A stretch of 64,000 nt of DNA from Octopus vulgaris (Eukaryota): NCBI GenBank assembly GCA_951406725.2, contig OX597829.1, positions 13,950,001 through 14,014,000 on the forward strand, in the 5' to 3' direction. Under the pieces are notes generated by a model that was given only the letters and a program-made list of their open reading frames with translations, was not told the origin of the DNA and did no database searches. The translations under genes and the position numbers were made by a program. The stretch's first letter is position 1; every line of letters starts with the position of its first letter. Positions 1 through 64,000 of this stretch are shown here, one piece after another.

Positions 1-487
1 ATTTAACCTTTAAAGGTATTTTTTAATATGCTGGCCATTGATAAAAATTTTTTTCGAAAAAATTTTATCCTATATTAAATATAAATTTAAGTGTTCACTT
101 CCGGACTCTCCCACTCTGTGAGGGCCTCAGTTCAAATCGCACGTGTCTTGAATGGGCTGGAGTATTTCTATTTTGGATTTATTTGGGGTACTTAATTGTG
201 CTCATGACTTAGTATTTTGCTTCTTCCATGGGTATGAGTAAGTATCTCATTTACTTCTTTGCCACATGTATCACTGACGAAGGGAGGGTTCTTTTTGAAG
301 TAACCCTGAAATTTGTCCGATATGGTAATAATGGAATTTTTTTAGAGATTTCTGTCGACCTTTTTTCGAGTAGCGTGCGTATTGTGAAAAATTATATGGT
401 AAATGGACAATATGTCCAATTTTCGGCATATTTGGCATTAGAATTTTTTCGTTTGCCCTTATTTATAAGTTGTTTATACATACATAC

Positions 488-521
<34 letters not shown>

Positions 522-2092
522 TCGCAGACGTTCGTCATAGGCTCAGTTAAATTTTCATTAGCTTCGTTAGAACTGAATGAGGCGATAACATGAATAAAGT
601 TATGGCTTATAATAAACGTGTGTGTTTGTGTGTGTGTAAGTGTGTGAGTGTGTATGTATGCCTGTGCATAACTGTATGTATGCATGTATATATCGAAGGA
701 GGTAAGAGAGAGAGGGTAACTGGGAAATAGGTAGCTAAACGTAGATAAGCACACGATTATATATACACGCTCCCATACACACACACACAAATATTAAAAT
801 CATGTTGCAAATGTATATATACAATTTGTATACATATATAATTACAGAAATATGTAAACACATATATGCGTGTGTGTGTGTGCATATATATATATATGTA
901 TATATATACATATATATATATGTATGTATGTATGCATGTATATATGTATATGCATAAACATATATACTTATATAGATAAGCAGACAAATCGACGGATAGG
1001 TGTATAAAAGAAATTTAGCATTAAACTATAGGATTAGTCAACATTTTTTAATGGAGTACATCACTCTGTTCAAGAGTGAGCAAACCGATACATCAAACTA
1101 ACTCTCACCTGTTTCCTTAATAACTAAACACATACACATAGATATACATATGTACATATTTATATCTATGTGTGTAAATGCATAGATACACACGCGTGTT
1201 TGTGCGCGCGAAAGCGTGTGTATATGTGTGGCGTGCATAAGTATATTTATTCTTTAAAAAATTCTTCTGGTAATATTACAGTCTATTTCTCTTTCAAATA
1301 TATTTCGGTTCTTTTGTTTTCTTTGCTTTTTTAAAGATATTTTCATGCATTTTACTCGTCCAATATTACAATAGTATTGCTACTGCAATATTAACCCTTG
1401 TTTACTTGATATTTAGATATAGATCTTGTTGTTGGTGTTGTTGATGTTATTTTCTCCCGACCCTTGGTCTATTTTAATGGCATATACCCATGATCAAAGG
1501 CCCTATAGCGCTACAGCTGTCACTGAAAAATTCTATTTTGTTCTTCAGACATCGTGTATTTATGATTACATTTTCTATTTCATATTTCTACATAGCAGAT
1601 ACTTTGCTACCGATAGGTGTTAATTAGTCCTGCTTATTTTGTTTCTTAAGGCAACGTAACGGTTTGAATGTGATTTAATGGCTATCTGGCTAACCATGTA
1701 GTTGCTGGTATAGCCGAGTAAGAGGCCTTTACGTTATCTCACATGTAAGTTACAGTAACTGATAGAAGCTGCTTTCGTTCTTTATATGTATACTGAAACA
1801 AATTGTCTTTTTTGCGGGTGGAAATATTTTGGTCCAATTACAAAATTGTTTTAATTTCCTTCTGTAAAAATTTGCCAAAACCTTTTCGTAAAAATATACC
1901 GTGGAGAAAATATGAGGTGTGTAGAATGATTATTACTGTTACAAATATAGAATTCAACCATTTCAAATTTAGGATACGCCAGGTATCGGAGAAACATTCC
2001 GATGTTATTTATGTGTGTGTGTGTTTGTGTGTGTGTGTTTGTGTATGTGTGTGTTTGTGAAAGTGTATGCATATATATATATAGTACGTATA

Positions 2093-2138
<46 letters not shown>

Positions 2139-2279
2139 GCGTAAATGTGTACATATATATGTATACCTATATATATATATTTATACATATATATATATGT
2201 ATACCTATATATATATTTATACATACATATATATATATATATATACACACATACATAAACATATATATAAAATGTGTGC

Positions 2280-2316
<37 letters not shown>

Positions 2317-2603
2317 CATATATACATACATACATATATACATACATGCAAACATATATACATACATACATACATACATACATACATACATACACATATC
2401 ACTGACATTCTATCAAATGCAAGTTTAAAATCGGAATTTTACATAAACTTTATATAATTTTATAACTGCACCATATATACAATTCTTTTCATTGCATATT
2501 ACATTTTCACAAATACACACATATATTTAATTATATATTTATATATATCATATGCATACACACATACATATATACACATTGTGACACACATCTGTATGTG
2601 TAT

Positions 2604-2648
<45 letters not shown>

Positions 2649-2704
2649 TATGTATATATATATATACATATATACATGCATACATATATATGTATAAATT
2701 TATG

Positions 2705-2744
<40 letters not shown>

Positions 2745-3317
2745 CAGATATACATACATACACACATACATTCATATATATATACCCTCTCTGAACTTAG
2801 CTAATATCATGATATTAATATATATTTTTAGTTACCAAATTTTAGGTTCATTGTCCTCTTTGTTTGTTTGTTTGTTTGTGTATGTGTGTGTGTGTGTGTG
2901 CGTGTGTGCGTGTGTGCGTGTGTAGTTCTATGGCGTAGCAGTGTATACGAGGATAGAGAGCAATAAGTGTTAAATAGTTTTATCAATAATATTTTTAGAT
3001 TTATCTCACTTGATGTTCTCATTTCCACACAGATAAATATTGCAATAATTTCAAGTAATTGTTGTATAAGTCGTTACTCTTTTCGCCTCAGGTCAACTTT
3101 GCTCTTACAAGATGTAAAAAAATGTCCTACTTTCCTTCAACATTGAATCTTTCCATTCTTCTTCCTTTTCCTGATTCTTATATTTTTCATCTTAGTTTAT
3201 TAAGGATTGACTTAGGCTTTCATACATATATATGTATGCATGTATATACATACACACGCATACACACAAATATATACACGTATTTGTGTGTGCGTATGTG
3301 TCTATGTATGTGTGTAA

Positions 3318-3377
<60 letters not shown>

Positions 3378-4031
3378 ATATCATATATATGTATCGATGT
3401 GTGTATATATGTATTTATATACGTACATGTGTGTTGATGTCTGAGATATACATATTTAAATATATACATGTTCATAGCAATAAATATAGTTTGATATATA
3501 AACACATGTAGACATCAGTTTGTGTGTGTGTGTGTGCGCGCGTGGGTGTGCACTCGTGTGCGTTTGCACGCGTGTGCGTGTCCATGTATGCACGTGTGTA
3601 GTGTATGTATGTTCATACAGAAAGTAACTGAGATTGATAGACAGAGGAATTGATAAATATATTGGTAAAGCGAGAGAGATACAGAGAGAAATGTATACTT
3701 TTTTAACTGTATCCATGTTCAAAACGACTCCCCCAGAATAAAGTTGTTTACGCTATGTTCTGTATGTCCTGTAATTTAGTGAACCCATAAATTAGTAATA
3801 TTAAAATGGGTTCCTGTTAGATTAAGGAAACATGAGTCTGAAATCGGATATATGATGAGCATATTTCGATGAGCAAGATACAAATAAATATAGATACAAA
3901 AGTATATACATATACACGTATATTCATGTATATGTGCATAAATGTATGTATATAGATACATATATAGATAAATAGTTAGATAGATAATTATAAGTATATA
4001 TATATATTTATATATATATATATAATATTTA

Positions 4032-4148
4032 TATATGCATTTATATATTTAAATATACGCACACAAACCTATTCATATATAGCTGGTAGTACGTACATAT
4101 ATACATACACACACATATATATATATATATATATAAATATTATATATA

Positions 4149-4199
<51 letters not shown>

Positions 4200-4248
4200 T
4201 TATTATATATATATATATATATACACATCTATATATAATATTTATATA

Positions 4249-4311
<63 letters not shown>

Positions 4312-4366
4312 ACATACTACCAGCTATATATGAATATGTTTGTGTGTGTATATTTAAATATATAAA

Positions 4367-4375
<9 letters not shown>
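4032..4375. repeat. Local inverted duplication (~70-nt arms at 4032-4100 and 4305-4375)
   Basis: TATTCATATATAGCTGGTAGTA in the left arm is mirrored by TACTACCAGCTATATATGAATA in the right arm. A degenerate third direct copy lies near 4495-4530. Confidence 0.75.
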
Positions 4376-4419
<44 letters not shown>

Positions 4420-5248
4420 AGAAAGAGAGTGAGAGAGAAATGCACATACACAGTCGAACATTACTTTATATATTTATATATTAATATATTTATATGCGCA
4501 CAAACATAGTGATATATAGCTGGTAGTATATAGATGTATGCATATATATATTTCATATATTTATTGATGTTTGTACAGAAACATACCTTTTTTATACTTA
4601 TGTATATACACATATGAGTAAATGTATATAATATAAATTTGATATATATATATATATATATATACATATATACATGCGTATATGTACATATATATATATA
4701 TATATACACACACATATATATGGATAAATATTAATGCACACACACAACACACGCATGCACGCACACGCACACACATATACACAAACACATACACAAACAT
4801 GTTTAATGTTGACTATAGAGAAAAAGTATATTCAATACATAGGTGAAACTAATAATATATTTCATTCTGGTTGTGACAGTTTCATGCTAGTCAGAGTTTC
4901 TCTTGTGAGTGTAAAAGATTTTCAGGCAACTCATAATACCCATGCGCGTATGGACAGACTACGTTCTATACGTTTGTATATATATATGCATATACATATA
5001 AATATATACAGCTCTATTCATGTCGGTGGGTATCTTGTGAGAGTCGTTGTGGTCTGTGTTTGTACGTGTGTGCGTGTGCACGGCTGTGATATACAACATT
5101 ACCATGATAATCATCTGTTCCTGGATACAAAATGAAACATTAAACGTTATATGATATTATTACAAACGTTATATCTCTATATATAATCTTATTATAAGAA
5201 TACATTAGTAAATATGTAGAATGGATTTTTAAGAACGAAAATTGACTG

Positions 5249-5487
<239 letters not shown>

Positions 5488-5747
5488 ATAATAAGGTAGT
5501 CAGAATGTTGGATGATTATATATATATATATTTAATTTATTTACATCATATTTACAAAAATGTAAATAAACTGCAAATAAATAAAAAAAGTATATATAAT
5601 CAACGAACATTCTGACTACCGTATTCTTCTAAATATGCAATATTTGTACAGCACTTCAAAACCTGTATGTGTGTGCGTATATGTGTGTGTGTGATTGTCT
5701 GTTTGTTTTGTGTGTGTGCGTGTGTATATATATATGTATATATATGC

Positions 5748-5794
<47 letters not shown>

Positions 5795-5876
5795 TGCATA
5801 TATGTATTAATGTATATGCTTGTGTGTGTGTATATATATAAATATATATATACGTACCCTTCAGATATAAATATAT

Positions 5877-5912
<36 letters not shown>

Positions 5913-5918
5913 CGTCAA

Positions 5919-6036
5919 TCAGTTAGTCGTCAGAGTTTCAGATGCCGGGCCTAAAGGACATCCTCCTAATAACCAAGGAGGATGTCTTTTAGCCCCGGCA
6001 TCTGAAACTCTGAGTATAATTATGGCAACTAACTGA
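5919..6036. repeat. GC-rich fold-back hairpin (core stem 5930-6013)
   Basis: TCAGAGTTTCAGATGCCGGG...GACATCCTCCT-aataacca-AGGAGGATGTC...CCCGGCATCTGAAACTCTGA, with an outer TCAGTTAGT/ACTAACTGA pair. Confidence 0.85.
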
Positions 6037-6247
6037 CTGCCTTATATTATATATTTATAGATGAATTCCTCTATCTACATAATATCGAGGTCTCATACAT
6101 TCTTTTGTTGTCATAAAATGTCCAGTCCCTTGTGTTTGTGTCTATGTTTTCGTTTCTCATTGTGTTCGACGATTTTTTTGTGTCCTGTACTCATATATGC
6201 GTGTGGTACGTACATATATGTACATATATATGCATATGTTTTATTTA

Positions 6248-6283
<36 letters not shown>

Positions 6284-6299
6284 TTTATATTAGTTTATT

Positions 6300-6592
6300 T
6301 GTTTCATTCATTTGACTGCAAGCATGCTGGAGCAGCACCTTTCGTCGAGCAAATCGACTCCAGAACCTAGTACTTATTGTATCGTCCCTTTTGCCGAACT
6401 TCTATGTTACGGGGACGTAAACACACCATCATCGGTTGTCGAGCGATGTTGGGGGACAAACACAGACACCAAACATACACCCCCGCACATACATACATGC
6501 ATATATATATATATATATATATTTATATACGACGGGTTTCTTCAAGTTCCAGACTACCAAATCCACTCACAACGCATTGGTCGGCTCGAGGC
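6300..6592 (-). mobile_element. tRNA-derived SINE family A, lacking most of the head
   Basis: Matches the fuller copies at 33319, 54369, 60591 and 61295 (CATGCTGGAGCA...GAGCAAATCGAC...CCAAATCCACTCACAA). Confidence 0.8.
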
Positions 6593-7118
6593 TAATATAT
6601 ATAGAAGGAGAGATAAGCAAAAGAAATGTACCATTTTTCCGGACCATCAGTAATACCAATACCATTTGTCATGATTTTCGAATAACCAGAAAATATGAAA
6701 CCGATTATGTGCAAAGATAAATAATCATCTTAAGGATTACAATTGCATTTTCAGCCTTTATATCTTCATATATAATTATTATTATATATCATTTTTATCC
6801 TCAACATTTTTATCCGCATTACAATCATTATCATCTTCATCACCATCATCATCATCATAATTATTACTCTTTTTCGTACCAGTAACATTTGTATAATAAT
6901 TATTATTATTATTATTATTTATTTATTTTTTTTTGCTGTTGTTTTTTCATCTCAGATTCTAAACTAGGTTTCTTTCTTTTCTTTTACTTAAATAACAAAC
7001 ACGAAATGTGAATGAAAGTTTTAAGACTAAAACCTATAACAATTTTCTTTATACTTACTTCGATTTCTCTATATATAATCATGTCTAAGCGTATGTGCAT
7101 ATATATATATATATATAT

Positions 7119-7187
<69 letters not shown>

Positions 7188-7324
7188 CATACAAATATAT
7201 ATATGTATATATATATCTAAATATATATATATAATGTATGTATGCATGTGCGTATGAATGTATCTAAATATATGTGTGTGCGTGCATATATTAATATATA
7301 TATGGATATATATGTATATATATT

Positions 7325-7500
7325 TTCTTTTATTCTCTCACTTGTTTCAGTCATGTGACTACAGCCATGCTGGAGCGCCGTCTTTAGTCGAACAAATCGA
7401 CCCCTGTACTTATTCTGCCGGTCATTTGCCAAGCCGCTAAAATACGGAGACGTAAACACGCGAACAGCGGTTGTCAAGCAATGGAGGTTGGATAAACACA
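7325..7500 (-). mobile_element. SINE family A, 3' fragment
   Basis: CTTGTTTCAGTCAT...GCCATGCTGGAGC...TTTAGTCGAACAAATCGACCCC matches the other copies. Confidence 0.75.
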
Positions 7501-7953
7501 GACGCACAAGCATGTATATATGTGTGCGTGTGTGTGTGTGTCTGTGTGTTTGTGCGTGTGTACATGTATATATGCATGTATATATACATGCGTGTTCATT
7601 AAATGTATCGTGTGTATATTGCTACATAAACGAATATGTAACAAGTTCACCTTTCAATCATATTGTCGGACCTTGTACAAAAGAATATTTTAACATAATT
7701 AGATATATATATATAAGCAAATCGGTTATTTTTTTATATATAAATGGTCACAAGAATAGCAAAATAATACTAGCACATAGTTATGTATACACTCCCTATA
7801 TATAATATATATATATAAATGTGTGTGTGTGAGAGCGCGCGCGCATGTTGGTGTCTGTATGTATGTATATATATATATGTATATATACGCATGTACATAT
7901 ATGTATATGTATAAAAAAATTAAGGTAATGCCATGCAACGTCGTAATAATCCT

Positions 7954-7988
<35 letters not shown>

Positions 7989-8049
7989 GTATGCATATAT
8001 ATATATATATATATACGTATATATATATATATATATATATATATACGTA

Positions 8050-8081
<32 letters not shown>

Positions 8082-8283
8082 CGTATGCATATATATATAT
8101 ATATATATATGCATACGTATTCATGAATTAACCATCACATACTAATATTTAAATATCTATTTATATATATATTATTTTAGACACAGACAGAAACCACAAC
8201 ATACACACACACACACACATAGTACGTGAGTATGAAAATATTATATGTATGCTTATTTAGAGATATATGTACATGTGTATCTG

Positions 8284-8337
<54 letters not shown>

Positions 8338-8874
8338 CATACATTTATATATATATATATGCACATACGTATATGTGTGTGTATATCTAGTGTGTATGTA
8401 TATGTAGTAAATATCTATATATATATATATATACACTTATATATATATATATATATATTTATATACACTTATAAACTTATATAGTATGTATTTATCTATG
8501 TATCTATGTATATATGTATTAGACTATATGTGTACGTGTTTACGTGTGCCTGTAAGTATTCAGCTTCGTACACTCACCTTCTACATGTGCATGTGGAGAG
8601 TGTATTCTGAGACAATGAAAATTACTTTAATTTTAAAAGCTGTACCCGAATCTTGTTTCTCATCATCACAAATCGCCTCTCGCTTTCCATGGTGCTCCTT
8701 CATTTCACTTGCTATTGTCTGCCATCCGACGATATAAACGATAGCTCACGACAAGCCATTAGTACCGACCATACATATTTCTGTCACTAAGTTCCCCAGT
8801 TATGTCTTCAATGGCACCCACTTCATGATGAGAAAACAAATTTATGTGAACGTGTAGGTTGGTTTGTACTAGAT

Positions 8875-8959
<85 letters not shown>

Positions 8960-9027
8960 TGTATGTATGTATGTATGTATACATGTATATATTTATCTTT
9001 ACATGTATGCCTCTGTGTTTGTATATA

Positions 9028-9071
<44 letters not shown>

Positions 9072-9119
9072 CAGAGACATACATATATAAACACACACAT
9101 ATATAAGTTCTATATACAT

Positions 9120-9151
<32 letters not shown>

Positions 9152-10195
9152 ATATACATCATATAGATATATAGATATATATATATGTACATGATATATA
9201 TATATATATATATGCATATATCCACATGGGATACATAAGTAAATAGATACATACATAGGTGCATACATGCTCATATATATAGGTAAATAGATAGATAGAC
9301 ATGTAAATTGATTGATTGATTAAGAGTGAGCGAGAGATATATATACAGAGAGATATATACATATATAGATATATACACGCTTGTTTATATTATATATGTA
9401 TATAGATACGTATATGTCTGTCTGTATGTATGTATGTATGTATGTACGTATGTATGTATGTATGAATGTATGTTTGTATGTATGTATGAATGTATGTTTG
9501 TATGTATGTATGTATGTATGTATGTACGTACGTATGTATGTATGTATGTAGGTATGTACGTATGTATGTATGTATGAATGTATGTTTGTATGTATGTGTG
9601 TATGTTTGTAGTGTGTGTAAGTGTGGTTACGTGTGGGGGTGTACGTATGCATATGATTCATTAAAAACACTTTTTCGTTGGAGACAAATGTTTTGTCCTA
9701 AACATCCAATACATGATAATTTACCTTCTCTATCTATCTTTCATTCTATCTATTAATCAATCTATCGGTCAGTCTATCTTTATTTACATAACTATCATTC
9801 TATCTTCCTGTCTATGTATTTATCGGTCTGTGTCAGTCTATCTTTCTCCCAACTTAATATATTTACCTCAACAACTATCTATTATCTGCATCTACCTATC
9901 CATCGATCTATTTATCTATCTATCTGTAATGTCGGATAGATTACTTTGAAATAATCATTCGCCTCACCACCATCTCAGGTGTGGGCATATCGATATCAAT
10001 ATCATTTGTCTTCCGGTGTCCGAGTAAAAAAATAGGCAGGGTTTAGAATCTTTCACTGTGTCTAAAATCATGCAAGATACGCCGTATCTCATGACAGTGC
10101 CTCAAGCAAACCATTGAGGTGCAAGGCAATATAAAGCATACACACCAACACACGCATCGCAGCAAGAAATACACATACATATACACGTATGTATT

Positions 10196-10265
<70 letters not shown>

Positions 10266-10364
10266 CATACATACATACATACATACAACATACATACATA
10301 AACATACATGCATAATAGATAAATACTATACTTTTTGTATTTATTTTTTATTATATTATATATG

Positions 10365-10430
<66 letters not shown>

Positions 10431-11045
10431 CATATATAGCTAAACGAAATATAAACATATTTATATATACCTTCCAAAGTATCTGAGTATTTCTTTCTGT
10501 AAAAACAGATATCAATCTTTTAGTATACGCACACTCATACACCCTCACACACATGCATACATACATACATCCACATCCATATATACACACACATACATGC
10601 ACATATATAATGTGTGTGTGTGTATGTGTGTATACATACACATTTATATGTTTGTTTGTCTGTGTGTGTATACAGAAAGAGAAAGACAGTGAGACAGGCA
10701 AACAGAGAGAAAGAAGTGCGTTACAGTTGATTTTTTTTTTCCTGAAAATTCCTACTATCAAAATTCCCATATACATGCGTCCTGCAGTACAGGAATTACA
10801 ATTCCACTGGATATAACTGTTTAACCTCTTTTAACCTTAAATATGAATGCATATGTGTGTGTGTATAAATATGTGTGTGTATATGTGTGTGTTTTATATA
10901 TATATAGATATGTGTGTATGTATGTATATATATATATATATACAAAGAAAGGGAGAGACAAAGAGAGACTAATAGGTAGACTTAAATATAAATATATAAA
11001 TATATGTGCATATATTTGTACTTATGAACAGCATGTGCATGTGTA

Positions 11046-11080
<35 letters not shown>

Positions 11081-11208
11081 CATACATACATACATACATA
11101 CATACATACATACATACATACATACATACATACATACTTACATACATATATATACATACCTACATACTTACATACATACATACCTACATACATACATACA
11201 TACATACA

Positions 11209-11244
<36 letters not shown>

Positions 11245-11329
11245 TATATATATGATTGTTTGTGCACTCAAGCCTGTCTATAATAATATTCAACTGTTCT
11301 GTGTAAGGGCAACGAGATACGAGACTCGT

Positions 11330-11520
11330 TAGCAGACAGGACAAAATGCTTAGCTGCACTTCATCCGTCTTTATGTTCTGAGTTCAAATTCCACTAAGAT
11401 CGTGTTTGCTTTCATCCTATCAGATTTGATAAAATGAGTACCAGTCAAGTACTGGGAACGGTGTAATCGACTAGCCCCCTCACCGCAAAAATTCAAGCTT
11501 TTTTACCCGTAGAAGGAATA
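11330..11520 (+). mobile_element. Old dispersed repeat family C (SINE-like); related decayed copies near 18520-18650, 45635-45810, 53660-54150 and 57830-57960
   Basis: Recurrent motif TTCTGAGTTCAAATTCC...TTTGC(C)TTTCATCC...GATAAAAT..GTACCAGT at several loci. Confidence 0.6.
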
Positions 11521-11777
11521 TCTATCGCTATGCAACATTACTACTAGGAGAGCCAAAGTTGGCAATTCCAGATGAAATATCCAAGCGTTGAAACTCTAAG
11601 TCTCACACCACAAATTTAATAGAATCAAATAATTGAAACTAATAAAACTTTAAAACTATAAAGAATATATGAACTGTGTAAATGCGTGCTATGCATATAC
11701 ATACACACACCCACGTGCGCACATGTGTATGATTCTGTATACAGACATTTATATGTATATATACATTTATATATATA

Positions 11778-12014
11778 CTAGTATTATAACCCGATTTCAT
11801 TCGGGTCAACTCGGGCCACATTTCAAAGATGAAGAATTTTGCCCTAGAGGCCACAACTTCTGATTGAGCAAATTCGAAGTTGCCATGCATACTCCCCACC
11901 ACTTTTAACATAGGTGTGCAAATTTTCAGAACAGTCCAACCACAATTACTAATACTTATGCCTGCACAACTGCTTGTGAGACAACGTCCGTCCTTTTCAC
12001 AAATATATAGTAGA
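11778..12014 (-). mobile_element. Non-autonomous Helitron (~237 bp)
   Basis: On the minus strand it starts A|TC(TACTATAT) and ends with hairpin ACCCGA-atgaaa-TCGGGT, 7 nt, then CTAG|T. No TSD. These are canonical Helitron termini. Confidence 0.65.
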
Positions 12015-12031
12015 TATATGTATATTTGTGT

Positions 12032-12092
<61 letters not shown>

Positions 12093-12094
12093 CT

Positions 12095-12305
12095 TTTAAT
12101 TGTCTCAATCATTCGACTGTGAACATGCTAAGGCACCATCTTGGAGGATTTTTTAGTCGAATGGATTTAGTTTATTTTCTTTCTTTAAACCTGGTACTTA
12201 ACGTTTTCTCTTCTCGAAACTCCGCCGAGTTAGTGGACGTAAACACATCAACAGCAATTGTCAAGCGGTGGGCGGTAGGGTGGAGGAACACAGACACAAA
12301 GACAC
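12095..12305 (-). mobile_element. SINE family A, decayed 3' fragment
   Basis: CATGCTAAGGCACC...TTTAGTCGAA...GGACGTAAACAC...TTGTCAAGCG. Confidence 0.6.
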
Positions 12306-13756
12306 ACACACATGTATGTATGCATGCATGTATGTGTAAATGTATATAGATAGATATACGTATGTATGTATATGTGTATATATATATAAGTGTGTGTGTT
12401 TGTGTATGTGTGTATGCGTGTGTGTGTGGCACGAAACTGAGTATTAGTATTTTTGGTCGCTAACTAAAGAAGGATGAGGGTTCTTGCGTCTATCCTATGT
12501 GAACGTAATGTAGTATTTAATGAATTTTATGGAATAACTGAACACCATGCATTCCAACTTTTGCCAACAATAAGTATACACACACACACACACAGACACA
12601 CACACACACACGCATGCGGGTGTGTATGATTGTGTATAGAAGAATATATTACTCAAAGAAATTCCAACTGTCTGATTTTCATGTTTTACTTACAATCTTA
12701 CAAATATATACTATAAGATAATATAATATAATGAAATAATAGAATATTAAATGTCCATTCTGATTGAACTATTATTTTCATGCATTTAACTATGCAATCT
12801 TCAGGTGCATATAGTAGTGGTGACAGTGATATTTTACAATTTACAACTGTATATATAATGCATGTATCATAATATTTTCGTTTGTAAATTATTATACATA
12901 GATAGGTATGTGTCTGTGTGTATACACACGGACAAACACACACACATACACGCACATATATGTAAATGTATATATATTAACATATATATATATATATACC
13001 ATATTTTTTATCTTTAAATCACACTCATAATTTAGTATTAAATCTGAGTACAAAATGTTTTCCCTTCATATTAAAACCCATCTCAGATTCGCTCCGAGTA
13101 TAATTCACACCACGGTGTTTTCAGTTGAAACCTAGAATGATATAGTGCAAGTCATACACGAGTGAATACAGTTATTTGCATGACTCCAAGTGAATAAACT
13201 TTTAAATCAATTAACTTTTCAAATATTTTATACAGTTATTCGGAACATACACTATTAATTTGTTTGATATATCCTTACGATTTACTTTTCTGTTTTTTTG
13301 GGGGGGTTTTGTGTGTGTGTGTGTGTGTGTGCGTGCGTGTGTGTGTGTGAGTGTGTATGTGTATGTGTCTGTGCCTGTGTGTTAGGCGGGAAACAAGAAA
13401 CTTCAGTATGTTGTTACGTAGACCATAGAGGTAATCTTGAAAATCTTTAGCGCAGCAAAATTTCAGATACATTAATCCAAAACAGTGGCCTATAATTTAC
13501 ATGGATATATATGTATGCATCTCCGTGAATAGTTTGGAGCGTTCTAAACGATATCTTCATATATGTGTATATAAGCATATAGATATGCATGACATTGTAT
13601 GTATATCTATATGTATACACACACACACATATATGAAGATATCGTATGTGCATGTGTGCAGGAATTTATATATATATATATGTATGCATGTATGTATGTA
13701 TGTTTGTATGTATGTATGTATGTATATGTATATATGTATACGTATATATGTATATG

Positions 13757-13794
<38 letters not shown>

Positions 13795-14220
13795 TTTCAC
13801 GTGATTCTCGAAAAGCTTTGAAGGAGCGTACCCGGAAAACTATATTTTTCTCCGTATATGTAAAAAGTTTTATTGTTTCCAACTTAGTTTAACCATTTAA
13901 AAGAATGTAACTTATTACTTGAACCACTAGCGCAAATTTGTAACCGTTTAAGGATCTCTTTGCCTTTTTTTTTTCGCCCTTTCTCTCTCTCTCTCTCTCT
14001 CTCTTTATATATATATATAGATATATATATATATATATATATACACATACATATATGCAAGATATATACGCATATATATATGCAAAATCTATATGCATAT
14101 ATGTGTATCCACACATACATATATAAGGCGGAATATATTTGCAAATATATATATGTATTTATATATATACACATACATTTATATGTTTGCATATCATATA
14201 TATATATATATGTAGGTATG

Positions 14221-14257
<37 letters not shown>

Positions 14258-14264
14258 TTGTATG

Positions 14265-14315
<51 letters not shown>

Positions 14316-14584
14316 TTATGTATGTATGTATGTATGTATGTATGTATGTATATGATCTTTGCAGAGGGTAAAGGTTGGGTATTTCCAGGGAAGCGCTCAA
14401 CTCCGAATTCTGGGGTATCAACACTGTTACGTTCCAGATCAATGCCGGAATACAAGTGTAGAAAATCCTAGATTCACGACGGTCATTCCGTAAAGTGTGT
14501 CTGGCGAAGAGTAAATTATAATCCAAATAATGAGAAGACAAAGAAATTATCTAACACATCTTTATCTTTACTGATTTGTTACAA

Positions 14585-14762
14585 CTGTTTTATAACAACT
14601 CTACTTGTAATGCCAGATTACGCAAAAATTCAAAGAGAAAATTTACTCAATATTTGCGATTTTAGACAATTAGAGTGACACTTCATCAAACGTGCATCAA
14701 AGGTTTGCTCACTTCGATTTTTGCGTAAACCGGCGTTACAAGTAGAGTTGGTACAAAAACAG
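14585..14762. repeat. Inverted repeat (~45-nt arms, ~87-nt spacer), probable TE remnant
   Basis: CAACTCTACTTGTAATGCCAGATTACGCAAAAAT versus ATTTTTGCGTAAACCGGCGTTACAAGTAGAGTTG. Confidence 0.7.
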
Positions 14763-15007
14763 AATATATATATATGCATATATATATATAGATTCAGATG
14801 AATATGATACTTAAGTTGAGGCGCCAGAATTTAGCACGGTATTATCAGTACACTTTCAAAATTAAAATCACAATCAAAATCACAATCATTGAACAATTGT
14901 TCGTTGGCGATTTCTTGGTAAAATCGACTATTGTTCATGCAAATACACATATTCATGCAATCAAAGGCCCATATCTACATTTATATATATATACGCTTAC
15001 GTGTGTG

Positions 15008-15080
<73 letters not shown>

Positions 15081-15295
15081 CTTTTCTTTTTACTCTTTTA
15101 CTTGTTTCAGTCATTTGACTGCGCCCATGCTGGAGCACCAGCTTTAGTCGAGCAAATCGACACCGGGACTTATTTGTTGTAAGCCTACTACTTATTCTAT
15201 CGTACACTTTTGCCGAACCGCTAATTTACGGGGACATAAACACACCACCATCAGTTGTCAAGCGATGGTGGGGTGATACACAGACAAACACACAT
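15081..15295 (-). mobile_element. SINE family A, 3' half
   Basis: Tandem tail TTTTACTC followed by TTGTTTCAGTCATTTGACTGCG..CATGCTGGAGCACC. Confidence 0.85.
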
Positions 15296-15318
15296 ACACA
15301 CACACACACACACATATG

Positions 15319-15370
<52 letters not shown>

Positions 15371-15646
15371 TATAAAATGGCTTTTCCGTTTTCGTTTATG
15401 TTGATTTTTACGTCTTTTTGTGGTGTCCTGTAAGTATATATATTTATATATGCATGTATATATACATGTAGATGTCGGTACGTACATATATGTTTGTATG
15501 TATGCATATATTTTTTTTATTACACTATTGTCTGACAGCGCTTCGCGTCGGGTTCGTTTGAATTTTCGATTTTTCAAATTCTCACTTCGTTCCGTCTCTT
15601 TCCTCCCAGTTTGTTTTACAGTTTATATATACATATATATACATAA

Positions 15647-15905
15647 GCCGGCACTCCGTCGCTTAAAGGATGAGTGTTCCAGGTCATCCGATCGAAGGAA
15701 CAGCATGCTCGTGAAATTAACGTGGAAGTGGCTGAACACTCCACAGAGAAACGTACCCTTAACGTAGTCCTGAAGGAGATTGAGCCTGGCATAGAGTGAC
15801 GAGGCTTAAAGCATCTTGCTCAAAGACCCAACGCACCACTGGGAATCGAACACACGACTTACGATCATAGGCTGAATACCATAACTACCAGGTCAAGCAC
15901 CTTCA
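15647..15905 (-). mobile_element. tRNA-headed SINE family B, decayed
   Basis: Reverse complement begins GAAGGTGCTTGACCTGGTAGTTA...ATGATCGTAAG..GTGTTCGATTCC...TTGAGCAAGA, similar to the head at 17211. Confidence 0.6.
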
Positions 15906-15967
15906 CACACGCAAAAACACAATTACGTATGCACACGCACACACATAAACACACACACATACACTAA

Positions 15968-15999
<32 letters not shown>

Positions 16000-16002
<3 letters not shown>

Positions 16003-16105
16003 CGCAGGTGTAGCTTACTTCCGGGTTCAGTCCCACTGCATGGCCCCGTGGGCAAGTGTTTTCTACTATAGCCTCAGGCTTTGTGAGTGGATTTGGTAGA
16101 CGGAA
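16000..16105 (+). mobile_element. SINE family A head with internal deletions
   Basis: AGGCGCAGG...CCGGGTTCAGTCCCACTGC...GTGAGTGGATTTGGTAGACGGAAACTGAAAGAAGCC. Confidence 0.8.
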
Positions 16106-16306
16106 ACTGAAAGAAGCCCATCGTATATATGTATCTATATATATGGGTATGTATATATATATATATATATATATGAGTTTGTATGTATGTATGTGTGTAC
16201 ATATGAAGTCAAACTATTATTGTTTAACTTTAACTACTTTACATGTAAGTATATATGGCTATATATATATATATATATATATACACAAACATGCAGCTAC
16301 ATTCAG

Positions 16307-16362
<56 letters not shown>

Positions 16363-16514
16363 TCATACATAAATTTATATATAAATACACACAGACACAC
16401 AGACACACACACACACACATACACATACAGAGAGATACAGAGAGGGTTAAAAAACTTTACTTCTATGCGTGTTGAATGATCGACATAAAACAACCAGAAT
16501 TCTTGGTACGAAAT

Positions 16515-16554
<40 letters not shown>

Positions 16555-16729
16555 TATATGTACATATATAGATAAATGTATATCTATATATAAATACATA
16601 TGCATGTATTTATACATATATGTATATATATATTCAAACATATAAATTAATATATATATATATATATTAGAAAAAATAAGGTATTCAGAGCTATACAAAT
16701 ATATAAATATACATATACAAATATTCATT

Positions 16730-16769
<40 letters not shown>

Positions 16770-16784
16770 TAAATATATATATAT

Positions 16785-17005
16785 ATTCTTTTATTCTCTT
16801 ATTATTTTTTGTTTCAGCCATTTTGACATCGGCCATGCTAGAGCAACGTATTCATCGAACAAATCGACCCCACAAATTATTCTTTGTAAGCCTAGTACCT
16901 ATTCTATCTGTGTCTTTCACCGAACCGATAAATTACGGGAATGTAAACGCACCAGCATTGACTGTAAAGCGACGTTGGTGAGGGTGGGGGACAAACACAG
17001 ATACA
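16785..17005 (-). mobile_element. SINE family A, 3' half
   Basis: GGCCATGCTAGAGCA...AAATCGACCCC...TAAGCCTAGTAC...GGGGACAAACACAGA. Confidence 0.75.
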
Positions 17006-17049
17006 CAAACATATACACACAAACATGCACACACACACATGTATATATG

Positions 17050-17112
<63 letters not shown>

Positions 17113-17210
17113 ATACATGTATATATATATATGTGTGTTTGTTTGTGTATATCTATATATATATATATATGTATATGTGTGTGTGTGTGTGTGTGCGTGT
17201 GTGTGCGTGT

Positions 17211-17460
17211 GGAGGTGCGTGGCTTAGTGGTTAGGGTGTCAGCACCATGATCGTAAGATTGTGGTTTCGATTCCTGGACGGGGCGACGCGTTGAGTTCTT
17301 GAGCAAAACACTTCATTTCACGTTGCTCTAGTCCACTCAGCTGGCAAGAATGAGTAAAGCTGCGATGGACTGGGATCCCGTCCAGTTGGGGAACACATAC
17401 GCCATTGAAACCGAGAGACCGGGCCCATGAGTCTAGCTAGGCTTTAAAAGGGCGCATTCA
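17211..17460 (+). mobile_element. tRNA-headed SINE family B
   Basis: Pol III A box TGGCTTAGTGG and B-box-like GTTTCGATTCC, followed by TTCTTGAGCAAAACACTTCATTTCAC. It does not read as a complete tRNA gene. Confidence 0.75.
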
Positions 17461-17524
17461 TTATTTATATATATATATATATTTGTTGTGCAGATTTTTT
17501 ATGTGAAATCGTGTGTTGAAACAG

Positions 17525-17729
17525 ATATTGTTGTATTTCGGAATGGTCATTTTGCCAGTTTAGCCAATAAAGACACACGCACTATATATTTGGTGTGTCA
17601 CGAAAGACCTCTGGCCGAAATAAGATTAAGATTAATGTAAAAAATAAATAACACTGAAGCAGAGTAACACCAAATATATAGTGCGTGTGTCTTTATTGAC
17701 TAAACTAGCAAAATGACCATTCCGAAATG

Positions 17730-17738
<9 letters not shown>
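17525..17738. repeat. 72-bp inverted repeat with 70-nt spacer, within (TA)n; possibly a Penelope-like inverted pseudo-LTR remnant
   Basis: Arms 17525-17596 and 17667-17738 are reverse complements with three mismatches seen. Confidence 0.85.
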
Positions 17739-17768
<30 letters not shown>

Positions 17769-17770
<2 letters not shown>

Positions 17771-17910
17771 GACGGACTTCTTTCAGCTTCCGTCTTCCAA
17801 ATCCACTCACAAGGCTTTGGTCGGCCCGAGGCTATAGTAGATGCTTCGCAGTATGACTGAACCCGGGACCATGTGGTTCGTAAGCAAGTTATTTACCACA
17901 AAGCCACCCT
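17769..17910 (-). mobile_element. SINE family A, 5' half
   Basis: CTTCTTTCAG..TCCGTC..CCAAATCCACTCACAAGGCTTTGGTCGGCCCGAGGCTATAG...GACTGAACCCGG. Confidence 0.8.
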
Positions 17911-18814
17911 ATATACACATATCTTGACATAAATTTATAAATATTTATATATAAGTATATATATATACGTATATATATATATATATATGTAAATATATAT
18001 AGACACATATATACATATATACTTCTATATATATATACATACATATATATATATACATATATATATATATAGTCATCAGGAATTGCTTCGGGTCAATCTA
18101 TCACTTAAACTCCAACACTTAAAGCAGTTTATGTAGTGCTGAGTTAGGAACTCAGCAATATGGGCGATCTTCGGCAAGCACATATAGATATAGAAAAGAC
18201 AGATAAACAAAAATATAGGTGTAAGGTCTGTAATCACATTGAATCTTATGTATAGAAGTAAATGATGCCAACATGTCTTTACAGCTATTTCGGATGAATA
18301 GTGACTGGTGCCATAACATAATGCGATGCAATAATTTTGCATGGAGTTAAGAGACCCGTACGGGTTAAAAAAGCTGTACTCGTCGATGACACTGAGTTAC
18401 CTAAATAATAGTCTTGTCTAACAAGTTTTGCAGTGCATCAGACGGCTCATTCATTGTGTTTTTACGGTAGATTTCTGTGAAATACTTCAAAAACCGGGGT
18501 TTTCTGCCAGTAGCTATACTGTCAGTATAGCTGTCAGTTTTCAAATTGACTTTGCCTTTCTTCCCTTCAGAATCGACAAAATAAGTACCAGTTTATTACT
18601 AGTACTTACTTCATACAAAAGTGTTTACCTTGTGCCAAAATTTTAAACCAATTTTATGTCATATAGAGAATAACTTTCTTGAAAAGACCTTCGTGCAAAA
18701 TTTCCGATCCCTTTATGGAAGAACTGGAGCCTATGTTTGGAATATATAAGCACATACGAGACATTGTAACTTTATACAGACCTAGATGCATGTGTTTACA
18801 CTCAGATACGCGCG

Positions 18815-18852
<38 letters not shown>

Positions 18853-19067
18853 TACACACACATACGTACGTATGTATGTATGTATCCATTTTTTATTTAA
18901 ATAGTGAAATACTTTGACAGATATTAGGCCAAAGTTTTGATTCAGCAGCTTCGACAAACCAGTATGCCAAATCTCCGACATATCTCACTAAAATATTTAA
19001 TGAATTCGCCTACGTTGTAAATATTCAAGGTTGCTTTATGTGTTATATGTGAGTGTGTGCGTTAGTC

Positions 19068-19122
<55 letters not shown>

Positions 19123-19205
19123 ATACATACATACACATATATACACACATACATATATATATACATACATGCATACATGCATACATACATACATACATAC
19201 ATACA

Positions 19206-19239
<34 letters not shown>

Positions 19240-20240
19240 CATACATACATATACCTGTGGGTAATGCATTTGGGAAGTTAAGCAAGATATTATGGTAACG
19301 TCAATCAAGGAAAAGATATTGTATTACCCTACATTATATATTTATTTATCTGTTCTCATTTCGGGTAAAATTTCCCAGTAATAAAAAATTTATTACATGA
19401 TTATTTCTTCTATTTCAAAGGGGAAATCATTCCCGAAATATTCCTTGATCATTAAAGAATGTACGTGAGGTAATAAAATATTTTTTCTTTTTGATTTTTT
19501 ATCTTCAAAAACACCTCATATATTTCTCTTAACATCTCACCTGCGCATATTCACACATTGGCACGAAAAATTCAGTTGCGCTTGATATTTGGTGGCATAA
19601 TATGTAACATTCTTACATATATTACTCCACGGGTGCTGATCCCACTATCTACGCCCGTGCACTGCTTTACATAATGTGCCCTCGCTTTTTCATTTAGGTC
19701 ACTAGATTGTGAATGACAGATTTAGTTCCTATTACAGACTGTGACAATGTAAAAACCATTGTTGAATTCTTCAATTGTTATCTTATTTCTTAATCCGATC
19801 AGAAACGTCTTTGGTTTTCTTGTGAGAGAAATAATATGGAGTAAGAACTGAGCAAGGAGCGCGTATCGTATTTTTATTTTCTGGGTAAATGATAAAGGCA
19901 TGTGTTTCCTAGAAAATGTCTGCCACGTGAAAGCAATAAGACAACAGAGCCAATGATTGACTACTTAACAGACAAAGAGCTGCAGGCTAGAACAGAATAA
20001 AACAATGACAATAACATCGACAACAACAATTCAAAAGCTAAATTAGAAGAAATAGCAATAACAACAACAACAATACCATTAACTTTAAGCTTAATATCAA
20101 TAGTGCATTAGTTATATAGCAATGTATGTGATTATACATATTTGCGTACGTACATATATTATATACATATATACATGCACACATACACATACACACACAC
20201 ACATATATATTTATATACAAATATATATTATATATATATG

Positions 20241-20283
<43 letters not shown>

Positions 20284-20851
20284 CATATACGTATATATAT
20301 ATGTTATAGAAATATACATGTATATATATATATACACATATATATATACATATATATATATATACATACATATATATACATATGAATATATATACATATA
20401 TATATATATGTATATATATGTGTAGATATATGCGTGTATGCATGAGAATATGTGAACGCATGCGTGTAGACTTCTCTTCATTCATTTAAAAATAAAATAT
20501 ATCCTCATACACATATACATATATATGTGGATGTACTTGTGTATATATATGTATTTACGTATATATACATGCAAAGATTTGTGTGTCTGTGTACATATAT
20601 AAGCAAACTCACACACAATCACACGCGTCGAGATGCAATTGGGAAAAAAGTACTCAATACAAATTAGCGAGTTTATTTATTTGCATGAAGTCAATGATTC
20701 ACTGCGCAGAAATATAAAAATATCGATATATTAGTCGCTCTACAACTTATTTGCAGTTTGTTGAGCCTGTGACCAGTATTCAAATTAAATAAAGAAATGG
20801 AACAAATCATCCTCAAACATATCCACATGAAAAGAATATTCAACTTGAAGG

Positions 20852-20887
<36 letters not shown>

Positions 20888-20926
20888 TAGATAGATAGAT
20901 ATATAGATAAATAGATAGATAGATAA

Positions 20927-20959
<33 letters not shown>

Positions 20960-20967
20960 CAGACAGG

Positions 20968-21023
<56 letters not shown>

Positions 21024-21617
21024 CAGATAGATAGATAGATAGATGGATAGATAGATAGATACATAAATAAATACATACCTACACACATACACACACTTAC
21101 ATACATACATATATGCAAACATACACATACGCATACATACGTACAGACAAGCACACATACATGCATACATGCATGCAGGCACACATACATACATACATAC
21201 ATACATTCATACATACATACATACATACATACATACATACATACATACATACATACATACATACATACATACATACATAATGCACTCTCCCGGCGATTCA
21301 TGATATAAATTTGGCCCAGCCACCGAGTGAATTATGAATAATTTTTGAATATATTTACATATATACAAACTTTTGCATGTAATATATAATTGAATAGGCA
21401 TAACGCTACACCATGGTCACAAATATTTTGAATATTTCTTGAAAGAATTATACCAGTTGGCAGAAAATTTATGCACATGAAATATTGCAGTCCTACATCT
21501 TGTACTCAGAAGATGCGAAATATACATACATACATACAGACAGACAGACAGAGAGACAGACAGATAATATATATATATATATTGTCTTTATATATCTGTA
21601 TATATATATATACATAC

Positions 21618-21648
<31 letters not shown>

Positions 21649-22196
21649 TATAGAGGTATACATATAGATAAATATATATAATATGCGTTTATACATATAT
21701 ATATATTCGTCTATATGCATATAGAGATGTATACATAGACACACATGTAACGTATATGTGTGTGTGTGTTTGTGTGTGTTTGTGTGTGCGTATTTGATTT
21801 ATATATATATATATATATATATATCAAATACGCCATCGCCAGATACAAAGTAAAACAATAGATTTTTGTTTAAATTCTCTGCAAAGTATTGCAGATAAAT
21901 CAATAAGAACTGATACAGACTGCGACCGTTATTATCGCCTTCAAATTATCATCACTAACATTAACACCAACATTATCATTACGCACATTATCAACACCAA
22001 CATTACTATTGTTAACACTATCCACTCCGACATTATCATCAACGAAAGTATCGATAACAAAACTAATAAGAATAATACCAACAACAGCAGTGTTGAGGAT
22101 GATACTAAGTTTCTCGTAAACGTTGAACAGGCTCAGCTACTCAAGCCATTGTAACTGAAAATAGTATCATCACGACCACGGTACAAACATCATTGT

Positions 22197-22515
<319 letters not shown>

Positions 22516-22522
22516 CACATAC

Positions 22523-22556
<34 letters not shown>

Positions 22557-22565
22557 ATAGCACGC

Positions 22566-22623
<58 letters not shown>

Positions 22624-22625
<2 letters not shown>

Positions 22626-23171
22626 GCTATGCCAACATTATGGAATAACAACAGAAAAAAGATGGTATAGGCACACACCAGAAAAGGTCACAGAAAACGA
22701 GAAAGTAACCATACTCTGGGATATGCCGATACACACAGATAGAGAAATTAAGGCCAACAGACCAGATATAGTTGTCAGAGATCATGAAGAAAAAAAATGC
22801 TTTCTAATTGATGTATCAATACCGGCAGATGACAACGTGTCTCTAAAAGAAATGGAGAAACTCTCAAAATACAAAGACCTGGAAATAGAGGTAACTAGAA
22901 TGTGGAACCTGAAAACAGAAACAATTCCTATCATAGTAGGTGCATTAGGCATGATAAAAAAATATTCAGACAAATACATAACAAAAACACCAGGACTTAC
23001 AAACACATATAACATACAGAAAATTGCACTACTAGGCACTGCACACATCCTACGCAGAACACTTTCCATACAATAACCATCAGAGCATCACAACAAATCA
23101 CAGTACATACCCAAGGCACACAGAGCTGCGCTCGGTAGTGAAGTGAAAGCACGCTATAAAAATAAAACTAC

Positions 23172-23172
<1 letters not shown>
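22624..23172 (+). mobile_element. 5'-truncated RLE-type non-LTR retrotransposon (R4/Dong-like): restriction-like endonuclease domain plus 3' UTR, inserted in (TAA)n
   Basis: Open frame ...VTILWDMPIHTDREIKANRPDIVV...LIDVSIP...EKLSKYKDL...PIIVGALG (stop at 23076) carries the PD..D..K RLE signature. (TAA)n on both sides fits the known TAA-repeat targeting of Dong elements. Confidence 0.85.
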
Positions 23173-23237
<65 letters not shown>

Positions 23238-23990
23238 TGTTCGGATGCACAAAGTTGAGGTATTTAATTGGAGTTGTATCAATAATTTGCCTAACAAATG
23301 ATCTGATTCAGGACCGTGTGTTGGAGCTCAAGCAATTACAGCATGGAAAGCAAATATTGGTCATTTAAAAAGACCCAACATTTTTAAAATTCTTTTAAAC
23401 ATTTATTACTTGGTGTCCAGATATTCTTTTTACCAACGGTGACACGACAGACGCGGTACCACTGCAACTGTTTAGAGGTAAGGTTGCTGATCGGCACATA
23501 TAGGTTTCGGAGTTTCAGTATTTAGGTTTCAGGGTTCAACTGAATAGTTAAGTCGTTCTGGTTATTGATGCATAGTTTGTAGTTGGTCGTTTAACTGAGT
23601 CTTTGGTTGACTGACTAACTATATGCATCAAGTGGTAACATCCAGAACGATTGACTTGCATGAACGATATAATTATATGTATAGCCCTAAAACCTAGATA
23701 ATGCTTACCAAGAACCTCAAACGAAGCCAATAGAAGATGAACCATGTCAGTGACGAACATACAAACAATAAACGTTTAATATCGGTTAACAGTTTACGTG
23801 AGATTTTGAATGGCTAATATGCATCTTACATGTAATTGCTTCAATAATTATTTCAAATATCTCACAATGATACATGACTCGCAGTGCTAGAGATAGCAGC
23901 CAAATCTCCCTCAAACAGTACACTTCGCTACCTTCAATAAAGTAGAATACTTTGATAAATAGAATGCCTTATAATAACAATAATAATAAC

Positions 23991-24345
<355 letters not shown>

Positions 24346-24378
24346 TTTGTCTGAATAATAATATTATTATTATTAATA

Positions 24379-24431
<53 letters not shown>

Positions 24432-24760
24432 GTTGTTGTTGTTATTATTATTATTATTATGACGATGATGATGATGGATGATGATCATGATCATGATCAT
24501 GATAGACAGATAAATAAATAAATGAATTTTATTTCCGTATTTTTAATTGACTAATTAAATGACACAACGATATGTTTATATATATATGTGTGTGTATGTG
24601 TGTGTGTATGTATGTGTGTGTGTGTGCACCAATGATATATACATATGTGTATATATACATATAAAGTGTTAGAAAGAGTAAATAAAATGACACTTTGTCA
24701 CAATTTCCATATAAATTAATTTTCCTGAAGCAGTTTTCTTCTGTTTTATCTGACGTATAA

Positions 24761-24819
<59 letters not shown>

Positions 24820-25737
24820 CATCTGTGTGTATATAAAGACATACAGAGAGAGATATATATAGGGGGACAGATAGAAGTGTTCATGTCTACTACATTGCGT
24901 ATGTTATTCAATTGTATAATTATGCGACTTGGATTATGCAAAGCTAACACATTAAAACTTTTTCAACCTCTGATGAATTTTACACTTCAAAAAAATCCTT
25001 TCAGTTTTATGGTTAGATAAGAACACGCCCATACAAATTCTCTGACGAATCAATCTTCGATTATTGAATCAGTATTACAAAATATCAACTGAGATGTTTC
25101 CAGATGAGCATTGCGCATTTCAAACCCAGGTGACTCTAGGTTGGATGCTTTACGGCTAGCTACGTTAGGATCAACTCCTGAGAAGCAGCAGCAACTTTCT
25201 TTCAAGATGTTGGTGTTGCTTCTTTTGCAATGTTAAAATAGCGGGTTTTAAAACATAAGGAAGACAGCTATGGCAATGGACGTAAGAAAGAATATATATA
25301 AAAAATTTAACCTGGATATCTCTAACTAAATGTCCACACTTCCCATAGGTCACAAAGCTTTGAAATGTACAGGATGTGCATATATATCATGTAAAACCTG
25401 GTGACGGAATATGCGAGGTACAGTATACACAGTACTCACAAGACCCATAAATGCAAAGCCATCACCGGTTTCAATGAACAAACATAAGCATGTGTGCGTG
25501 AGTGTCATCTACTTATGCACAAATGAACTATTTTATTAATGAAATAGGAAGACAGTAACAAATACGTGTTGTGAAATATAGTGGTTATTCAAACTTCACT
25601 TCCGTGTTTCGAGATTCACATCACTGCAATTTCAGGCGAGGTCATAGTGGTAAGAAATTCGAGTGGCGTGACAAAGAAACTTGGTTAAAAGAATATGTCT
25701 GTGTGCGTCTACGTATGTGTGTACTTATACGCACACG

Positions 25738-25790
<53 letters not shown>

Positions 25791-25794
<4 letters not shown>

Positions 25795-25952
25795 CGGGCT
25801 TCTTTCAGTTTCGGTCAACCAAATCCACTCACAAGGCTTTGGTCAGCCCGAGGCTATAGTAAAAGACACTTACCCAAGGTGCCACGCAGTGCGCAGTGGG
25901 ACTGAATCTTGGACGATGTGATTGGGAAGTAAGCTTCTTACCACACGGCCTG
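25791..25952 (-). mobile_element. SINE family A, 5' half
   Basis: CGACGGGCTTCTTTCAGTTTC...CCAAATCCACTCACAAGG...GGGACTGAA...CTTACCACACGGCC. Confidence 0.8.
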
Positions 25953-26047
25953 CTTATATATATATATATATATGCATACTTGTTGAAAATTTTACCTTAT
26001 TCTTTTTACTGAGCCAGGAATTATTAATCACACTCTCTATGTATATA

Positions 26048-28250
26048 CAGGCATACCTCGATTTAAATCGTTTTCGATTTTACGTCGGTTTTCAAGAATA
26101 ATCTATGGTAAAATAAAAATAAAGTTAAGTCATTTTACTCAACTTTATGTCTGTCCACCATAAATATTGGAATCATAAAATCACTAGAAAACTGTTAAAA
26201 GCACATAAAATCCTGTTACTGTTCAGTAAAGAAGGATTAAAGCATATAAAATCATATTAAAATATGTACAGTAAATGTTAAGATACACACCATAAAGTAG
26301 TGCAGCTTAGTGAACGAAATCATGAGATCAGCTGTATTGTCTTATTTATTGATCTTTCGGAGCTCATATTGCACTGTAGCTACAATATCTACCATTAGAT
26401 GTTGTCATTTGAGATTCCCGCGATTGTTTTGAATTCAGATTTATTTACGTCTGTTTATCGGCTACTTTCTCATACTCATTCCGTTGTGACTTTATTTTTT
26501 AGCTCCATGGCTCCTAAGAAATTTCATAGTGTAAGTGTTAAGCGTCATGCTATAACGCTGGTTCATTAAAGAGCACGGTGAAAGTGCATCAACTGACGAA
26601 CAAGCAGCAGTGGAATTTCCTAATGCATTAAAGAAAATCATCGAAGAAAATGGGCTTCTTCCCGAACAGATTTTTAAAGTACATGAAACTGGATTGTAAT
26701 GTAAAAAAATTGCCAAACCGTTCATTAAAGTTCCAAGGAGGTGAAAACTATTCCAGACTACAAGGTCTTTAAAGAACGTGTGCTCATTCTGTTGGGAGAT
26801 AATTGTGCAGGAGATTTTAAGTTAAAGCCATTGCTTACGTATCAGGCACACAAACCCCGTGTCCTGAAGGACATACTCAAGGCCTCTCTCCCTGTTATAT
26901 GGATGGCTAATTGAAAAACATGGGTTACTGTTGCTGCTTTTGAAGATTGGTTCTTCAATCCTTCTATCCCAGCAGCAGAGAAGTACTATAAGGTGAAGGG
27001 GTCTCTTTTTAAGATTTTATTTATCTTAGATAATGCTTCTGGCCACCCACAAAACATCGTAGATTTTAACCCCAATGCTACCATCGTATACCTCCCTCTG
27101 AACACCACGTCTCTTCTGCAGCCAATGGATAAGGGAATAATTACTATCTTCAAGCGATACTATATGAAGTGCACGCCGCAGCAAACATTATCTGCAACTG
27201 ATCTTGATGAGTTCATCACACTTCCTGACTTTTGGAAGATATACGATACCTACAAGACAGTACAGACCATAGCAGCGGCATGGAAGGATGTACAAAGTAC
27301 GGCTGTGAATGGTGTATGGAAGAAGCTATGCCCGCAATTCGCGAATGATTTTAAGAGATTTGATAATATTGGCATCAACAAAACGTTGGTGACTACAAGC
27401 AAAGAACTGGAAATGGATTTGGAGGAGGAGGATTTCACAGATTTATTTGAAAAAGACAAGCAGCCCCTGACGAACGAAGATTTGTTAGAGCTTAACGAGC
27501 AGCAAAATAAAGAAGAGAAAGTCACGTCACTTTGCCATTAAGAAAATGCAGCAAGTATTTGCTTATATCGAAAAAGGCCTTTCTATGTTTGGGGATCTAG
27601 ATCCAAATTCTCAACGTCTTTCCATGATTATGGGGTCATGTCACGAAGCTTTTGCTCCTTCTAATGTAATCTTTGAGGAAAAGAAGAAGACAGTTGAAGG
27701 AACTCTCAACCAGTTTTTTAAGCGCATCGAACAACAAAAACAGCCAGAGTCAGCTGTTGATGTTGAAGATCCACAGCCATCTACATCCGTGATGTAAACC
27801 ACCAAATTGTATGTACGTATTGGTAAATTTTAAATAATTTCTTTTTTTTTTTTCACTATTGCAAAATACTAATATTTACTGAATTTGTTTTTTATGCTCA
27901 AAAAAGGCTTTTATTTTACCATGTCTTATTGCAAACCACATTCATAAATAAAGCGTCCGCGATGTACGATAAACACCGCCAAATTGCATTCGTAAATTTA
28001 GACTATTTATATTTTACTATATTAAAAAATAAAAATTAAAAAATAAAAATTATTTGTTTGAAAAAATAAAATAGGATTTTATTAACCATGTATTATTGAA
28101 AATGCATTCATAATTAAAGCATAGAATCGGGAATGGTTAATATCGGTTTCGCCTAGAGACAACTAAATTCGGCCTATCCAAGAGACAAATTAATTTGACT
28201 TAAGTCGTGTCTCCTGGAACCAATTACCCACGTAGGGTGAGGTATGCCTG
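26048..28250 (+). mobile_element. Tigger/pogo-family DNA transposon, defective, both ends present
   Basis: TA|CAGGCATACCTC...GAGGTATGCCTG|TA gives a 12-bp perfect TIR core (Tigger1-like terminus) with TA target duplication and an internal DDE transposase remnant. Confidence 0.92.
26507..27797 (+). pseudogene. Tigger-type DDE transposase pseudogene
   Basis: Starts MAPKK; later segments PEQIFKVHETGL, FILDNASGHP, YLPLNTTSLLQPMDKGII and GVWKKLCP. Contains stops and frameshifts; the N-terminal DNA-binding region appears deleted. Confidence 0.85.
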
Positions 28251-29060
28251 TATACATACGCACGTACATACATACATATTTAATATATATACGTATATAA
28301 GTACGTACGTACAGTGGTAATAAAGGTGATGAAAGTTACTGGAATACAAAGGCTAAGAATTGATGACAGATTTTTCTGGTGGTATAAGGAGCTTTTTGAA
28401 GTCCCATCTTTTCAATAAATTTTGGTATTCAAAATTTAAAAAACATTTTCCAAAATCGTAATAAGTTTTTGGACCCAGGTAGACTGTATTTTTGATCCGC
28501 TTCTAGGGGTACACCAAATCTTTAGTGAGGAACTCAATAAATTAAAAGTACAACATCAACTACGTCAACATCAACAACAACGGTAGGAAGAAGAAGAACA
28601 ACAACAACAGCAACATGAAAAGGACAACAATAAGAATTAAGATAATTATCATAATTGTTGTTGAGCATGAGTTAAATATATGAATGCGGCAAGTGGAATG
28701 TACATATGTTAATAGGGTTCAGTTTCCAATTGTGGGTAGTATTCCTTTGAATGATGCTGCTATGCGAGAACATGAATGTGGGAACATCATCACAAGGTAT
28801 GATGCGTTAATCCTAATGGAAAATTTTAAGAAATTAATAAAAATAACTGTCATCATTATCACCATCACCATCATCGCCATTATCTTCATCACATCCCCAC
28901 CACCACCACCACCACCACCACCACCATCGTCGTCGTCATCATCATCACCATCACCATCACCATCATCACGGCGGAATTTATACTCAGAACGTAAAGATGG
29001 ACTAAACAATGTTAAGCATTTTACCCGGCGTGTTAACGTTTCTGCCAGCTCCCTGCCTTC

Positions 29061-29110
<50 letters not shown>

Positions 29111-29149
29111 TATTATTATAATTATAATAATTATAACAGTATTTATTAA

Positions 29150-30140
<991 letters not shown>

Positions 30141-30353
30141 ATAACAACAACAACGACAGCCACAACAACATTAATAAATAAATGCAATAACTTACGTTGC
30201 ATAAAGTGTGTACATCCAAATTATTAAGACCTTACCTAAAAGGTTGGGTTTCAAATATAAATATTTCAATGTATATGTGGGCACGCGTGCGTGTGTGTGT
30301 CTGTGTGCCTAGGCATGTGTCTGCGTGTGTGTGAATGTCTTTGTGAATGTATG

Positions 30354-30423
<70 letters not shown>

Positions 30424-30493
30424 CGCATGTAATTTTTCAATTTGTAGAACAGCTAATTGAGACAAGTATTTTTCCCTCTTTCTCTCTCATACA

Positions 30494-30545
<52 letters not shown>

Positions 30546-31070
30546 TTTTTGCTGCTCATACCTTTCCGTCAAAGAGCGTAGGCTCGAAACATTTTCGTAT
30601 GCGTGAAGGTATACGCGTGTGTCTATATATATATATATATATGTGTGTATGTGTGTATGTGTGTGTGTGTGTGTGTGTGCGTATGTATGTGTCCATATAT
30701 ATATATACATATGTATGCATACGAAAGAATATGCATATATAAGTGTCTGTGCGTGCGTACGTGCGTGCGTACGTGCGTGCGTGCATGCGTGTGTGTATGT
30801 GTGTGGGTCACTATTTCTTGTGTGAACATATAATACAATATACATAAATACATACATACATACATACCACATATATACATATTCATGTGTGAATATATGA
30901 ATTATTGATATTTGAAATAGTACTTAATGCTTCAATGTATCATAAATCTGCAGACACAAAAATAAAAACTGACATTGACACATAAGCATACACATACATA
31001 CACACATATGCATATATACATATTTACATACTGCTCTATAACTCAGAGAGTTTCGCAATTGTTATATCAA

Positions 31071-31154
<84 letters not shown>

Positions 31155-31496
31155 GTATGTATAAATGTATGTATATATCGTCGATAATATAAATACAAAA
31201 TAGTACACTAAGTTATAGAGTAGTATATTCTATAAAATTAATTCCATAAACTGGCTTCATCAAACTTTATATACACACGCAAGCACATAGAAACACATAC
31301 ACACACACAAATTATTGCATAAGTGCATACATGTGAATCCGTGTGTGTATTGGTAAAGAAAGCTTTCCAGTCATATCAGCAATTACCTTCTATTTCTTCG
31401 GCTTCATCCGTTACGCGGTAGCAACATAGAGTATGAACGTAGTTATGTATATATGTGTATCTACTTTTATATGTGTTTATGCACCCTAAAAACATG

Positions 31497-31620
<124 letters not shown>

Positions 31621-31704
31621 GAAATTTATATATAAAAGAAAAGACGAAAACAGGTGTATAAACAATAAGCAGGTGTATTGGTTTGCTGCTCGGGAAAGTG
31701 AGAA

Positions 31705-31746
31705 AGTCTTTTACGTTACGTTTCGAGCCTACGCTCTTCAACAGAT
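31705..31746 (-). ncRNA. Degenerate Penelope-type minimal hammerhead-like motif (related + strand copy at 30561-30592)
   Basis: Minus strand reads CTGTTGAA-GAGC-GTAG-GCTC-GAAACGTA; the core deviates from CUGANGA. Confidence 0.4.
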
Positions 31747-31945
31747 ACGAGCATAGATTTACATATACATACATACCTGCATGCATATACATATAGATAT
31801 ACATATACAAATATATATACACACATACATATGTGTATTTATTTGCATGTATATATATATATATATATATACACAAATAAGTCAAGATATATACATTTAT
31901 ATATGTCACTTACAAACATAGTCAAAGGCATGTATGTGTATATCC

Positions 31946-32023
<78 letters not shown>

Positions 32024-32605
32024 GAATAAAAAATGGAGTTAACGCAGGTGTAATCAACACCTTTACTTGTGAGGTTTTTGCTGCCCTGGTAACTATTTAT
32101 TTATTTTTTCCGTGTTAATTGTTAACAAGGTAAAAATACACTCATCTATTTATATTTATATATATATATGTATATATATATATGAATATATCTATATATA
32201 TATGTATGTATGTGTATGTATGTCTTTGTGTGTGTGTGTGTGTGAGTGTGTGTGGAAGGGTGAAAATGAACACACGAGTTGATATGTATAAGGAAAATAA
32301 GTCAAGGTAGAAATGCTAAAATAGAGAATATTTTACTACCGGTTTCAGTCATTGCGACTGTCTTAGTAAAGTATGAAAAACATATATATACGACGGACCT
32401 CTTTCAGATTCCGTCTACCAAATTCACACGCATAGCATATAGTAAAAGACACTCGCCTAAGGTGCCATGCAGTAGGATTGAACACGGAGTTGGGAAGCAA
32501 GCTCCTTACCTGCTACACCGGCACCTATATATACCTATATATATATATATGTTTATGTGTGTGTGTGTGTGTGTACATACAGACATACATACATACATAC
32601 ATACA

Positions 32606-32639
<34 letters not shown>

Positions 32640-32851
32640 CATGCGTATACACTTCAACATCTTAAATTAAATAAAATATAAAACTGTACACATAACTATA
32701 TTTCGATGCTCATTCGTATATATGCAAGTACATTACTTTATAGAGGGATAGAATCAGGGAGGCAAACAGTCTAACGGACGCATAAATAGATAGATAGATA
32801 GATAGATAGATAGACAAACAGACAGACAGACATACACACACACTCACACAC

Positions 32852-32882
<31 letters not shown>

Positions 32883-33318
32883 CATACATACATACATACA
32901 TACATACATACAAACAAATATACATACATACATACATACAAACATACATACATACAAATATACCCTGTCGGTGTTGAAATCCAGAGAAGGAGTCTTGGAG
33001 CTAAGTGAAAATTCAGCTCCTTCTTTCACTCGGTAAGAAATCTTGAAATAAAAATTATAATGACATATATACATACATACATACGTACGTACGTACGTAC
33101 ATACATACATACATACATACATACACACATACATACACACATACATACGTACATACACACATGCATAAATACATACACACATACATACATACATACATAC
33201 ATACATACATACATACATACATACATACGTACATACATACATACGTATATACACACATGCATGCATGCATTCATACATACATACATACATACATACATAC
33301 ATACATACATACATACAT

Positions 33319-33761
33319 AGGCGCATACATACAGTGGCTGTGTGGTAAGCTGTGTGGTAAGTAGCTTGCTAACCAACCACAAGGTTCCGGGTTCAGTCCC
33401 ACTGCGTGGCATCTTGGGCGAGTGTCTTCTTCTATAGCCCCGGGCCGACCAATGCCTTGTGAGTGGATTTGGTAGACGGAAACTGAAAGAAGCCTGTCGT
33501 ATATATGTATATATATATATGTATGTGTGTATGTGTATGTGTTTGTGTGTGTGTGTTTGTCCCCCTAGCATTGCTTGACAACCGATGCTGGTGTGTTTAC
33601 GTCCCCGTCACTTAGCGGTTCGGCAAAAGAGACCGATAGAATAAGTACTAGGCTTCCAAAGAATAAGTCCCTGGGTCGATTTGCTCAACTAAAGGCGGTG
33701 CTCCAGCATGACCGCAGTTAGATGACTGAAACAAGTTAAAGCGTTAAAGAGTTAAAGAGTT
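33319..33761 (+). mobile_element. SINE family A, full length (tRNA-derived head, internal microsatellite, LINE-like 3' tail)
   Basis: A box TGGCTGTGTGG (33335), B box GGTTCAGTCC (33390), 3' end GGCGGTGCTCCAGCATG.CCGCAGT..ATGACTGAAAC plus (GTTAAAGA)n tail. Resembles the described octopus tRNA-derived SINEs; exact family not assignable by eye. Confidence 0.9.
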
Positions 33762-33960
33762 ATACATACATACATACATACATACATACATACATACATA
33801 CATACATACATACATACATACGTACATACACACATGCATGCATACATACATACACACATATACATATAGGGTAGTGTATGTATATATATATATATATGTA
33901 TACATATATCTATAAAATGCATAGTCGGTATGTATGTATTTACAAAGAGTGAGAGAGAGT

Positions 33961-34000
<40 letters not shown>

Positions 34001-34162
34001 GTAGTTGTATAGGCGCATTAATATAAATGTATATATACATAATATATAGATATATACATATCTATATAAGCAAAGTTTAGTTGTATGTTAAGACATGTAT
34101 GAGTAGGCATATATGTAAATATATATGTATATATACACATAAGTATATATATTTGTGTGTGT

Positions 34163-34224
<62 letters not shown>

Positions 34225-34428
34225 TCATGTATATATTGAATATGTGCATATATATATATATCTGGGTATATATAAACACATTACCCTTTATTACCTTTAT
34301 TTATATGTATATGAATACTTATATCCATATATAAAAATTTGTACGCAAGTATACATATGTACATGGTATACCTGATGAACAACATGCATTTATATATAAA
34401 TATATACATATATACATCAATGTAAATA

Positions 34429-34481
<53 letters not shown>

Positions 34482-34599
34482 GCACTCAACAGCGCACACA
34501 TGCACAACTACACACACATTTATATATATACATACATATATATATGTGTATATATATATATATATGCATATGTATATATATATATATATCTATATATAT

Positions 34600-34698
<99 letters not shown>

Positions 34699-35720
34699 TA
34701 AGCTTTCTCTTTCTTTTCGTTTCGAAACCGTAATCCATACTCTTTTGTTACGATGAGAGTGATATGACTTATGTGACTGACATGACTGATCGTATTCTAT
34801 TCTTTCGTAGTGTCTTCATCTTTTGGTGCTGTTTTAGTGCAATATGAATATACATACTTATTGAAAACCTGTTTATATTATGCATACATATATACATAAT
34901 TATATACATGCGTGCATACCATACATACATCAACGTCCCACAATATTTTAAATATAAACTTCCAATAGTGTTTGCCATGTGTTTTCGATATGACACAACA
35001 TATATAAGCAAGTATGAAATTCAGAACTATATTCAACAAATGTACTTTTTTTTTTTTGCAAGAAATCATTGATCTCAGGTGCACTTGTGTGTGTGTTTGT
35101 TTGTGTTCCTTTATGTGTATGCCTGTGTGTATGTACGACTGTCTCTCCGTGTGCATGTGCGCGTGTGCTAACGTTGTGTGTGTGTGTGTGTGTGTTTTGT
35201 TAATTTTTGTTTTATTTTAATGTTGGTGATATCAGAATTTTTTTTTTTGTATTTATATAAGATGGTAATTTTTTTTATAAATATACACAAATAAGCACAC
35301 GTTAAAATTGTTGGAATTTATATCGTCAAGTTTGTTTGTTGCTTTGCATCATATTCAAAAACATGTGTTTTCAATTTTAAAATATGGATCCTGGAATATT
35401 TTTCATAGTTTAGAATGAGACAAAAAATATATCCTCTGTTTTACCTGCAGCATGACCACCCAATGTGAGAAAAAAAATAAATAGATAATTAGAATATAAT
35501 GAAAATTTGAAAACATATAAAGAATTAAACTCGAACTTAATACCTGTTCGTTGCATGTCGTGACATTGTACCACTGAGCTACTGGTATTTTTCTCAAATG
35601 GTTAATAAACTATGGTGGAAGATTGGAGAAGTGTATATATAAAAAAAAGATGGTTTTTGATTGTGCGTGTATGTGTATGCGCATGTGTATTTCTGGGTAT
35701 GTGTTTACACACAGATATAC

Positions 35721-35807
<87 letters not shown>

Positions 35808-36414
35808 TATATGTATATATATATACACTCATATATATGTAAATATATACATATATGTATAGATGTATATATATACATATATAAACACAATGTGTGTGTG
35901 CTTGTGTGGATATCTATGTGCATGTGTGTATGTGTTTATGATATAGGAGGGCTACAGAGGAGAGTGAAAAGAGACAAAAGAAGAGAGTGAGGCAGAGAGA
36001 AGTGGAGATACAGAGAGGCAGAGAGCAACTGGATGAGAAAACTTGTCAAGTGCGTGAGTTTGAATGAATGTAAATGAATGTATATGTGCTTATATGTGTG
36101 CGTGAGTGTGTGCATCTAAGTGTGTACGGATGTTTGAAAAAGGGAATGTATATAAACATATCTAAATATATTATATGTATATATGCGTGAATGTAAATGT
36201 GCGTGTGTGTGTGTGAATGTTGTGTACATATATGTTTGAAATATAGAGGAAAGGGTTGAAAGAGAAAATAGGATATGTATATTTGAAGGAGGGTGAGGAT
36301 AAATATTTGAAGAAAGAAAGGTTATTAGTAGGATAGAGAGTGTGGGAGGGACATAGAAGAAGACAGAGAGAGGGAAAGGAATATGTGGATTCATATATGT
36401 GTGTGTGTGTGTAT

Positions 36415-36508
<94 letters not shown>

Positions 36509-36699
36509 ACATATACATATAGTGAGAGACAGACAGATTGAGACAGAAACAGAGATACACTGAGGAAACAGGAGAGAGAGAGAGAGAGAGAATAAGGCAG
36601 GGTGTTTTCGGAAAAAGAATAAAAGGTATAAAGAAAGTGTTAAGAAAAAGAGAAGAAAAGTTTTACATGTATGTATGTATGTATGTGTGTGTGTATGTA

Positions 36700-36797
<98 letters not shown>

Positions 36798-37006
36798 TAT
36801 ATGTGTGTGTGTAGTGAGAGAGGAGGAGAGGGATGGAGGAAAGAGAGGAGAGAGGGGAAGAAAAGGACGCGAAAAAGAAGAGGAGAAGCGAGAGACGAAG
36901 ATCTAAATATTATTGCGAGAGATAAAATTTAACTTCATTATGAACTTGTGGAGACTATGATATACCGACGATGTCAGTATGCTATTACTGATAATGCTGA
37001 TGATAG

Positions 37007-37048
<42 letters not shown>

Positions 37049-37253
37049 CAAAATTTATCGTCCAGATTCCAGGGATCGAAAAGTAAAGTACTAATGAACA
37101 AGAGGAGGCTGTGGTACAGACTGTTCCTTTTTCACAAATAATAGGATTTTAGCGTTAGTGTAAAAATATTAAGTATGGTCCTAATGACAATATTGATGAT
37201 ACATACACACATACGCACGCATACATACACGCACACATACACATATATATGTG

Positions 37254-37311
<58 letters not shown>

Positions 37312-37338
37312 CTCAGATTCATATGTATTGACCTCTTA

Positions 37339-37407
<69 letters not shown>

Positions 37408-38390
37408 GTATATATATATATATTTATATATATATACATATATGCACATTTATATGGATATATATGCGTGTGCATGTATATGTATACATTTATGCATACA
37501 CAAATAAATATGCTTTTGTGCATAAATATATATATATGTATATATGTATGTAATATGTACGTATATATGTATGTATATATACACACATATATTTAGTGCA
37601 CTATACCTATACTATATATATATGCATATATATGTATATATTTATGTATATTTTGTACTATACCAAAACTATAGATATATGTGTGTCTATACATATATTT
37701 GTATGTATATATATAAGTATATATAGCTATATATATACACTTGTCTATATATGTGTGTGTATATCTATAATTATTTTTATATATGTATATATATGTACAA
37801 GTATATATTCATATACATACTTACACACACACACCCATATATATATATATTTATATATACATACATACACCAGAGTATATAAACATGCTATGCATATATA
37901 TATACGCAATATATGAATATATATATTTAGCAACACACACGCAATGTATCTATGTATTTTGGGGTGTGTATCCATACGCATGTATAATATATATATATAT
38001 ATACATGTATACATATACATAAGATACGTATATATTCACACACATAAATATATATACAAACATGCTTAAAATTAAGTACTTGTAGCTATATAATATATAT
38101 ATGAGTGTGCGTATGGTGCGTATATATGAATAAATCCAACTTTATTTATGTGCATATATAATTGAGTGCGTACGTTTTAGTGTGCGTGTGAGGCAGAGTG
38201 AGAGAGAGAGATACAGAATAAAGAGAGATACAGAATTAAGATTGACAATCAAACAGCCCAACAGCCAGACAGTCATATAGAAAGATGAATAAGTGAACTT
38301 ATACATATATTTTTATACGCATGTGCATGTATTCTTTTATTCTTACACACATATATCTTCGCGCGCATACACACACACACAATCTTTTTT

Positions 38391-38426
<36 letters not shown>

Positions 38427-38980
38427 ACTCATCGTGCATTACCATGTCTGCCAGCCTAGATTCGTGTCTCCGCCTACCTCAGCTTGCCTGCTCCGCTAAT
38501 CAGCGCCCAGAAGTAGTTCAAACCCTACCCGCCATATCCATCAGTCTATGCCTTGTAATAAAATAGAGAGAGAGTTTTGACAATTCTCCCTCCTACCTAT
38601 ACTTTCTCTCTTCCTCTTTCTCCTTCTTTCTTTCTCACAACTCTTCTTACAATGACTCTTTCTCTCTGACTCTCTTCCTCTCCCCCTCCCTTGCTGTCTT
38701 TCACCTGTTTTTCTCTCTCTCTACCCCTCTCTTTCACTTCTTTCAACAGTTCTTTTCTCTCTTTACTTGTCACACTCCAAAGCTGATGTGTGACGGCGAT
38801 ATTTCAAACTGCTGCTTCGGCCATCAACCAACGAACAGGAGGCGTGTCTCTCTTTTTCACTATCCCGCACTCTTTCTCTTTTACATTTTCCCCCTATTGT
38901 CCTCTATATCTGTTTCACTGCCTGTCAGATATTCAGTGTGTGCAAAGCTCTTTCTCTTGATAATTCAGGTCTTAACGGAA

Positions 38981-39000
38981 GCCAGCGCCATCTAGCGAGA
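38981..39000 (-). promoter_or_regulatory. Candidate CTCF site 1
   Basis: Minus strand TCGCTAGATGGCGCTG matches the CTCF core CCRSYAGRKGGCRSY with one mismatch. Confidence 0.55.
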
Positions 39001-39381
39001 GAGGCGTGTCTCTCCCCTTTCTTTTTTTCTCTCTCTCTCTCCCTCTCTCTCACTCCCACTCTCTTTCGTACATGTTTCTCACACGTAACACTCATTCTTT
39101 CTTTATTCCATTGATCGCTCTCACACCCTGCCTTTCCTTTTATTTCACCCTCACTCTTTCTTACTCTCATACTCACTCTCTTTGTCACACACACACAGAC
39201 GCACGCGCGCACACACACATTTACATATATGGAGACATGAAGATGCACACATTTCTTTATCCTCTCTCTTTCTCTGTCTACTCCACGTTTTTCATCCCCC
39301 TCTGTGTTTTCCTTTCCTCATTCATTTCTCTCCTGTCTTTTCCAAAGGGTCTGATGCTAATGCTTAATAGCCTGAACTGCT

Positions 39382-39401
39382 GCCAGTGCCATCTAGCGGG
39401 A
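39382..39401 (-). promoter_or_regulatory. Candidate CTCF site 2
   Basis: Minus strand CCGCTAGATGGCACTG is a full match to the CTCF core, in the same orientation as site 1. Confidence 0.65.
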
Positions 39402-39637
39402 GAGAGGGGCGGTGCCTGTATTCTTGTATTTCTTTTTCCCTCACATTCTCTTCTCACTCTCTCTTTACCTCCCCCTCTTCCTCTGTCGTTCAATCTCTCT
39501 CTTCCTCATTCTCCCTAACTCTATCTTCACAGTCTGTCTGTGCACGAAGCTTCTCTCGGTATATTTACCAAAGGGTCGACCCTGATGGTGATATTCACAA
39601 CCGCCGCGCTCGGCAGAGTGGTTTATATGTTGCCGTC

Positions 39638-39954
39638 GCGGCCGTAAGCTTTTGTTTGTTTGTTTGTGGACCCACAGAATATATACAGAACCAAAAAAAA
39701 AGGGGGTTACCCCTGCCAGCTACCGAGAGTTCGTACTGGAGGCTACCCGAGGATTACTACCACTTCACACCTACTACTAATATTACTACTACTACAATTA
39801 CCACCATCACCACCTCCATATCCAACAACGCCTCCACAAACGACAGTCAACAACATTGCCGCCACCATCACCGCCACAACCACACCGCTGTTGCTGATAC
39901 TACTACCACCACCACCACCGCCACCACCACCACCACCACCACCACCACCACCAA

Positions 39955-39985
<31 letters not shown>

Positions 39986-40297
39986 GCCGCTCCTGCTGCT
40001 AATGCTGTTACTACCTTCACCATTCAACACCACAACCACCACCATCACAACTACAGCTCTACTACTGCTACCACTACTGTCACCTCCACCACACCACCAC
40101 CACCACTACTGTCAAGTGAACAAACACACTGCCACTGCGGACGTAGGATTGTTTATTTGTGGATCTAAAAGCATACAGAACTGGGGAAAAAAAGGGGGTT
40201 GCCCTAGCCAACCAGTGAGAGCGTATAACAAGCAACCTACCTGAGGATTTTACAAACTATCTCTACTGCTACTACTATTACGGTCATCATCCACCCC

Positions 40298-40337
<40 letters not shown>

Positions 40338-41116
40338 GCCGCACCAACATTAACAAATAGACAGTCATATCTACATTATCAACAACAAAAACAACAACCA
40401 TAACAACGACAACAACAATTACAAAAATAACAATTGTCATAACTGCTATCACAGATCGAACTCGCTGCTTCCATTGCAGCCGTAAGATTTTTCATTTATT
40501 TTATATTATTATTATTATTGTTGTTGTTGTTATAATTTCTACTTCATTTTTGTTGTTTGTAAAACCACACAGAAACGGGTTGTCTCTCATTTAATCTCAC
40601 TCTCTCCGTCTCTCTGTGTATCAGCCATTAGTGGACCCAACTACAGTAAACAGAACTGAAAAAGTGGGGTTACCCACCTTGCCAGCTGTTGACAAGTACG
40701 CCGTGCAGTCTCTGTACCATTACCTATCAAACACAACACGCTACCACCACGGCCGGAAAGTGTTGTGTTTTTATTCTTGTTTATTTTTTTTCCTTCAATA
40801 TTTTTCTATTTTATTGCTGCAATATACATACTTGAAAGGGGTGTTAAGCACCATTACCAAAAATATCAGTGGACCTTACATATACAGTCGAGAAAATTAA
40901 AAGAAGGTTACCCCTGTTTTTGAAAGCGCGTATTGGAGATTACCAGAGGATTTACACACACATTCACAACAACCGAATACGCGGCTGCTACAGCCGTAAG
41001 GTTTGTTTGTTTGTTTGTTTCATTCATTTGTTTGTGAACACTAACTTTTTCTATAAGGTAGTCTCTGCTTCAGGCAGAGACTTAAGAAAGCGTACTGGAG
41101 GTTAGCCAAGGTTTAC
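39638..41116 (+). repeat. Five diverged tandem copies of a ~120-nt ordered module upstream of FoxA (about 39638-39757, 40137-40253, 40476-40700, 40750-40956, 40991-41116)
   Basis: The order GCCGTAAG / TGTTT tract / GTGGACC / ACAG / hairpin / CGTA(C)TGGAG / AGGATTT is shared. Copies are separated by unrelated trinucleotide-rich spacers. Confidence 0.8.
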
Positions 41117-41133
41117 ACCACCAACAGCCCAGC

Positions 41134-42435
41134 ATGCTGTCTGCAAAGACACCGTATGATGCTGTCAGCTCAAACAATTACGCCATGACTACAATGCCCG
41201 GCATGAACAGTATGGGCAATGTAGGGTCAATGAATATGTCAAACATGGCTTATTCCCATCAGCCGATGTCCAACATGACCAGTATGAACCCGTCTCTTAG
41301 TGGGATGAGTATGAGCGGTATGGGAATGCATGCATCGATGGGAGCAATGAATTCGATGAACGGTATGGGTGTCGGGTCGATGGCACCGGTCAACGGCGTA
41401 GGGGTAGGATCTATGGGAGTCGGTTCGATGAACCCTGTCAATGGAGTTGGGGTCGGATCAATGCGAGGAGTTGAACTCAATATGAACAGTATGAATCGAG
41501 CCCAAGCGATGCGAGCCCGTGACAAGACGTACCGACGCAGTTACACCCATGCTAAACCCCCCTATTCTTACATCTCCCTCATTACTATGGCCATCCAACA
41601 GTCCCCCCAGAAAATGTCCACCCTCAGCGAGATCTACCAGTTCATCATGGACCTCTTCCCGTTCTACAGACAGAACCAGCAGCGCTGGCAGAACTCGATC
41701 CGGCATAGCCTATCATTCAACGATTGCTTTGTCAAAGTGCCTCGGACGCCCGATCGTCCGGGAAAGGGCAGCTATTGGACCCTACACCCCGACTCGGGAA
41801 ACATGTTTGAGAATGGGTGTTATTTGAGGAGACAGAAACGATTTAAATGTCCTAAGAAGGAAGCCATGAGACAGGCGGCACGATCTGCAGCAGTGACCGG
41901 GGGTGGGTCGGCGGGTGGGTCGGGAGGAGGATCTGGACCTAGTCAACAAGGTTCCCCTGACCCTTCTCTCAACGATGACAGCCCCATTTCCGACTCACCC
42001 GGTCGCCAGGGAGATCTACATGTCCAACCGAAAAGCGAGATATCGCCCGCAGCTGCTGTTGCTCCGGTATCCCTAAACGCGTTCCAACAACAACAGCAAC
42101 AACAACAGCAACACACCGCCAATGACCTCCACGCCGCAGCTGCTGCGGTCCGACACATGCACCATGACGTCACACACAGCCTGTTGACCGGAAGCCATCA
42201 CCTCGGTAACCACCATCCCCACCACCCACATTCTTTCGATCACCCTTTCTCCATCAATAACCTCATGTCTGAGAGTAAACTTGACATGAAGCTTTACGAA
42301 CCGGCATACGGAGTAGCGTTCAACAATCAGCTTACCTCCACCCCTACCCACCACCCACACTCTACACCCCCGCCACCGATGTCCGATGGAAGCTATTACA
42401 AAACATATACGCCTCATTCAACTTCTAACTTGTAA
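41134..42435 (+). CDS. FoxA: Forkhead box protein A (HNF3/fork head orthologue), 433 aa, uninterrupted CDS
   Basis: FoxA-diagnostic forkhead domain [22 protein letters not shown]...[28 protein letters not shown]...[18 protein letters not shown] (~41533-41850). Also a Met/Ser/Gly-rich N-terminus, a Q9 tract and the C-terminal eh1/region II motif HPFSINNLM. Confidence 0.98.
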
Positions 42436-43008
42436 AATACACGTTTCACACACACACACACAAATACACGTAAACATATATATATATGTGTGTGTGTGTG
42501 TATGTATGTGTATATATATATATATATGTATGTATGTATGTATGTTTTTGTGTTTTTGTGTGTGTGTGTACGTATATATATATATATATATACACACACG
42601 CATACATACGCACACATAAGAAAATAACATCTAAAAAGAACATTAATTCCCCACCCACCCATCACTCTTCTCTCTGAAAAAATGCAACTGCAAAATTGAA
42701 ATATAAATAATATTAAAAAAATTGACTGGGTGGGATTGTTAGGGTAGCACTGCTATCGACTCTTTATCCACGTACTTATATTAAATGCTACCTATCACTG
42801 TCACAATGGATATTATTTACAATAAGAAAGGATAAAAAAAAAGAGGGGAGAAACAGGAAAGTGAATACTTTTATTAACAGTCTCTCTCCCCCTACACACC
42901 ACACACACATACACACACACACATATACCCACATATTTCCCTCTCCCCTCTTTCTAACTCCCATAAAAAAACAAAGAAACAAAATGAAACAATCACGCAA
43001 ATCATTTA

Positions 43009-43073
<65 letters not shown>

Positions 43074-43474
43074 ATTATTATTATCATGATTATTATTATC
43101 ATCATCATCATTATTATTATTATTTTAAAGACTTTGAATTTCTGTGTAAAGAATAACAACAAAAGAAAGGAAGAAAGAAGGAAAAACGGAAGAAAGAACA
43201 CGAGAAAAGTCTTAGAGGAAGAAGTCTCTCGCAATGTCACACCTAACCCTTACTAATATCATTTACCATTTTCACATATTCACATGACTGATCCCTTATC
43301 ATGATATACTTGTAAAAAAAATTGGCTTCATAAATATGGAATCTCTATTATCTCATACACACGCATATATGCATACACATACACGCAGGCACGCAGAGAG
43401 GCAACCATACAGTCAGGTATACGTTCACATACACACACGCACACAAGCCTATATATATGTGTCTGTGTGTGTGT

Positions 43475-43505
<31 letters not shown>

Positions 43506-43568
43506 CACACAATTCACTCATATAAAGAAAAATTGTAAGTGGGTTTGATAGGGAATAATACCCTCACG

Positions 43569-43625
<57 letters not shown>

Positions 43626-43711
43626 CTCAACAATTCCTATGACTATCTTTTTATTCCGTCTTTCCCTCTTTCTCTCTCTCTCTCTCTCTCTCTTCCTAAA
43701 TATACACGCAC

Positions 43712-43746
<35 letters not shown>

Positions 43747-43905
43747 CACATGTCCACACACACGCATACACACGCACACGCACACACATAGCACATGATC
43801 CAATAATGGGCTTTAAGGAAAAGACTTGTTGATGTTGTTGTTGTAGTCAATGTTACTTAAACTTTCCTTTTCTCTTCTTTTCATTAACCACATTAATATT
43901 TTTAC

Positions 43906-43959
<54 letters not shown>

Positions 43960-43976
43960 CATTATTATTATTATCA

Positions 43977-44081
<105 letters not shown>

Positions 44082-44405
44082 GTGTTGTTAGTATTAGTAT
44101 TAGTATTATCGCTATTTTGCAAGAAAGAAAGAAAATAAGACTAATCTTGAAAGGAACAAATACATAAAAATCTTCGTATTAAAATTTTGAAACTTGTCAT
44201 GTAAAACTGGTGTATTAGGTACAGTGACCGAACGTCTGAATCACCCACTGTGCACCAATCACTGCTATTGCAATAGAAAGAAAGAAAGAAAAAGGAAAGA
44301 AAGAAAGAGAGAGAGAGAAAGAAAGCATAGAAACGTTCAATATTTTACAAAACATTTCCATTATGGAACTTGTAAAAACAAAACGTTGGTAACAACAACA
44401 ACAAC

Positions 44406-44461
<56 letters not shown>

Positions 44462-44752
44462 TAATAATAATAATAATCTTTACTTCTTTTAATTGACATA
44501 ATTGACTATTGACTATTATTTGATAAAATGAAATTATTCTTAATACAACCTTTCTCGAAACATTTAATTTTGTTTTACTAAAATTAAATGAAGAATGGAG
44601 GACAAAAACAATGTCATTTTTATAAAAACAACCATCAACTTACTATGACCATATCTGCCATTACAACAACCACGACTTTTATAACCGATACTAACAACAT
44701 CAACACTAAGACGTTTCACACGACTACCAATCACCTCGATATTTTATACACA

Positions 44753-44805
<53 letters not shown>

Positions 44806-44975
44806 ACACCTCATAGTTAAAATCATAGCATAAAATAATTTATTATATGTAGTTCGACCAAAACAAAAAATTCATTTTTTAACAATTCTCAAAATATGAC
44901 CTACCAGCTACGGTCATTAAGATTAAAGCAGCAGCAACACCAATAAGAGAAACAACAGGTACCACATTTTTATAT

Positions 44976-45025
<50 letters not shown>

Positions 45026-46598
45026 TATAAATATCTTGGCCATCATTTCTTGTAACTCAGACTCAGGGCTTAACATTTTAACAGGGTAGCCAAAAGGTGA
45101 GAATAAATGAAAAGTAAACTGAAGGAAGGATATGTTTAAAGATGCTATCATCCCAGAGTCCCTCCCAACCGAATATTCATATAACATCAACAACAAACCT
45201 ACACCAACTACAACAACAAAACATACAAAACTTCTACAGCAACAACTACAGCTACCGCCCAAAATAACTAGGAAGGGTTATATTCTCAATAATTAAAGGG
45301 TAGACTCGATCTTGTACGGGGAGAAAATATTTATCATTCATCTTTTTCTTTTACTTTTTTTTTTGCTTTATTTTGTAAATATCATCATCATCATCATCAT
45401 CCTCCTACTCATCATCATCATCACTGTTATTATCATCTCTATTAACATCATCGAGATAATTATCAACAATGAGATAGACATTAGTTTGCCTCCTACAAGC
45501 CGTTACATTCGACATAAACACCATTTCATTTTTAATGTGGCGCTAGCGACGTTAGGAAAGGCATGAATAATAGAACATTTTTTAATTTTCTTCTGTGACT
45601 TTTTGAAATGAAAGCACTGGCGAGGTGATCGAGGAGGGGCGGACAAAATACTTTGCGGTATTTGTAACTAAGACGAATCCAAATCCCGCCGAGGTCGACT
45701 TTGCATTTCATCCTTCCACGGCCGACAAATTTAGCACCATTCAGGTATTGGAAATCAATATAATTGACCATTCCCTAAACACAATATTTCCGGCTTCATA
45801 CCTGCGTTAGAAACTATTACAGTTTTGCTGTTATTCTTATTATCGACTATAAAATGACATTTTAATGTTGGTAAATGAAGCAGACGAATAGAAACCCCAC
45901 CAAAGCCTAAATTAAACGTCACGGGTTCAGTTTTCACACAATTCTGTATGTTTCTCGTCACTTTCATTGCATATGCTACTCAGAGATGGACATTTTGTAT
46001 TTATTCACCTTTTCAAAACGTCTCAATATTGTATCCTCTGCTCCGCACACATCGCAAACATTATTTTTACAAGGAAGCATACACAATGTGTATGTACACA
46101 CACACGCACACACACATTTATTCGTTTACGTGCTTGTAGAGACACACGCAAACATTTATAAGTATGTATGTTTTTGATATTTATTTAAGTTCTTCTAATG
46201 AGGGTTCAAGACAGTCGTTAACTAAGTGACAAGACATTAAGACAATTCCGGGTATGTAAATACGTGTCAGAGTTAGGTGTGCATAAATACATGTAGTTGT
46301 ATGCACCTACATGTTTTATCTGAACTACATGTTCTGCGTCAGCATGTCTCCTTAGTAGTTAAGTGTTTCTGCGTGTGCGCGTCATTATATTTTATATATA
46401 TATTTTTATAGAAGCACACAATGAAGAGTATAATCTTTGTTTATTATATGCTACATAAACTTTAAAGTCCGATATGTGTTCATTCATATACATATATCTA
46501 AATATGGGTGTATATAAATATACATTACATATACACATATTCACATGCCTTAAGATATGCATATATACATACAGTATGTGGATGTGTCAATGAATGCA

Positions 46599-46702
<104 letters not shown>

Positions 46703-47485
46703 GTTCAATTTTATGCACAGGGTATAAAGAATTCAATGAAGTCTATGGCTTGTTATTTTAGATTTTAAATTTAAATAATCACTCGATATTTTATTATACC
46801 CTTTTTATGTAAAGGAGAATCCTGAATGTATGTGTGTGGAGAGAAACGATATGTAATTTTACAAAACAAGTTGGTCTCATAGTTGATATAGGTATCACAA
46901 CATTTACATCATCATCAACAGCAACAACAACAACGGCAACAACAGCAAAATCAATATCAATAACTGCAACAAGAATGTCAATGACAAACACACCAAATTT
47001 TTAATTAAAATTTAATTCATTTTGTGCTATAATTGTTAAAGTTCACATTGCAGTAAGAAAGTATGTTGATGTATTATGTTGCCATACATATTAATTAATT
47101 AGTAAGTTTAGAAAGTTAGTTTTTATGAAATATATTAAACTCAAAATATTTTATGTTGTCTATTTCCATTCTTCCTCCAAAATCAATTAAAATAAATAAG
47201 TAACTGTCCTGCCTCTTCATTTCAAACAAGTTTGTAATTTACCACCAAAGGGCCCTTTCAATCCTTGTTTCTATTAGCTACAATTTATAAAAGTATTTCA
47301 GAAATATTCTTCAGGTATTCTTGCCATTTAAATAATACCAACGATGCGAGAAACATTTACATATTTGCCATACAAACTAGAAATAAAATCCAGAAATCTC
47401 GAATAACACATCTTAATATCTTTAAGCAAAACATAATACGTACACATTAAATAGACACACACACACATATATACACACATACATA

Positions 47486-47547
<62 letters not shown>

Positions 47548-47609
47548 GAGAGAGAGAGACAGACAGACATATACAGACATATATACAGACATATAGAATA
47601 AATAATAGG

Positions 47610-47715
47610 GTTACAAAGAATAAATTCTGGGGTCGATTTCATCGACTAAAATGCGGTGCTGCAGCATAGCCGTAGTCAAATGATTTAAACGTGTAGAAGA
47701 ATAAAAGAATAAAAG
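47610..47715 (+). mobile_element. SINE family A, 3' end
   Basis: GGGGTCGATTT...GCGGTGCTGCAGCATAGCCGTAGTCAAATGA...(AAGAATAA)n tail. Confidence 0.7.
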
Positions 47716-48446
47716 AATATGTATGTATATATGTGTGGTTATACATATATGTATGTATATGTATATATGTATATATATAACTGTGAATATATGCATGTGT
47801 GTGTGTGTGTGTACGCATACATACATGCATATTGTCGCTCCTCTCTAAGTTTAAGTTTCTCAATTATCCAAACTGTTTTAAGTTGCTTTTCCTTTATTTG
47901 TAATACAAACGTTCAACAATCCATATATCTGTGTATATATATATATGCTTGTGAGTGTGTGTGTACGCGCGCGCGTGTGTGTGTGTATCATGCACGTACT
48001 TATGTATATACAACACAGGTATATTTAAATATACAAAGCGTAAGAGTTTTCTTTAATATAATTAACACTTCAGATTACGTTAGTAATAGATTCACTACAG
48101 GAAAATAATTGATAACTTTCTTTTGTCACTTTCATACATTTGCTGTCTTAGTTATATAATTTATCAAAAAGGGTTAAATGCTGTAATTTGTCTGGTTATT
48201 TTACATGTTTCCCTAAAAATTTGACACAATCAATTTAGCTCTGTAACTTACCAAACATTCGTCAATCTTATCTACCCAGCTCGAAGCTCAGTAAGTTCAC
48301 TTAAAACCAGCACCATGAATTTGACCAACGAATTACTAATTGTGCTAGTTAATTTCTAGTAATGAAGGATGACTCTGCAGAGTCGAGCTGCATACATAGA
48401 CATATATATACATATGTATGTACACAAACAGATACACATGCTTGTG

Positions 48447-48521
<75 letters not shown>

Positions 48522-48594
48522 ACATCTATCTATATATACATATATATCAGCGCGCGCAAACTCACACACATATATGCCTATATGTGCGTGTGAT

Positions 48595-48641
<47 letters not shown>

Positions 48642-49163
48642 CATATACACACACATAGATATTGTCTCCAATATAAAATAGCTTCACATTTAGAAGATAA
48701 GCATTAAACACGGATTCAATATTCAATAGAAACATTACTTTATACGTAAAAAAAAAAATCAGTATTATTATTATTACTAATATTATTAATGAGCGGTGTG
48801 GGCTGTAAGTTAAAAAAATTCGTGTGAGAAAAAATGGTTGGCTGTACTGGAATTGTCCGGTATGGTTTTCAACCCGGCGTCAATAGGTTTGTCATATTAT
48901 TAATATTTATCATCATTAATATTTATTATTGTTGTTTGAAAGCTTTGTAGTTTCGAAGTGTTTTACTTAAAGGGCTTAAATGGTCAAATATTTGTCAATG
49001 CGTTGATGCTAGTGTTGGAATATGATGAAGAATTTTTATTGCTTCTGAAGGTTTTAAGCCAAATTTTAATTCAAAATCTTCAGGATACATTATTTCTTTC
49101 AGCAACCAGTGTATAAATTTACATTTAACTTTACACACACAAATATGTGCGTCTGTGTGTGTA

Positions 49164-49227
<64 letters not shown>

Positions 49228-49618
49228 CATAGATAGAGAGAGAGAATCATATACATAAATGTGTATGTGGTACGTGTGTATGTGTATGCGCGTGCGTGCG
49301 TGTGTTTGTATGTATTTGCGTGTATGTGTGTGTGCGGAACATAAAATAGGCGTTGGTGGGTATACATAGACATTCATAAACATTCACCAAGCTTCGCAGT
49401 TATTTTGATGATATATTTTAGCTGCAGGTGAAATCTAGTCGAGCAAATATTGAAGCAAAGATGCTACGGCTATATGAAGTGTATATCTAGCAGCACTTTA
49501 TTCGGCGTAGCTTTCTCGTTTAAGGAAGGTAGGTTAAAATACTGAATTTAGCTATCATAACTGGCAGCTCATACAACCTTCCTTCTCGCTCCCATTTTTC
49601 TTTCTTTCTCTCTATTAC

Positions 49619-49649
<31 letters not shown>

Positions 49650-50186
49650 CACACGCGAACATGCACACACACACACACTTAGAATACTGTTTATAATATA
49701 AAATCAAATATTGAAAATTTTGATAATTTTTAACAGAAACGGCTTGTTCCTTGATACATTAACAATGAACATCATAAATAATCATCACCATTATCATTAT
49801 CATCACATCATCATCATCATCATAAATGTCATCATCACCATCATCATTTTCTTCATCACCAATTTCATCATCATTGTCGTCGTCTGCATCTTCGTTATTC
49901 CTCTTAGGAAATTTTGCCACTAGAGTATATATGTATAGAGAGATATATATTTGGGCGGTATTTGTACTTGTACCTTTAATTATACTTATCATTCCCCTTA
50001 TTTCACTTGTTTTTTTTTATTTTTACTCTTATTTTTACTTTTATTTTTATTTTTAAAGATGCAAAAAGTAATCTCGAATCACATATCTATCCTAAACCTG
50101 TCCCACTTCCTACAAACAAACACAACCCATTTACAAGTCAATACACAATACATTTTCGCCCTTACACCGTTGAATATACATGCATA

Positions 50187-50275
<89 letters not shown>

Positions 50276-50693
50276 CCATACATATATATGCATGTATACG
50301 AATATACATTTATAATGAAATTTTAAAGAAAAACTGATCACCGCAACCCGAAATTTGGAAATTTGAACAATTTACCTAACGCTGAATATATAAATATATA
50401 TGTGTATATAGTATACATATATTATACATATATATTGAAAGAAAAATGTATTACTTCAAACGAAAGAACTCAAAAGACAATTGTTTTCCTTTTTTTTTTA
50501 TTTGAGACATAAAAACTGAGAAAATTTTTAAACATTTAAAATGCCATACAAAAACATTACAAAAATATATAACACTAACATTTGCATGAATGTGTGATGT
50601 GTAATGATATATATTTGTGTGTACGTGTGTATGTGTGTACATGCGCATTTAAGTGTGGATATATACACGTATCGATGTATACCATACATATTC

Positions 50694-50734
<41 letters not shown>

Positions 50735-50929
50735 TATATATGTGTTCGTGTGTATATATACGTGCGGACAATTGTTTTGAGAAGATTTATGCCGAACTTT
50801 TGAATTGTAAAATACTCGTGTGAAGTCGTGGCTCACTGGCTACCTTCCTCCTTTTGGCAATTCAGATACAATAGGAATTTTTACATACATTTACGAGCTT
50901 ATCCGTTTATATATATATGTGTATACATA

Positions 50930-50974
<45 letters not shown>

Positions 50975-51976
50975 AACCTGCTATTTTCATCTTCGTGTAA
51001 CATCATTCTTATATATATGTATATACATATATACGCACGTGTGTGTGTGTGTGTGTGTGTGTGCATAAGTATATGTGGGTCTGTATGTCATGAATGAATG
51101 CAAATGCCTGAATGTGTAAGACAAAGAGACACGGATGCGTGTACAGTGCAGCAATTCAAGTATATATTTTCATACATCACATCAACTTCACACTTGCAGA
51201 CACACAGTCATATACTGCACGCTCGGAAGTTCACATCCTTTCACACACACTCACACATACATACATGTGTTCATATACACACATAGATATACATACATAC
51301 ATATATATACATACATACATACATATATGTATGTATTTATATATGTGTATATCTATACATCTATATTTATGCATATATATGAAATCACTTGGAAAGGCAT
51401 TCACAGGCATCCTCATATACGCATACAAATAAGCATATATCTCACTATTAGAGACAGGTCGGTACAGCAACCCAACCCGTGAAATGTAGTAAATATACAG
51501 ATATCGAAAAAAAAATGAAAACAAGGAGATAAAAAACAAAACACACACAAATGCACAAGCATATCAACGCTAGAAGATAAAATGTATACATCAACTGCAT
51601 ACATGTATGAGTTCTTTTTTTATGTATAATAAGTATATATGGGTGTTTATAATTTTTTTCTCTTTGCGTGTATATATAAAATCGGAATGTTGTTTTGATC
51701 TGAAAGGTTCTTTAAAAATAAATTACGTTTCAAATGGTGATATATACTTTTTGTTTTTCTTTATGTTATATATTCAATGTCCAGTTTATGTGCATACATA
51801 TAAATATGTATGTGTGTGTGTCTATATATATATATATACATATATTAAGCTGTATATCTACATGGCTATATATATGTATATATATATGCATGTACATGTA
51901 TGTATATATATACATACATATATATACATGCACATGTATGTATATACATATATATATGTGTCTGTGTGAATGTGTA

Positions 51977-52028
<52 letters not shown>

Positions 52029-52352
52029 ATGTATGAATGTATGTATGTACGTATGTATACACACCCACTCGGTTCAGTTACATACCGATTATTGTACATC
52101 TGCTTCGAATATTGATCAACGTAACATATATTTAACAGCGTGATCAATGTAACATATTTGAATATTTGTGTGTGTCTTTAACTGTGTGTACTATATTTTA
52201 TGCATTTATGATTATCATATGTATGTGTATGTACATTTACGTGTCTATATGGGCACGCACATAAGGGGACACACACGCACACACAGTGTGTGTTTATATA
52301 TATATATATGTTTGTATGTGTGTGTGTATTTACATGTGAACACATGCGCGCG

Positions 52353-52390
<38 letters not shown>

Positions 52391-52547
52391 CATATGCACA
52401 CATGTTCGAAATGCGGAGTAAATAGACAGCCGACAACTGATAAAGGGATTTTTTTCTGTGTTTACTTGTCCTGCTTTCCATTTTTCTCGTTGTTTACGTA
52501 TTTAACTCGTTTGTTTATGTATTTCATATTATTTGCACTGTTATATA

Positions 52548-52621
<74 letters not shown>

Positions 52622-52909
52622 CATTATTATTATTATTATTATTATTATCATTACTATTATTATTATTATCATTATTATTATTACTATTATTATTAGTATC
52701 ATATATATATATAACAAAACAGGAAGCTGTTTTTTGGGGTATTCACCATTACATGTGTTTCATTTCGTCAATGGAATTACTATGTTTTACATGCTAGATA
52801 GACATGTAAATAATTCCAATCAGAAATTCTTCAGACAGAAATTCTTCAGGGCTGCACACAGACAGGACACAATTACAAGGTAGAGCTCTTCTTTTGGGGG
52901 TAAAAGAAT

Positions 52910-52971
<62 letters not shown>

Positions 52972-53040
52972 CAGACATATAGAGATAGAATGATAGATAG
53001 ACAGATAGATAGAGATAGACAGGCAGACAGGCAGGCAAGC

Positions 53041-53084
<44 letters not shown>

Positions 53085-53110
53085 GAATAGATAGATAGAT
53101 ATATATATAT

Positions 53111-53143
<33 letters not shown>

Positions 53144-53212
53144 CAGACAGATAGAGATAGAATGATAGATAGACAGCTAGATAGAGATAGACAGGCAGAC
53201 AGGCAAGCAAGC

Positions 53213-53303
<91 letters not shown>

Positions 53304-54368
53304 AATGTTGATAATAGTATATTGCATAGTGAAATATATTTGAAAATGTGACGTTAAATTTTGTCGTGAATGCATGATTGATTGGAGTGATATATTTCCT
53401 CTGATGGCTTTCCGTTGACATCCTATTCATCTCGTCAATTTTCAATGACATTGAAAGTCACTATGGAAAACTACTCATATTTATCTACTACATCATACAT
53501 GTTATATATTTGTCATTATTTTTATTTTTTGTTATTATTGTTAATCCTCTCACTACTATTAATATTATTGCTGTTATTAGAATTATTATCTTCATTATTT
53601 ATGTTATTTATTGTTGCCATTATTACTGAGATTGTGAAGGAAAATAACTTTCAGTAAATCTTCCGGCTCTTAATGTTCTAAGTTCAAACCTCGCTGAATC
53701 CAACTTCGTCTTTTTTTCCTTTCGAGACGATAAAATAATGTAATTAATTAAGTTGTGAGTCAACGCCCTCAGCTAATCCTCTCTCCACAAAATTTTGTTG
53801 GCCCATACGCTCTGAGTTCCACTTCCATCGTGGTTGACTTTGCTTTTCGAGTTTTGAGGGTCGATAAAATTTGTACCACTGTGGTCGATGTATTCGACTA
53901 CTTACCTCCACCAATTTTCAGGCCTGCTGCTTAAAATATAAAGGATTGTTATATGTATATACATATATATGTATGTTGGCAGAATTGTTAGCGCGCCAAA
54001 CAAAATGTTTAGCAGTATTTTGTGCATATTTGTGTTCTCAATTCAAATTCCGACAGGGTATACTTTGGCTTTCGTCCTTTCAGGGCCGATGAAGTAAGTA
54101 ACAGCTAATATTATGGATAAAGGGTCGTTGTAATCAAATAGAACCTCCACAAAACTTACAAACTTTTATGTATGCAGATATATATAACCCTCCTGCTTCC
54201 CTTCTTTCCTGAGCGTCCAATAATACTTTACTTGTTCCATATCCTTGCGTTGTTGTCTTTTTGTTTTCTTGTTTGGATTAACTTAATATATATATATATA
54301 TATATATACCTATTCAATATATATATATATATATATACATATTCAATATATACATATGTATATATATA

Positions 54369-54783
54369 TACTCTTTTACTCTTTTACTCATTTACTTGTT
54401 TCAGTCATTTGACTGCGGCCATGCTGGAGCACCGCCTTTCGTCGAGCAAATCGACCCCGGGACTTATTCTTTGTAAGCCCAGTACTTATTCTATCGGTCT
54501 CTTTTGCCGAACCGCTAAGTGACGGGGACGTAAACACACCAGCATCGGTTGTCAAGCAATGCTAGGGTAGGGGGACAAACACAGACACACAAACACACAC
54601 GCACATATATATATATACATATATACGACAAGCTTCTTTCAGTTTCAGTCTACCAAATCCACTCACAAGGCATTGGTCGGCCCGGGGCTATAGCAAAAGA
54701 AATTTGCCCAAGATGCCACGCAGTGGGACTGAACCCGGAACCATGTGGTTGGTTAGCAAGCTACTTGCCACACAGCCGCTCCT
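54369..54783 (-). mobile_element. SINE family A, near full length
   Basis: High similarity to the reverse complement of 33319-33761. Confidence 0.9.
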
Positions 54784-54891
54784 ATATATATATAGTTAAT
54801 CCAAACAAGAAAACACAAAAAAACACAACGACGGAAGGACGTGGAACAAGTATAGTATTATTGGATGCTCAGGAAAGAAGGGAAGAAGGAG

Positions 54892-54928
54892 GGTTTAACG
54901 TTTCGAGCGGAGCTCTTCTTCGGAAACA
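54892..54928 (-). ncRNA. Minimal type I hammerhead-like motif inside a probable Penelope-like fragment (~54795-55000)
   Basis: Minus strand GTTT-CCGAAGA-A-GAGC-TCC-GCTC-GAAAC-GTT-AAAC has stem I, stem II and a loop-less palindromic helix III (AACGTT). Core U4 is C. Confidence 0.5.
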
Positions 54929-55000
54929 TAGGAGAAGGAAAGATCCCGAGAAGGGAAGACAGAGGAAAAAAATCGCCAACGGTACACACGAGGTCACATT

Positions 55001-55083
<83 letters not shown>

Positions 55084-55206
55084 CCTGTTCGCTTAGCCAG
55101 CGGGGTGGCGTCACTTGAAGGGTAAAACAATGCAAAGCGCATTGTGACCAGCGATGTGTAGCAACATATGGTAGCCTGGTCGGTCACGGTGATCACGGTG
55201 ATATAT

Positions 55207-55245
<39 letters not shown>

Positions 55246-55303
55246 CATACATACGTACATACATACATACATACATACATACATACATACATACATACAT
55301 ACA

Positions 55304-55336
<33 letters not shown>

Positions 55337-55678
55337 TACTCTTTACTCTCCTTTACACTTTTACTTGTTTCGACCCCAGAACTTATTCTTTGTAAGCCTA
55401 GTACTTATTCTATCGGTCACTTTTGCGTAAACACACCTGCATCGGGGGCAAACACAGACACACAAGCATACACACACACATACACACATATATATATATA
55501 TACATATACATGTACATATATACGACGGGTATATATAGAGAGATAGATGCATATCTATATAGATACATATACTTATATATACATGTATATATATAAATAC
55601 ACACACGCACACACAAACACTTATATATATGTATATATATATATATATAGTTATAAAATGAGATAGGGGTTGTAAATT

Positions 55679-55734
<56 letters not shown>

Positions 55735-55751
55735 TAGATAGATAGATAGAT

Positions 55752-55814
<63 letters not shown>

Positions 55815-55816
<2 letters not shown>

Positions 55817-56466
55817 AAACTTAGATATGTTTCGGCCAAAGATTGGTCCAGGCCATGTCTAACTTAATAGCACCACCTGATAGGATTATTCGAATCCTGT
55901 TTAAGACAAGTTTTGTTTATGGTCCATTCAAGTAGTGAGTTTTTGTTGGGTGAGTTGTATCCAATTATGGGTGGCTTATCTGGTATTCTTTGAAGGAATC
56001 TATCCAGACTCCGTTTAAAGTTGATTGGATCCTTTACCTCTTTGATCTCCCTCGGGACAATGTTAAATAGGGCAGGGCCTGTTGATGAAAAGAAATTATG
56101 TTGCTGTGTACATGTATGCTGTGATCTTGAATTGGGCAGGGGACGTATGGCCCGTGGTCCCAGTCTTGGATGAACCTTGAAGCTAATGTTAAGGTTGTTT
56201 GGGCAAAGTTGGCGGTATATTCTCCACATCGTACAAATGATGTACCGCTCACGGCGACGCTGGAGAGAGTAAAGTTTCAAGGCTTTAAGGCGATCCCAAT
56301 AATCGAGAGCAGCCATGCCTTCAATTCGTTTAGTGAGTGCCCTCTGGGGTGACTCAATCCTCGAGATGTTTTGTCTTGTATGGGGAGACCACAGTGGGCA
56401 GCAGTATTCGAGGTGTGGCCGTACAAAGGAGGAGAAAAGTGGTATGATGACACCTTGTTCTCTGGA
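55815..56466 (-). mobile_element. 5'-truncated CR1/L2-group LINE (ORF2 C-terminus plus 3' UTR)
   Basis: One open frame 56466-55864: ...FVRPHLEYCCPLWSPH...QRALTKRIEGMAALDYWDRLKALKLYSLQRRRERY...FKRSLDRFLQRIPDKP, the typical post-RT motifs of this group. Confidence 0.88.
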
Positions 56467-56487
56467 TTATATTTATATATATGTATT

Positions 56488-56545
<58 letters not shown>

Positions 56546-56925
56546 AAGGAGGAAAAAATATACAAGTGCATTACGCAAGATATATCGTAACCAATTCAAA
56601 ATAATTTACGAATATATCAGTCGCCAGAACACGCAATCAAAAACTTTTTTCATAAAAGAAGAATGTATAATTGTGAATAGATCACAGTTATGACGGAGAG
56701 GGTTATAAAAGCCCATTCATGCCTAGAAATAGCAGTCAAAACTGCTGTAAAGCCATTATAACCACTCATATCTCCTCAACAAGAAAGTTTTATTTCATGT
56801 CTCTTAACGACACCGACAGCTTTTATGGTCGAGGAGATATAATATATAATATATATATACATATGAACGGCAACGAGAAACTCAGAGTAACAGATTTTGT
56901 TGAATTTTCTGCTACTTAAAATAAA

Positions 56926-57001
<76 letters not shown>

Positions 57002-57386
57002 ATATATATGTATGTATATATGTATGTATGTATGTATGTATGCATGTATGTATATACATATATACACATATATATATATTATATTTATATACACACACAC
57101 ATATATATATATGTGTATGTATATATATGTACATATATGTGTGTGTGTGTGTATGCATATATCTACGTGTGTGTCTTTGTGTTAGCATATGTCCCACCTC
57201 GACCAGCTTGACAACCAGTTTTCTTTTTTATTTCTTTATACGTCCCCGAAATTTAGTTGTTTGGCGAAAAGACACCGATAGAATGAGTATCAGACTTTAA
57301 AATAAAATAAGTGCTGGGCTTTATTCATTCAACTAATCCCTTCAAACCAGATACATATACACATGTAAAAATATATGTGTGTGTGG

Positions 57387-57432
<46 letters not shown>

Positions 57433-57666
57433 TTATTTATATATATATATACATATATATATACATATATATATACATATAATATATAATATATATACGC
57501 ACATATATATATATCTTTATATACATACTTATATGTATATATATATTAGTTATATATATATGTATATATATATATATACATATATATGTGTGTGTGTGTG
57601 AGTGAGTGTGTGTGTATATATATAAAGAGAGAGAGAGAGAAACAGACAGATAGACTGACAGATAGG

Positions 57667-57708
<42 letters not shown>

Positions 57709-59361
57709 TCATATATATATATTTACAGAGAGAGGGTGGAGGAGGTAGAGAGGCGAAAGAGAAAATAATATGTATTTAAGATAAATATTTAGATAACCAC
57801 ATATAGATATCAGTAAATCTGAGAGAAAAATAGGACGCACTGTTTTACGGCATTTAGTTTTGTCCCTCTCCATTCTAGATTCAAATCGTTGCAGGATTTG
57901 CACTTTAGTTTATTATGCTTTTAAAGAATCAAATTTCTACCAGTAATTTACTATGGCCGGAATCCTTATATAACTTTACTCAAGTATAACCGTAGTCTCA
58001 TAAAACTGAAAATTGGTGGACCAATTTACAAATGAACTTAAACAAAGAAAGCCGATGACTCGCATGTTTTTCATAAAATTGTAGCGCAATGTCCCTCAAA
58101 TTTCACATAGAGTAACACTCGTAACGAGCGACACATTAGTTAATGCAATATACCCTGCAGTCTACAATATACTTGAAAGTATCAGAATTGTCACACTGGA
58201 TCTACTTATACGAGTATTGATGACTGTAGCGCTAAACAAGAACAATAACAAATTCATCTATTATTCAATTTTTGTTCTTAGTGTTTTTTTCTTTCATTAA
58301 TTTCTTTTTATTACTAAAGTTTTTGAAATAATGGACAATTCGGAGGTGAGTTGATTGCGTGAATGTTGAATCTTATACCTCGCTATTTCCTACGATCAGA
58401 ATATTTAAGTGTAACAGTAAACTGGAACGATTCGTTATTGCTGAAAAAAAATGTCGTTATTGAAATTTTAAGGAATGTCCCTAATACGCTTGTATTGCAT
58501 AGTTCAAATTCTCTTCCGGAAAAAAAATGGTATACGTATTTATTTATTCTACGTTAAATTATTTATACATTCGGAAGTTTATAAAACAAGTATTAGCAAT
58601 ACACTACAGCTGATGCAACCAATCGTGCCTTACCTTCTTTACAAGAAGTGTTCTTAACCAAGCTAATGCAAAAAGCCCTTAGCTAGTCGCACAAAATACT
58701 AGAAACAACAGTTAGATCGCATCCAAATTACAAACTACTAACTTATATAAAGAGAGGATACATTAGATAACGTAGTTGTGCATATAGATTAAAAAAAGGT
58801 AATGGTCGATGCTAGAATACCTTAGTTCCTAAGTCTACTAAATCAACGTTCATCTGAAGCTAAAGAGCAACAACGGCCTGATCAAGTTAACAAATATGCA
58901 TCAAATACATAAAATGATGGTTTGCCAAACAAGAACCTTCACAAATTTAAACTTGAGGTAAGTTTTCAAAATTCTTTATAAGAAGAATGGTTAAATGCAT
59001 TGTCTGTCAAATATAATAATATTATGCAATAATACGAATATCGTTAGTATCACTGCTTGTAAATGTTTCATGGAATATAAAACAGTAATAAATAGATTAA
59101 GATATATACTATCTTATATAAAATAATGCATACAGCTGTATGTGTATATGAAATTATATATGTATATATAAAATATGCTATGTAGATATATTGTGTTTGT
59201 GTGTATGTGTCTGCGCGTATGCGTATGTATACCATATAAATACTGTCTCATGTATAAATATGCATGTATGTATCTATATGAAATAAACTTAGATATGCCA
59301 AGCTTATAAACATCTTAGATACACACACTCACACGCATACATATCTATCAATCTATCTATT

Positions 59362-59925
<564 letters not shown>

Positions 59926-60257
59926 TGAGGAAACAAGTATAAAGAATATATATATGTACTACATACATACATACATACATACATACATACATACATACAT
60001 ACATACGTACGTACATACATACATACATACATACATACATACATACATACATACATACATACATACATACGTACGTACATACATACATACATACATACAT
60101 ACATACATACATACATACGTACGTACGTACATACATACATACATACATACATACATACATACATACATACACATACATACATACATACATACATACATAC
60201 ATACATACATACATACATACATACATACATACATACATACATACATACATACATACA

Positions 60258-60288
<31 letters not shown>

Positions 60289-60502
60289 GTGTGCGTAAGT
60301 GGTATTAGATATAGCGGGAGTTTGATCATTTAAACAGTTTCGAGACATTCACGAGCGGTATTCAGCCTGTAGGGCGAATGAACAATGAAGATAACAAACA
60401 GAATTTGACCCTGCTTCCATTTCTATGTTTCAAGTTCAGTCATTGCGCTTGTGAGTAGGCCTGCATTCAAATTAATACTCCCCTATACGCTCCCTTTTTA
60501 GT

Positions 60503-60577
<75 letters not shown>

Positions 60578-60590
60578 ACATATACATACA

Positions 60591-60816
60591 TTACTCTTTT
60601 ACTCTTTTACTTGTTTCAGTCATTTGACAGCGGCCATGCTGGAGCACCGCCTTTGGTCGAGCAAATCGACCCCGGGACTTATTCCTTGTAAGCCCAGTAC
60701 TTATTCTATCGGTCTCTTTTGCCGAACCGCTAAGTGACGGGGTCGTAAACACACCAGCACCGGTTGTCAAGCAATGCTAGAGGGACAAACACAGACACAC
60801 ATAAATATACACACAC

Positions 60817-60862
<46 letters not shown>

Positions 60863-61026
60863 ATGACAGGCTTCTTTCAGTTTCCGTCTACCAAATCCAC
60901 CCTACGGCTTTGGTCGGCCCGAGGCTATAGCAGAAGACACTTGCCCAAGATGCCACGCAGTGGGACTGAACCCGGAACCATGTGGTTGGTTAGCAAGCTA
61001 CTTACCACACAACCACTCCTGCGCCT
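60591..61026 (-). mobile_element. SINE family A, full length
   Basis: Runs from tail to head, ending ...CTCCTGCGCCT; near-identical to the 54369 and 61295 copies. Confidence 0.92.
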
Positions 61027-61294
61027 ATATATATATAAATATAATATATATATATATATATATATATTTGTATGTATGCATTTATGTATGTACATATGTA
61101 GGTATCTATGTAGTAGTGTATGCACCTATGTATATATGAAAGCATGTATGTATACATACCTCTTGTGTCGTCTTTTGCATACCCAAAAGGACTCATATAT
61201 AATTGTACAAGATCGAAGTACGCCCAGTTTGCCACAAACGGATCGACTTCGTCATATATGTATACGTGTGTTTATATAGAAACATACATGTATA

Positions 61295-61706
61295 TACTCT
61301 TTTACTCTTTTACTTGTTTCAGTCATTTGACTGCGGCTATGCTGGAGCACCGCCTTTAATCGAGCAACTCGACCCCGGGACTTATTCTTTTTTATAAGCC
61401 CAGTACTTATTCTATCGGTCTCTTTTTGCCGAACCGCTAGGTGACGGGGACATCAGCACAACAGCACCGGTTGTTAAGCGATGCTAAGGGGACAAACACA
61501 GACACACAAACACACACACGCATATATACAAATACATATATACGACAGGCTTCTTTCAGTTTCCGTCTACCAAATCCACTCACAAGGCATTGGTCGGCCC
61601 GAGGCTATAGTAGAAGACACTTGCCCAAGGTGCCACGCAGTGGGACTGAACCCGGAACCATGTGGTTGGTAAACAAGCTACTTACTACACAGACACTCCT
61701 GCGCCT
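61295..61706 (-). mobile_element. SINE family A, full length
   Basis: Same structure as the 60591 copy, ending ...CTCCTGCGCCT. Confidence 0.92.
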
Positions 61707-62263
61707 ATGTATATCAACATACATACGTATGCACCCACACATGGAAACACGCACACATACACACACAAACATTCACAACAGCACACACTCATACACACAC
61801 ACACACAACATTAATCTGTCTTTTTCCACACCAGCTATACAGAAACAAGTAAAAACGGAATCATCCAGATATTGCGGAACTTTTACCAGAAGGTAAATAT
61901 ACATATTTTTCCTTTATATGCATACATACATACATGCATGGATATATATATATATTTGATACGTGCCAACGCACGAAACTCTCGGACATTAAGTTACTTT
62001 GTTACTTCTGCTAAATATATATATATGTATTTATTTATATTTATATATACATACATATATACATACATACATAAATATACATTTGATTGCATGGAATAAG
62101 TTATAATTAAATGTTTTGTTCACTAGATGTATATATATTTCTGTCAAATGAATTGAGGTATTTTATGTGAGGCTCATATATGCCTACATACAACACACAC
62201 AAACACGCGTGCGCGCTCGCACACACTTACACACACACATATAAGCGTATAACTATGAACATA

Positions 62264-62487
62264 TAGTGGTTTGGTGCATAATTATTGCGGCTTATTTCGA
62301 CAAATTTTATTCAACAAAAACAATAGCATGTAACAAATCTTTAAATTATTATTCCGGAGCATATTCACCATCTACTTCAATTACTGCTTCCCATTGGCTT
62401 GGCAGACAGTCAAACTGTCATTTAAATATTGTTACTGTTTCTGATTAATAAAGTTGAAAAAAGCCGCAACAATTCCGCACCAACCTA

Positions 62488-62490
<3 letters not shown>
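62264..62490. mobile_element. Mariner-type MITE
   Basis: Left TA-GTGGTTTGGTGCATAATTATTGCGGCTT; right end reverse-complemented TA-TTAGGTTGGTGCGGAATTGTTGCGGCTT. Resembles the Hsmar1/MADE1 TIR. Confidence 0.75.
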
Positions 62491-62560
<70 letters not shown>

Positions 62561-62637
62561 TATGTATATATATATGTATATATATATATATATAAATATA
62601 CATATATATACATATATATATACATATATATATACGT

Positions 62638-62693
<56 letters not shown>

Positions 62694-62694
62694 A

Positions 62695-62751
<57 letters not shown>

Positions 62752-63425
62752 TGATTTGATTATATTTTCTGGGTAATAATTTATAGCGTTATTTCCAAAG
62801 CACTTCTAAGGGCATCGGCTACCAGATGCAATCACACACTATAACTTCTCTTTTTCCTGGACCCCATAGGAAATCAGCGAGCATCCGAAGAGTTTATACA
62901 AAAGAATTTAAATACGAGGAGATGCATTGAACAAGCTTTATTACAAATCACTACAATTGTTTCAAGACATCGGTGACGGCTGATACTTACACATACTATA
63001 TACCTTATTGCATGAATGTAATCCAGCAATGGCTGTATACATACTCGTCGTCAGGTGAGCAGCGTCCAGCTGAAACATATTGGCGAAATAATGTTTACCA
63101 TATGTGTAACATTCAGCAATTACCAACCGATAATCATGCACCGTAACTAAAGTATTGATTTGGAACAAAGGTACTACTTTTATATATCTTCTTTTATATA
63201 TGCATATATATAGACACTCATGCGTAAGAAGGCATATATATATATATATATATAATTATGTATATATGTGTGTGTATGCGTGTGCGTGTGTGTGTGTGCA
63301 TATATATTTATGTATATATATATATATATATATACATGTACATATATATGTATATATTTATGTATACATGTATACATATATACATGTGCGTGAGTAGGCA
63401 TATATGTATGTACGCATTTATACAC

Positions 63426-63471
<46 letters not shown>

Positions 63472-63480
63472 TCATATATA

Positions 63481-63774
63481 TTGGGTTTCAGAGGACCACA
63501 GCACTTTAACATCCTCCCTAAATGCCTGAGAGACTTACATGGTGTGGATGTGGGTTTCTTTAAAACTAAACTGGATCTCTTCTTGTTGAGAGTCCCAGAT
63601 GAGCCTACCTCACGACAGGAGACGCGGATGCGGACATCAGCATCGAATTCCCTTGTTGATCAAGTGCCACGTATCAGAGGTGGATTCACAAATTAGTGTA
63701 GCTCATTCAGCGGTGGTGCCCCAGCATGGCCGCGGCCTTCGGGCTAAAACATTTTTAAGGATTTAAGGATTTAA

Positions 63775-63777
<3 letters not shown>
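63481..63777 (+). mobile_element. 3' end of a CR1/L2-group LINE with a tandem tail
   Basis: [16 protein letters not shown]...FKTKLDLFLLRVPDEP is homologous to the C-terminus of the 55864 ORF. The 3' UTR ends in (TTTAAGGA)n. Confidence 0.8.
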
Positions 63778-63834
<57 letters not shown>

Positions 63835-63950
63835 TTCGAGACAAAACCACTATTTTGCAAAACAAACAAATATAATATTTTACTATAAAATTGGATTTAA
63901 TCCTAAATCTGATTTTTTCCCTGTAAATTTGGATTTATTCCCTATATATT

Positions 63951-64000
<50 letters not shown>

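What the first reader, a model, noticed from the sequence alone, without database searches (positions are those of the whole stretch)
39638..41116. Five-copy ordered module array directly upstream of the FoxA start codon: candidate undescribed cis-regulatory or 5'-leader RNA system
Seen: the same motif series recurs five times in the same order. U1 39638-39757: GCGGCCGTAAG..TGTTTGTGGACCC..TACAGAAC..AGGGGGTTACCCCTGCCAGC..CGTACTGGAGGCTACCCGAGGATT. U2 40137-40253: GCGGACGTAGG..TATTTGTGGATCT..TACAGAAC..AGGGGGTTGCCCTAGCCA..GAGCGTAT..CTACCTGAGGATTT. U3 40476-40700: GCAGCCGTAAG..(~140 nt)..GTGGACCC..ACAGAAC..GTGGGGTTACCCAC..GCCAGC. U4 40750-40956: CGGCCGGAAAG..(~105 nt)..GTGGACCT..TACAG..AGGTTACCCCTG..CGTATTGGAGATTACCAGAGGATTT. 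U5 40991-41116: CAGCCGTAAG..TGTTTGTGAAC..hairpin..GCGTACTGGAGGTTAGCCAAGGTTT, ending ~17 nt before the ATG. The spacers are unrelated CAC/TAC/CAT/CAA simple repeats, while the motif blocks persist. I saw no copy elsewhere in the window, and no TIR, TSD, Pol III boxes or tail. Inference: an old tandem amplification of one regulatory unit with selection on the blocks. It could be serial promoters, a multimerised enhancer, or structured RNA elements in a long 5' UTR controlling FoxA dose. I do not recognise it as a described element.
Basis: partly seen in the sequence, partly recalled or inferred. Interest (0 to 1): 0.88.

Follow-up and report, generated by a model that had tools for sequence, protein, structure and literature searches.

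The report
Repeated modules in FoxA's long leader
Five old, diverged copies of one sequence module sit just before the start of the gut-patterning gene FoxA, found nowhere else in this probably octopus genome, and they likely lie inside an unusually long messenger-RNA leader where they would limit how much FoxA protein is made.

Summary
The array is real. U1 matches U2-U5 at z 7.7-16.6, and a profile built from three units finds the four held-out half-units as its best other hits. It is locus-specific: no search found a full module elsewhere in the 2.8-Gb genome. There is no Rfam match, and this scan had no earlier look-alike.

New evidence: contigs of four guessed-RNA runs (four studies) cover the modules unspliced and run from U3 into the FoxA frame. 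The 1,504 nt before the start hold 1 ATG where 17 are expected. The array therefore likely lies in a 1.6-1.8 kb scanned 5' leader, not mainly in serial promoters.

Each unit begins with a six-codon stretch ending in a stop (4 of 5) after CCG (4 of 5); in U1 this closes two real AUG uORFs. Small hairpins show weak covariation. A second four-copy array with CTCF-like sites lies upstream.

Best reading: a repeated translation-damping leader cassette (0.42). Rivals: a multimerised DNA-binding module (0.33) or a neutral relic (0.2). Other cephalopods could not be examined.

The parts
41134..42435 (+). FoxA coding sequence, single exon, 433 aa
   Evidence: ORF; Pfam Forkhead_N, Forkhead, HNF_C; start matches the start of FoxA relatives
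39346..41133 (+). Inferred long unspliced 5' leader (5' end between about 39300 and 39560, uncertain)
   Evidence: Guessed-RNA contigs; DNA runs go on upstream; 1 ATG in 39630-41133 against 17.4 expected
39627..39757 (+). Module U1, most complete: AUG uORF MLPSRP-stop (39627-39647), U/G-rich run, GTGGACC (39666), ACAGAAC (39685), hairpin 39701-39714, last block 39732-39755 with CTG in strong context at 39736
40126..40253 (+). Module U2: head ends in TAG (40144); last block interrupted and holds the TGA that closes the uORF from ATG 40002
40465..40700 (+). Module U3: head (stop 40483), about 140-nt insert, core from 40631 with hairpin 40664-40677 that has two double changes against U1; last block missing
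40738..40956 (+). Module U4: head without stop (GAA at 40756), about 105-nt insert, core from 40869, last block 40929-40952 with TTG in strong context at 40933
40979..41116 (+). Module U5: head (stop 40997), different 10-bp hairpin 41060-41082, last block 41091-41114 whose CTG at 41095 is in frame with FoxA and open (13 extra codons)
39585..39647 (+). 20-codon AUG uORF, in frame with the AUG at 39627 and ending at the U1 head stop
40002..40244 (+). 80-codon uORF from the only ATG inside the array (weak context)
39761..40472 (+). Two A/C-rich spacers (39761-40133, 40257-40472), G 6%
38777..39620 (+). Second array V1-V4 (38777, 38944, 39342, 39568); V2 and V3 carry a CTCF-like site (38986, 39387; consensus recalled); likely promoter-level

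Best explanation
Five tandem-duplicated modules precede the FoxA start codon, likely inside a long unspliced mRNA leader that ribosomes would scan from end to end, where each module would act as a repeated brake on translation. Shown: the array, its confinement to this locus, the lack of ATG, and contigs that run unspliced from U3 into the FoxA frame. Inferred: a scanning ribosome first meets two AUG uORFs that end at the U1 head (CCG then TAA). It would then pass up to four more heads where ACG or CUG codons could open a six-codon frame ending in a stop, small GC hairpins that slow scanning, and a CUG/UUG in strong context near the end of U1, U4 and U5. In U1 and U4 that codon opens a dead-end frame of 14 or 34 codons; in U5 it would give FoxA with 13 extra residues. 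The U/G-rich run and the invariant blocks would bind RNA-binding proteins. Module number would thus set FoxA dose after transcription.
For: Contigs of 4 of 4 guessed-RNA runs (4 studies) lie on U1 and U2, and single contigs bridge 40544 to 41227-42440; none of the listed joints has GT..AG ends. Two studies' contigs stop at 39346 and 39349 where DNA contigs go on to 39231 or beyond: a weak hint of a 5' end. ATG is the most depleted of 64 triplets in 39630-41133: 1 against 17.4, p 5e-7. The 1,132-nt ATG-free stretch is the second longest of 11,176 intervals in 242 kb; in 18 of 18 other TF loci the nearest upstream ATG is within 510 nt. This argues for scanning across the whole array. Heads read MLPSRP*, TLPLRT*, LLPLQP*, TLPPRPE and TRLLQP*. 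CCG as last codon is the mark of reinitiation-blocking uORFs in yeast GCN4 (PMC4793210 passages). Central hairpin: 3 of 5 pairs show a double change, 16 of 500 shuffles reach this, and all slid registers score lower; the U5 hairpin has p=0.002. The head pairs with upstream sequence in U1 (p 0.007), U5 (0 of 300 shuffles) and U3 (0.02) in the better of two window sizes.
Against: The runs are only guessed to be RNA, and contigs give no strand or start. Continuity from U1 to U3 is not shown, because contigs break at microsatellites, as DNA contigs do. The uORF signal is weak: near-cognate codons are common, C-Y-R triplets give Leu/Pro by composition, TAA to TAG is a common transition, and U4 has lost the stop. 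Whole units fold no better than shuffles. The helix I proposed between GTGGAC and the last block has probability 0-0.02. Head hairpins are not significant in U2 and U4, and the central hairpin alone is not significant in U1, U2, U3 or U4 (p 0.055-0.245). One of the three double changes comes from U5, whose hairpin is not homologous. Template switching can make such changes neutrally (general knowledge). No relative carries the 13-residue extension motif (0 of 152 proteins; probably few are cephalopods). The GTGGAC, ACAGAAC and GCCAGC blocks are unexplained. Lack of ATG shows a leader, not that the blocks act as RNA.
Confidence: 0.42

Rival explanations
1. The modules are a multimerised DNA-level regulatory unit (downstream promoter or first-exon enhancer). 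The blocks are transcription-factor sites: TGTTT Fox-like sites for autoregulation, a palindrome GGGGTTACCCC, and others. They are transcribed only because they lie downstream of the start site.
For: Blocks of 7-24 bp with variable spacing look like binding-site footprints. The same locus has multiplied a clearly DNA-type unit just upstream, with CTCF-like sites. Conserved Hox 'leader IRESes' turned out to be promoters with TF sites (PMC9456764 abstract). Rodent L1 monomers are tandem 5' UTR units with transcription signals (PMC5381506 passages). No fold of the whole unit is supported. TF assignments are recalled and were not scanned.
Against: Hairpin covariation and a new hairpin at the same place in U5 are not needed for DNA binding. 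ATG is purged across all five units, so most mRNA likely includes them and they are not the main serial start sites. The last block is not enriched in the genome: 15 matches against 57 for the reversed control.
Confidence: 0.33
2. The array is a neutral relic. Old local duplications of the FoxA leader decayed, slippage replaced the A/T-rich parts with microsatellites, and GC-rich blocks survived. The only selection is against AUG.
For: Units are only 41-63% identical, and each has lost or broken some block. The clustering of conservation is modest (4% of neutral simulations reach it). The leader is full of microsatellites.
Against: A 24-nt block is kept within one degenerate pattern in three units whose neighbouring sequence cannot be aligned. 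Core length from GTGGA to the last block stays at about 75-85 nt while the head-to-core distance varies from 22 to about 155 nt (positions). No comparable array in 18 control TF loci: at most 2 similarity clusters against 6 here.
Confidence: 0.2
3. The heads are weak 5' splice sites (GTARG followed by a U-rich run) that bind U1 snRNP or define small retained introns, in the manner of regulated 5' UTR intron retention.
For: GTAAG or GTAGG follows GCC or GAC in 4 of 5 heads, a U-rich run follows each, and U5 has CTAAC, a pyrimidine run and AG about 60 nt later.
Against: No GT..AG joint in four guessed-RNA runs, and contigs cross U1, U2, U4 and U5 unspliced; contigs drop rare forms. Candidate introns of 37-45 nt in U1 and U2 are very short. 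The conserved GCRGCC and the later blocks are not explained.
Confidence: 0.05

Closest known systems
Yeast GCN4 leader, uORF3 and uORF4 (PMC4793210, passages read)
   Same: Several short uORFs in a long leader of a transcription-factor mRNA; CCG as the last sense codon, shown there to cut reinitiation by about half.
   Different: GCN4 uORFs start with AUG and are not copies of one unit. Here only U1 has an AUG; the others would need ACG or CUG, and each sits in a 130-240 nt duplicated module with further blocks.
Mouse and rat L1 5' UTR monomer arrays (PMC5381506, passages read)
   Same: Tandem units in a 5' UTR in front of an ORF.
   Different: L1 monomers are near-identical promoters in a mobile element with many copies (general knowledge). 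These units are 41-63% identical, single-locus, in a host developmental gene, with microsatellite spacers.
TYMS enhancer-region 28-bp repeats (PMC7712088, PMC3320636; search listing and start of abstract only)
   Same: Repeats in a 5' UTR whose number modulates expression; both DNA-level and translation-level effects are discussed (the latter recalled).
   Different: A young, near-perfect polymorphic repeat of 28 bp, not an old multi-block module.
Hox 'hyperconserved transcript leaders' (PMC9456764, abstract read)
   Same: Conserved blocks before a developmental TF start codon, with RNA and DNA readings in competition.
   Different: Those regions were rarely in the transcript. Here contigs and ATG depletion place the array in it, and the lack of AUG argues against IRES-type entry.
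Xist repeat A (recalled, no call)
   Same: GC-rich conserved units with small hairpins, separated by low-structure linkers.
   Different: Repeat A lies in a non-coding RNA with short, very similar units. No Rfam match here.

Membership tests
Dispersed transposable element (SINE, MITE) | Copies at many unrelated loci | tested here: not met
   DNA searches give only this locus. Patterns: 3 of 3 and 3 of 3 hits here. The 16 outside hits of looser patterns hold no module: best 19.3 bits against 61-109 for the training units. Very diverged copies could be missed.
7SL-derived repeat | Similarity to the genome's own SRP RNA | tested here: not met
   0 of 18 comparisons above the shuffle maximum
Known Rfam RNA (ribozyme, riboswitch, snRNA, snoRNA, miRNA, IRE, SECIS) | Match to a covariance model | tested here: not met
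   75 matches at E<=5 in 37500-43000, none at gathering score; the few inside the array lie on low-complexity spacer or insert sequence
Long scanned 5' UTR | Present unspliced in the mRNA | tested here: inconclusive
   Contigs of 4 guessed-RNA runs cover it and bridge U3 to the ORF; library type, strand and start are not on record
Long scanned 5' UTR | Depletion of upstream AUG | tested here: met
   1 against 17.4 expected; controls
GCN4-type regulatory uORF leader | Short AUG-started uORFs | tested here: not met
   Met for U1 only; 4 of 5 heads lack an AUG
GCN4-type regulatory uORF leader | CCG last codon before the stop | tested here: inconclusive
   CCG-stop in U1, U3 and U5; ACG-stop in U2; CCG without stop in U4. 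Not distinguishable from plain nucleotide conservation.
GCN4-type regulatory uORF leader | uORFs are translated and control the main ORF | not testable with these tools
   Needs ribosome profiling and reporters
Conserved structured RNA element | Shared stable fold with covariation | tested here: inconclusive
   Only a 5-bp hairpin is shared; whole-unit z not significant
Multimerised enhancer or L1-type monomer promoter | TF occupancy or transcription start within units | not testable with these tools
   No ATAC, ChIP or CAGE data; contigs cannot show starts
Conserved non-coding element | Block conservation in other species | not testable with these tools
   No cephalopod relative held. Eight metagenome Fox loci of unknown animals lack the motifs (six also scanned with the model). 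Organism B runs are nearly identical to the window.

The most novel reading that the evidence does not exclude
An undescribed RNA control module (non-AUG Pro-stop uORF, U/G-rich protein site, hairpin, strong-context CUG) was multiplied five times in the FoxA leader, so that copy number tunes translation of a pioneer factor and the last copy makes a CUG-started longer FoxA. A separately multiplied CTCF-type unit upstream would tune transcription: one gene with two stacked amplification arrays.
Probability: 0.2. Interest if true: 0.8.

Novelty: new variant of a known kind. Interest (0 to 1): 0.5.

Why it matters
FoxA is a dose-sensitive pioneer factor of the gut (general knowledge). My searches found no description of a cephalopod FoxA leader or of non-AUG or uORF control of FoxA. 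Five natural variants of one module in one leader give a ready-made series for separating RNA-level from DNA-level control. If the RNA reading holds, it shows tandem duplication building translational control of a developmental regulator, the way it is known to build enhancers.

Tried and rejected
No listed sequencing run is on record as RNA; the four laid are guesses. They give no cover at 38825-39259 where DNA runs do, and run X23 (guessed RNA, same study as X1) has almost no cover on the FoxA frame. Missing cover is not evidence by itself. Contig depth rises from the first leader contig to the ORF in all four runs, but depth cannot rank parts of a gene and I did not use it.

Rejected:
- 7SL origin.
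- Hammerhead, HDV-like, H/ACA, U1/U6-like and group II domain V readings: recalled resemblances of a few letters, with no Rfam support.
- A long helix closing each core.
- Coding origin: indels between blocks break the frame (positions), and the translated U1 frame has no relative.
- A common origin of the U and V arrays: profiles do not cross-hit beyond E 5.4.

Led nowhere:
- Protein searches for cephalopod leader sequence: 2 hits without extension and 0 hits.
- Viral contigs: 0 matches.
- Two masked self-BLAST controls were too insensitive, missing the U array itself; one search replaced them, with a score threshold that I chose.
- The covariance model could not be run over the whole genome. 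It was run on the window and on 41 fetched loci.
- Many of the 18 control loci have unknown exon structure, so their 'start codons' are first ATGs of an open frame.

Full report
Setting. The window is G000:C16:13950001-14014000 in a 2.8-Gb genome. The ORF at 41134-42435 is FoxA (Forkhead_N, Forkhead, HNF_C). My start pattern matched 45 of 152 fetched proteins, and 43 of those matches are N-terminal starts like this one.

Observation. Six of ten pairs score z 5.0-16.6 over shuffles and four score 1.3-3.6. A profile from U1, U2 and U5 finds the held-out halves of U3 and U4 as its four best other hits in 64 kb. Identity is 41-63%. Conserved columns cluster (autocorrelation 0.23, p 0.007), a level reached in 4% of 150 neutral simulations. 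Three DNA runs reproduce the sequence. Units are incomplete in different ways, and the head block is about 12 nt longer than reported.

Distribution. DNA searches with U1 and with U3b-U5 return only this locus. Two block patterns give 3 hits each, all here, with 0 in controls. Looser patterns give 3, 1 and 12 outside hits, none with a module under the covariance model. The model finds nothing in 18 other Fox and homeobox loci, and a window-pair scan finds at most 2 similarity clusters there against 6 at FoxA. There is no Rfam family, no 7SL similarity and no earlier look-alike in this scan. It is not an ordinary transposon.

The array likely lies in the mRNA leader. Contigs from four runs of four studies, guessed to be RNA, lie on 39297-42440. 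They break at microsatellites where DNA contigs also break, and at 39460-39547 in two runs. Single contigs run from 40544 to 42440, 41929, 41901 and 41227, and no listed joint is a GT..AG intron. Two studies stop at 39346 and 39349 where DNA contigs continue, a weak hint of a 5' end at the start of unit V3. Independently, ATG is the most depleted triplet in the 1,504 nt before the start (1 against 17.4). The 1,132-nt gap ranks second of 11,176 in 242 kb, and all 18 control loci have an ATG within 510 nt. I infer a 1.6-1.8 kb leader scanned from end to end. This argues against an IRES and against U3-U5 being the main promoters.

What the module holds. Head: six codons ending in a stop in 4 of 5 units, with CCG in sixth place in 4 of 5. 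The first codon is AUG, ACA (CUG next), CUG, ACG or ACG. In U1 the stop closes two AUG uORFs of 20 and 6 codons. In yeast GCN4 a terminal CCG cuts reinitiation by about 45-55% (PMC4793210, passages). After the head come a U/G-rich run, GTGGAC, ACAGAAC, an A run, a hairpin, GCCAGC and a 24-nt last block. That block holds CTG or TTG with G at -3 and +4 in U1, U4 and U5; these are 3 of 9 such sites in the leader, and only U5's is open into FoxA. The hairpin shows two double changes between U1 and U3, and U5 has a new 10-bp stem nearby. The two long spacers are A/C-rich with 6% G; the first is predicted 79% unpaired and the second 56%.

Limits. None of the uORF features exceeds what plain nucleotide conservation would give. 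Whole units are not unusually stable, my closing helix failed, and no relative shows the extension. Three blocks remain unexplained.

Second array. Four copies of a different unit lie at 38777-39620. A profile of V1 and V3 finds V2 (E 5e-4) and V4 (E 0.22) as its only other hits, and the V2/V3 pattern is unique in the genome. V2 and V3 match a recalled CTCF consensus: 3 matches in the window against 0.17 expected. CTCF-like motifs are reported at cephalopod loop anchors (PMC13652810, passages). This array is probably promoter-level and shows that the locus multiplies DNA elements too, which keeps the DNA reading of the U array alive.

Mechanism and odds. I commit to a repeated translation-damping leader cassette (0.42). 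Rivals are a multimerised TF module inside the leader (0.33; precedents PMC9456764 abstract, and PMC5381506 passages), a neutral relic (0.2) and splice-site or U1 use (0.05). RNA and DNA roles need not exclude each other.

Novelty. Searches returned listings only, none describing this element. The library lacks most subscription papers, and I read no supplements. The parts resemble known kinds, but the arrangement in a FoxA leader appears undescribed: a new variant of a known kind, interest 0.5. Conservation in other cephalopods is the missing test.

Noticed in passing
window 38777-39620: Second degenerate four-copy array with CTCF-like and GC-box-like sites, unique in the genome; the tail of V4 can pair with the head of U1 (predicted -23 kcal/mol).
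   Followed up: partly
window 40548-40590 and 40825-40865: The inserts of U3 and U4 contain faint echoes of core blocks and a GGTGT/GCACC hairpin; they may be further decayed units, but the profile did not pick them up.
   Followed up: partly
window 41364-41467: A 48-nt tandem duplication inside the FoxA coding sequence (GVGSM..PVNGV repeats), also present in protein P0001.
   Followed up: no
G000:C5:143067398-143116046 (L016-L018): A tandem cluster of at least 13 full-length SRP (7SL) RNA genes; at least 25 copies in the genome.
   Followed up: no
L023 and L024 (G000:C26:34889107 and 34955208): Two near-identical 40-nt matches 66 kb apart in opposite orientation, perhaps an inverted duplication; unrelated to the module.
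   Followed up: no
L042, minus strand near 3082: A 1,135-nt ATG-free stretch at a homeobox locus; whether it is leader or coding sequence was not checked.
   Followed up: no
window 38001-46000: GC skew is negative in seven of eight 1-kb bins on both sides of FoxA (down to -0.45); only the coding bin is near zero.
   Followed up: no
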